A stretch of 37,772 bases of DNA from a virus (lineage: Duplodnaviria > Heunggongvirae > Uroviricota > Caudoviricetes): IMG/VR virus record IMGVR_UViG_2690316076_000005, positions 1 to 37,772 of that record; one strand, written 5' to 3'. The translations under genes and the position numbers were made by a program. The notes below the pieces were generated by a model. It was not told the DNA's origin. It ran no database searches and saw nothing but the letters and a program-made list of their open reading frames with translations. This document shows, one piece after another, positions 1 through 37,772 of this stretch. The first letter of the stretch is position 1, and each line of letters opens with the position of its first letter.

Positions 1-20
1 CACTGTTTATCCATACAGTT
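1..20 (+). promoter_or_regulatory. LexA (SOS) box 1 upstream of dinI-like gene
   Basis: cactgtttatccatacagtt carries CTGT-N8-ACAG at 3-18, matching the LexA box core. Confidence 0.55.
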
Positions 21-28
21 AAAAATAA

Positions 29-48
29 TACTGTATACAAACACAGTA
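29..48 (+). promoter_or_regulatory. LexA (SOS) box 2, near-consensus
   Basis: tactgtatacaaacacagta versus consensus TACTGTATATATATACAGTA; lies 13 nt upstream of the ATG and just before the SD gaggg (51-55). Confidence 0.75.
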
Positions 49-61
49 TAGAGGGACTTTT

Positions 62-310
62 ATGCGTATTGAAATCTGCATAGCCAAAGAAAAAATGACT
101 AAAATGCCAACCGGTGCTGTGGATGCGTTAAAGGAAGAATTAACCCGACGCATCAGTAAACGTTATGACGATGTAGAGGTGATCGTAAAAGCCACCAGCA
201 ACGATGGCCTTTCTGTTACACGCACCGCAGATAAGGATTCTGCAAAAACTTTTGTTCAGGAGACTCTGAAAGATACCTGGGAATCTGCTGACGAGTGGTT
301 TGTTCACTAA
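62..310 (+). CDS. dinI: DinI-family SOS-inducible protein homolog
   Basis: 82 aa; MRIE...IAK N-terminus and C-terminal [17 protein letters not shown] closely match E. coli DinI (ETWESADDWFV); ATG with SD; two LexA boxes upstream. Confidence 0.85.
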
Positions 311-453
311 TTAACACGTAAAATCGGTAACGGCTGGAAATCATTCAATAATCGCACTATCGAAAGTTCGCCAGCCAGCCGCAGCACGTTCTTGCATACG
401 ACGTGGCTGCGGCTTCCAACATTAGACAAATAACTCTTTAAATTGCTTTTAAA

Positions 454-639
454 TTATTTCGTTTGAATGCCAGTAACAGGAAATCGTTTATATAGGGTTG
501 ATAGCCCAACGTTATAGATACGTGCAACATAACGCCGTGATTTCCCTGCCGCTATGAGCGCTCCCATCTGTTGCCACTGCTCGTCGCTAAACTTCGGTCT
601 ACGCCCACCAATCCGGCCTTTGGATCTGGCAATAGCCAA
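454..639 (-). pseudogene. C-terminal remnant of a Gin/Pin/Hin-family DNA invertase (HTH domain only)
   Basis: GRIGGRRPKF...IYNVGLSTLYKRFP matches the C-terminal DNA-binding domain of serine invertases; the track M is a TTG codon, so this is an internal segment; the catalytic N-terminal domain is absent and the fragment abuts the tfa stop. Confidence 0.6.
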
Positions 640-644
640 ACCAG

Positions 645-1013
645 CTAAAGTTCCGGGATGACAGGCCAGTTAACATGCTCAGGGTCGGTTGTTACATCAA
701 CAGCCTTAACCTGATTCTTATATAAAAGCCACGCCGAAAGTTTAGCTCTGTTGGCATCGCTGATTTCACCCAGCATCAGCTCTGTGCGCCAGTCGAGCAT
801 AATTGCATCAGCGGCGGACAGTAATCGCTGTCGCTCATTTTCAGCAGCCTGGATGAGTTGTTCATGAGTCGGTGGGGGATTAATAATTGCCATAGCCTCA
901 CTTCTGGTGATTGGCACAAGCCCTTCTTTGATAAAAGCATCCTGTGTGCCATACGCATCGTAGGCATATACGACGTTATTTTCATCTTTGTAATACTTCA
1001 TCATTGTTATCAT
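645..1013 (-). CDS. tail fiber assembly protein (Tfa)
   Basis: 122 aa; [19 protein letters not shown]... is the typical Tfa N-terminus; directly follows the fiber gene with a 4-nt overlap. Confidence 0.75.
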
Positions 1014-1990
1014 TTTTTATCCACCTCTACCCAGGTAACATCTGACACTGTTCCTGAAAACTGCTGCACAATATAGGTCGCACCGGCAGGAACCATGAAT
1101 GCGATAGTTGCTCTTTGCCCTGCAAGATTTGTTGTCTGAGAGCCGCGAAAATTAGCCGAATTACCATCCACATTAACGTTGGCGCTCAGAAATGAACTAC
1201 CGTCAGACAGCACCGCATTGACGCTTACAAATATGGCGAAAGACTGGCTGTTGGTGTATACGACACCGAGATTTCTAGATTTCATTCCGCATTGACCAAA
1301 CAACCCTTTCATATCTGAATAGTTTTGTGATGCAGCAAGTGATGATGCAGCAACACCAGATTCCGTCGATGTTCTGGAATCAGATACGCGGATAATTCCC
1401 TTGTTTGTTGGGGTCGCATCATTGGTCTTGCCTTGCAACGCCTGTATATCCGCATAATTCATCGCTGCCGCTTTTGCTGTTGCAGCAAGCGTTTCAGATT
1501 CGGATACCCTTGATGATGTAAGTTGAACAATTCCTTTCTGTGTCGTAGTTGAATCCTGAGTTTTGTTTTGCAAAGATTTTATGTCCGTATAGTTTTGCGC
1601 GACAGCATTAGCTGTGGCTGCAATATCCTCTGCACCCGATACCCGCGATGACGTTAACCGGACTAAACCCACCTGTGTTGTTGATGCGTTTTTAATACCA
1701 AGGTTTTCGAGAGCCGTTTGCACAGTGCCATCCGATTTGATATCGCCAAACGGATTCTTGCGGCTTAACAGCAGAGCACGAAGTGCGGTAAGCAGCTGGT
1801 CATGCCGCCCTTTCTCCAGGCTGGCACCGGAGGCCTCCACCACGCTACAAAGTTCTTCCTGCAACATGTCAAAGTAGTCATCATCCAGATCGGTGGCAGG
1901 TGTGCCGGTCTGGGGGTTACCACGGGTAAAACCGTTCTTACCCGCGCCGAACTTATCCTTCTGCGCGGTTTTCGTGTCTATACGATGCAT
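1010..1990 (-). CDS. tail fiber protein
   Basis: 326 aa; conserved fiber N-terminal motif [12 protein letters not shown]; internal tandem repeats; position between the gp48-like gene and tfa. Confidence 0.75.
1304..1675 (-). repeat. three tandem ~45-aa (~135-bp) repeat units inside the tail-fiber gene
   Basis: Protein residues 106-229 contain three copies of G(L/I)V(R/Q)LTSSRVS..AATA.A.A.NY.DI..LQ.KT, as in phage tail-fibre repeats. Confidence 0.6.
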
Positions 1991-1993
1991 GGA

Positions 1994-2578
1994 TTACTCC
2001 GGATATTTAAAAATTACGTAGGTATGCGAAGGGCAGAGTTTGTTAAGCACGCACTCGACAACGGTGTCGCCCCAGATACGCAGTGCGGAATCACAGGGAT
2101 CGCCACATGTCATCCAGGTGGTGTTGGTGGCGGCTGGTATGTTGACCTGCCAGTAATACCGCCATTCCGGCGCATTCACCGCGTCAGTACAGGCCGATGA
2201 GCAGGTGAACGTGCTTTTATCGTATCGCGTGATAGTGGCGTCTGGTCTGCCCAGGGCAGCAAGCTGTGCAAGGTAAAAATCCTCATTGATGCCGCCCGCC
2301 AGATTAACCTTCGCATCCAGCCGTTGCTGACGCTGGCGAAGGGTCTGCGTTCCCGCCGGAATACATTCATCCGGCAGGCCGCACAGACGCTCCCAGCGGT
2401 TTATCAGTTCAGTGGTGGTGCGCGGATCCAGCTCCTGCATCAGGGCATCCGCACGCTGATGAACGCGGGTTAATGACGGTGCCGCACCGGCAATCGCCGG
2501 ATCGCTGGCTGACCACGCCGGACCGGGGGGCAACAGTGCCGACAACAGACGGATGTAATCATCGTTTGTCACGTCCAT
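1994..2578 (-). CDS. Mu gp48-like tail protein (DUF2313 / YmfQ-like)
   Basis: 194 aa; N-terminus [17 protein letters not shown] typical of this family; synteny between baseplate J and the fiber. Confidence 0.65.
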
Positions 2579-3627
2579 GAAATCGTCCCCAGTACCGCCA
2601 GTTCATTTTTTGCAATGGAGATATTGTCTGCAGGTGCAAGCAACTGATGGCTGTATTCCCCGTTCGCACCGGAAATCGCTTCACTGATACGCGACACCTT
2701 CAGTTCTCCCTGCGGATAACCATCACGCAGCAGGAACGAACGCAACTCGGCGGTGATGGCAGCCCGTATTTCTGGTGTATCCGGCGTCACACGGATATGA
2801 AAATCCACCGTATGCGCCACCGGCCTGAACACATACAAATCAGAGCCTGCCACCGGGGCCAGTGGCTCGATATGCAGCCTTGCCGCCGTTTCCGTTGATT
2901 CTTCCGGAATGGGATTAATCAGGTCGCTGCTGGCAATCATCACACCGACAGTCCCCGTTCCCATCCAGTGTCGGTATGTCCATGCGCGGGTAATGCCGGG
3001 CACTTCTTTAGCCCAGACGACATAGTCCCCGTCAGCCCCGCCCTGAGGCGTCCAGTAATACCGCTCAATGACGCGGGCGCGCCACGTTTCCAGCTCTTCA
3101 GTATCAAATCCACCTGTCAGGGTATCTGCCACGCCGGAAGACGGCAGACCATTCACCGGCGTGACCAGGATTAATGACGTACCGTCGTCAGCGTTACCGA
3201 CCGCGCCTGCACTTGAGCAGGCGATCGGCACGCGCAGGACACCACCGGAGCTGGTTGCATCGGCAGTTGCCGTGTACTGCACCAGGTCATCGCGCTGAAT
3301 AACACTCCCGGCGGTCACCTTCAGGCCATCGCTGACACCTTCCCAGCGCATATACCCGCTGGCAGCCGTGGCCCCCTTGCGCGGACATCGTTTCATCGCA
3401 GCATGTCGCGCCAGCCAGGACTCATCGCACAAGTCAGGCAGCATGTTCATTGCCAGATAATCGATGTACCCGTAAACCGTATGCAGCGCCGCCGCATACA
3501 CCTTTGCCCGCACGTCTTCATCCATGCGCCGGAGCGTGTCGCTGACGTCCAGCCTGGCGAATAAATCGTTACGGAGCATACTGATATTTTCTGCCAGCGT
3601 CGGGCGCTGAAATTCACTGTCCGCCAT
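2569..3627 (-). CDS. baseplate J-like protein (Mu gp47 family)
   Basis: 352 aa; size, composition and position in the Mu-like baseplate block. Confidence 0.8.
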
Positions 3628-4042
3628 GCGTTATCGCACTCCACAGATCATCAAAAGAAATCATTACCGGTCCGTCACGACGCCAGAGAGTGATACTGTT
3701 ACCCAGTTCATTAATCCCGGTGCGGCGGATATCCAGATCAATACGGGACACCACGCCATCATCAATCATCCATTGCAGGCATTCGCGGATATACCCCCTT
3801 ACCGTCTGCACCAGCTGATTGGTCAGTTTGCTGCGCTGAAGCAGCCACAGTCGGGAGCCGTAACGGTCATTCTGTACCGCAGGCCAGGTATCCCCCCACC
3901 ATCCCATCGGGACGTCGGCGTTGTCATCAGGCTCCGCCCGCCGCCAGGTAAACAGGGAAATCACCACGGCGCGGGTCAGCGGATCCAGCTGTGCGCTGGC
4001 GCAGGTGCGTTTACCGTTCACCGTCAGCCACAGTTCCATCAT
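3614..4042 (-). CDS. Mu gp46-like baseplate protein
   Basis: 142 aa; synteny between the V-like and J-like genes; overlapping start and stop. Confidence 0.65.
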   Translation of the reverse strand: MMELWLTVNGKRTCASAQLDPLTRAVVISLFTWRRAEPDDNADVPMGWWGDTWPAVQNDRYGSRLWLLQRSKLTNQLVQTVRGYIRECLQWMIDDGVVSRIDLDIRRTGINELGNSITLWRRDGPVMISFDDLWSAITHGGQ

Positions 4043-4587
4043 GCCTCCATCGCTTTATCCGGTTTGTCGGTGTTACTGCCCTGACCGTTCTCTCTGTGAC
4101 GATGCCCGTTATAGGCAAGCCGCATCGCTGACATGGTGGTGCCGCCGGAGTCGCACAGGTCTTTCACCTGTCCGGTCACTTCCAGGTCCATTTCAAAACG
4201 TGCTTCAGGTGCATTGCGAAACGTGATCGTTTTACCTGCACCGTCCACCACGATCCCCTCCCGGGTCAGCGTCACGGACTGCCCCTGATCGTCATAGACA
4301 GCCACCTCACCCGTCTGCAGCCCTTTCAGGCGGTAGCGACGGTCCGACACCGTAACAACCACCGCATGAGAACGGTCGCCATCCGGAAACAACACCACCG
4401 CTTCCGCACCGCTGTTTGCCCTTGCGGTAAAACCGTAGGGTTCAAGATGTTCAACCCCGGCTTTGGGTTCACCGGCAATCAGGGACACATCCACGGTCTG
4501 ACATTTCGTGGCGGCACTGATGCTTTTCACCACGGCCCGCCCAATCAGGCCGAGGAGTTGTCGCTGCATGGCTTCAATCGTCCTCAT
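4039..4587 (-). CDS. baseplate assembly protein V-like (Mu gp45)
   Basis: 182 aa; gpV-like beta-rich N-terminal part; synteny. Confidence 0.7.
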   Translation of the reverse strand: MRTIEAMQRQLLGLIGRAVVKSISAATKCQTVDVSLIAGEPKAGVEHLEPYGFTARANSGAEAVVLFPDGDRSHAVVVTVSDRRYRLKGLQTGEVAVYDDQGQSVTLTREGIVVDGAGKTITFRNAPEARFEMDLEVTGQVKDLCDSGGTTMSAMRLAYNGHRHRENGQGSNTDKPDKAMEA

Positions 4588-5666
4588 CAGAACGGGTCCT
4601 CCTGTACTCTGGCTTTTTTCTTTTTCCGCGCGCCGGGGGCTTCGGGTTCAGGCAGATAAGCATCAGGCGGGCCGACACGGATTTCCGTCAGGGTGCCGTT
4701 CTGGTCCTGAGTAAACGTGACTTCCGAAACAAGCAGTTCGGTATTGTCGAAACCACAGACCGGATCAAAGACAATCACCCGCTGGTTGGGCTGCCACAGC
4801 GTACCGTTACCCTGTCGCCAGCCCTGCACCACATAGGTGGTTTCATCCGTCCGCGCCGCCCGTTGTCGGGCTTCAAAGTCCGCACGGGCAATACAACCTG
4901 CCCCCGTAGCCTGCCCTGTCTGCCTGATATACATCGGACGGTAACGGGCAATAAATGCGTCCTCTGTGCGGGCCCGCAGCGCGGTGGTGGTGGCCTCACC
5001 GAAATCATCGTCGTTTCCGGCACGCTGCCCCGCCACCTGGTAAACTGAAAACCGCTCCCGGATACTCTTCTCCGTATCACAGGAAAGGATGTTTTCCCCA
5101 AGTACCAGCGCGGTATGTGCCCGCGTTGAGCCAATACCACCAATCACCAGCCTGCCGTGCGGGTCGTCATAAGCCAGCGCCTGCTGCTGACCGAGTATTT
5201 TGTTGATCACCTCGATCACCGTTTCACCGTGATCAGGCTGGACGTCAGGAATAACACCCGACGGCGCACCGTTGTTCACCACCTCAATGCCGAAAGGCGC
5301 AGCAAGCGCCTGCGCTATCTGTACCAGCGATCGTCCGTTAAACTGTGTCGGTTCGGCTGCACAGTCAATCAGGTCTGCCGTCAGACTACGTCCGGCAATA
5401 CCGGTGCTGACCGAACGGGCATCGTAACGAACGGGAGTCGCCTCCACCCAGCCGGTGATCACCAGCTCATCACCAATCAGCACCTCCACTTTTGAACCGT
5501 TTTTAATGCGCGGCTGAAGCGTGGTGATACCCTCATCACCCGGCCACTGGCGGGTGATCTCCACACTGAAATCCCGCGCCAGCCGTTCAATACCGGCACC
5601 GATGCGCACCGATGTCCAGCCATTCCACTCCCGGTCATTTACCCGTAGCGTGACATTGTCGTTCAT
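4587..5666 (-). CDS. Mu gp44 (P)-like baseplate hub / tail protein
   Basis: 359 aa; synteny downstream of the DNA-circularization-like gene. Confidence 0.6.
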   Translation of the reverse strand: MNDNVTLRVNDREWNGWTSVRIGAGIERLARDFSVEITRQWPGDEGITTLQPRIKNGSKVEVLIGDELVITGWVEATPVRYDARSVSTGIAGRSLTADLIDCAAEPTQFNGRSLVQIAQALAAPFGIEVVNNGAPSGVIPDVQPDHGETVIEVINKILGQQQALAYDDPHGRLVIGGIGSTRAHTALVLGENILSCDTEKSIRERFSVYQVAGQRAGNDDDFGEATTTALRARTEDAFIARYRPMYIRQTGQATGAGCIARADFEARQRAARTDETTYVVQGWRQGNGTLWQPNQRVIVFDPVCGFDNTELLVSEVTFTQDQNGTLTEIRVGPPDAYLPEPEAPGARKKKKARVQEDPF

Positions 5667-6991
5667 TGCACTGGCACCTTCAGAGGGATCACCGGCACAA
5701 AGCCGGGATGCGTAATGGCATTACGCCGGATAATGTCCGCGTCACGCGCCGCGTTATCAAACCAGGTCGCCGCCAGCACCAGCGCGGGTAAAACCTCATC
5801 CGGTGTGCGCTGAATGATCCGTGCAGACTGTTCAAGGCGCGTGTTGATATCCGCATTCAGATCTGCTTTCACCCGGCGCAGCGCCAGAAACAGCGCATCA
5901 CTGGTTGTACGGGACAACTCCTTATCAATTGCCGTATTCAGTGTGTCGCGAATGTCAGTCAGTTCTTCCCACGTCGGCAGGTCAACCGTGTTTTTCACCG
6001 CCGGTGCATTGTTCAGTGCCGGATGCGTGACGGAAGGCCAGCCAGTGCTCTGCGCGGGTGTTGTTGCCTGCCCCACTGCGGCATTCTGCATCACCGCGGA
6101 AGTTGTTGGCGCAGGCAATCGGGTGACGGCATACGCCGCTTCGCTGATTGCGGTCGTACGAAGGGTGCTGGCAACCACGTTACGCTGCTGCGTCGCCGTG
6201 GCGGTGGTTTTACTGTCCGTTTTCCAGACGCCGCGCGGTTGCAGATCGCTGCCGAGGCTGACACCGGAAAGCGTTTTGATCATGGTGACCAGGTCGCTGG
6301 CGTTACCATAAAGGCGTTTCCCGGTACGCCACATTTTCTGCACCTGCTCAACGAAATTTTTGCCTGACGATGGCGGCGGCAGAAGTACCGAGATATCCCC
6401 CTGCAACAGCCTGGCGGCATCCGATACGGCAGAATCCACCACTTTCATCGCATCAGAAACATACCCCAGCATTATGCTGGCATTACCGATAACGTCGTTC
6501 TGCACGAAATCCGCCACACCATCGATACTGAAACCGCTGAAGCTGTCACTGATGCAGTCATCCAGTGCAGAACAGGATGACATCAGCGTCTGCGCCGTCG
6601 CCGCACCTGATGTGGGGTAAGAGAGTTCTCCTGCTTCGACAAACTTCAGGTCAAAGCGGACAATACGCCCTTCACTTTTCGATGTGCTGACCCGAACTTC
6701 CCCGTCAACACAGACTTTCAGCTCACCATATGTCGGGTGGACAAGCGTGCCGGGACCGGGTTTATTCAGCGCGTCAATCAGGCGATCGCGCTGGTCAAAG
6801 CAGTCATCTCCCACCACATAAGCTGTGATGGACGGGCGGAAAGTGACTTTTCCCAGATCTTCGGTATAGGGCTTGTCGCGGTTCGGGTATTCATGTGTTT
6901 CCACACGGCGACCGGTTCCCGCACTTTCTTCTTCAACCTTAAACGGTACGCCGCGAAATGACGCATCCTGAAGCCTGTCTTTCCACGTCAT
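5663..6991 (-). CDS. DNA circularization protein N-like (Mu gp43 family)
   Basis: 442 aa; N-terminus MTWKDRLQDASFRGVPFKVE typical of the DNA_circ_N family. Confidence 0.8.
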   Translation of the reverse strand: MTWKDRLQDASFRGVPFKVEEESAGTGRRVETHEYPNRDKPYTEDLGKVTFRPSITAYVVGDDCFDQRDRLIDALNKPGPGTLVHPTYGELKVCVDGEVRVSTSKSEGRIVRFDLKFVEAGELSYPTSGAATAQTLMSSCSALDDCISDSFSGFSIDGVADFVQNDVIGNASIMLGYVSDAMKVVDSAVSDAARLLQGDISVLLPPPSSGKNFVEQVQKMWRTGKRLYGNASDLVTMIKTLSGVSLGSDLQPRGVWKTDSKTTATATQQRNVVASTLRTTAISEAAYAVTRLPAPTTSAVMQNAAVGQATTPAQSTGWPSVTHPALNNAPAVKNTVDLPTWEELTDIRDTLNTAIDKELSRTTSDALFLALRRVKADLNADINTRLEQSARIIQRTPDEVLPALVLAATWFDNAARDADIIRRNAITHPGFVPVIPLKVPVQ

Positions 6992-7006
6992 ATAAACTCC
7001 GGATAC

Positions 7007-7062
7007 AAAAAACCCGCCAAATCTGCTTTGTCAGTTATTTACATCGCAGAAGATGTGGCGGG
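7007..7062 (-). terminator. possible intrinsic terminator downstream of the moron
   Basis: Imperfect long hairpin (cccgcca ... tggcggg with extra inner pairing) followed on the minus strand by a T6 run; the loop is long, so this is weak. Confidence 0.3.
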
Positions 7063-7081
7063 AACCTAATATTTTTAATTA

Positions 7082-7576
7082 CTATCTGAGTTGAACATCA
7101 ATGGAATAAATATCACCACTCTTTATAAATTTAGAATCTGTCCTTTCATCAAAAGATTCAAATGACTGTACCTTTAAAAACTTTTTCATTTTATTTTCAA
7201 AAATACTTTCATTAACACCAGTTAAATATTTGAACGCTCTACCAGCAAGGACCTCATTACTTAAATCCATTGTGTTTTTATTGTCTTTGAAAAACCAAAC
7301 AATAACCTTTTGTGGGCATGATGGATTATAAACAGATATATAAAACTGCGGCTCATATTTTTCATCAGCGTCATCACTAAGCATTTCTTCAGAAGATAAT
7401 TCTCTTCTGAATTCATATTGCCGCTTAGTTATTCCTTCATCCTTTATTATCTCTTGCTTAACTGGTGCAATACCTATAGAAGAGATTAATTCTGACTCAT
7501 TAAAGCTGAACTTACACTCTTCCGCAGCCAAGTTAAAAGATAAAAGTGCAGATATAAAAAAAACAAAGATACGCAT
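7082..7576 (-). CDS. AT-rich moron: predicted secreted protein of unknown function
   Basis: Start placed at the third ATG (SD gaaggg); MRIFVFFISALLSFNLAAEECK looks like a signal peptide; strongly AT-rich codons versus the flanking tail genes; sits between the N-like gene and the tape measure gene; a perfect TATAAT -10 lies on the minus strand at about 7607-7612. Confidence 0.6.
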   Translation of the reverse strand: MRIFVFFISALLSFNLAAEECKFSFNESELISSIGIAPVKQEIIKDEGITKRQYEFRRELSSEEMLSDDADEKYEPQFYISVYNPSCPQKVIVWFFKDNKNTMDLSNEVLAGRAFKYLTGVNESIFENKMKKFLKVQSFESFDERTDSKFIKSGDIYSIDVQLR

Positions 7577-7675
7577 AATCATCCCTTCAATCATTTGTAA
7601 GGAATGATTATATTAACTACTTAAAGCTGAAAACCCAAATTATGCCAGACAAAAACACATTAATCATTTTGTACA

Positions 7676-9508
7676 CTACCTGAACCGCGTATAGCCAACA
7701 TCATGGCTGACATCAAAACCGCTGGATCGCGTTTCCATAACCCGCATACCCGGAGGCGAATTCACAAAAGATACCTTGATCTCACCATCAACTTTTGGCA
7801 CAGAAGCTTTGTTAATCATGAAGGGATTCGAGCCTGTGGCATCGGAGGCGTTGTTTGACTGAGCCGGATCCACCGCCGGATAAGGTGTGTATCCCCGCGC
7901 CGGTATTCCCGTCCCATAAGCATCATAAGCACCCGCGCCCCACTGCGCAGAGTTAATGGCATCGACCGTGTCACCGGAACTGTCGGTAAACCACTCAATA
8001 ATTGGCTTCAGCTTGTCCCACATATCCTGAAACCACTTAACAACCGGTCCCCAGTTATTGATCACCATCCCCAGCGGCGACCAGGCAAAAACCTTCTTCA
8101 GAAGTTCCCAACCTGCCTCAAAATAAGGACCAATGGTTTCCCAGAGCTTCTTGAAATAAGGTCCGACAACATCCCAGTTAGTGATAATTAATCCCGCAGC
8201 CAGAGCAATCGCCGTCGCAATCATGCCAATCGGCGTCATCGACATAATCCTGCTGACAATACTGATGGCACTGCCCACGCCCATCAATCCCAGTTTCAGA
8301 ATCGCAAGACCGGCAGCAAGCCCGACGACGCCGCGAATAACCCGGGGATTTTCATCCGCAAACTTCGTGAATTTCTCCCCCAACTCCCCCAGCCATTGTG
8401 TGATATTTTTAGCGTCACCAGAAAATGCGCCGCCAATAGCCGCAAGGCCGTTAGTTGCGGTCCCTGTCATTGCCTCCCACAGGTTGGACAGCGTACCAAG
8501 CTGTGCCTGAACACGTTTATTCAGGCTGGCCTGTTTATTCATCTTCTGCTGGATCTGATCGTAGCCATCCTTTCCTTTATCGATTAGTGCATTGACCACC
8601 TGAAGGGTTTCGGCATCATCACCAAATATTGCCTTAAGTACACCTGTTCGCTTAACGTCGGTCAGTTTTCGCAGCTTTGCCAGTTGCCTGAACATGTTAT
8701 CAAGACCGCCAAAACTTCCTTTGCCGTCAGTAAAATCGAGCTGTACCCCGAGTTTCTGGCGGGCCATAACTTTATTAACGTCCCTGATTTTCTTAACGCT
8801 TAATCCGGACTGGATAACTTTTCGCAGGGCATTACCTGCCGACTCCCCGTTCATCCCCATCTGATCCATCATGACGCTGATGGGGGCAAGGCTCTGTGCA
8901 GCCTGAAGACCATCCTTGTTCACCATCTTCAGAACAGAACTGGTTTTAGTGAAGAAGGACAACATGTTGGTATCGTCAACGCCCAGATAAAACGCCTTCT
9001 GGATAGTGTCGAACAGCCCCATCATGTCTTCTGACGCCGTTCCGGTAGCATCCTGCATCTTTGCAGCAAACTCAGCAGCCGCTTCCGGTGTTTTTTTCAG
9101 TTGTACCGCAAGATAAGCTGTCGCTTTACCCACACCACCCAGAATGTTTTCTGCCGGGATCCCCTGACGCACCAGCATCTGCATCATGTTCTGGAAATCA
9201 GCCGTTGTACCAGGTAGCTGGTTACCCAGGCCAATAGCCAGTTTATTGATGTCCTGAAAGCGCTTTCCAACCTCGCCGTTCGCATCCATCATGGCGACTT
9301 TCAGCCCGGTGGCGGCGTTTTCCTGATCGGCATAAGATTTCAGGGAAAGCGTCAGACCCGCTGCCAGTCCGCCCCCAAGCGCCAGCCCACCCTGTGACGC
9401 TTCTTCCGCCTGGCGTTTAAATCCCCGGATTTTCTTTTGCATTTTCGACAGCGCGGGAGAAAGCCTGTCGACACCGGTGATCAACGCCTTAAGCTCAAAT
9501 TCAGCCAT
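7676..9508 (-). CDS. tail tape measure protein
   Basis: 610 aa; Ala/Gly-rich with a hydrophobic segment; downstream of the chaperone pair. Confidence 0.85.
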   Translation of the reverse strand: MAEFELKALITGVDRLSPALSKMQKKIRGFKRQAEEASQGGLALGGGLAAGLTLSLKSYADQENAATGLKVAMMDANGEVGKRFQDINKLAIGLGNQLPGTTADFQNMMQMLVRQGIPAENILGGVGKATAYLAVQLKKTPEAAAEFAAKMQDATGTASEDMMGLFDTIQKAFYLGVDDTNMLSFFTKTSSVLKMVNKDGLQAAQSLAPISVMMDQMGMNGESAGNALRKVIQSGLSVKKIRDVNKVMARQKLGVQLDFTDGKGSFGGLDNMFRQLAKLRKLTDVKRTGVLKAIFGDDAETLQVVNALIDKGKDGYDQIQQKMNKQASLNKRVQAQLGTLSNLWEAMTGTATNGLAAIGGAFSGDAKNITQWLGELGEKFTKFADENPRVIRGVVGLAAGLAILKLGLMGVGSAISIVSRIMSMTPIGMIATAIALAAGLIITNWDVVGPYFKKLWETIGPYFEAGWELLKKVFAWSPLGMVINNWGPVVKWFQDMWDKLKPIIEWFTDSSGDTVDAINSAQWGAGAYDAYGTGIPARGYTPYPAVDPAQSNNASDATGSNPFMINKASVPKVDGEIKVSFVNSPPGMRVMETRSSGFDVSHDVGYTRFR

Positions 9509-9683
9509 GTGTGCGTTTCTCCTGCTCTATCCTGTTTGCCTGACTGACCAGTAAGGGAATTTCACTGATCGGCATATTCAGCAATTCGAAAGGATTAATG
9601 CGCCAGTAGCTGGCGCAGTCAAAGAAGCGATCAGTGAGGTATTCAGCCGTCAGGCCTGGAGGAAAAAACCAGCCACAAGCCAC
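9501..9683 (-). CDS. tail assembly chaperone frameshift-extension ORF (-1 frame)
   Basis: Overlaps the 3-prime end of the upstream chaperone ORF in the -1 frame; the track start is GTG, consistent with no independent initiation. Confidence 0.5.
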   Translation of the reverse strand: MACGWFFPPGLTAEYLTDRFFDCASYWRINPFELLNMPISEIPLLVSQANRIEQEKRTHG

Positions 9684-9919
9684 GCCGCTGCATTCAGGTC
9701 TGCCGGAGACATCTGGTCGACAGAGCTTTGCGGCACTTTCGCCAGCCGCACAATGTATTTCGACACCACATGCGCCAGAAGTTTGACTGACTCATCCTGA
9801 TTCATCTGGTAGGGATACCCCAGCTCGCGGACATCCTTCCCGGTGGGCTCATCAAACTCCAGTACGGAGAGTGTCTCGCCATGAGCAGTAATCGGTTTCT
9901 TTAACTCAAGATCTTTCAT
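9650..9919 (-). CDS. tail assembly chaperone (upstream ORF of a G/GT-like pair)
   Basis: 89 aa between the tube and tape measure genes; ends in the slippery run. Confidence 0.6.
   Translation of the reverse strand: MKDLELKKPITAHGETLSVLEFDEPTGKDVRELGYPYQMNQDESVKLLAHVVSKYIVRLAKVPQSSVDQMSPADLNAAAWLVAGFFLQA
9662..9668 (-). other. -1 programmed frameshift slippery heptamer T_TTT_TTC
   Basis: Minus-strand GGT TTT TTC in the zero frame of the 9650..9919 ORF; a -1 slip continues into the 9501..9683 ORF (TTT TTT CCT CCA ...). Confidence 0.5.
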
Positions 9920-10275
9920 TACTGGTAATCCCCTTCTTCACCGTGGAACTCAAGATCAACCGTGCCTTCTTCGGCATTATGGTTCGCTTCGCCGTGCAGC
10001 CAGGCAGACGACAGTACATAGACCTGACCGTTCGCCAGCTCGGCAGTGATAGTCATCTCATCAGACGAGGTGATTTTGTTCACCGGAAAATTCTTCGGCA
10101 CCTTGAAAGTCCCTTTGACATAAGGCGCACGGTGAGTTTCCTTGCGGTCCACTGAACCGTCCAGGCCGATGATGTCATCATTGACCGTCCTGTTCATGGG
10201 CACCTCAATGCCGCCGGTCAGCGATAGCTGTTGACCGTCAATTTTGAAATAACAGGTTCCCCCGATACGGGCCAT
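9919..10275 (-). CDS. tail tube protein (Mu gpM-like)
   Basis: 118 aa immediately downstream of the sheath gene. Confidence 0.75.
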   Translation of the reverse strand: MARIGGTCYFKIDGQQLSLTGGIEVPMNRTVNDDIIGLDGSVDRKETHRAPYVKGTFKVPKNFPVNKITSSDEMTITAELANGQVYVLSSAWLHGEANHNAEEGTVDLEFHGEEGDYQ

Positions 10276-11771
10276 TATGCAGACTCCTCTGAATACTGAA
10301 GACGGAACTGGTTAACCACGGCAAAGACACGCAACTGGTTAACATAGTCAGGCGGGAACAGCGTGTTCAGGCGGTTCGGATCGCTGGCATCACGCTCCAC
10401 AACCAGGTACTGCTTAAACAGTTCGTAGTTTTCCACGATCCCCGCACGCTCAAGCTGACGGTAGGTTGCCAGCAGTTCCCCTTTGATCACCGCCGGGGTG
10501 ACAATCGCCTGACCGGGACCAAAGCGGGTACCGTCGCTGGCAAGCTTGTGACGCCCGTACTTACTGGTAATGACGGATTTCAGTTTGCGCAGCACATACG
10601 CGCTGGTATGCAGCGTCTCGCTGTCGAGGTAGCTGTTATCCGCAACACCGTAAGCGTTTTTCCTGTACGTGGTGACATCACGCTGAATGCGCAGCACCCC
10701 GCTTTCGACATACGCCGTTGCCACGCCATGAGACAGCAGGGTCTGTTGTTCGGTCATCGTGAACCGTTTCCCCTTCGGCGCAGGCAGCATACCCACCAGC
10801 TCACCGGTCTGCGTGGGACGTGCCGGATCGTTGCGGATAAACACCGCTGCGCGGGCGGTACGGCTGGCTGCCAGCTCGTCGGCAGGCGTCTGGGTCTCTT
10901 TTTCGTACCCCGCCAGGGTGATGTGCTGCTGGTTAAACTGGTCACCTGCGTTCACCAGTTCTGACAGTGTGCCGGCCTTTGCCGTATACACATGACCATA
11001 CAGCTGACGCGCATAGCTCCAGCGACCGCTGGTATCGTTCATCTCGGTCACCAGCGTGTTAACAGAGGCCGTGTCGTTGAACGGCAGACCGATATAATCA
11101 AACGGCTCATCCGCCATTGCAGCCACCGCGCCGGTGAGAACCGGAGCGCCCGTTCCGGCGGTCCCCGTCGCCACGGCAATCTGTACGCCCGCTGGCAGCA
11201 CTTCGCCCCCACCGAAGCCGTAGTAATTGAGGCTGACAGGAATTTCATTCCCGCAAAGCCCCTTATGGCGAGCGGTCAGTGTAACCACACCAGCCGAAGA
11301 TGAGGCCGTAAACGGCAGGGCCGGAACGGCATTGATGGCATCTTTGATACTGCTGGCAATCGTCGCGACGTTATCGCCGTTGGTCACCGGTGCCTGCACG
11401 CGGGTACGTCCCACATAAACATTCACCGTGCCGGTTTCGGTTGCTGCCCCGGTCACCGTCAGCGTAACTGTTGCCGCCGCGCCTGTGGATTCAGGAACGG
11501 CAATCACATACAGCTCGCCAAACGGGTCAGTCTGGCGATAAGCCTCGACCATACGCGCCAGCTGACTTCCCGCACCACAAATCTGGCGTGCATAGTCTGC
11601 CGACGGCATCAGCACCAGACTGTTGGCAACAATCTCTGCACCGTTACTGGCATGACCAATCAGCAGCGATGCTCCGCTGTCCTGTGCAGTATTCGCCGCC
11701 TGGTTATCCATTTCCGCATAAAACAACGGAACCAGCGTATTCGACGGAATGGTGTTAAAGCTTATCGTCAT
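10275..11771 (-). CDS. contractile tail sheath protein
   Basis: 498 aa; typical sheath composition; followed by the tube gene. Confidence 0.9.
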   Translation of the reverse strand: MTISFNTIPSNTLVPLFYAEMDNQAANTAQDSGASLLIGHASNGAEIVANSLVLMPSADYARQICGAGSQLARMVEAYRQTDPFGELYVIAVPESTGAAATVTLTVTGAATETGTVNVYVGRTRVQAPVTNGDNVATIASSIKDAINAVPALPFTASSSAGVVTLTARHKGLCGNEIPVSLNYYGFGGGEVLPAGVQIAVATGTAGTGAPVLTGAVAAMADEPFDYIGLPFNDTASVNTLVTEMNDTSGRWSYARQLYGHVYTAKAGTLSELVNAGDQFNQQHITLAGYEKETQTPADELAASRTARAAVFIRNDPARPTQTGELVGMLPAPKGKRFTMTEQQTLLSHGVATAYVESGVLRIQRDVTTYRKNAYGVADNSYLDSETLHTSAYVLRKLKSVITSKYGRHKLASDGTRFGPGQAIVTPAVIKGELLATYRQLERAGIVENYELFKQYLVVERDASDPNRLNTLFPPDYVNQLRVFAVVNQFRLQYSEESA

Positions 11772-11925
11772 CGGTGTTCACCTTTTTATTCACGCGCCGG
11801 ATATCACCCGCTGCTTCACGGCGCAGCCAGTAGTTGTTCTCGTCAACATTTCGCCCTTCGGCGGGCAAAAGGTCGCCGCGGGCAGGGTCAGGCACTGACC
11901 GCCCTTTAACAGGTTTGACAAACAT
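11755..11925 (-). CDS. small Mu gp38-like protein (DUF2635-like), missing from the ORF track
   Basis: Own translation of the minus strand: MFVKPVKGRSVPDPARGDLLPAEGRNVDENNYWLRREAAGDIRRVNKKVNTDDDKL (56 aa); ATG at 11925; ends 13 nt past the sheath start; MFVKP...YWLRR...GD pattern recalled from Mu-like tail clusters. Confidence 0.55.
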   Translation of the reverse strand: MFVKPVKGRSVPDPARGDLLPAEGRNVDENNYWLRREAAGDIRRVNKKVNTDDDKL

Positions 11926-11933
11926 GAGGATCC

Positions 11934-12494
11934 TCAGGAAGGAAGGGTTATTTCGGTGTGATGTTCGATATCGCCGTCAGGCCCGTTACCGGGCTCGAGA
12001 TAATCAACATCAATCGCCAGCGTTTGCAGTTCATCCAGACTGTTCAGATCATCCTGCTGGCGGGTATCGTCTTCAGTCAGCTCGCTGATGACCGAAAAAT
12101 CGAACTGATAAATCAGCTCATGACGATTCAGATCCAGCAGCGTGCCGCCGTCATAGGTAATCGGGTTACCGCACGCCTCCGGGTTCCAGCCCAGCAGAGC
12201 CTTAAAGAGCATCTGCCGGACATCGTCCACCACATCATACGAGGCAAACTGACCGCGCTCATCACGCCCGTTACTCAGTATGACAACCACGGAGAAACCC
12301 TCTTTCAGCTCCTGCCAGTAGTCGGTCTGGCTTTTGTTTTCTCCCGGAGAATCATCACCCGGTACCACATATGCCGCCGGGAGTTTCAGCTTTCCGACCT
12401 CCGGCAGATTTTTGAACTGGGCCGCGCCTGCAACCCGGTTTTCAAAATACGGACAACGGGCACGCAGTGCAGCAATAACAGGCGTCAGTTTCAT
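11934..12494 (-). CDS. Mu gp37-like virion protein (DUF1834-like)
   Basis: 186 aa; position upstream of the gp38-like and sheath genes; family assignment from memory only. Confidence 0.4.
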   Translation of the reverse strand: MKLTPVIAALRARCPYFENRVAGAAQFKNLPEVGKLKLPAAYVVPGDDSPGENKSQTDYWQELKEGFSVVVILSNGRDERGQFASYDVVDDVRQMLFKALLGWNPEACGNPITYDGGTLLDLNRHELIYQFDFSVISELTEDDTRQQDDLNSLDELQTLAIDVDYLEPGNGPDGDIEHHTEITLPS

Positions 12495-12997
12495 CTGTGT
12501 CGTCGCTCCGGCTTCAGTGATTTACGCAATTCCCGCGCCAGAAAATAGCGTGTCCAGCTGCGGTTCTTTTCAAGCGTTTCCACCATGAAGTTATTACGTG
12601 GAGCCAGTCGCCAGCCGCTGCCACCGGATGCACCACGATGATGACTACGACGACGTTTTGCTCCTCCCCGGACACCAAAAAACAGAAACGCCGGATAGAA
12701 GTCACCAGAGATCATCCGGTTCCCCTTCCCGTTGCGCTGGTTAGGGGCAATGCGTGTCATAAAACCGGCTCGCTTTTTACTGGCTCTCGGCACCATATAA
12801 CCAATCGAACGAGCCAGGCGTCCGGTCTGATAACCGGGGTTTTCACCCGGTGCCGACCGCGCACGGCGCATCACCAGCCGACGGGCATCACGCATATGAC
12901 GCTGCCCAATCGTGACAAACGCCCGCCGGACACGGGCGCGGTTAAAGCGCATCTCGGCGGGCTGCTGAACATCAACGTGCAAAAAGGGAGTCGCCAT
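12491..12997 (-). CDS. Arg-rich virion/neck protein (possibly HK97 gp10-like)
   Basis: 168 aa, very basic; position between the head-closure and tail genes. Confidence 0.35.
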   Translation of the reverse strand: MATPFLHVDVQQPAEMRFNRARVRRAFVTIGQRHMRDARRLVMRRARSAPGENPGYQTGRLARSIGYMVPRASKKRAGFMTRIAPNQRNGKGNRMISGDFYPAFLFFGVRGGAKRRRSHHRGASGGSGWRLAPRNNFMVETLEKNRSWTRYFLARELRKSLKPERRHR

Positions 12998-13382
12998 TGC
13001 TGCCTCCGTGACTCTGCCTACATTCGCCCAGCTCCGTACACTCCAGCAGCAGAAAGCGCCGCGCCCCGTTCAGATCACGCTGACGTTTCACCCGGTACAC
13101 ACTGTCATCACAGACCACCTCATAATCAGCAGTGATCCCCCGGCGGTAACGAATGGTGATGTAATGGGTGATGGCGTCCCCGGTCTGCGCGGTTTCCTGC
13201 CAGGTGGTGGCACTGGTCTGGATAACCTTCGCCCATGTCCGGAACGTAACCGGGTATTGAGGCTCCACGCCAAAGTTATCCGCGGGCATATCCACCCGCT
13301 GGCGGATCAGGACGCGTTTATTCAGTTCACCGGGGTCCGGCAGAATGTAGGTTGCGCTGGTCTGCGCCTGACGAATTTTCAT
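12972..13382 (-). CDS. head closure / head-tail adaptor protein
   Basis: 136 aa; follows the gp6-like connector gene. Confidence 0.55.
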   Translation of the reverse strand: MKIRQAQTSATYILPDPGELNKRVLIRQRVDMPADNFGVEPQYPVTFRTWAKVIQTSATTWQETAQTGDAITHYITIRYRRGITADYEVVCDDSVYRVKRQRDLNGARRFLLLECTELGECRQSHGGSNGDSLFAR

Positions 13383-13702
13383 TGCGGAAAGTACCTGTAC
13401 GGGCCGACAAGCCAGCCAAAACTCTGCGGCATGTCGAGTTTCTCCACTTCCGTAACCGACGAGCGGTTTTCGTAAAAATGGCTGATAAGCATCAGCATCC
13501 CCAGACGAATATCATCCGGCAGGTGCAGCCCGTCCGGATCGCTGTCCGGAATGGTTTCATCCGGTGCATAGAGCTTCCGGTTCAGATACGTTTCCGTCCG
13601 CTTTTGTGCCGCACAGGCCAGCAGTTGCAGATGGCGGTCATCAGCATCGAAATCCTCATCCAGCCGGAGTTGGGCTTTAATCTCTTCCATTGTCAGAAGC
13701 AT
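13379..13702 (-). CDS. gp6-like head-tail connector protein
   Basis: 107 aa; MLLTMEEIKAQLRLDEDFDADD start typical of this family. Confidence 0.65.
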   Translation of the reverse strand: MLLTMEEIKAQLRLDEDFDADDRHLQLLACAAQKRTETYLNRKLYAPDETIPDSDPDGLHLPDDIRLGMLMLISHFYENRSSVTEVEKLDMPQSFGWLVGPYRYFPQ

Positions 13703-13704
13703 AC

Positions 13705-13905
13705 TCAGCCCTCTTTACTGGTCGTGGCTTTTTTCTCTTTTGTCGCTTTACTGCTTTTTGCACTGGTTCCGCGCTCTGCTAACCCGGCCTGAAGTGCAAT
13801 CTCCTGCACCCGGGCAGGAAGCGCCCCGTCGTCATACTCACCGGCCCGAATGACCTCAACACGCATACCGTCCGGTGACCATTTCAGATCTTGTTTCAGG
13901 ATCAT
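13705..13905 (-). CDS. hypothetical small protein with Lys/Ser/Thr-rich tail
   Basis: 66 aa; ATG start; between the capsid and connector genes. Confidence 0.4.
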   Translation of the reverse strand: MILKQDLKWSPDGMRVEVIRAGEYDDGALPARVQEIALQAGLAERGTSAKSSKATKEKKATTSKEG

Positions 13906-13924
13906 GATTCTTCACCCGTCAGAA

Positions 13925-13948
13925 CAGGGGCGCGGTTCCGCGCCCCTG
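13925..13948 (-). other. GC-rich palindrome just downstream of the major capsid gene
   Basis: caggggcgcgg tt ccgcgcccctg, perfect inverted repeat; no U-tract, so more likely an mRNA-stabilising or attenuating hairpin than a full terminator. Confidence 0.4.
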
Positions 13949-13953
13949 AGTGA

Positions 13954-15159
13954 TTACGCCACTGCAATCTTCAGCAGTTTGATGGCCTGCGAATCGACCA
14001 GCATGCCGCCGGTGCGTTTGGTGGTATAAAAACCGACAAACGGTTTATTGGTGTACGGATCACGCAGAATGCGGGTGCCGATACGGTCAACGATGGTGTA
14101 ACCCCGTTTGAAGTTACCAAATGCAATGGCTTTCGCATCAGCGGCGATATCGGGCATCTGTTCGTTTTCAGCGATACCGTAACCCGCCAGAGAGGACGGC
14201 TGCCCCAGCTCCAGCCCCGGACGCCACAGATAGTTACCCTCGCTGTCTTTCAGCAGACGGATGGCAAACAGGCTATTGTTGTTCATCATGAACTTCGCGC
14301 CGGTGCGGTGTGCCTTACGAAGCGTGTAAATCAGTTTGATAATGGCGTCTGCGGTCACCGCCGTCGCGTCGCCGGATACAATATGCTGAAGTTTGCCGAA
14401 CGCCCGGACCTTATCGGTTTCATCCGTGGATTCATACGCCAGGAACCCTTTCGGCTTCTTGGTACCATCGCCGGTGGTAAAGGCAATTTCTTCCTGTTCG
14501 GCAAATTCGGTTGCCAGCTCGCTGTTGATCCATGCTTCCACGTTGAAAAAGGCATCATCCAGCATTTTCTGGGTGGCCTGCGGGTTACCGTAGATTTCCC
14601 CCATGAAAGGTTCAATCAGGCCCAGTTTTGAGGTGGCAGTCTGGGAGCGCGCGTCAGTCTCGCCAACCCATCCGGAAGCCGTGCCGCCCAGATTCACCAG
14701 TTTTTTGTAGTCGGAACCACCAACGGTGATCACCGTGGCTTCCTGGCGCATCACCACTTCATCTTTCAGCAGGGTGAGAATGTTGCGATCCAGTGCTTCC
14801 GGCACGGCATAGCCGCCGTCTTCATCGGTGCCCACCTGTAATGCCTTGCGCTCCAGATCGCGCAGACCATCTTCACGGCCTTTACGCAGGAAGCCCACAA
14901 ACGCTTCTTTATGCTCGGTGGCCAGTTTATTTTGCGCACCACCTGCCGGACGTTTCAGCTCAAGCAGCTCTTTTTCAAGATCGCTTTTGAGGTTTTCCAG
15001 CTCGCTGAGTTTCCCGTTCAGGGTTTCCACCTGGCCGGCAAGCTTGCCTTTTTCCTGCTCAATCGCATCCACGCGCTTGTCGTTCTTTGCTTTGAAGTCG
15101 TCAAACTTCTGCTGCAGCTCCTGCGCGACCTGTTCGACATCTTTAATATCTACCGCCAT
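13954..15159 (-). CDS. major capsid protein, HK97 family
   Basis: 401 aa; N-terminal coiled-coil delta domain followed by a capsid core region. Confidence 0.9.
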   Translation of the reverse strand: MAVDIKDVEQVAQELQQKFDDFKAKNDKRVDAIEQEKGKLAGQVETLNGKLSELENLKSDLEKELLELKRPAGGAQNKLATEHKEAFVGFLRKGREDGLRDLERKALQVGTDEDGGYAVPEALDRNILTLLKDEVVMRQEATVITVGGSDYKKLVNLGGTASGWVGETDARSQTATSKLGLIEPFMGEIYGNPQATQKMLDDAFFNVEAWINSELATEFAEQEEIAFTTGDGTKKPKGFLAYESTDETDKVRAFGKLQHIVSGDATAVTADAIIKLIYTLRKAHRTGAKFMMNNNSLFAIRLLKDSEGNYLWRPGLELGQPSSLAGYGIAENEQMPDIAADAKAIAFGNFKRGYTIVDRIGTRILRDPYTNKPFVGFYTTKRTGGMLVDSQAIKLLKIAVA

Positions 15160-15173
15160 CGTATTTCTCCTGA

Positions 15174-15860
15174 TTAGAAGTTCAGATTTTTCAGTGCATT
15201 CAGTGCAGAGCTCACATCCTCAGCGTCGCGCAGGGACAGTGCGCCATAGCCCCCGGCCATGAATGCTTTGGCCTGGGTACGGGAGAGCCCGACATCACGC
15301 AGGACTCTTTCGATTTTTTTCTGTTCGGGGATTTCCCCGCGGGCCAGTGCGTTCTTGACGTCGCTGATCCGCGCCTCGTCGTTAGACGGGAACGTCACCA
15401 GGCTGACTTCCCAGAGGTCGATTTCTTTCAGCAGAAAGGCTTCTTTGCTCCGGTCGTATTCCCAGTCTTTCAGGACGTACCCAATAGAAAGGCCGGTTAA
15501 CGAACCGGCCTTCATGTGTGCATGTGCGCGTTTTGCGAGGGGATCATCATCAATAAGCAACCGTCCCCTGACGTAAAGCCCGACATCGTCTTCCTTCATT
15601 TCGGTGTAAACACCGATGGGTTCATCCATGCGGTGCTGCCAGAGCAGCGCAGGTAACGCTTTTCTGTCACTCCACGCCCGCAGGGAAGCAGCAAATGCCC
15701 CGGACATCACCACATCATCGTGGCTGTCCTTTACACCAAAGACGGAGCCATACCCTTCAAACTCACCGGAGTCACTGACAGATTTCAGACTCAGCGGTAC
15801 ATCAAGACGTTGTTTCGTCTGCATTGGCGTTATCCTTCTGCTTACCGGCTTTACTGCCAT
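15174..15860 (-). CDS. prohead maturation protease, HK97 family
   Basis: 228 aa; between the portal and capsid genes; overlaps the portal 3-prime end. Confidence 0.85.
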   Translation of the reverse strand: MAVKPVSRRITPMQTKQRLDVPLSLKSVSDSGEFEGYGSVFGVKDSHDDVVMSGAFAASLRAWSDRKALPALLWQHRMDEPIGVYTEMKEDDVGLYVRGRLLIDDDPLAKRAHAHMKAGSLTGLSIGYVLKDWEYDRSKEAFLLKEIDLWEVSLVTFPSNDEARISDVKNALARGEIPEQKKIERVLRDVGLSRTQAKAFMAGGYGALSLRDAEDVSSALNALKNLNF

Positions 15861-17043
15861 CGGAGGGTTTCGTGGTCATGTTCATCGGTGTGAGATAGAC
15901 ATCCCCACCGGGACGCGGATTCATATCTTCCAGGTCGCGGCAGTCATTGGGAGAGTAAATTCCCCAGTTAATCCCGGTGGCGTAGGCTTCAAAACGGGAC
16001 TTCATATCCCCGCGCAGTAACGCCCCGGCGTTAAATTTGGCGTAATAAACGCCCTGCTTACTTTTTCGTACCAGTCCGGTGTTGATCCGCTGTTCGATGC
16101 GGGTCAGATACGGCACCAGTGAATAGTTGATAAATCCCAGCCCCAGCTCTTCGATATTGTTGAAGGTGGCGCGATCGGTGTTCTGCACCATGTGCAACGG
16201 CACCCGGAACAGACGACAGATTTCTTCAAGCTGAAACTTGCGGGTTTCCAGGAACTGGCTGTCCTCGGCGTTCAGCGCCATCGACTTCCAGTCCAGCCCC
16301 ATCTCAAGGATCATCGGGCGGTGAGCATTGCCAAGTCCGGTGTGACGCTCCTCAAAATCTTTCTTCAGGCGCTCATAAGCCTGATCTGACAGCGTCTGCT
16401 CTGTACGCAACACACCCGACGTCACCGCGCCATTGCTGAACAGTCTGGCCCCGTGCTCTTCGGTCGCTGCCGCCAGCGATATTGCCTCGCGGGCATAGGC
16501 GATGGGATTCAGCCCCACCAGTCCGTCCAGCGTCAGCGTGCGCACATGCCAGATATCCTCCTGGCTCAGTACATCCGTGGAGCCATCCGGGAATGTGACC
16601 TGATAGACCGGCTCCCAGCTACTGTTAAGCTTCGGTACCACACAGCCGGGATCGACGGGCAGCAGTTCAGCCACTTCGCCAAATGCTTTCACTTTGTAGG
16701 CGTAAAAGTTTCCCCGCAGGCACAGACAGGTGACCACCAGCTCCCAGAACTCCTGCGGCGTCATATAGCCATTGGGATGCGTGGAGATCAGCTTATGCAG
16801 ACGTTCGCCAGTGGCTCTCTGCTTCAGGCTGCCGTTCAGGTGATACAGGTTGCAGGGCAACATCCCGACCGACTCCGCCAGCACCCTGACACAGGAAAAA
16901 ACCGCCGTCAGTCGCATGGCCCGCTGGCTGCTGATCTGCTTTCCGGTATAGGTGTCGTAGGACAACCCGATAGCATCCGCCAGCTCTGCTGGCGTGGTCA
17001 CCGGTGCGTCACTTTTTCGTTGAAATAATCCCGAAAAAAACAC
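15802..17043 (-). CDS. portal protein, HK97 family
   Basis: 413 aa; size and position. Confidence 0.85.
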   Translation of the reverse strand: MFFSGLFQRKSDAPVTTPAELADAIGLSYDTYTGKQISSQRAMRLTAVFSCVRVLAESVGMLPCNLYHLNGSLKQRATGERLHKLISTHPNGYMTPQEFWELVVTCLCLRGNFYAYKVKAFGEVAELLPVDPGCVVPKLNSSWEPVYQVTFPDGSTDVLSQEDIWHVRTLTLDGLVGLNPIAYAREAISLAAATEEHGARLFSNGAVTSGVLRTEQTLSDQAYERLKKDFEERHTGLGNAHRPMILEMGLDWKSMALNAEDSQFLETRKFQLEEICRLFRVPLHMVQNTDRATFNNIEELGLGFINYSLVPYLTRIEQRINTGLVRKSKQGVYYAKFNAGALLRGDMKSRFEAYATGINWGIYSPNDCRDLEDMNPRPGGDVYLTPMNMTTKPSDGSKAGKQKDNANADETTS

Positions 17044-17225
17044 TATTTACCTCCGCCGACAGACGACTGTGTACGCTCAAGATATCGCGCCACCAGCCAC
17101 GACCAGAACAGGCACAACGCCCCGGCAACAACAAACCCCGCCGGGGGATAAATCAGCCAGGCACCATACGCCAGCAAAAGCGCCCCCAGCACGCCCACCA
17201 GAGGCGCGAGAATCAGCATGATCAT
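17043..17225 (-). CDS. small two-transmembrane-helix protein
   Basis: 60 aa, [49 protein letters not shown]; ATG with SD gagg; exactly fills the gap between the terminase stop and the portal start. Confidence 0.45.
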
Positions 17226-17236
17226 AATTACCTCAG

Positions 17237-18970
17237 TTAAAGCGAGCGGATCCCATAGGACTCAATGTGGTCAGACAACGTGTCTTCTTTCTCGTACAGC
17301 ATGGCTCTGCCAACCGCCATAATCAGCGCAACTGCACCATCGATTTTGTTTTCCGCCTGCTCTTTGACGGGCTTCACCACATCATCGTTACCCGGAATGG
17401 TTTTGCCGACCACGTTGCCGATACACCAGGTCATGATGGGATTGCCATCATGATGAAAGCGCCCCGATTCAATTGCCGCTTCCAGCTCTTTCATCGGGTC
17501 GGACATGTTGGTGTAGTTCTGAATGATAGTGATGGGGTTCAGGTCTTCATCAGCAAGGTCATGTGACAACCCGGTTGCCCCGAAGGGGTCGATGGGTGAC
17601 TCACTGACCGGGCTGATTTTGTTCGCCGCTTTGGCCTCCTCGAGGATGTAGCGATAATCCACCTCCGCACCATCGGTAACGGTCAGAACGCCCATTTCCA
17701 CCCATTTCTGAAAGCGTTCGGCTGTCCGGCGATCTTCATTTTTCTCGACGCTGTACACCGTGTCATACGGTACCCAGAAACGCGGGGCCACACTGTAGTA
17801 ATGCGTTTTACCGTCAATCTCGCGGGTATAAAGTCGCGCCATGCTGTTCATATCCAGCTTACGCGCCAGGTCAAAGGCCAGAATGCACGGCTGCCCCTCG
17901 AACTGCTCAAGGGTCAGTGATTTATCCTCGCAGCTCTGCCAGCTCACCAGGTTGAAATACGCCGAACGCGCCGACACCCAGATATTGAGGTGCTTTGTTT
18001 TAAAGACGTTTGCCAGACGGGCGTTATTTTTCGCACGCTGCTGCTGACTTAACAAAAATTCGCGATAAACCGACACGCCAATATTCGGGTTAGCTTTTTC
18101 CAGCACCTGCGGGTCGGTCCAGTCATCGCCTTCGTCAACGGTATAGATGATCCCGAACAGTTCATCATTGGGTACCGACCCGTTGAGCATCTCGATAACT
18201 TCCCGCCGCTTGTCGTAGCACGGCCCCTCAATGTTGTACCCGGCAGTAGTAATGGCCCACATCAGTGGCTGACGTCGCGCCCCCATCCCGGTAAGCATCG
18301 TGGTGTAAAGCGCATCGGTGGCGTGCTCGTGATATTCATCCACCACCGCACAGTGGGGTGATGATCCATCACCGGGGTTACCGATCAGCGGTTCAAACCG
18401 CGCGCCATCCTCCGGACGGTTCATGTTTGAGGCGTTAACCTCAATCCCGAACGCTTCCGTCAGCATGGGCGTGCGTTTACACATCAGTCGCGCCGGGCGA
18501 AAGACTTCCCACGCCTGTTTCTCTGTCGTGGCACCGGAATACACTTCCGCGCCAAACTCGTTATCACAGGCAAAACAATACAGGGCGACACCGGCAGAGA
18601 TTGCCGATTTGCCGTTCTTACGGGGGATTTCGGTATACACCTCCCGGAAGCGGCGCAGCCGGGAGCCTTTATTGACCCAGCCAAACGCACAGCAGATCAC
18701 AAAGAGCTGCCACGGCTCCAGCGTGATGGGCATCCGTTTGAATGCCCACTCACCCTTGGTGTGCGGCAACAGCTGAATAAATTTGGCGGCCCGTTCAGCC
18801 TGGTCCTTGTCGAAGCGGTAACGAAACGACTTACTTTTTTCCGCCATCAGGTCATCAAGATGGCGCTGGCAGGCCTGAATCACAAACTGGCAGGCCACAA
18901 TCTTTCCGCGCACGACATCCCGGGCATACTGATTGGCAGCATTTACGTTGGGGTAAGATTTCCGGCTCAT
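17237..18970 (-). CDS. terminase large subunit
   Basis: 577 aa; size and position downstream of the small subunit. Confidence 0.9.
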
Positions 18971-19470
18971 GATTCGATGATTTTCAGAAACGGGTTAGTA
19001 GCTTTCTTCTGCCCCGCCAGGCCAATCAGACGCTGGCGGCTGCTGGGGTCGAGTCCGAGCATTGCCCCCGTGCTGCTCATCTCGGACTCCTGTTCTTTTT
19101 TGGCGGTCAGCTCAGGATTTTTGACCATACCGCCCATTGCACCGGTGATGGTGTTGCCCTGTCTGGCAATATTTTTCACGGCACGTCGCCAGAACTCATA
19201 GGCCACACACCACCGCTCAAGCACCGCGAGGTCAGTCACGCACAGCAGGCCCTGACCGCAAAGTTCTTTAGTTGTCAGTTGCCACATGATCGTGGCGAGA
19301 GGGAGATCTTCTTCAGCGAACCACTCCGGTGGCTCAACACCTTTGATGGGCGTAAAAACAGGTTCATCTTTATTCAGGGCTCGCTTGCCGGGGTTTCCGG
19401 CCAGCGCCTTGCGCGCCGTTGGCTTGGGGCGACGCCCGGAACGCCCCGCCGTTCCAGCCATATGCGGCAC
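18967..19470 (-). CDS. terminase small subunit (P27-like)
   Basis: 167 aa; basic N-terminus; overlaps the large subunit start. Confidence 0.75.
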
Positions 19471-19593
19471 TCCTGGTTAAATTTCATTTTTCGCGGGTAT
19501 AAAAAAACGATGGGGCGGGCAGTCCGGAAGGTGCGCGGTCGCAGAGATTTGACCTCCCCCTCCCCCTCCCCTGACTGATGATGACATCAATTC
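19471..19593. other. candidate cos / packaging-site region
   Basis: Intergenic region between HNH and the small terminase gene with GC-rich blocks (ggggcgggcag, tcgcgggt) and a polypyrimidine tract cctccccctccccctcccc. Confidence 0.3.
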
Positions 19594-19944
19594 TCATTTG
19601 AGCCGCTCACGCGCGGTCTTCGCGGCGTGACACGACCAGCACAGGCTTTCAAGGTTGCTGTCTTCATCAGTACCGCCGTGGGCCTTCGCCTTGATGTGGT
19701 CCACGCAGGACGCCTGCTTCACGACTCCCTGCCGAAGATGGTTCTGACATAGTCCTTTGTCGCGCTTAAGTATACGAGCGCGTATGGTGTCCCACTTAGC
19801 GCCATATCCACGCTGATGACGAGATTGTCCCGGTTTGTAGGATTTCCAGCCTTCGCCTTTGTGATTTTCGCAGTAACCTGATGGGTCTGTCGTTGTAAAG
19901 CTGCATCCGCGAACGCGGCAGGCTTTAGGTGTTCGTGGTGGCAT
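19594..19944 (-). CDS. HNH endonuclease (packaging-associated)
   Basis: Start moved to the ATG with SD aggag; C-terminal Cys/His HNH motif (CQNHLRQG...CVDHIKAKAHGGTDEDSNLESLCWSCHAAK); sits immediately upstream of the terminase genes. Confidence 0.85.
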   Translation of the reverse strand: MPPRTPKACRVRGCSFTTTDPSGYCENHKGEGWKSYKPGQSRHQRGYGAKWDTIRARILKRDKGLCQNHLRQGVVKQASCVDHIKAKAHGGTDEDSNLESLCWSCHAAKTARERLK

Positions 19945-19954
19945 TTTTACTCCT

Positions 19955-19985
19955 ACCAAATCACCAGTATTACCAGTGATTTGGT
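19955..19985. repeat. perfect 10-bp inverted repeat with 11-nt loop
   Basis: accaaatcac cagtattacca gtgatttggt; abuts the HNH ribosome-binding site, no U-tract. Confidence 0.5.
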
Positions 19986-20127
19986 ATACTCTTTACAGCG
20001 GTTAGAACTGTAGTAATGGCAATAAAATCATTCCAACAGCAGCTTAATATTGTCATCACAACATTAATAAAGTCAGAAATAGCTATCACTCTTTTCACAA
20101 ACCTCATTATCCAGCAAAGGACTTTTT

Positions 20128-20529
20128 ATGCAAAACAAACATGGCTTTACCTTAATTAAAGCAAAAACAATTAAAAACTCATCAATAACTGGGAACACAT
20201 TTAATGGCTCTATAGATTCTCTAGTGGATGCTGACACGGTTGATAATGTTCGCATAGAAGACAATCTAATAAATGCTTTAGATCTTGAACAAACGCTTGA
20301 AAACTTAAAATCCGCAATTTCAAGTTCCGGACTTGAAAGCAACCTAACACATTGTTTTCACAGCAAAATTGATGATTTAAAAAGAGAAAAAACTAAGCAA
20401 TCCAAGCTTGTGCGTTATAAGGAACTCATGGAGTTAATCAACCTTCACAAAGATTTATTGACGCCAGTATATCCATATCTAGAAAGATTAGCTCAACATG
20501 CGTATCATAATTTGTTGGGTCTGGTGTAG
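20128..20529 (+). CDS. AT-rich reverse-strand moron, hypothetical protein
   Basis: 133 aa; ATG with SD aaagga; opposite strand to the whole late region; AT-rich; no recognisable motif. Confidence 0.5.
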   Translation: MQNKHGFTLIKAKTIKNSSITGNTFNGSIDSLVDADTVDNVRIEDNLINALDLEQTLENLKSAISSSGLESNLTHCFHSKIDDLKREKTKQSKLVRYKELMELINLHKDLLTPVYPYLERLAQHAYHNLLGLV

Positions 20530-20608
20530 TCGATATCATTATACAAGGCATCCCATCAATAAAATTTTACTCAGTTTAAATCATGATGGTGTGGGATTAG
20601 AATTCAAC

Positions 20609-20818
20609 TTACTTGCAATTTTTTTCCCACGCTTTGTTATGCGTTAAGATGTCTTTCTTTGTCTGGCGGTCCATCACCTCAATATCATGTTCAGTGAGGT
20701 AGATGATGCTTACCCAGTCACAGGCCGTGTCCGTTACTTCAGGTTTTGCGGGTAAATTTTTCGCGCAACTCACGGTCAACATCGTCATCAGGAAGATGAT
20801 TAACAGTCTGCTGTACAT
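20609..20818 (-). CDS. small lipoprotein-like protein (o-spanin candidate)
   Basis: 69 aa; ATG with SD aaggag; hydrophobic N-terminus with Cys (LTVSC, imperfect lipobox); start lies inside the upstream Rz-like gene in another frame; not proline-rich. Confidence 0.4.
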   Translation of the reverse strand: MYSRLLIIFLMTMLTVSCAKNLPAKPEVTDTACDWVSIIYLTEHDIEVMDRQTKKDILTHNKAWEKNCK

Positions 20819-21008
20819 CCCTGGCTCCTTTTGTTGTCTCTACCCTGCGTTCCGCAACGGCTTCAGTAGCTGCTGCACGTTCTTCAGTGCGTTGCTGGTT
20901 CGCTTTTGTTTCAGCGATACTGGTACCGCGTGATTTACCCAGACCAAAAGCACCGGCAATTGCTGCCAGCGCGGCAACAATCAGGCCGATAATCATTTCA
21001 AGTCCCAT
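20739..21008 (-). CDS. i-spanin candidate (Rz-like)
   Basis: Start moved to the internal ATG with SD gaggt just after the endolysin stop; MGLEMIIGLIVAALAAIAGAFG transmembrane segment followed by a charged region. Confidence 0.45.
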   Translation of the reverse strand: MGLEMIIGLIVAALAAIAGAFGLGKSRGTSIAETKANQQRTEERAAATEAVAERRVETTKGARDVQQTVNHLPDDDVDRELREKFTRKT

Positions 21009-21015
21009 AGTGACC

Positions 21016-21630
21016 TCACACCAGTGCGGCTTTAGCTTTGGCGTAACGTTCACGGCGGTCGTTAATGCCGTTCTGCCCGCCGTTGATAATCTGCGTGACG
21101 CGCTCCACATCCCCCGAATAGAGAAGGCAACCACGTAACGTGAAGTACCATGCCGCCGAACGGGCCGCATGTCGCTCTTGCGTCAAAAGTTCTGGCGTAC
21201 TGATCAGATCAAGTTTCAGCGCCGCACCGCATTTGGTGTAGTTCTCACGACCAGTGATTTGAAGCAGGCCACGACCGCGATATTTCCAGCCGTCACCCTG
21301 GCTGTTATTCCCCATACGGTCACCGTAAACCAGATTTGCTATTTGTGGCTGGTGAGCGACCTGTTTACCATCGACACGCCCCAGCATTTCGCACTGGTAC
21401 GGCGTCAGGCGCTTACCAAAGGTTTTCTTCAGCCCTTCAACCGAATAGTTAAAACTCTCCGCCAGCGAGGTAAAGCCAGCAGACTCATGCCCGACTTGTG
21501 CAATGAACATGGCCTGATCATTAACTGCTGTAATGCCAAACTCTTTCATTGCCGCATCAATGTGCGGAAACCAGCGTGCAGAAAGCCCGGCGCTTATACC
21601 AGCCGCCTGCTGAAATTGTGATTGGTTCAT
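21016..21630 (-). CDS. endolysin, glycoside hydrolase family 19 type
   Basis: 204 aa; motifs FIAQVGHESAGF and YRGRGLLQITGRENY resemble GH19 chitinase-like lysozymes. Confidence 0.8.
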   Translation of the reverse strand: MNQSQFQQAAGISAGLSARWFPHIDAAMKEFGITAVNDQAMFIAQVGHESAGFTSLAESFNYSVEGLKKTFGKRLTPYQCEMLGRVDGKQVAHQPQIANLVYGDRMGNNSQGDGWKYRGRGLLQITGRENYTKCGAALKLDLISTPELLTQERHAARSAAWYFTLRGCLLYSGDVERVTQIINGGQNGINDRRERYAKAKAALV

Positions 21631-21911
21631 TATTGCCTCAGATGATCAACCAGACGTGCAACGTTGCCTCTGACGGCCACCAGCACGGAAAGAAAAATAG
21701 TGTTTGCCACGATAATGGGCCATGAGGAATGGGGATAAATCCCACAGAGATAGGCCAACGGAACAGCACTGTATGTAACAGTAATCAGCCAGGCTAAACG
21801 TGAAACCCAAGGACGATGCCGCGAATCACCACGACGATAAAACATCAGAGTAATAACAACACAAGCACATAACAGCGCATTTATAGTTGCTGTCGGGTCA
21901 TTTAGCTCCAC
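21630..21911 (-). CDS. holin/antiholin-like membrane protein
   Basis: 93 aa, hydrophobic segments; GTG start with SD ggagg; between the holin and endolysin genes. Confidence 0.5.
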   Translation of the reverse strand: MELNDPTATINALLCACVVITLMFYRRGDSRHRPWVSRLAWLITVTYSAVPLAYLCGIYPHSSWPIIVANTIFLSVLVAVRGNVARLVDHLRQ

Positions 21912-22284
21912 CTGAACCTCCCCGGCGCGTTATGAGCGCCACCAGCGAGCCGATATCCTGATTATTCAGGAACGTCAGGATTTTAACGGCTAAAGCAGAG
22001 ACAATTACGGCACCAATAGCATCCAGAGGTTTATCACTGTATCCGGTCAAGTTCGCCAGCTTGGAGCCAACCAACCCAGAGCAAAGAATACCGGCAATAT
22101 ATGACACGATAAAATATGCCAGTCGGCGCGATGCACTCAGATCTGCTGCTGTTGCTATGTAGAATACAGCCCCTGCAAATGCGCCAAATACAACGCCGTA
22201 ATCAGTTCCGGTCAGCAGTCCATAAACACTGGCACCCGTCAGGGCACCACCAGCCAGCCCAGTACCGGAAATCGGATCGGACAT
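21898..22284 (-). CDS. holin
   Basis: 128 aa, Gly/Ala-rich hydrophobic helices; ATG with SD gaggggg; first gene of the lysis cassette. Confidence 0.6.
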   Translation of the reverse strand: MSDPISGTGLAGGALTGASVYGLLTGTDYGVVFGAFAGAVFYIATAADLSASRRLAYFIVSYIAGILCSGLVGSKLANLTGYSDKPLDAIGAVIVSALAVKILTFLNNQDIGSLVALITRRGGSGGAK

Positions 22285-22363
22285 TTAGCCCCCTCTTAAT
22301 TGCTGTTGGTCCTCTCAGATATGAGGGGAAGGGATCTTAATGACAGTCTGTTTATTATTTCAG

Positions 22364-22621
22364 TCAAACACTACCCTGTTGATGATTTCTCAGAAGCGAA
22401 CTTGACTCCCAGGGGAAACTCAACTTTCCGTTAAAACCACCAGCAGACATTCGTTCAATTTCCACAGAAATATCACTGAGCCGTTCTTCAAGCTCTGCTT
22501 TTTCTTTTACCAGACGGTTATAGCGGCTTAGATGAAGCTTTTGCTGCTCCAGCCAGTCTTCAAGCTGTTCAACAGTCATACCAGGGTTAAAAAAATATGG
22601 CTGCTGCTTTTCGCCCTGCAT
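22364..22621 (-). CDS. hypothetical protein, first gene after the late terminator
   Basis: Start placed at the internal ATG with SD ggagg; 86 aa with a coiled-coil-like C-terminal half. Confidence 0.4.
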   Translation of the reverse strand: MQGEKQQPYFFNPGMTVEQLEDWLEQQKLHLSRYNRLVKEKAELEERLSDISVEIERMSAGGFNGKLSFPWESSSLLRNHQQGSV

Positions 22622-22640
22622 TATTGACCTCCAGAAAAGC

Positions 22641-22661
22641 AAAAACCCCGCCGAAGCGAGG
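22641..22661 (-). terminator. intrinsic terminator (tR-prime-like) between the Q-like gene and the late genes
   Basis: Minus-strand RNA CCUCGC-UUCG-GCGGGG (UUCG tetraloop, one G-U pair) followed by UUUUU. Confidence 0.5.
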
Positions 22662-22711
22662 TTTGTTATGATTTCGTTAACGGCAGACATACAAAGCCCA
22701 TCGTTAGGAAA

Positions 22712-22740
22712 ATCCTAACCAGATTTTTTGAAAAATGCAA
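22712..22740 (-). promoter_or_regulatory. candidate late promoter (pR-prime-like)
   Basis: Minus-strand TTGCAT, 17-nt spacer, TAGGAT; the transcript would end about 60 nt later at the terminator; small hairpin gttagg..cctaac over the -10/+1 region (possible Q-utilisation site). Confidence 0.35.
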
Positions 22741-22771
22741 GAATCATGTCGCTATCTTCGGCGAAAATCAT

Positions 22772-23524
22772 TTATCTCGTCACTTTTCTTAATTGCGCCT
22801 CAGCATATGCTTCTTCCTGCCAGCACTTTGTCACCAGTTTATCAATGACATCTGCATATCCTTTGTACCACTGATAATCCGTCAGGTCTGGTACCAGCTT
22901 CTGGACATGATGCCGCGCCAGTGTGGTTGGTAAACGGCTAAACCGGTTTCCATTGCAACGCCCACAAATCTTATAAACAGGCATGCCATGAAGCCGGGTT
23001 CTTTTTTCATCCAGGACAATACCTTTGCCCTTACACCCTCTGCACGCTGTGCTGACTTCTCCCTTACCATGACAATGCTGACATAGTTCCTTCACCCACT
23101 CTTCCTTGATAACAGATTCCCCGTTTCTGGAGTGTTTCACCACTTCGCGCAATACATTATGAAATCCCGTACCTGCACAATGCTCACAGCGAGCCTTACT
23201 TGCCGCAGATCTGGAATAATCAGCAAAGGCAAAATTCACAAGGTAAGGAATGATCTGTAGCCGGGTTTCTTCACTCAATTTATTCAATGTCGGGTTATCC
23301 AGTGCCATCGCGTAATTGAGCAGACCTTCAATCGCAAACTGAGGATCCTGAACACCAACTTTTGCCAGGAATAAGGCAAACCCAAGCGGTGCTTTCGACT
23401 GCACCATCCCCTGCGCAGCCATCACATCCGTAATCGTTAAACCACCTGAGCCTGTCGCCGGTGCGTCATCGCTCAATTTTGGAGATTTTGGGGAGTAATA
23501 TTTTGGTAAGGCTTCAAGGTTCAT
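22772..23524 (-). CDS. Q-like late-gene antiterminator (QuuQ/YdfT-like)
   Basis: Start moved to the ATG with SD ggaga; 250 aa; four CxxCxGxG-type zinc-finger repeats (CEHCAGTG, CQHCHGKG, CRGCKGKG, CGRCNGNR); position between the early genes and the late promoter. Confidence 0.6.
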   Translation of the reverse strand: MNLEALPKYYSPKSPKLSDDAPATGSGGLTITDVMAAQGMVQSKAPLGFALFLAKVGVQDPQFAIEGLLNYAMALDNPTLNKLSEETRLQIIPYLVNFAFADYSRSAASKARCEHCAGTGFHNVLREVVKHSRNGESVIKEEWVKELCQHCHGKGEVSTACRGCKGKGIVLDEKRTRLHGMPVYKICGRCNGNRFSRLPTTLARHHVQKLVPDLTDYQWYKGYADVIDKLVTKCWQEEAYAEAQLRKVTR

Positions 23525-23537
23525 GCTCGTTCTCCAC

Positions 23538-24533
23538 TTACGCCAGTACGCCAATTGCCAGCGCACGATCGATAAAACGAAATATCAGCTCCAGCTGGGA
23601 GCCATACTTCTCTTCAAATGCCACGGTATCCGCATGCAGCTCGTCGTGATGCTTTCTGCACAAAGGCAACACAAAGAGGTCATGCGCTTTTGTTCCCATT
23701 CCACCCTGACCGTGACCTATCAGGTGGTGGGGATCATCAGCAGGCTTACCACAACATGCACACGGCTGTGTCTTAACCCAGCGCGTGTACTTTTCATTAA
23801 CCCAGCGGCGACGTTTTGGGCGTAACATAAAAGACTCCGGCGACTCCGGATCCACTTTCAGCGCCAGCACCTTTTTCGCTTTATCCTGGATAATGCTGGT
23901 GGCAGGAACCGAAGGCACAAGGTCACTCTCCCGGGTGACAGACGGCACAACAGGCTTCGGTAATCTCAGTGCCTTACGGGCTGCACTTTCCGGTAAGGCA
24001 TCCGCCAGATCATTACGAACCAGCCACCAGCACAGTTCCGGCATTGTCACAACGTGACTGTCATCAAAACCGAGATCCCGACGCACAACAGACAACACCC
24101 AGCGGGCACAGTTATCCGTTGCCATTGATTCCAGCCGTTCCGTGAATTGATCGCGCAGCTGGTTATCACAGTGCCAGCACAGACGGATTGCGCCCGGAGC
24201 GTGTCGCATTGTGGTCATGTTCTCGCTGTGCCAGTCGGAATGAGGCCACTGGCAGCCCTTTTCACGAAGTAACCAGCTTTCAAGACATTCCACGCCACCA
24301 GCACGACGGATCACTGCCTCATTGCGGAACACGGCCCGAACAGCAGGATCATCCGCCAGCGGTTGTGATGCCGCGGGAACGGCACCACTGGCGAAAGATG
24401 AATAACGTTCCGGCTCAGGCTCCAGCAGTACACGCCCCTGCATAAACAGGGGCATCAGCTCTGAACCTGGTCTGAACAATACGATCCCCATACGCGGGGC
24501 TATTTCAGGGGTCAGTAGTGCTCTCACGGTCAC
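23538..24533 (-). CDS. DUF968-like prophage protein with C-terminal Cys/His motif
   Basis: 331 aa; C-terminal CACCGKP...HHLIGHG...LCRKHHDELH; commonly found next to Q in lambdoid prophages; start could be the GTG or the internal ATG. Confidence 0.5.
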   Translation of the reverse strand: MTVRALLTPEIAPRMGIVLFRPGSELMPLFMQGRVLLEPEPERYSSFASGAVPAASQPLADDPAVRAVFRNEAVIRRAGGVECLESWLLREKGCQWPHSDWHSENMTTMRHAPGAIRLCWHCDNQLRDQFTERLESMATDNCARWVLSVVRRDLGFDDSHVVTMPELCWWLVRNDLADALPESAARKALRLPKPVVPSVTRESDLVPSVPATSIIQDKAKKVLALKVDPESPESFMLRPKRRRWVNEKYTRWVKTQPCACCGKPADDPHHLIGHGQGGMGTKAHDLFVLPLCRKHHDELHADTVAFEEKYGSQLELIFRFIDRALAIGVLA

Positions 24534-24534
24534 C

Positions 24535-25344
24535 TCAATGAACGGTATCGAGCAGCTTTAACAGCTCAGGGAATCGGGATTCGAAGAAATGCGGCTGCGT
24601 CTCGCGCGGATTTGCGGGACTGGTGATGTTCTTGCCGAACATGCAGCCTTTCGCTGTCAGCGACCAGAATTTTTTGATGTTGTTAATCGCGGTACGGCTG
24701 TATCGTTCGCGCTGCTCGACGATCCCCAGCTTCACCATCTGGTGATATGCCTGATTAGCCGTCAGGCGGATACCATACTGTTTCAGCAGTGCACTCAGTG
24801 ACAGCGTGGGGCGGCTTGAGCCATCAGGCGCGTCAGCAGGAGCATCAATGGCATAGCGCGGTGCCAGATTCGGTAAGCCAACAGCCTCCTGGAGTTTCTG
24901 ACAGGCCCCAAGCACAGATGAGTTAGACAGGTTTAACTCCCGACGCATAAAGTCCAGCAGAATCACGCCAGCCTGCATCTTGTCAGCAGCCTGTCCGGAT
25001 AATTTTTCCGGTGCGCTGGTTACCATGTCGAAAGTACGGATCACCTTCAGATGGAATGACGGGCTGATCCACATTGCATAGGCATACACCAGTTCTTTGC
25101 AGACATACGTCCCCTGGTTATTTCCGCCATTAATGACGCTAACTGGTTGATTTTGTTCCAGAGGCGGAATTCCACCCTCGGTGAAAAGTTGTTCAATCAA
25201 TTCACAGGTTTGCTTATTGGAGAGCCAGTATTTCGGGCGGTTTTTTTGTTCTCCCCCGGCTGCCCTGTGCAGATCGTTCAGGCTGTAACGACCATAAGCA
25301 TCACGACGAACTTCAATACCATCAATGACCATCAGATTATTCAT
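24535..25344 (-). CDS. KilA-N domain protein
   Basis: 269 aa; N-terminal VIDGIEVRRDAYGRYSLNDLHRAAGG...KYWLSN matches the KilA-N DNA-binding domain; ATG with SD gaggag. Confidence 0.7.
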   Translation of the reverse strand: MNNLMVIDGIEVRRDAYGRYSLNDLHRAAGGEQKNRPKYWLSNKQTCELIEQLFTEGGIPPLEQNQPVSVINGGNNQGTYVCKELVYAYAMWISPSFHLKVIRTFDMVTSAPEKLSGQAADKMQAGVILLDFMRRELNLSNSSVLGACQKLQEAVGLPNLAPRYAIDAPADAPDGSSRPTLSLSALLKQYGIRLTANQAYHQMVKLGIVEQRERYSRTAINNIKKFWSLTAKGCMFGKNITSPANPRETQPHFFESRFPELLKLLDTVH

Positions 25345-25363
25345 ACTTCGTTTCTCCTCTTAA

Positions 25364-25753
25364 TCAGGCGGCTGCACCCGCCGTTTTCTTGTACTTACTG
25401 ATAGTGATCTCGACCTTCCCTTTCGGGATAACCGGTCCCCACTCCACCAGCATTCTTTTCACCTGTCTGTCGTCTTCCCACACACCCGCGTGGGTCAGGG
25501 CGTCAAACAGCGCCTTGTTATAGTTGTCCAGATCGCGGATCCGGTTATCCGGAGGAAACAACACGATCTCCACTGAAGCAGGTGCCGACGTTGGTTTTGG
25601 CAGACGACGTAACTGCTCAACTATTGCTGCGCACGCCGCGCTCTGAAATTTTCGCCCCGCCGCGCTTATCAGGCTCTTACCAGCAAATTCCCCTTTGTTG
25701 GGGTGTCGCCAGTACGAGTTCACGCTGGGCGGGAAAGGCAGGATCAGCTTCAT
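25364..25753 (-). CDS. rusA: RusA-family Holliday junction resolvase
   Basis: 129 aa; PPSVNSYWRH...DLDNYNKALFDALTHAGVWEDDRQV matches RusA motifs. Confidence 0.85.
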   Translation of the reverse strand: MKLILPFPPSVNSYWRHPNKGEFAGKSLISAAGRKFQSAACAAIVEQLRRLPKPTSAPASVEIVLFPPDNRIRDLDNYNKALFDALTHAGVWEDDRQVKRMLVEWGPVIPKGKVEITISKYKKTAGAAA

Positions 25754-26076
25754 ACTTTCAGGCCTCTCTCATGTAACCAGTGGGCTGCACGCAGCCTGGC
25801 GTTTTCCTCACCGGCAAGCAGTGAGCGGATAATCCCGACCGCCTCGCTGTCGTCGTCCTTCACCGCGGTATGAAGAGTGATACCCCGGGCCACGCCACGC
25901 TTTATCGTGATGACGCCTTTTTTCTCCAGTGCGCGAAGATGTTCCACCGCTGCATTCACTGAACGGTATCCCAGCATGGTTGCCACCTCCTGATTGGTTG
26001 GCGGGAAGCCACGTTCTTTCTGGTAAGAAATCAGCATATCCAGCACCTGCTGCTGGCATTGAGTTAACGTCGTCAT
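25750..26076 (-). CDS. LexA DNA-binding-domain-like protein lacking the S24 peptidase domain
   Basis: 108 aa; LTQCQQQVLDMLISYQKERGFPPTNQEVATMLGYRSVNAAVEHLRALEKKGVI aligns along its length with the LexA N-terminal winged helix; no Ser/Lys protease domain; ATGA overlap with the upstream methylase gene. Confidence 0.65.
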   Translation of the reverse strand: MTTLTQCQQQVLDMLISYQKERGFPPTNQEVATMLGYRSVNAAVEHLRALEKKGVITIKRGVARGITLHTAVKDDDSEAVGIIRSLLAGEENARLRAAHWLHERGLKV

Positions 26077-26726
26077 GCCGCCATCTCCCTGACCAGTTTT
26101 TCCGCCTGCTGGCGAACCTGCGCCAGAAACGCCTCACCACATGCCTCAAGTTCATCGCGCCAGATGTAGCTGATTGCCGGTCCCTTCCAGGTCTTGTCGA
26201 AAACAGCAATAGCACCAGCGAAGAAAGCGCCTGTCGGCACCTGCTTCTCGTCCTTCGGTATAAACCAGGCAGGCAGTTCAAAACCAATACGCCCGCGAAT
26301 AAAAGCAATATGATCTGCATCTTCCGGCCACCACACTTCGCTGGTGGCCGCTTTGATCAGGAAAACATAGCGCCCGCCCTTATCACGCATGGCACTGGCA
26401 TGTTTCATGATGTAACGCATGCCGGTGATGTATTGCCCCTCATGCTGACTGGCGCGGCTGTATGGGGGATTACCAAAGGCAGCACCTTTAAGCTCCGCAA
26501 GACGTTCTGACCAGTCATGCGCCAGCGCGTTATCTTCCGCCGTGTAATACGCGGCACATTTGGCGTTATCACCGTCAGTAAACAGATCCAGAACAAACGG
26601 GCCAAACAGAGTGTTAATTCCCCAGAAAATGTTGTCCGGCGTGCGCCACTGATCGCCCACTTCCTTCAGTTCATGGGCTGGTTTGTTCCGCAGTTCCACC
26701 AGCTCCTGGCAATATTTATTACTCAT
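26073..26726 (-). CDS. DNA N6-adenine methyltransferase (phage Dam-like)
   Basis: Start at the internal ATG overlapping the upstream stop; FGNPPY catalytic motif. Confidence 0.8.
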   Translation of the reverse strand: MSNKYCQELVELRNKPAHELKEVGDQWRTPDNIFWGINTLFGPFVLDLFTDGDNAKCAAYYTAEDNALAHDWSERLAELKGAAFGNPPYSRASQHEGQYITGMRYIMKHASAMRDKGGRYVFLIKAATSEVWWPEDADHIAFIRGRIGFELPAWFIPKDEKQVPTGAFFAGAIAVFDKTWKGPAISYIWRDELEACGEAFLAQVRQQAEKLVREMAA

Positions 26727-27214
26727 TAAGCCCCCACGTAATTCCCTGACAGATACCACTCATCACCCGATACAGCGCGCTTGCTGCTTTTCCGTAAACA
26801 CTGCTCACGACGCGCCAGAAAATTGTTTCGTTCTGGCTGGGAGTGGCTTTCTCGGAATGCCGCCATCCACACCGTTGCAGCACGACGGTATAAGCCCCTG
26901 GACTCCAGTTCTTCCGCCTGGCGGGTCAGGCACAAAATCACCCGGGGATCGTTAGTGCCGACATAGAAATTGCGCACAGGTCTGGTTTCACGAACTGGTT
27001 GTGGTTCCGGCTCCTGCGCTCTCTCGGTCAGGCGTGGGAAATGTCTGCGTGTATCTCCTTCACAACGGTGAGCCACACGCCCACTCTGACGTAACTTGCT
27101 TGCTGACTGCAGAACGCGCTGCCGTGAGTAACCTGCAAAAGCATCCGCAATGTCTCCGGAAGTACATCCCGGATGGGCTTCAATGAATTTCTGAACTTCA
27201 TTCAAAAGACTCAT
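26726..27214 (-). CDS. putative PerC/ANR-like regulator with N-terminal winged-helix-like region
   Basis: LTRQAEELESRGLYRRAATVWMAAF resembles the PerC-family core; assignment from memory, weak. Confidence 0.4.
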   Translation of the reverse strand: MSLLNEVQKFIEAHPGCTSGDIADAFAGYSRQRVLQSASKLRQSGRVAHRCEGDTRRHFPRLTERAQEPEPQPVRETRPVRNFYVGTNDPRVILCLTRQAEELESRGLYRRAATVWMAAFRESHSQPERNNFLARREQCLRKSSKRAVSGDEWYLSGNYVGA

Positions 27215-27216
27215 GA

Positions 27217-28209
27217 TCACCCCCTGAATCCTGCCGGGATCTGGCTGTAGTCCACGTTGTCGTAACTGGCTTTGAAGTACGGGTCTTCACGTTTTTCTGT
27301 GTGCGTGCTGACGGACGGCGATAAGCGCAGGGAAAGCTCATCCCATTTTTCCCGCAACTTCGACGGGCTGAGCACGTTACGGCACCAGAACGGATCGCGG
27401 CTGACGCGGCTGTACATCTCGCAGATTTGTTTGTGAGTACGACCATCCTGCACACACATCAGGCGAATTTCGTTTGCCCATGCTGTCCAGTTCGGCTCTT
27501 TGGGACGAACCACCTCGCCGTCACATTCGGCGGCCTGCTCGTACAGGGCGATGATTTTTTTCCAGAGCCACTGTGCGCAGGTCAAATCATCCTGCGTTCC
27601 CCACTGGCGCTTTTTAGGGCTGAATACAACCGCATCAGGATGGCGAGTTAAAAACTCCTGTTCAGCCGTTTGCATGTCCGGTTGCGAAGCGTCCGGACGA
27701 GAAGAGGTTTTATTCTCTGTAGTAATCTCTGTTGTATTCTCTGTAAGATCATTGGGCCATTTTGACCCGATGACAGCGTGTCGTTTTGAACCAATGGATC
27801 GTGTCATTTTGCGCCCATCCATCAGGTCACTTTGACCCGATGGAGAAGTGCATTTTGACCTGATGGATTCGTTCACTTTGACCTCTTCTAAAAGCTCACT
27901 TTCATAGTTGATCGTGTAGAAGTTGGTCATGTCACGCTTCGATTTATTGAGTTGCTCGCGACGCAAAACCCCAAGTGATTTCAGGCTTGCAAATGTGCGT
28001 TTCAGAGTGGACTCTGACCAGAACGGAAACTGCTCCAGCCACTGTTCTGTCGTGTTATAAACCCAGCGAATTCCGCCATGCTCAGTGCCTGAATTCGTTT
28101 CATTCAGCCAGTAATGAAGCTGCTGCAACACAATTGCCTCATTCAGACCAATACGGCATGCAAGATCACGATTTATCACAATGGGCTGGGATGTCATTAA
28201 CAGGCTCAT
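27217..28209 (-). CDS. replication initiation protein (O-like N-terminus, DnaT-like C-terminus)
   Basis: 330 aa; iteron array inside the gene; C-terminal region resembles the primosomal DnaT-like domain seen in prophage replication proteins. Confidence 0.7.
   Translation of the reverse strand: MSLLMTSQPIVINRDLACRIGLNEAIVLQQLHYWLNETNSGTEHGGIRWVYNTTEQWLEQFPFWSESTLKRTFASLKSLGVLRREQLNKSKRDMTNFYTINYESELLEEVKVNESIRSKCTSPSGQSDLMDGRKMTRSIGSKRHAVIGSKWPNDLTENTTEITTENKTSSRPDASQPDMQTAEQEFLTRHPDAVVFSPKKRQWGTQDDLTCAQWLWKKIIALYEQAAECDGEVVRPKEPNWTAWANEIRLMCVQDGRTHKQICEMYSRVSRDPFWCRNVLSPSKLREKWDELSLRLSPSVSTHTEKREDPYFKASYDNVDYSQIPAGFRG
27758..27883. repeat. iteron array (candidate origin of replication) inside the replication gene
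   Basis: Six copies of about CAyTTTGACCyGATGG at about 23-bp spacing (27758, 27782, 27804, 27828, 27851, 27874) plus one inverted copy (27817-27827). Confidence 0.7.
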
Positions 28210-28218
28210 GACCGACCT

Positions 28219-28557
28219 CTATTTCCCTGAATTTACGACGAAACTGTTCGAGCGGACTGAAGCATTCATGCTCATAGCCTTCGCGGAGGTAGATAACCCG
28301 TTGTGTTTCCGGTTCCCAACGAATGACTCTGACGGGCACTCCGTAGTGATCTTTGAACCAGCGGTTAACTTGTCGCAAAGGACTGTCTCCTTCTGCCGGT
28401 TGAAATCACCCACAGCCCACTCAGCAAAGCTGTGGGTTACAATTTCCCTGTCACCTGGTACATTCACTGCATAGCAATATTCCACCTTCGCTTTTCCACC
28501 CGGTACAGGAAGCGCAATCAGTTGCGAGCGACGGTAGTGTGTTGTTAAACTGTTCAT
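28219..28557 (-). CDS. hypothetical protein
   Basis: 112 aa; ATG with SD ggaga and ATGA overlap with the upstream gene; stop 10 nt before the replication gene start; an alternative-frame ORF overlaps it. Confidence 0.35.
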
Positions 28558-29105
28558 GCGTTAGTTTCTCCACAGTCACGACACGCCACGGCGCCCGGAG
28601 CTGCACACTCGCGGGCGTCACTACTTTCTGAAACGCAAAAGATTTTGTAGACCAGTGCTGCATGCTCCTGCAGCTTCGAAATTGAGAGGTACAGCTCATC
28701 GTTAATTGCTGTCTTCTCATGCGGTTCCACTACACCGTCTTCAATTGCTGAACGAATCTGTTTTGAATAACTGCCGATCTGTTCAATGACTTCCAGCAGG
28801 CGTTGGTTGATATCGGCGTTGTCCACATCCTCGACGTCAGGAAGAGACACAAAGACGCCATTTGCAGACTGCGCCACAGCGTCAGCAATGAAGTGAGTGC
28901 CACCAGCACGCTGTAAAACCATTGCCCATCCCAGCGGGAAAATCTGATCGCCATCTGCACGAAGGCGGTTGAATAAAGCGTTCTCTGTTACATCCAGCCA
29001 GTCAGCAGCTTCAGCGTAACCCCCAGGCAATGCCGCGATAGTTTTTCTGACAGCTTTCACGTACCACTCGGGTTGTTTTTCCACTTTCCAATGATGCTTA
29101 CCCAC
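28554..29105 (-). CDS. early regulatory protein in the cII position (possibly CP76/CII-like)
   Basis: 183 aa; GTG start with strong SD aggagg; sits between cro and the replication genes. Confidence 0.4.
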
Positions 29106-29358
29106 GGCTTACCTCCTGTTCCTGTGGTTTAAACCCATTCTGGTTTTGGCTAGATTGAAAACGTGCCGGATAAAGAATCTGCATTTCGCTGATTTCACCC
29201 TTAAAAAAATTGGCCAGACGTTCTGCAAGATCGATAGATGGAATTTGTTCCAGTCTTTCAATACGACTTAGCGTCGCTGGATTGACCTGAACGCCCGCAG
29301 CAACATGCTGCAAAGTAAATCCGTGCGCCTTACGCACATTCCGTAATGGTGATTGCAT
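29098..29358 (-). CDS. Cro-like HTH repressor
   Basis: 86 aa; helix-turn-helix GFTLQHVAAGVQVNPATLSRIERLE; divergent from cI. Confidence 0.8.
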   Translation of the reverse strand: MQSPLRNVRKAHGFTLQHVAAGVQVNPATLSRIERLEQIPSIDLAERLANFFKGEISEMQILYPARFQSSQNQNGFKPQEQEVSRG

Positions 29359-29455
29359 ATAACCTCCACATATTGCGTGATGAGCATATTATTTCACGCA
29401 AATATTTTGCGCAAGTTGATTTGCTTAACGCGCAATAAAGAAATGTAATAAACGC
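29359..29455. promoter_or_regulatory. divergent cI/cro promoter-operator region
   Basis: TTGCG/CGCAA half-sites at 29373, 29397, 29407 and a perfect TTGC-N6-CGCAA 15-mer at 29421-29435. Confidence 0.6.
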
Positions 29456-30148
29456 ATGAACATAGGAAATCGAGTCAGACAACTTCGCCAGGCGAAGAAC
29501 ATGAAAATCGCCGATCTCGCTGAAGCAATAGGAGTGGATGCGGCGAATATCTCGCGCCTCGAAACAGGTAAGCAGAAACAATTCACTGAACAAGCCCTGA
29601 GTAATATTGCCAGGAGCTTAGGTGTTGATATTGCTGATCTCTTTACCTCAGACCTCAAAAGTAATACTGTATGTAAAAACAGTATTAGTGAGGATGTTGC
29701 GCAGGTGAAGGATGTATTCCGTATTGAAATGCTGGATGTCAGTGCCAGTGCGGGAAATGGCCTTATCCAGGGCGGTGATGTCATTGATGTGATTCATGCC
29801 ATTGAATACAGAACTGATAATGCTGTATCGATGTTTGGTGGACGACCAGCAAATCACATTAAAGTTATCAACGTTCGTGGGGACAGTATGTGTCCAACCA
29901 TTGAGCCAGGAGATCTCATCTTCGTTGATATCAGTATCAATCAGTTTGATGGGGATGGTATATATGTATTTGGTTTTGATGATAAAATTTACGTCAAACG
30001 ACTGCAAATGATACCTGATAAACTGCTGGTAATTTCTGATAATCAGATTTACCGCGAATGGGGAATTACCAGCGAAAACGAACACCGGTTTATGGTCTTT
30101 GGAAAGGTCTTAATCAGTCAGTCACAGACCCTTAAGCGACACAATTAA
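29456..30148 (+). CDS. CI-type repressor (HTH plus S24 LexA-like autopeptidase domain)
   Basis: 230 aa; N-terminal HTH; C-terminal VRGDSMCPTIEPGDLIFVD and later K typical of S24 peptidases. Confidence 0.9.
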   Translation: MNIGNRVRQLRQAKNMKIADLAEAIGVDAANISRLETGKQKQFTEQALSNIARSLGVDIADLFTSDLKSNTVCKNSISEDVAQVKDVFRIEMLDVSASAGNGLIQGGDVIDVIHAIEYRTDNAVSMFGGRPANHIKVINVRGDSMCPTIEPGDLIFVDISINQFDGDGIYVFGFDDKIYVKRLQMIPDKLLVISDNQIYREWGITSENEHRFMVFGKVLISQSQTLKRHN

Positions 30149-30170
30149 CCCCCTACCTCAACATCAATTA

Positions 30171-30191
30171 GCCACCAGAAGGTGGCTTTTC
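30171..30191 (+). terminator. intrinsic terminator downstream of cI
   Basis: GCCACC-AGAA-GGTGGC followed by TTTTC. Confidence 0.7.
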
Positions 30192-30204
30192 ATTACCCAC
30201 CAAA

Positions 30205-30256
30205 TTGCACATCTCGCAATAAAACACTTGCATAATACGCAACTTCATTTTATCTT
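30205..30256 (+). promoter_or_regulatory. candidate OL/PL
   Basis: Two 15-mers TTGCACATCTCGCAA (30205-30219) and TTGCATAATACGCAA (30228-30242) share TTGC-N6-CGCAA with the OR site; possible -35 TTGCAT and -10 TATCTT (30251-30256) at 17-nt spacing. Confidence 0.45.
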
Positions 30257-30450
30257 TCTTTCCAGACCTACAAACAAGGTACTAACAAAATTTGGTTGTA
30301 ACACGGTGCATGTGTCGTAAGCAGTCAGTAAATGTCAAAAACGAACAAGCAGGACGCCCACGAAGTAGCCGCCTGGGGCATATGAAGTCAAGGATGATTC
30401 GTTGAGTCATGTAGTGCCACTAGGCACTCATGTTAAAGCAGGTGTATGAA

Positions 30451-30726
30451 ATGAAAGTCCAGATTTTAAACAATAACTGTGAAGTCGTTTGGTCATACGA
30501 CATAGCCGCCCCTGTAGATCAGAGCGGCGATAGCTGGGCCAATGGGAAACATCAGATTATGGCTGGAGTTGTATTCTCTTTACGCCGTGCTTTAGAACAG
30601 GCTGAAGTCTTTCCATCAGACCCTGAATGGAAATGGCCTTTTTCTATTTGTCCAAATTCGGAGAGTACATTTCAGAAAATTGGTCAGAAAGTCGCACTCG
30701 AAGAGCATCAGCCAACTGTTTCCTGA
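30451..30726 (+). CDS. hypothetical protein in the rex/N position
   Basis: 91 aa from the second ATG with SD aggtg; not arginine-rich, so not obviously N-like. Confidence 0.35.
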   Translation: MKVQILNNNCEVVWSYDIAAPVDQSGDSWANGKHQIMAGVVFSLRRALEQAEVFPSDPEWKWPFSICPNSESTFQKIGQKVALEEHQPTVS

Positions 30727-30889
30727 TTTTTTCAGGTAACTCGTCGGCATCGCAGAAACAACAACGCTCGATCATGTTGAAAGCCGATTCGTAGAACTGT
30801 TTCTGCTGAGTGTCGCTGACACAGGAAAAGAGCGACGTTACGATGATTTTATTAATTGCATTATCAAGTTCTTTTTCATCAAAAGTCAT
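30644..30889 (-). CDS. hypothetical protein, convergent and 3-prime-overlapping with the previous ORF
   Basis: 81 aa; ATG with SD-like aagga; overlaps 30451..30726 by 83 nt on the opposite strand, so at most one may be genuine. Confidence 0.3.
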   Translation of the reverse strand: MTFDEKELDNAINKIIVTSLFSCVSDTQQKQFYESAFNMIERCCFCDADELPEKIRKQLADALRVRLSDQFSEMYSPNLDK

Positions 30890-31142
30890 TTGATTTTCCT
30901 TTTATGTATACGGGCTTAAAAGGATACCACCGAGCCTGAAGTGGTGAAAAGACAGGCACATAACAGCTAAGTATTTTCAACCAGAGAGAATCCTTAGCGT
31001 TGTGGTGAATGCGGCTCAGCGCACGCGGGTTAAGGTTGAGGCTGACAGTCGACCTTCTGTGGATACCCACCCGCCTGGTGTGCAACCTTCGCCAGGCACC
31101 GGGAGGCACCCGGCACCACAACTTTATGCTGTGTGTAGTCCT

Positions 31143-31189
31143 GGCGGTACCAGCTTGTATCCTTGCTTCCGGCTGGTACCGTCCTTTTT
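31143..31189 (+). terminator. candidate intrinsic terminator (tL1-like) in the early-left leader
   Basis: 10-bp perfect stem cggtaccagc/gctggtaccg (12 bp with G-U), 17-nt loop, then C and TTTTT (31185-31189). Confidence 0.5.
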
Positions 31190-31278
31190 ACAAAACAGAG
31201 AAGAGCATCACCGGACGACGGGCTCATAACCCAATCCATCCGGGCGGCTGCCACCGCTGGTGTTCTTCTCTGTTTTGT
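31190..31278 (+). other. long-range inverted repeat / structured leader element
   Basis: caaaacagagaaga (31191-31204) pairs perfectly with tcttctctgttttg (31264-31277); encloses about 55 nt of GC-rich sequence; ends 36 nt before the SD of the first early-left gene. Confidence 0.45.
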
Positions 31279-31326
31279 GGAGAAACCAACCGACCTTGCA
31301 GGGTCGATATAATGAGGAGCAGCAAA

Positions 31327-31689
31327 ATGGCTAGCGAACGCAGTACTGATGTGCAGGCATTTATCGGGGAGCTGGACGGCGGCGTATTTGAAACCAAAAT
31401 CGGCGCAGTTCTCAGTGAAGTCGCTTCCGGTGTGATGAACACGAAAACCAAAGGTAAGGTCTCACTCAACCTGGAAATCGAACCATTTGATGAGAACCGT
31501 GTGAAAATCAAACACAAACTCTCATATGTTCGCCCGACTAACCGCGGGAAAATTTCCGAAGAAGACACCACCGAAACGCCGATGTATGTCAATCGCGGTG
31601 GTCGCCTGACTATTCTGCAGGAAGACCAGGGACAGTTACTGACTCTTGCCGGTGAACCTGACGGAAAACTCCGCGCAGCAGGTCGTTAA
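31327..31689 (+). CDS. YfdP-like early protein
   Basis: Start at the ATG with SD gaggag; the track's upstream extension from 31009 has junk-like composition; followed by YfdQ/YfdR-like genes. Confidence 0.5.
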   Translation: MASERSTDVQAFIGELDGGVFETKIGAVLSEVASGVMNTKTKGKVSLNLEIEPFDENRVKIKHKLSYVRPTNRGKISEEDTTETPMYVNRGGRLTILQEDQGQLLTLAGEPDGKLRAAGR

Positions 31690-31754
31690 TATCGTTTTTA
31701 ATTAACTGATTATTTATCTCATCACTGAATATCTTTATATAGTGAGGACTTATT

Positions 31755-32579
31755 ATGTCTCAGAACTTAGACGCAACCGCAATTAATCAAATCCATGCCC
31801 TTATTTCTGCTCAGGGTGTTAATGAAATTATCAGTAAGATTGGTGCCGATGCTGTGGCATTGCCTGAGCATTTCCGCATTCATGATCTGGAAAAATTTAA
31901 TTTAAATCGCTTCCGTTTCCGTGGTGCGCTTTCCACTGCCAGCATCGATGACTTTACCCGTTATTCTAAAGATCTTGCAGATGAAGGCACCCGCTGCTTT
32001 ATCGATGCTGATAATATGCGTGCCGTCAGTGTGCTTAACCTGGGTACTATTGATGAGCCAGGTCACGCAGATAACACCGCCACACTCAAACTGAAAAAGA
32101 CAGCACCGTTCTCTGCTCTGTTGTCTGTTAACGGCGAGCGTAACTCCCAGAAGTCACTAGCAGAATGGATTGAAGACTGGGCCGACTATCTTGTGGGCTT
32201 TGATGCTAATGGTGACGCTATTCAGGCAACAAAAGCGGCTGCGGCTGTCCGTAAAATCACGATTGAAGCAAACCAGACCTCTGATTTTGAAGATAATGAC
32301 TTCAGCGGCAAACGCTCCCTGATGGAGTCTGTCGAAGCGAAGACCAAAGACATTATGCCAGTGGCATTTGAATTTAAATGCGTTCCGTTTGAAGGTCTGA
32401 AAGAACGTCCGTTTAAATTACGCCTCAGTATTATCACTGGCGATCGTCCTGTACTGGTTCTGCGCATTATTCAGCTGGAGGCGGTGCAGGAAGAAATGGC
32501 TAACGAATTTCGTGATCTGCTTGTTGAGAAATTCAAGGACAGCAAAGTAGAAACCTTTATTGGTACTTTCACCGCCTGA
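31755..32579 (+). CDS. YfdQ-like protein (DUF2303)
   Basis: 274 aa; size and synteny with the HD-domain gene as in CPS-53 yfdQ-yfdR (memory). Confidence 0.55.
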
Positions 32580-32706
32580 TTTCATTACTGCAAATGCCCC
32601 TGCGGGGGCATTTATGGAAACGTAATTTACTCAATAATCGCCGGATGGTGAGGGATTCTTTTTGCCAGAATTCAGCGCGGTGCAGCGCATATACGTGGAG
32701 AACAAA

Positions 32707-33243
32707 ATGTCATTTATTAAAACTTTTTCCGGGAAGCATTTTTATTATGACAGGATAAATAAAGACGACATCGATATTAACGATATCGCGGTTTCCCTTT
32801 CAAATATCTGTCGCTTTGCCGGTCATCTTTCGCACTTCTACAGCGTCGCCCAGCATGCGGTGCTTTGCAGCCAGCTGGTGCCGCAGGAATTTGCTTTTGA
32901 AGCGTTAATGCATGATGCAACAGAAGCGTATTGCCAGGATATTCCCGCTCCACTGAAACGCCTTCTTCCTGACTATAAACGGATGGAAGAAAAAATAGAC
33001 GCCGTAATCCGTGAGAAATACGGGTTACCTCCTGTTATGAGCACGCCAGTGAAATATGCCGATCTCATTATGCTGGCAACCGAACGCCGTGATCTCGGGC
33101 TTGATGATGGTTCTTTCTGGCCTGTACTGGAAGGTATCCCGGCAACAGAGATGTTCAACGTGATTCCACTGTCACCAGGCCATGCCTACGGGATGTTTAT
33201 GGAACGTTTTAACGAGTTATCGGGGTTACGCAAATGCGCATGA
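32707..33243 (+). CDS. HD-domain phosphohydrolase (YfdR-like)
   Basis: Start at the internal ATG (MSFIKTFSGKHFYYD); HD motif ALMHDATEAY; 178 aa. Confidence 0.75.
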   Translation: MSFIKTFSGKHFYYDRINKDDIDINDIAVSLSNICRFAGHLSHFYSVAQHAVLCSQLVPQEFAFEALMHDATEAYCQDIPAPLKRLLPDYKRMEEKIDAVIREKYGLPPVMSTPVKYADLIMLATERRDLGLDDGSFWPVLEGIPATEMFNVIPLSPGHAYGMFMERFNELSGLRKCA

Positions 33244-33650
33244 ATGTTTTCGAAATGGAAGGGTTTCTTCGCGGGAAATGTGTACCGCGAGATCTGAAAG
33301 TGAACGAAACAAACGCTGAGTACCTGGTGCGTAAATTTGCTGAAGCTGAGGCCAAGTGCGCGGCGCTGGCAGTGGAGAATGCAGGAATAAAGTCTGCAAT
33401 TCCCCAACCACGGGATATTGAGGATGACAATGACAATATGGATGACGTATCTCTTGCTGAAGATTTCGGGTTCAATCATGCAATAGAACGGATGAGGAGA
33501 CGGATTCCTGAAACACCAGCCACCGACGCTTTCCTGGCTGAAGTACGGGCGCAGGGCGTGGAGATGTTTGCGGAGTGTGCATACACACTTGAACATCATG
33601 ATCACGCAGTAGCTTTTGCCGCCGAGCTACGTAAAGGAGGCAACCAGTGA
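33240..33650 (+). CDS. hypothetical early protein
   Basis: 136 aa from the ATG overlapping the upstream stop (ATGA). Confidence 0.45.
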   Translation: MNVFEMEGFLRGKCVPRDLKVNETNAEYLVRKFAEAEAKCAALAVENAGIKSAIPQPRDIEDDNDNMDDVSLAEDFGFNHAIERMRRRIPETPATDAFLAEVRAQGVEMFAECAYTLEHHDHAVAFAAELRKGGNQ

Positions 33651-34366
33651 GCAAGATTGATTATCAGGCACTGCGTGAAAAGGCAGAGAAAGCAACTAAA
33701 GGAAGCTACATCGTAGGGCATACATCTGTTAACCAGCACGGCAATTTAACAGGAGTTTTTGTTTGTCAAAAATGGAAAGGAGAACCCGGTGGTGTGATTG
33801 CGGAATGTCATGTTAACTGCCTGGTTGAAACAGATATTCAGGCTTATGCAAACGCTGAATTTATTGCTGCCTTTAATCCAAAGGTTGCTTTGGCACTACT
33901 GGATGAACGGGAAAGAAACCAGCAGTACATCAAACGCCGCGACCAGGAGAACGAGGATATTGCGCTAACGGTAGGGAAGCTGCGCGTTGAGCTTGAGGAA
34001 GCAAAATCAAAACTCAACGAGCAACGCGAGTATTACGAAGGTGTTATCTCGGATGGGGGTAAGCGTATTGCTGAACTGGAAAAACAATGCGCCGAATGGG
34101 AGCGAAAAGCATTAAGCAACTTTGAAGAGTGTGCTGCGATGGCTGAACGTATCGAAGAGATGAGTAAGCAAAGTTGCGAAGCCCGGGAGCGTGATTTATT
34201 TGAATCATGGGTAATGCATTCAATTTGTATTTCCAAATCGACGCTTGAAGGATTGCGCACCGAAACTGGATACCGTAATGCGACCTTATCAGGAACAGAC
34301 TTCAACCGCATGTGGGAACAATGGAAATCTATCCGCGCCGCAGGAATTCGCAAAAGGGAGATTTAA
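33647..34366 (+). CDS. Ea22-like coiled-coil early protein
   Basis: 239 aa; N-terminus MSKIDYQALREKAEKA and coiled-coil middle typical of Ead/Ea22-like prophage proteins. Confidence 0.5.
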   Translation: MSKIDYQALREKAEKATKGSYIVGHTSVNQHGNLTGVFVCQKWKGEPGGVIAECHVNCLVETDIQAYANAEFIAAFNPKVALALLDERERNQQYIKRRDQENEDIALTVGKLRVELEEAKSKLNEQREYYEGVISDGGKRIAELEKQCAEWERKALSNFEECAAMAERIEEMSKQSCEARERDLFESWVMHSICISKSTLEGLRTETGYRNATLSGTDFNRMWEQWKSIRAAGIRKREI

Positions 34367-34397
34367 TAATCATGATGTACCGTAAAGAGGAAGCCAA

Positions 34398-34889
34398 ATG
34401 ACAGCACTCAACAAACAGGTGCTGCTGAGCACCGATAAACACGCAAATCAGCACCGACTTTCTCGCCTTACCATGGAAGTGCATAGCGATGAGCTTCGTA
34501 TTATAGCGTCAGCAGTAGAGAGCTATACCGACGAGTTGATAGCAGCGCTGGAAGCCGCAGAGAAGCGCAACGCAAAATTACAAAGCGAGAATGCATACAT
34601 CCGAAACCGGTTCAAAGAACTGGACCTGTTAATCGGGAAAAACATTCTGGTCATGCAGGCTGCGATTATCGAATGGCAGGCAACTGGCGACGCTAAAAGC
34701 GGACTGGCATGGATTTATAACACACTGTTTGGCCCTGGCGAATTGCCGGACGAATCTGAGAAAGATGCTCAGGCCTACTTTAATCGCAAATATGCACCGA
34801 TTGACGAAAAGCTTATGGCGCTTCACAAGTGGTTTTGGGAACAAAGTGAAGCCGAGCGCGCCGCTGGCATTCGCATAAAAGGAGAGTGA
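34398..34889 (+). CDS. Ea22-like / hypothetical coiled-coil protein
   Basis: 163 aa; N-terminus MTALNKQ; C-terminal AAGIRIKGE resembles the AAGIRKREI end of the previous gene. Confidence 0.45.
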   Translation: MTALNKQVLLSTDKHANQHRLSRLTMEVHSDELRIIASAVESYTDELIAALEAAEKRNAKLQSENAYIRNRFKELDLLIGKNILVMQAAIIEWQATGDAKSGLAWIYNTLFGPGELPDESEKDAQAYFNRKYAPIDEKLMALHKWFWEQSEAERAAGIRIKGE

Positions 34890-34890
34890 T

Positions 34891-35082
34891 ATGAACGGAC
34901 AAATCTCAATTGTTCGACCGGGAGCATGTGACGATCGCGAGATACGAATGATTATTCGTCTGGCGATGGGGAAAACAATAACAGCTCTCATTACTCCAGA
35001 AAATCTCGCATTAGCTTTAACCGGAAAGTCAGACCTGCCAGTAGAGCTAAAGCTGCGAAATGTTGAGATTAAGGTGAAATAG
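34891..35082 (+). CDS. hypothetical small protein
   Basis: 63 aa, tightly packed in the operon. Confidence 0.4.
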   Translation: MNGQISIVRPGACDDREIRMIIRLAMGKTITALITPENLALALTGKSDLPVELKLRNVEIKVK

Positions 35083-35084
35083 CT

Positions 35085-35633
35085 ATGACCACTATTACCA
35101 AAGAACGTATCGAATTATTCATTAAAAATCCGCTTGAAAACGGGCTTACTCGTGGCGAACAAATGGAACTGGCACGAATTGCACTGGCATCACTGGGAGC
35201 AGAACCTGTAAGCCAAACTTACAACTTGCCAGAATTAATCGAAGGCATGGAGGTTTCCATTGATGTAAGCACTTGTGATGCGGATTTAGGTAATCGCTAT
35301 TTCGGTACCGTCACCGAGGCGTTAGAACTTGATACTGCCAAGAATGGTTACATCCTCCTAGTTCAGGACGCAGAGCCAAACTTCGATGTAAATGGCAACT
35401 CTCCGGGAACTCCGGATAGTTGGATAAGCTGTAGTGATCGAATGCCTGAAAAGGGCCAGAACGTGCTTATTTCGGTGAATTTCGATAGCTCTCAGGTTGA
35501 ACCGCTAATATGCTCCGCACGCTATACCGGAAGCACCTTTCGGCGCGGAGATGCAACGATTAAGCCGGGTAATGGTATTGAGCAAGCAACTCACTGGATG
35601 CCGCTACCGGAACCGCCGCTGGAGGTGAAGTGA
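35085..35633 (+). CDS. DUF551-domain protein
   Basis: C-terminal THWMPLPEPP motif typical of DUF551. Confidence 0.6.
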   Translation: MTTITKERIELFIKNPLENGLTRGEQMELARIALASLGAEPVSQTYNLPELIEGMEVSIDVSTCDADLGNRYFGTVTEALELDTAKNGYILLVQDAEPNFDVNGNSPGTPDSWISCSDRMPEKGQNVLISVNFDSSQVEPLICSARYTGSTFRRGDATIKPGNGIEQATHWMPLPEPPLEVK

Positions 35634-36205
35634 TGAACAACTTAATGATCGACCTTGAGACGATGGGGAAAAATAAGGATGCACCGATCGTTTCCATTGG
35701 CGCGGTGTTCTTCACTCCAGAAATCGGAGACATCGGACAAGAATTCTATACGGTTGTTAGCCTGGAAAGTGCTATGGAGCAAGGAGCTACACCTGACGGC
35801 GATACCATCCTGTGGTGGTTGAAACAAAGCCCTGAAGCACGAGCTGCAATCTGTATTGATGATACTTTGTCGATCAGCGATGCTCTCTCAGAACTAAATC
35901 ATTTCATTAACCGGCACGCAGACAATACGAAATATTTAAAAGTCTGGGGTAACGGAGCCACCTTCGACAACGTAATTTTACGTGGAGCTTATGAGCGAGC
36001 AGGACAAATCTGCCCGTGGGCATACTGGAATGACCACGATGTACGCACGATCGTTACGCTTGGGCGTTCCATCGGATTCGACCCCAAAATGGACATGCCT
36101 TTCGATGGCGAACGGCACAACGCCCTGGCTGATGCCCGTCATCAGGCAAAATATGTTTCCGCTATCTGGCAGAAATTAATTCCTGCCACCAGCACAGAAT
36201 TATGA
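35630..36205 (+). CDS. 3-prime to 5-prime exonuclease (DEDDh-like)
   Basis: MIDLETMG (Asp/Glu motif I) and HNALADARH (motif III) typical of DnaQ-like prophage exonucleases. Confidence 0.75.
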   Translation: MMNNLMIDLETMGKNKDAPIVSIGAVFFTPEIGDIGQEFYTVVSLESAMEQGATPDGDTILWWLKQSPEARAAICIDDTLSISDALSELNHFINRHADNTKYLKVWGNGATFDNVILRGAYERAGQICPWAYWNDHDVRTIVTLGRSIGFDPKMDMPFDGERHNALADARHQAKYVSAIWQKLIPATSTEL

Positions 36206-36241
36206 TTTTCCCGGGTGCAGCCGGTTTTGATGGAGAAAATT

Positions 36242-36523
36242 ATGAACACCTTGTTTTTACTGATGGCTGAATTCAATACCCCAAACATTGAACTCTCAGC
36301 AGTTAGCCAAAAGTACTTTGGTATGAGTCCAGCCACGGCAGAAGCAAAAGCAAACGCTTGTAAGTTGCCCGTTCCAACATATCGCATCGGCACATCACAA
36401 AAAGCAAAACGTTGCATCAATATTCAGGATCTTGCGGAATACATAGACAAAAGGCGAGAAGAAGGACGTATCGAGTGGGAACAGGTCAGAACAGTCAAAC
36501 AGAAGGGCAAAGAAAATCACTAA
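36242..36523 (+). CDS. PrtN-like / excisionase-like small DNA-binding protein
   Basis: Start at the ATG with SD ggaga; MNTLFLLMAEFNTPNIELSAVSQKYFGM resembles the PrtN family; last gene of the early-left operon. Confidence 0.5.
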   Translation: MNTLFLLMAEFNTPNIELSAVSQKYFGMSPATAEAKANACKLPVPTYRIGTSQKAKRCINIQDLAEYIDKRREEGRIEWEQVRTVKQKGKENH

Positions 36524-36529
36524 AGAAAA

Positions 36530-36549
36530 AACCCGCCTGAAGGCGGGTT
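36530..36549. terminator. bidirectional intrinsic terminator
   Basis: AACCCGCC-TGAA-GGCGGGTT flanked by an A-run and a T-run, between convergent genes. Confidence 0.75.
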
Positions 36550-36570
36550 TTCAAAAAGCACCAGCTATGA

Positions 36571-36744
36571 TCATGCTGCTTTGAGACGACGAAGCTTACC
36601 CTGCTGCTCTTTACCAGAGACAGTAGCGTGAGTGAACGCATTAGGAGCAGCCTTCATCAGAACTTCAACAGCAGCACCCATACCTACGAATGCTTTCATT
36701 GTGTCGAACTTAACCTGTGGCTTGGTTGCTTTTTGATCTTCCAT
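36571..36744 (-). CDS. small 57-aa ORF, missing from the ORF track
   Basis: Own translation: MEDQKATKPQVKFDTMKAFVGMGAAVEVLMKAAPNAFTHATVSGKEQQGKLRRLKAA; ATG with SD ggag; lies between the candidate toxin gene and the terminator. Confidence 0.35.
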   Translation of the reverse strand: MEDQKATKPQVKFDTMKAFVGMGAAVEVLMKAAPNAFTHATVSGKEQQGKLRRLKAA

Positions 36745-36783
36745 AGAAAACTCCAGAAGTTATACCGAAACAATTCCTGTTGT

Positions 36784-37203
36784 TTACTCATCATCAATAG
36801 ATGATACGCAATATTTATTTTTAAATTTAAGGTTCTTTGGCGTAACTTCATCAGAGATATCAAAACCGTCCAGAATTCTATTGAATGTAGCTTCTGGCAT
36901 ATCATCATGAACAGAAATCTCACCCGATCGCAGCTTTCTAACCATGTTATCCACTCGCCAAATTATAGCTTCAGCGTAAACAACATAACTTGGATGCTTG
37001 ATAAAGCGATGATCACCAGAATTCAAGACGCAAGACGGATCGTGGGGGACACCATCCTTGATACTAGAAATATTAACAACTAAAACACAATAACAATCGT
37101 TAACGGGGTAATAAACAGGATCATTACAAATCACATGAAGATGATTGCATGGTCCAGTTGGGGCAAGCACAGTTCCTTTCCTGTATGGCTGATAATCCGT
37201 CAT
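36784..37203 (-). CDS. unrecognised 139-aa Cys/His-rich protein, candidate toxin/effector partner
   Basis: ATG overlaps the stop of the Panacea-like gene (ATGA); AT-rich; C19/H21/H23/C26/C37/C39 cluster; no motif recognised. Confidence 0.5.
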   Translation of the reverse strand: MTDYQPYRKGTVLAPTGPCNHLHVICNDPVYYPVNDCYCVLVVNISSIKDGVPHDPSCVLNSGDHRFIKHPSYVVYAEAIIWRVDNMVRKLRSGEISVHDDMPEATFNRILDGFDISDEVTPKNLKFKNKYCVSSIDDE

Positions 37204-37772
37204 GATAATTGCAAAGAAAATTCCTTAAGTTTCTGAGATTCTTCCATTTTGCCAATTATGCGATTAGCCTCATCCTCGCTTTTACCCTCACTGATCAGCA
37301 TTTCTTTCAGGTCTATAGGCTTACGAGAATTGCCAGGATCGTGCCACTCTGGACAAACGCTTTCTAAATGCGTCATATTTGCGAGATCAAATCGGTTCAT
37401 ATGCCCATACCGAGAATAGATTTCATCTAAAATCCGGATATCTGCACGACTCAATTCATCAAAGACCTCGTCTGCATCCATTTCCCTCGGATCTGAACGC
37501 AACGATACATTATGCCCGTTCGTCTCTATCAAGTTGTACCAGTAGTCACCAATGCCTTCAGCCTTACCGCGAATCAAGTTCAGCGTATTCGACATGACTG
37601 GTCCAAATTTCATAGAGTAAAGGCTATCTTCGCCGATCATCCTGCCATGCTTCAAAATCGACTGGCGGTTAGACAGATAGAGCAGCTTCATCAATTTCAG
37701 ATATGCCATGCGCCCACCTCTCTTAAGAAGTAGGTATGCAGCCATTTGAGCTACTTTTTCTTCGCAAAACAT
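37200..37772 (-). CDS. Panacea-domain (DUF4065, SocA-like) protein, candidate antitoxin
   Basis: YLKLMKLLYLSNR...SLYSMKFGPV resembles the DUF4065 core (KLQKLLY...W.YGPV); ATG is the last codon of the window, so the 5-prime end may be truncated. Confidence 0.6.
   Translation of the reverse strand: MFCEEKVAQMAAYLLLKRGGRMAYLKLMKLLYLSNRQSILKHGRMIGEDSLYSMKFGPVMSNTLNLIRGKAEGIGDYWYNLIETNGHNVSLRSDPREMDADEVFDELSRADIRILDEIYSRYGHMNRFDLANMTHLESVCPEWHDPGNSRKPIDLKEMLISEGKSEDEANRIIGKMEESQKLKEFSLQLS

Follow-up and report, generated by a model that had tools for sequence, protein, structure and literature searches.

The region considered here lies at the end of a 37,772-nucleotide stretch of phage DNA (the window) and is 99.9% identical to phage Lys8385Vzw and to a prophage of E. 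coli O103 RM8385. It contains two overlapping genes, a putative Panacea antitoxin gene (PanA) and a candidate toxin gene (PanT), in the following setting:

36527..36552, minus strand: strong intrinsic-terminator-like hairpin, an 11-bp stem followed by a T run
36571..36744, minus strand: orf57, 57 aa, PHROG 2741 (function not annotated), 39 nt downstream of PanT
36758..37772: cargo segment that mEp460, a related phage, does not have
36784..37203, minus strand: PanT, candidate toxin gene, ATG start, 139 aa; MazF/Kid/CcdB-like fold in the AlphaFold2 model
37200..37203, minus strand: 4-nt ATGA overlap of the PanA stop and the PanT start
37200..37772, minus strand: PanA, putative antitoxin gene, 190 aa; Panacea domain (Pfam PF13274) at residues 27-137

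In the circular phage the gene order is xis (PrtN-like), orf57, PanT, PanA, the attP gap and int. In the lysogen the PanA-PanT pair comes last before a truncated fragment of dusA, the tRNA-dihydrouridine synthase gene (L001, 7027-7131); as the pair abuts this fragment just beyond the end of the window, dusA appears to be the integration site of the prophage. Sequence similarity to mEp460 stops at position 36757, and in that phage the slot between orf57 and attP/int is filled by an unrelated 177-aa ORF, gp23 (L028, 3442-3975), with no Pfam match. Since the two phages share sequence up to this point and carry unrelated genes in the slot, the PanA-PanT pair can be regarded as exchangeable cargo beside attP. 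This looks like a position of variable cargo, where other genes for defence or exclusion may be found. The presence of orf57 in mEp460, which is without the pair, makes orf57 part of the phage backbone; for the same reason it was rejected as a third toxin-antitoxin component. It is probably co-transcribed with PanA and PanT, and the hairpin, as predicted from its sequence, would end this three-gene transcript. The next gene, at 36215-36523 on the plus strand, is annotated as a 'pyocin activator PrtN family' protein; it matches a PHROG excisionase (E = 8e-40) and carries the annotation excisionase in mEp460, so by sequence this gene most likely encodes the Xis of the phage and not a regulator of pyocins.

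The original prediction had placed a 139-aa reading frame at 36784-37203, with a cluster of Cys and His residues near its amino-terminus. The frame is present on the minus strand and starts with ATG; its translation is MTDYQPYRKGTVLAPTGPCNHLHVICNDPVYYPVNDCYCVLVVNISS...SSIDDE. Cysteines are found at positions 19, 26, 37, 39, 58 and 132, and histidines at 21, 23, 54, 65, 70 and 99. The positions that had been listed are correct, with Cys58 left off the list; the codons for Cys19, His21, His23, Asp55, Cys58 and His65 were checked by hand against the DNA. Together, Cys and His make up 12 of the 139 residues (8.6%), about 2.5 times the E. coli average, assumed to be about 3.4%. This enrichment is modest but real, with a binomial probability of about 0.003 overall and about 1e-4 for residues 1-70. 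An acidic carboxy-terminus had also been pointed out. The protein does end in SSIDDE, but this tail belongs to a variable region, is modelled with a pLDDT below 50 and is missing from most homologues.

RefSeq starts the protein at an internal GTG, giving 128 residues (WP_014640052.1), and the GenBank phage record carries the 139-residue form. Residues 1-11 are conserved in homologues (Met1, Pro6 and Gly10), and the ATG at 37203 shares the sequence ATGA with the stop codon of PanA; this ATG is therefore the better start, and the corrected length is 139 residues, not 128. Hundreds of E. coli records probably carry the wrong start codon for this gene. The stretch affected by the RefSeq/PGAP choice is 37170-37203 on the minus strand, where the 11 codons upstream of the GTG are kept in homologues. 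A further peculiarity of database handling is that the 90%-identity protein cluster with PanT (in its 128- and 139-residue forms) also includes the 190-residue PanA, which is the cluster representative; full-length PanT was consequently missing from the first homologue search.

PanA adjoins PanT on its 5' side, on the same strand. Its ATG is formed by the final three bases of the window, and a GAGG ribosome-binding site lies just outside, as would any promoter. The protein matches PF13274 (SocA_Panacea, E = 2e-19), is named 'Panacea domain-containing protein' in RefSeq and has a conserved carboxy-terminal extension of about 50 residues. From its sequence, the ATGA overlap would couple the translation of PanA and PanT. 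A sigma-70-like site is located about 127 nt upstream of PanA; as such sites are no commoner there than in shuffled sequence, it is not counted as evidence. Beside PanT we found no tandem-repeat RNA antitoxin and no Rfam family above threshold. A type III RNA antitoxin or other RNA element was therefore rejected, a protein antitoxin being present instead, and this distinguishes PanT from the type III toxins ToxN, AbiQ and CptN.

The association of the two genes is conserved. A scan of one genome per species yielded 26 PanT loci, and in 23 of them a complete ORF of about 185-195 residues lies directly upstream on the same strand; in a twenty-fourth the upstream ORF is masked and partial. The spacing in the 23 complete pairs is a 4-nt overlap in 12, a 1-nt overlap in one and a gap of at most 33 nt in the rest. 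PF13274 was matched by all 23 upstream ORFs scanned (the PanA of the window and those of 22 genome loci). Three distant PanT members (31-37% identity) led to seven metagenome loci, all seven with PanA upstream and a 4-nt overlap, so order and overlap are kept from 31% to 86% identity. Genes near these distant pairs include ApeA-NTD/HEPN_Apea, Fic, RelE, Abi_2, restriction-modification and integrase genes (L030, 2231-3724; L033-L036), and such neighbourhoods look like defence islands or mobile elements. Among 5,426 complete E. coli genomes, the PanT and PanA genes are each matched in 208 (about 4%; the two sets were counted separately). The matches are always chromosomal, and O157 and O103 strains are among them.

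Pairs of this kind have been known since 2022, when Panacea antitoxins were described to be paired with dozens of toxin families, termed PanT (Kurata et al. 2022, PNAS; PMC8832971), and the E. coli prophage PanT is a further member. Nine PanA-PanT pairs were validated in that paper, one of them from Pseudomonas moraviensis (WP_083201923.1, cluster T6). The P. moraviensis toxin is reported to have no CDD match and nothing beyond an HHpred similarity to EndoA/PemK/MazF; its toxicity was neutralised by PanA, with which it co-purified, and it specifically inhibited 35S-Met incorporation, pointing to translation, not replication (PMC8832971). Its RNase activity is presented there as a prediction. 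Dataset S1 of the same paper lists under T6 the protein WP_101821906.1 (Yersiniaceae bacterium 2016Iso4) and an entry from Pantoea septica LMG 5345, both in antitoxin-toxin order, with overlaps of -1 and -4. The E. coli prophage PanT shares 57% identity with WP_101821906.1 along 93% of its own length, and the loci of both strains, found in our genome scan, show the overlaps of -1 and -4 as listed. By sequence, the E. coli prophage PanT is thus a member of PanAT toxin cluster T6. The termini of the validated P. moraviensis toxin, taken from published primers, are MPGNIL...IRQNNF (PMC8832971). Compared by termini only, these fit a Pseudomonas subfamily with the pattern MPG[NT][IV][FL]QKGTLLIPTG...RF[LIM][KR]QHxx, which is 40% identical to the E. 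coli prophage PanT and keeps His21, Asp55, Cys58 and His65.

The two systems share a standalone Panacea antitoxin upstream of an overlapping toxin of about 130-140 residues, and both toxins lack a CDD/Pfam match and have a remote similarity to MazF. They differ in location: the E. coli pair occupies a lambdoid prophage cargo slot, whereas the P. moraviensis pair lies on the chromosome, at a locus flagged 'NotPhage'. In the literature, toxicity, its neutralisation by PanA, formation of a complex and the translation block have been shown for this homologue only, the one family member with a genetic test behind it, and would by analogy extend to the prophage protein; we found no paper with a biochemical or phage-defence test of this PanT family. 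On these grounds it is very probable that PanT is a toxin neutralised by PanA. Alternatively, PanT could be an accessory protein of the phage that does no harm and only accompanies a Panacea-domain gene: several predicted PanT candidates were 'not toxic' in the assay of Kurata et al. (PMC8832971), and the toxicity data come from the homologue. Such a passenger is nevertheless very improbable, given that order and overlap persist over so wide a range of identity and that another T6 toxin has been validated. The E. coli genomes argue in the same direction, with PanT truncated in five of 208 and PanA at least 80% covered in all 208.

The original prediction had found no recognisable family for the protein. 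This holds for Pfam (E <= 1), NCBIfam and PADLOC, in which PanT has no match, and for PDB sequences, in which a single-sequence query and two profiles gave no informative match; matches to ICMT, DapC and hemocyanin were dismissed as noise, being far below cut-offs. It does not hold for PHROG 19071 (function not annotated), which PanT matches with E = 7e-32, and the family is in fact very large. A profile search of 1.84 billion representatives returned 2,693 proteins at E <= 1e-3, of which 928 remain at E <= 1e-10, that is, at least 2,693 clusters at 50% identity. Close homologues (47-79% identity) come from Enterobacterales, Vibrio and Shewanella and are all annotated 'hypothetical', and 102 diverse family members gave no Pfam match at E <= 0.01.

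Conservation was assessed in an alignment of 127 sequences, consisting of 126 representatives at 50% identity and the query. Residues conserved in at least 90% are His21, Leu22, Asp55, Cys58, Gly63, His65, Phe67, Ser72, Tyr76, Gly113 and Ser117. His21, Asp55, Cys58 and His65 are each conserved in at least 97%. They are encoded as follows:

37141..37143, minus strand: His21 codon, the sole residue without substitution among the family sequences examined
37009..37041, minus strand: loop motif D-x2-C-x4-G-x-H, encoding Asp55, Cys58, Gly63 and His65
37039-37041, 37030-37032 and 37009-37011, minus strand: the codons of Asp55, Cys58 and His65, respectively

His21 is never substituted in the aligned sequences and is a gap in one that is shorter at the amino-terminus. 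Cys58 is replaced by Val in three representatives, His65 by Tyr or Val in three and Asp55 by Glu or Tyr in four; these exceptions occur singly, the other three residues of the set being retained. Among close relatives, His21, His23, Cys26, Asp55, Cys58 and His65 are invariant. Cys58 is the sole Cys conserved throughout the family. The other positions behave differently: Cys19, Cys37, Cys39, His54 and His99 are not conserved, and His23 and Cys26 are kept only in close enterobacterial relatives. A metal site formed by the CNHLHVIC...DCYC segment, as originally suggested, does not agree with this pattern, since Cys19, His23, Cys26, Cys37 and Cys39 are not conserved family-wide, and a zinc-knuckle-type site in this segment was rejected for that reason. 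The variable positions are instead occupied by aromatic residues (position 23, Phe/His/Tyr; position 54, Tyr/His/Phe), basic residues (position 70, His/Arg/Lys; position 99, Lys/His/Arg) or hydrophobic core residues (position 26, Leu/Cys/Met), and the hydroxyl residues Ser or Thr are found at positions 46 and 47. Judged from the alignment, the variable Cys and His positions look like parts of a nucleic-acid-binding surface and of the hydrophobic core, unlike metal ligands. What survives of the metal-site idea is a reduced form, in which His21, Asp55, Cys58 and His65 are possible ligands.

The AlphaFold2 model of PanT, calculated with 37 homologues, is confident (pLDDT 92.4, pTM 0.86). When it was compared with the PDB using Foldseek, the best 50 matches were all MazF structures, the lowest E-value being 1.5e-3 and the TM-scores about 0.5-0.65; the best viral fold matches are PemK-like. 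From these matches the predicted fold is MazF/Kid/CcdB-like, with the SH3-like barrel typical of MazF and CcdB. A resemblance to MazF/PemK had been put forward as weak and unconvincing; at the level of the modelled fold it is stronger than that, and at the level of sequence profiles it is not significant. MazF and Kid outscore CcdB, which bears on whether PanT could be a CcdB-like DNA gyrase poison or another non-catalytic binder, its conserved residues forming a binding surface. The effect of the validated T6 homologue is specific to translation and does not extend to replication, the partner protein is PanA and not CcdA, and invariant His, Asp, Cys and His residues are seen more typically in catalytic sites. 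Together with the fold scores, these points make a gyrase poison extremely improbable.

Within the model, His21 sits on strand beta2. Asp55, Cys58 and His65 lie on a loop of 24 residues (48-71) that has no secondary structure and is predicted to be well ordered, with a pLDDT of about 96. An hhalign comparison of the PanT family profile with a five-sequence profile of MazF, Kid, EndoA and ChpBK gave a probability of 0.4%, which is not significant; PanT is accordingly not assigned to the Pfam PemK family (PF02452). The catalytic residues of MazF are Arg29 and Thr52 in EcMazF and Arg25 and Thr48 in BsMazF. In the global alignment, which is not significant, His21 falls on Arg29 of E. coli MazF and Ser46/Ser47 fall on Thr52. 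When the alignment is forced in this way, the MazF S1-S2 loop is deleted and Asp55, Cys58 and His65 fall within a loop extended to about 24 residues, in agreement with the order of secondary structure elements. The non-significant profile comparison makes the equivalences of His21 with Arg29 and of Ser46/Ser47 with Thr52 tentative.

With this reservation, PanT differs from MazF, PemK (Kid) and EndoA in several respects. It has no sequence-level match to them and is without the S1-S2 loop. An invariant His stands where MazF has its catalytic Arg in the tentative alignment, and the family alignment contains no conserved Arg. The extra loop of about 24 residues bearing Asp55, Cys58 and His65 is accompanied by two extra carboxy-terminal helices. 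Finally, its partner is PanA, with a Panacea domain, and not an antitoxin of the MazE/PemI type.

The conserved set might bind zinc or another metal, either to hold loop 48-71 in place or for catalysis, and this would be compatible with PanT being a toxin. His, Asp, Cys and His are a chemically valid set of zinc ligands. Four potential ligands conserved in at least 97% of 127 sequences, in a protein enriched in Cys and His, and placed by the model on strand beta2 and a loop of high confidence, speak for such a site. Set against this, the single replacements of Cys58 by Val, of His65 by Tyr or Val and of Asp55 by Glu or Tyr are atypical of an obligatory tetrahedral site; among the Pfam and NCBIfam entries that describe metal binding, none is matched by the family, the remaining Cys and His residues vary in patterns unlike those of ligands, and MazF-fold RNases are metal-independent. 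We regard a metal site as unlikely.

The conserved gene pair, the modelled fold and the place of PanT in T6 are results of the present analysis; what we infer is the chemistry of an RNase, the part played by each residue, the trigger and a role in defence. In the mechanism we propose, PanA and PanT would be translated from one transcript, coupled through the ATGA overlap, and PanA would bind PanT directly and hold it inactive. Once PanA is lost or displaced, free PanT would halt protein synthesis, most likely as a metal-independent, sequence-specific endoribonuclease. His21 would take the place of the catalytic Arg of MazF, and the conserved Ser/Thr46-Ser/Thr47 pair the role of its catalytic Thr, holding the scissile phosphate. 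The remainder of the active site would be supplied by Asp55, Cys58 and His65 from the long, ordered loop; His21 and His65 may act as an acid/base pair, and the aromatic and basic surface positions may bind RNA. Some properties of PanT speak against an RNase: the canonical Arg is missing and the S1-S2 loop is deleted in the sequence, an invariant Cys is unusual for a metal-independent RNase, and PanT has a slightly acidic pI of 5.6 (6.3 when the tail is left off) compared with MazF and Kid (8.5-10.6), although the family mean is 7.8. RNase chemistry is marginally favoured.

The missing Arg would also fit a MazF-fold enzyme with a triad of Cys58, a His and Asp55, whose activity would be that of a protease, deamidase or transferase and whose substrate would belong to the translation machinery rather than being RNA. 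The invariant Cys, His and Asp resemble a catalytic triad, and the sole read-out reported for the family, the loss of 35S-Met incorporation, cannot tell RNA from protein targets (PMC8832971). We nonetheless consider an enzyme of this type improbable. A broader proposal, which we offer tentatively and would not bet on, is that the PanT family forms a mechanistically distinct branch of the MazF fold, in which a centre of His21, Asp55, Cys58 and His65 replaces the arginine-based site and acts on another target, with the prophage PanA sensing for abortive-infection defence. Such a centre could be zinc-dependent, Cys-dependent or a His-His acid/base RNase site, and its target could be a specific tRNA, rRNA or a protein of the translation apparatus. 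The passages of PMC8832971 that were searched contain no mention of the conserved His/Asp/Cys/His set.

Returning to the metal-independent RNase, the likely role of the pair would be to defend against other phages in the manner of abortive infection, or else to stabilise the prophage. The full reading, in which PanA and PanT are prophage cargo with coupled translation, PanT is a MazF-fold metal-independent RNase and the pair serves in defence or stabilisation, is in our view rather likely. Standalone Panacea domains neutralise toxins directly, and Panacea has been proposed as a sensor (PMC10440598). For possible triggering of the E. coli prophage pair, CapRel(SJ46) offers a model with a different toxin, a toxSAS enzyme fused to its antitoxin domain, whereas PanT is a separate MazF-fold protein. 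CapRel(SJ46) (Zhang et al. 2022, Nature) is reportedly prophage-encoded, and its antitoxin module, a relative of PanA, is reported to sense phages.

A gene that 208 of 5,426 complete E. coli genomes (about 4%) carry under the annotation 'hypothetical protein' is thereby given a working function, and its position in a prophage cargo slot makes it a candidate for a role in excluding phages or maintaining the prophage. What remains of interest is the family itself, thousands of proteins with a predicted MazF fold, no Pfam model and a non-canonical conserved His/Asp/Cys/His set. In E. coli, PanT is better conserved than PanA, with at least 99% identity in 154 genomes as against 72, and the greater divergence of PanA hints at a faster evolution of the antitoxin or sensor.
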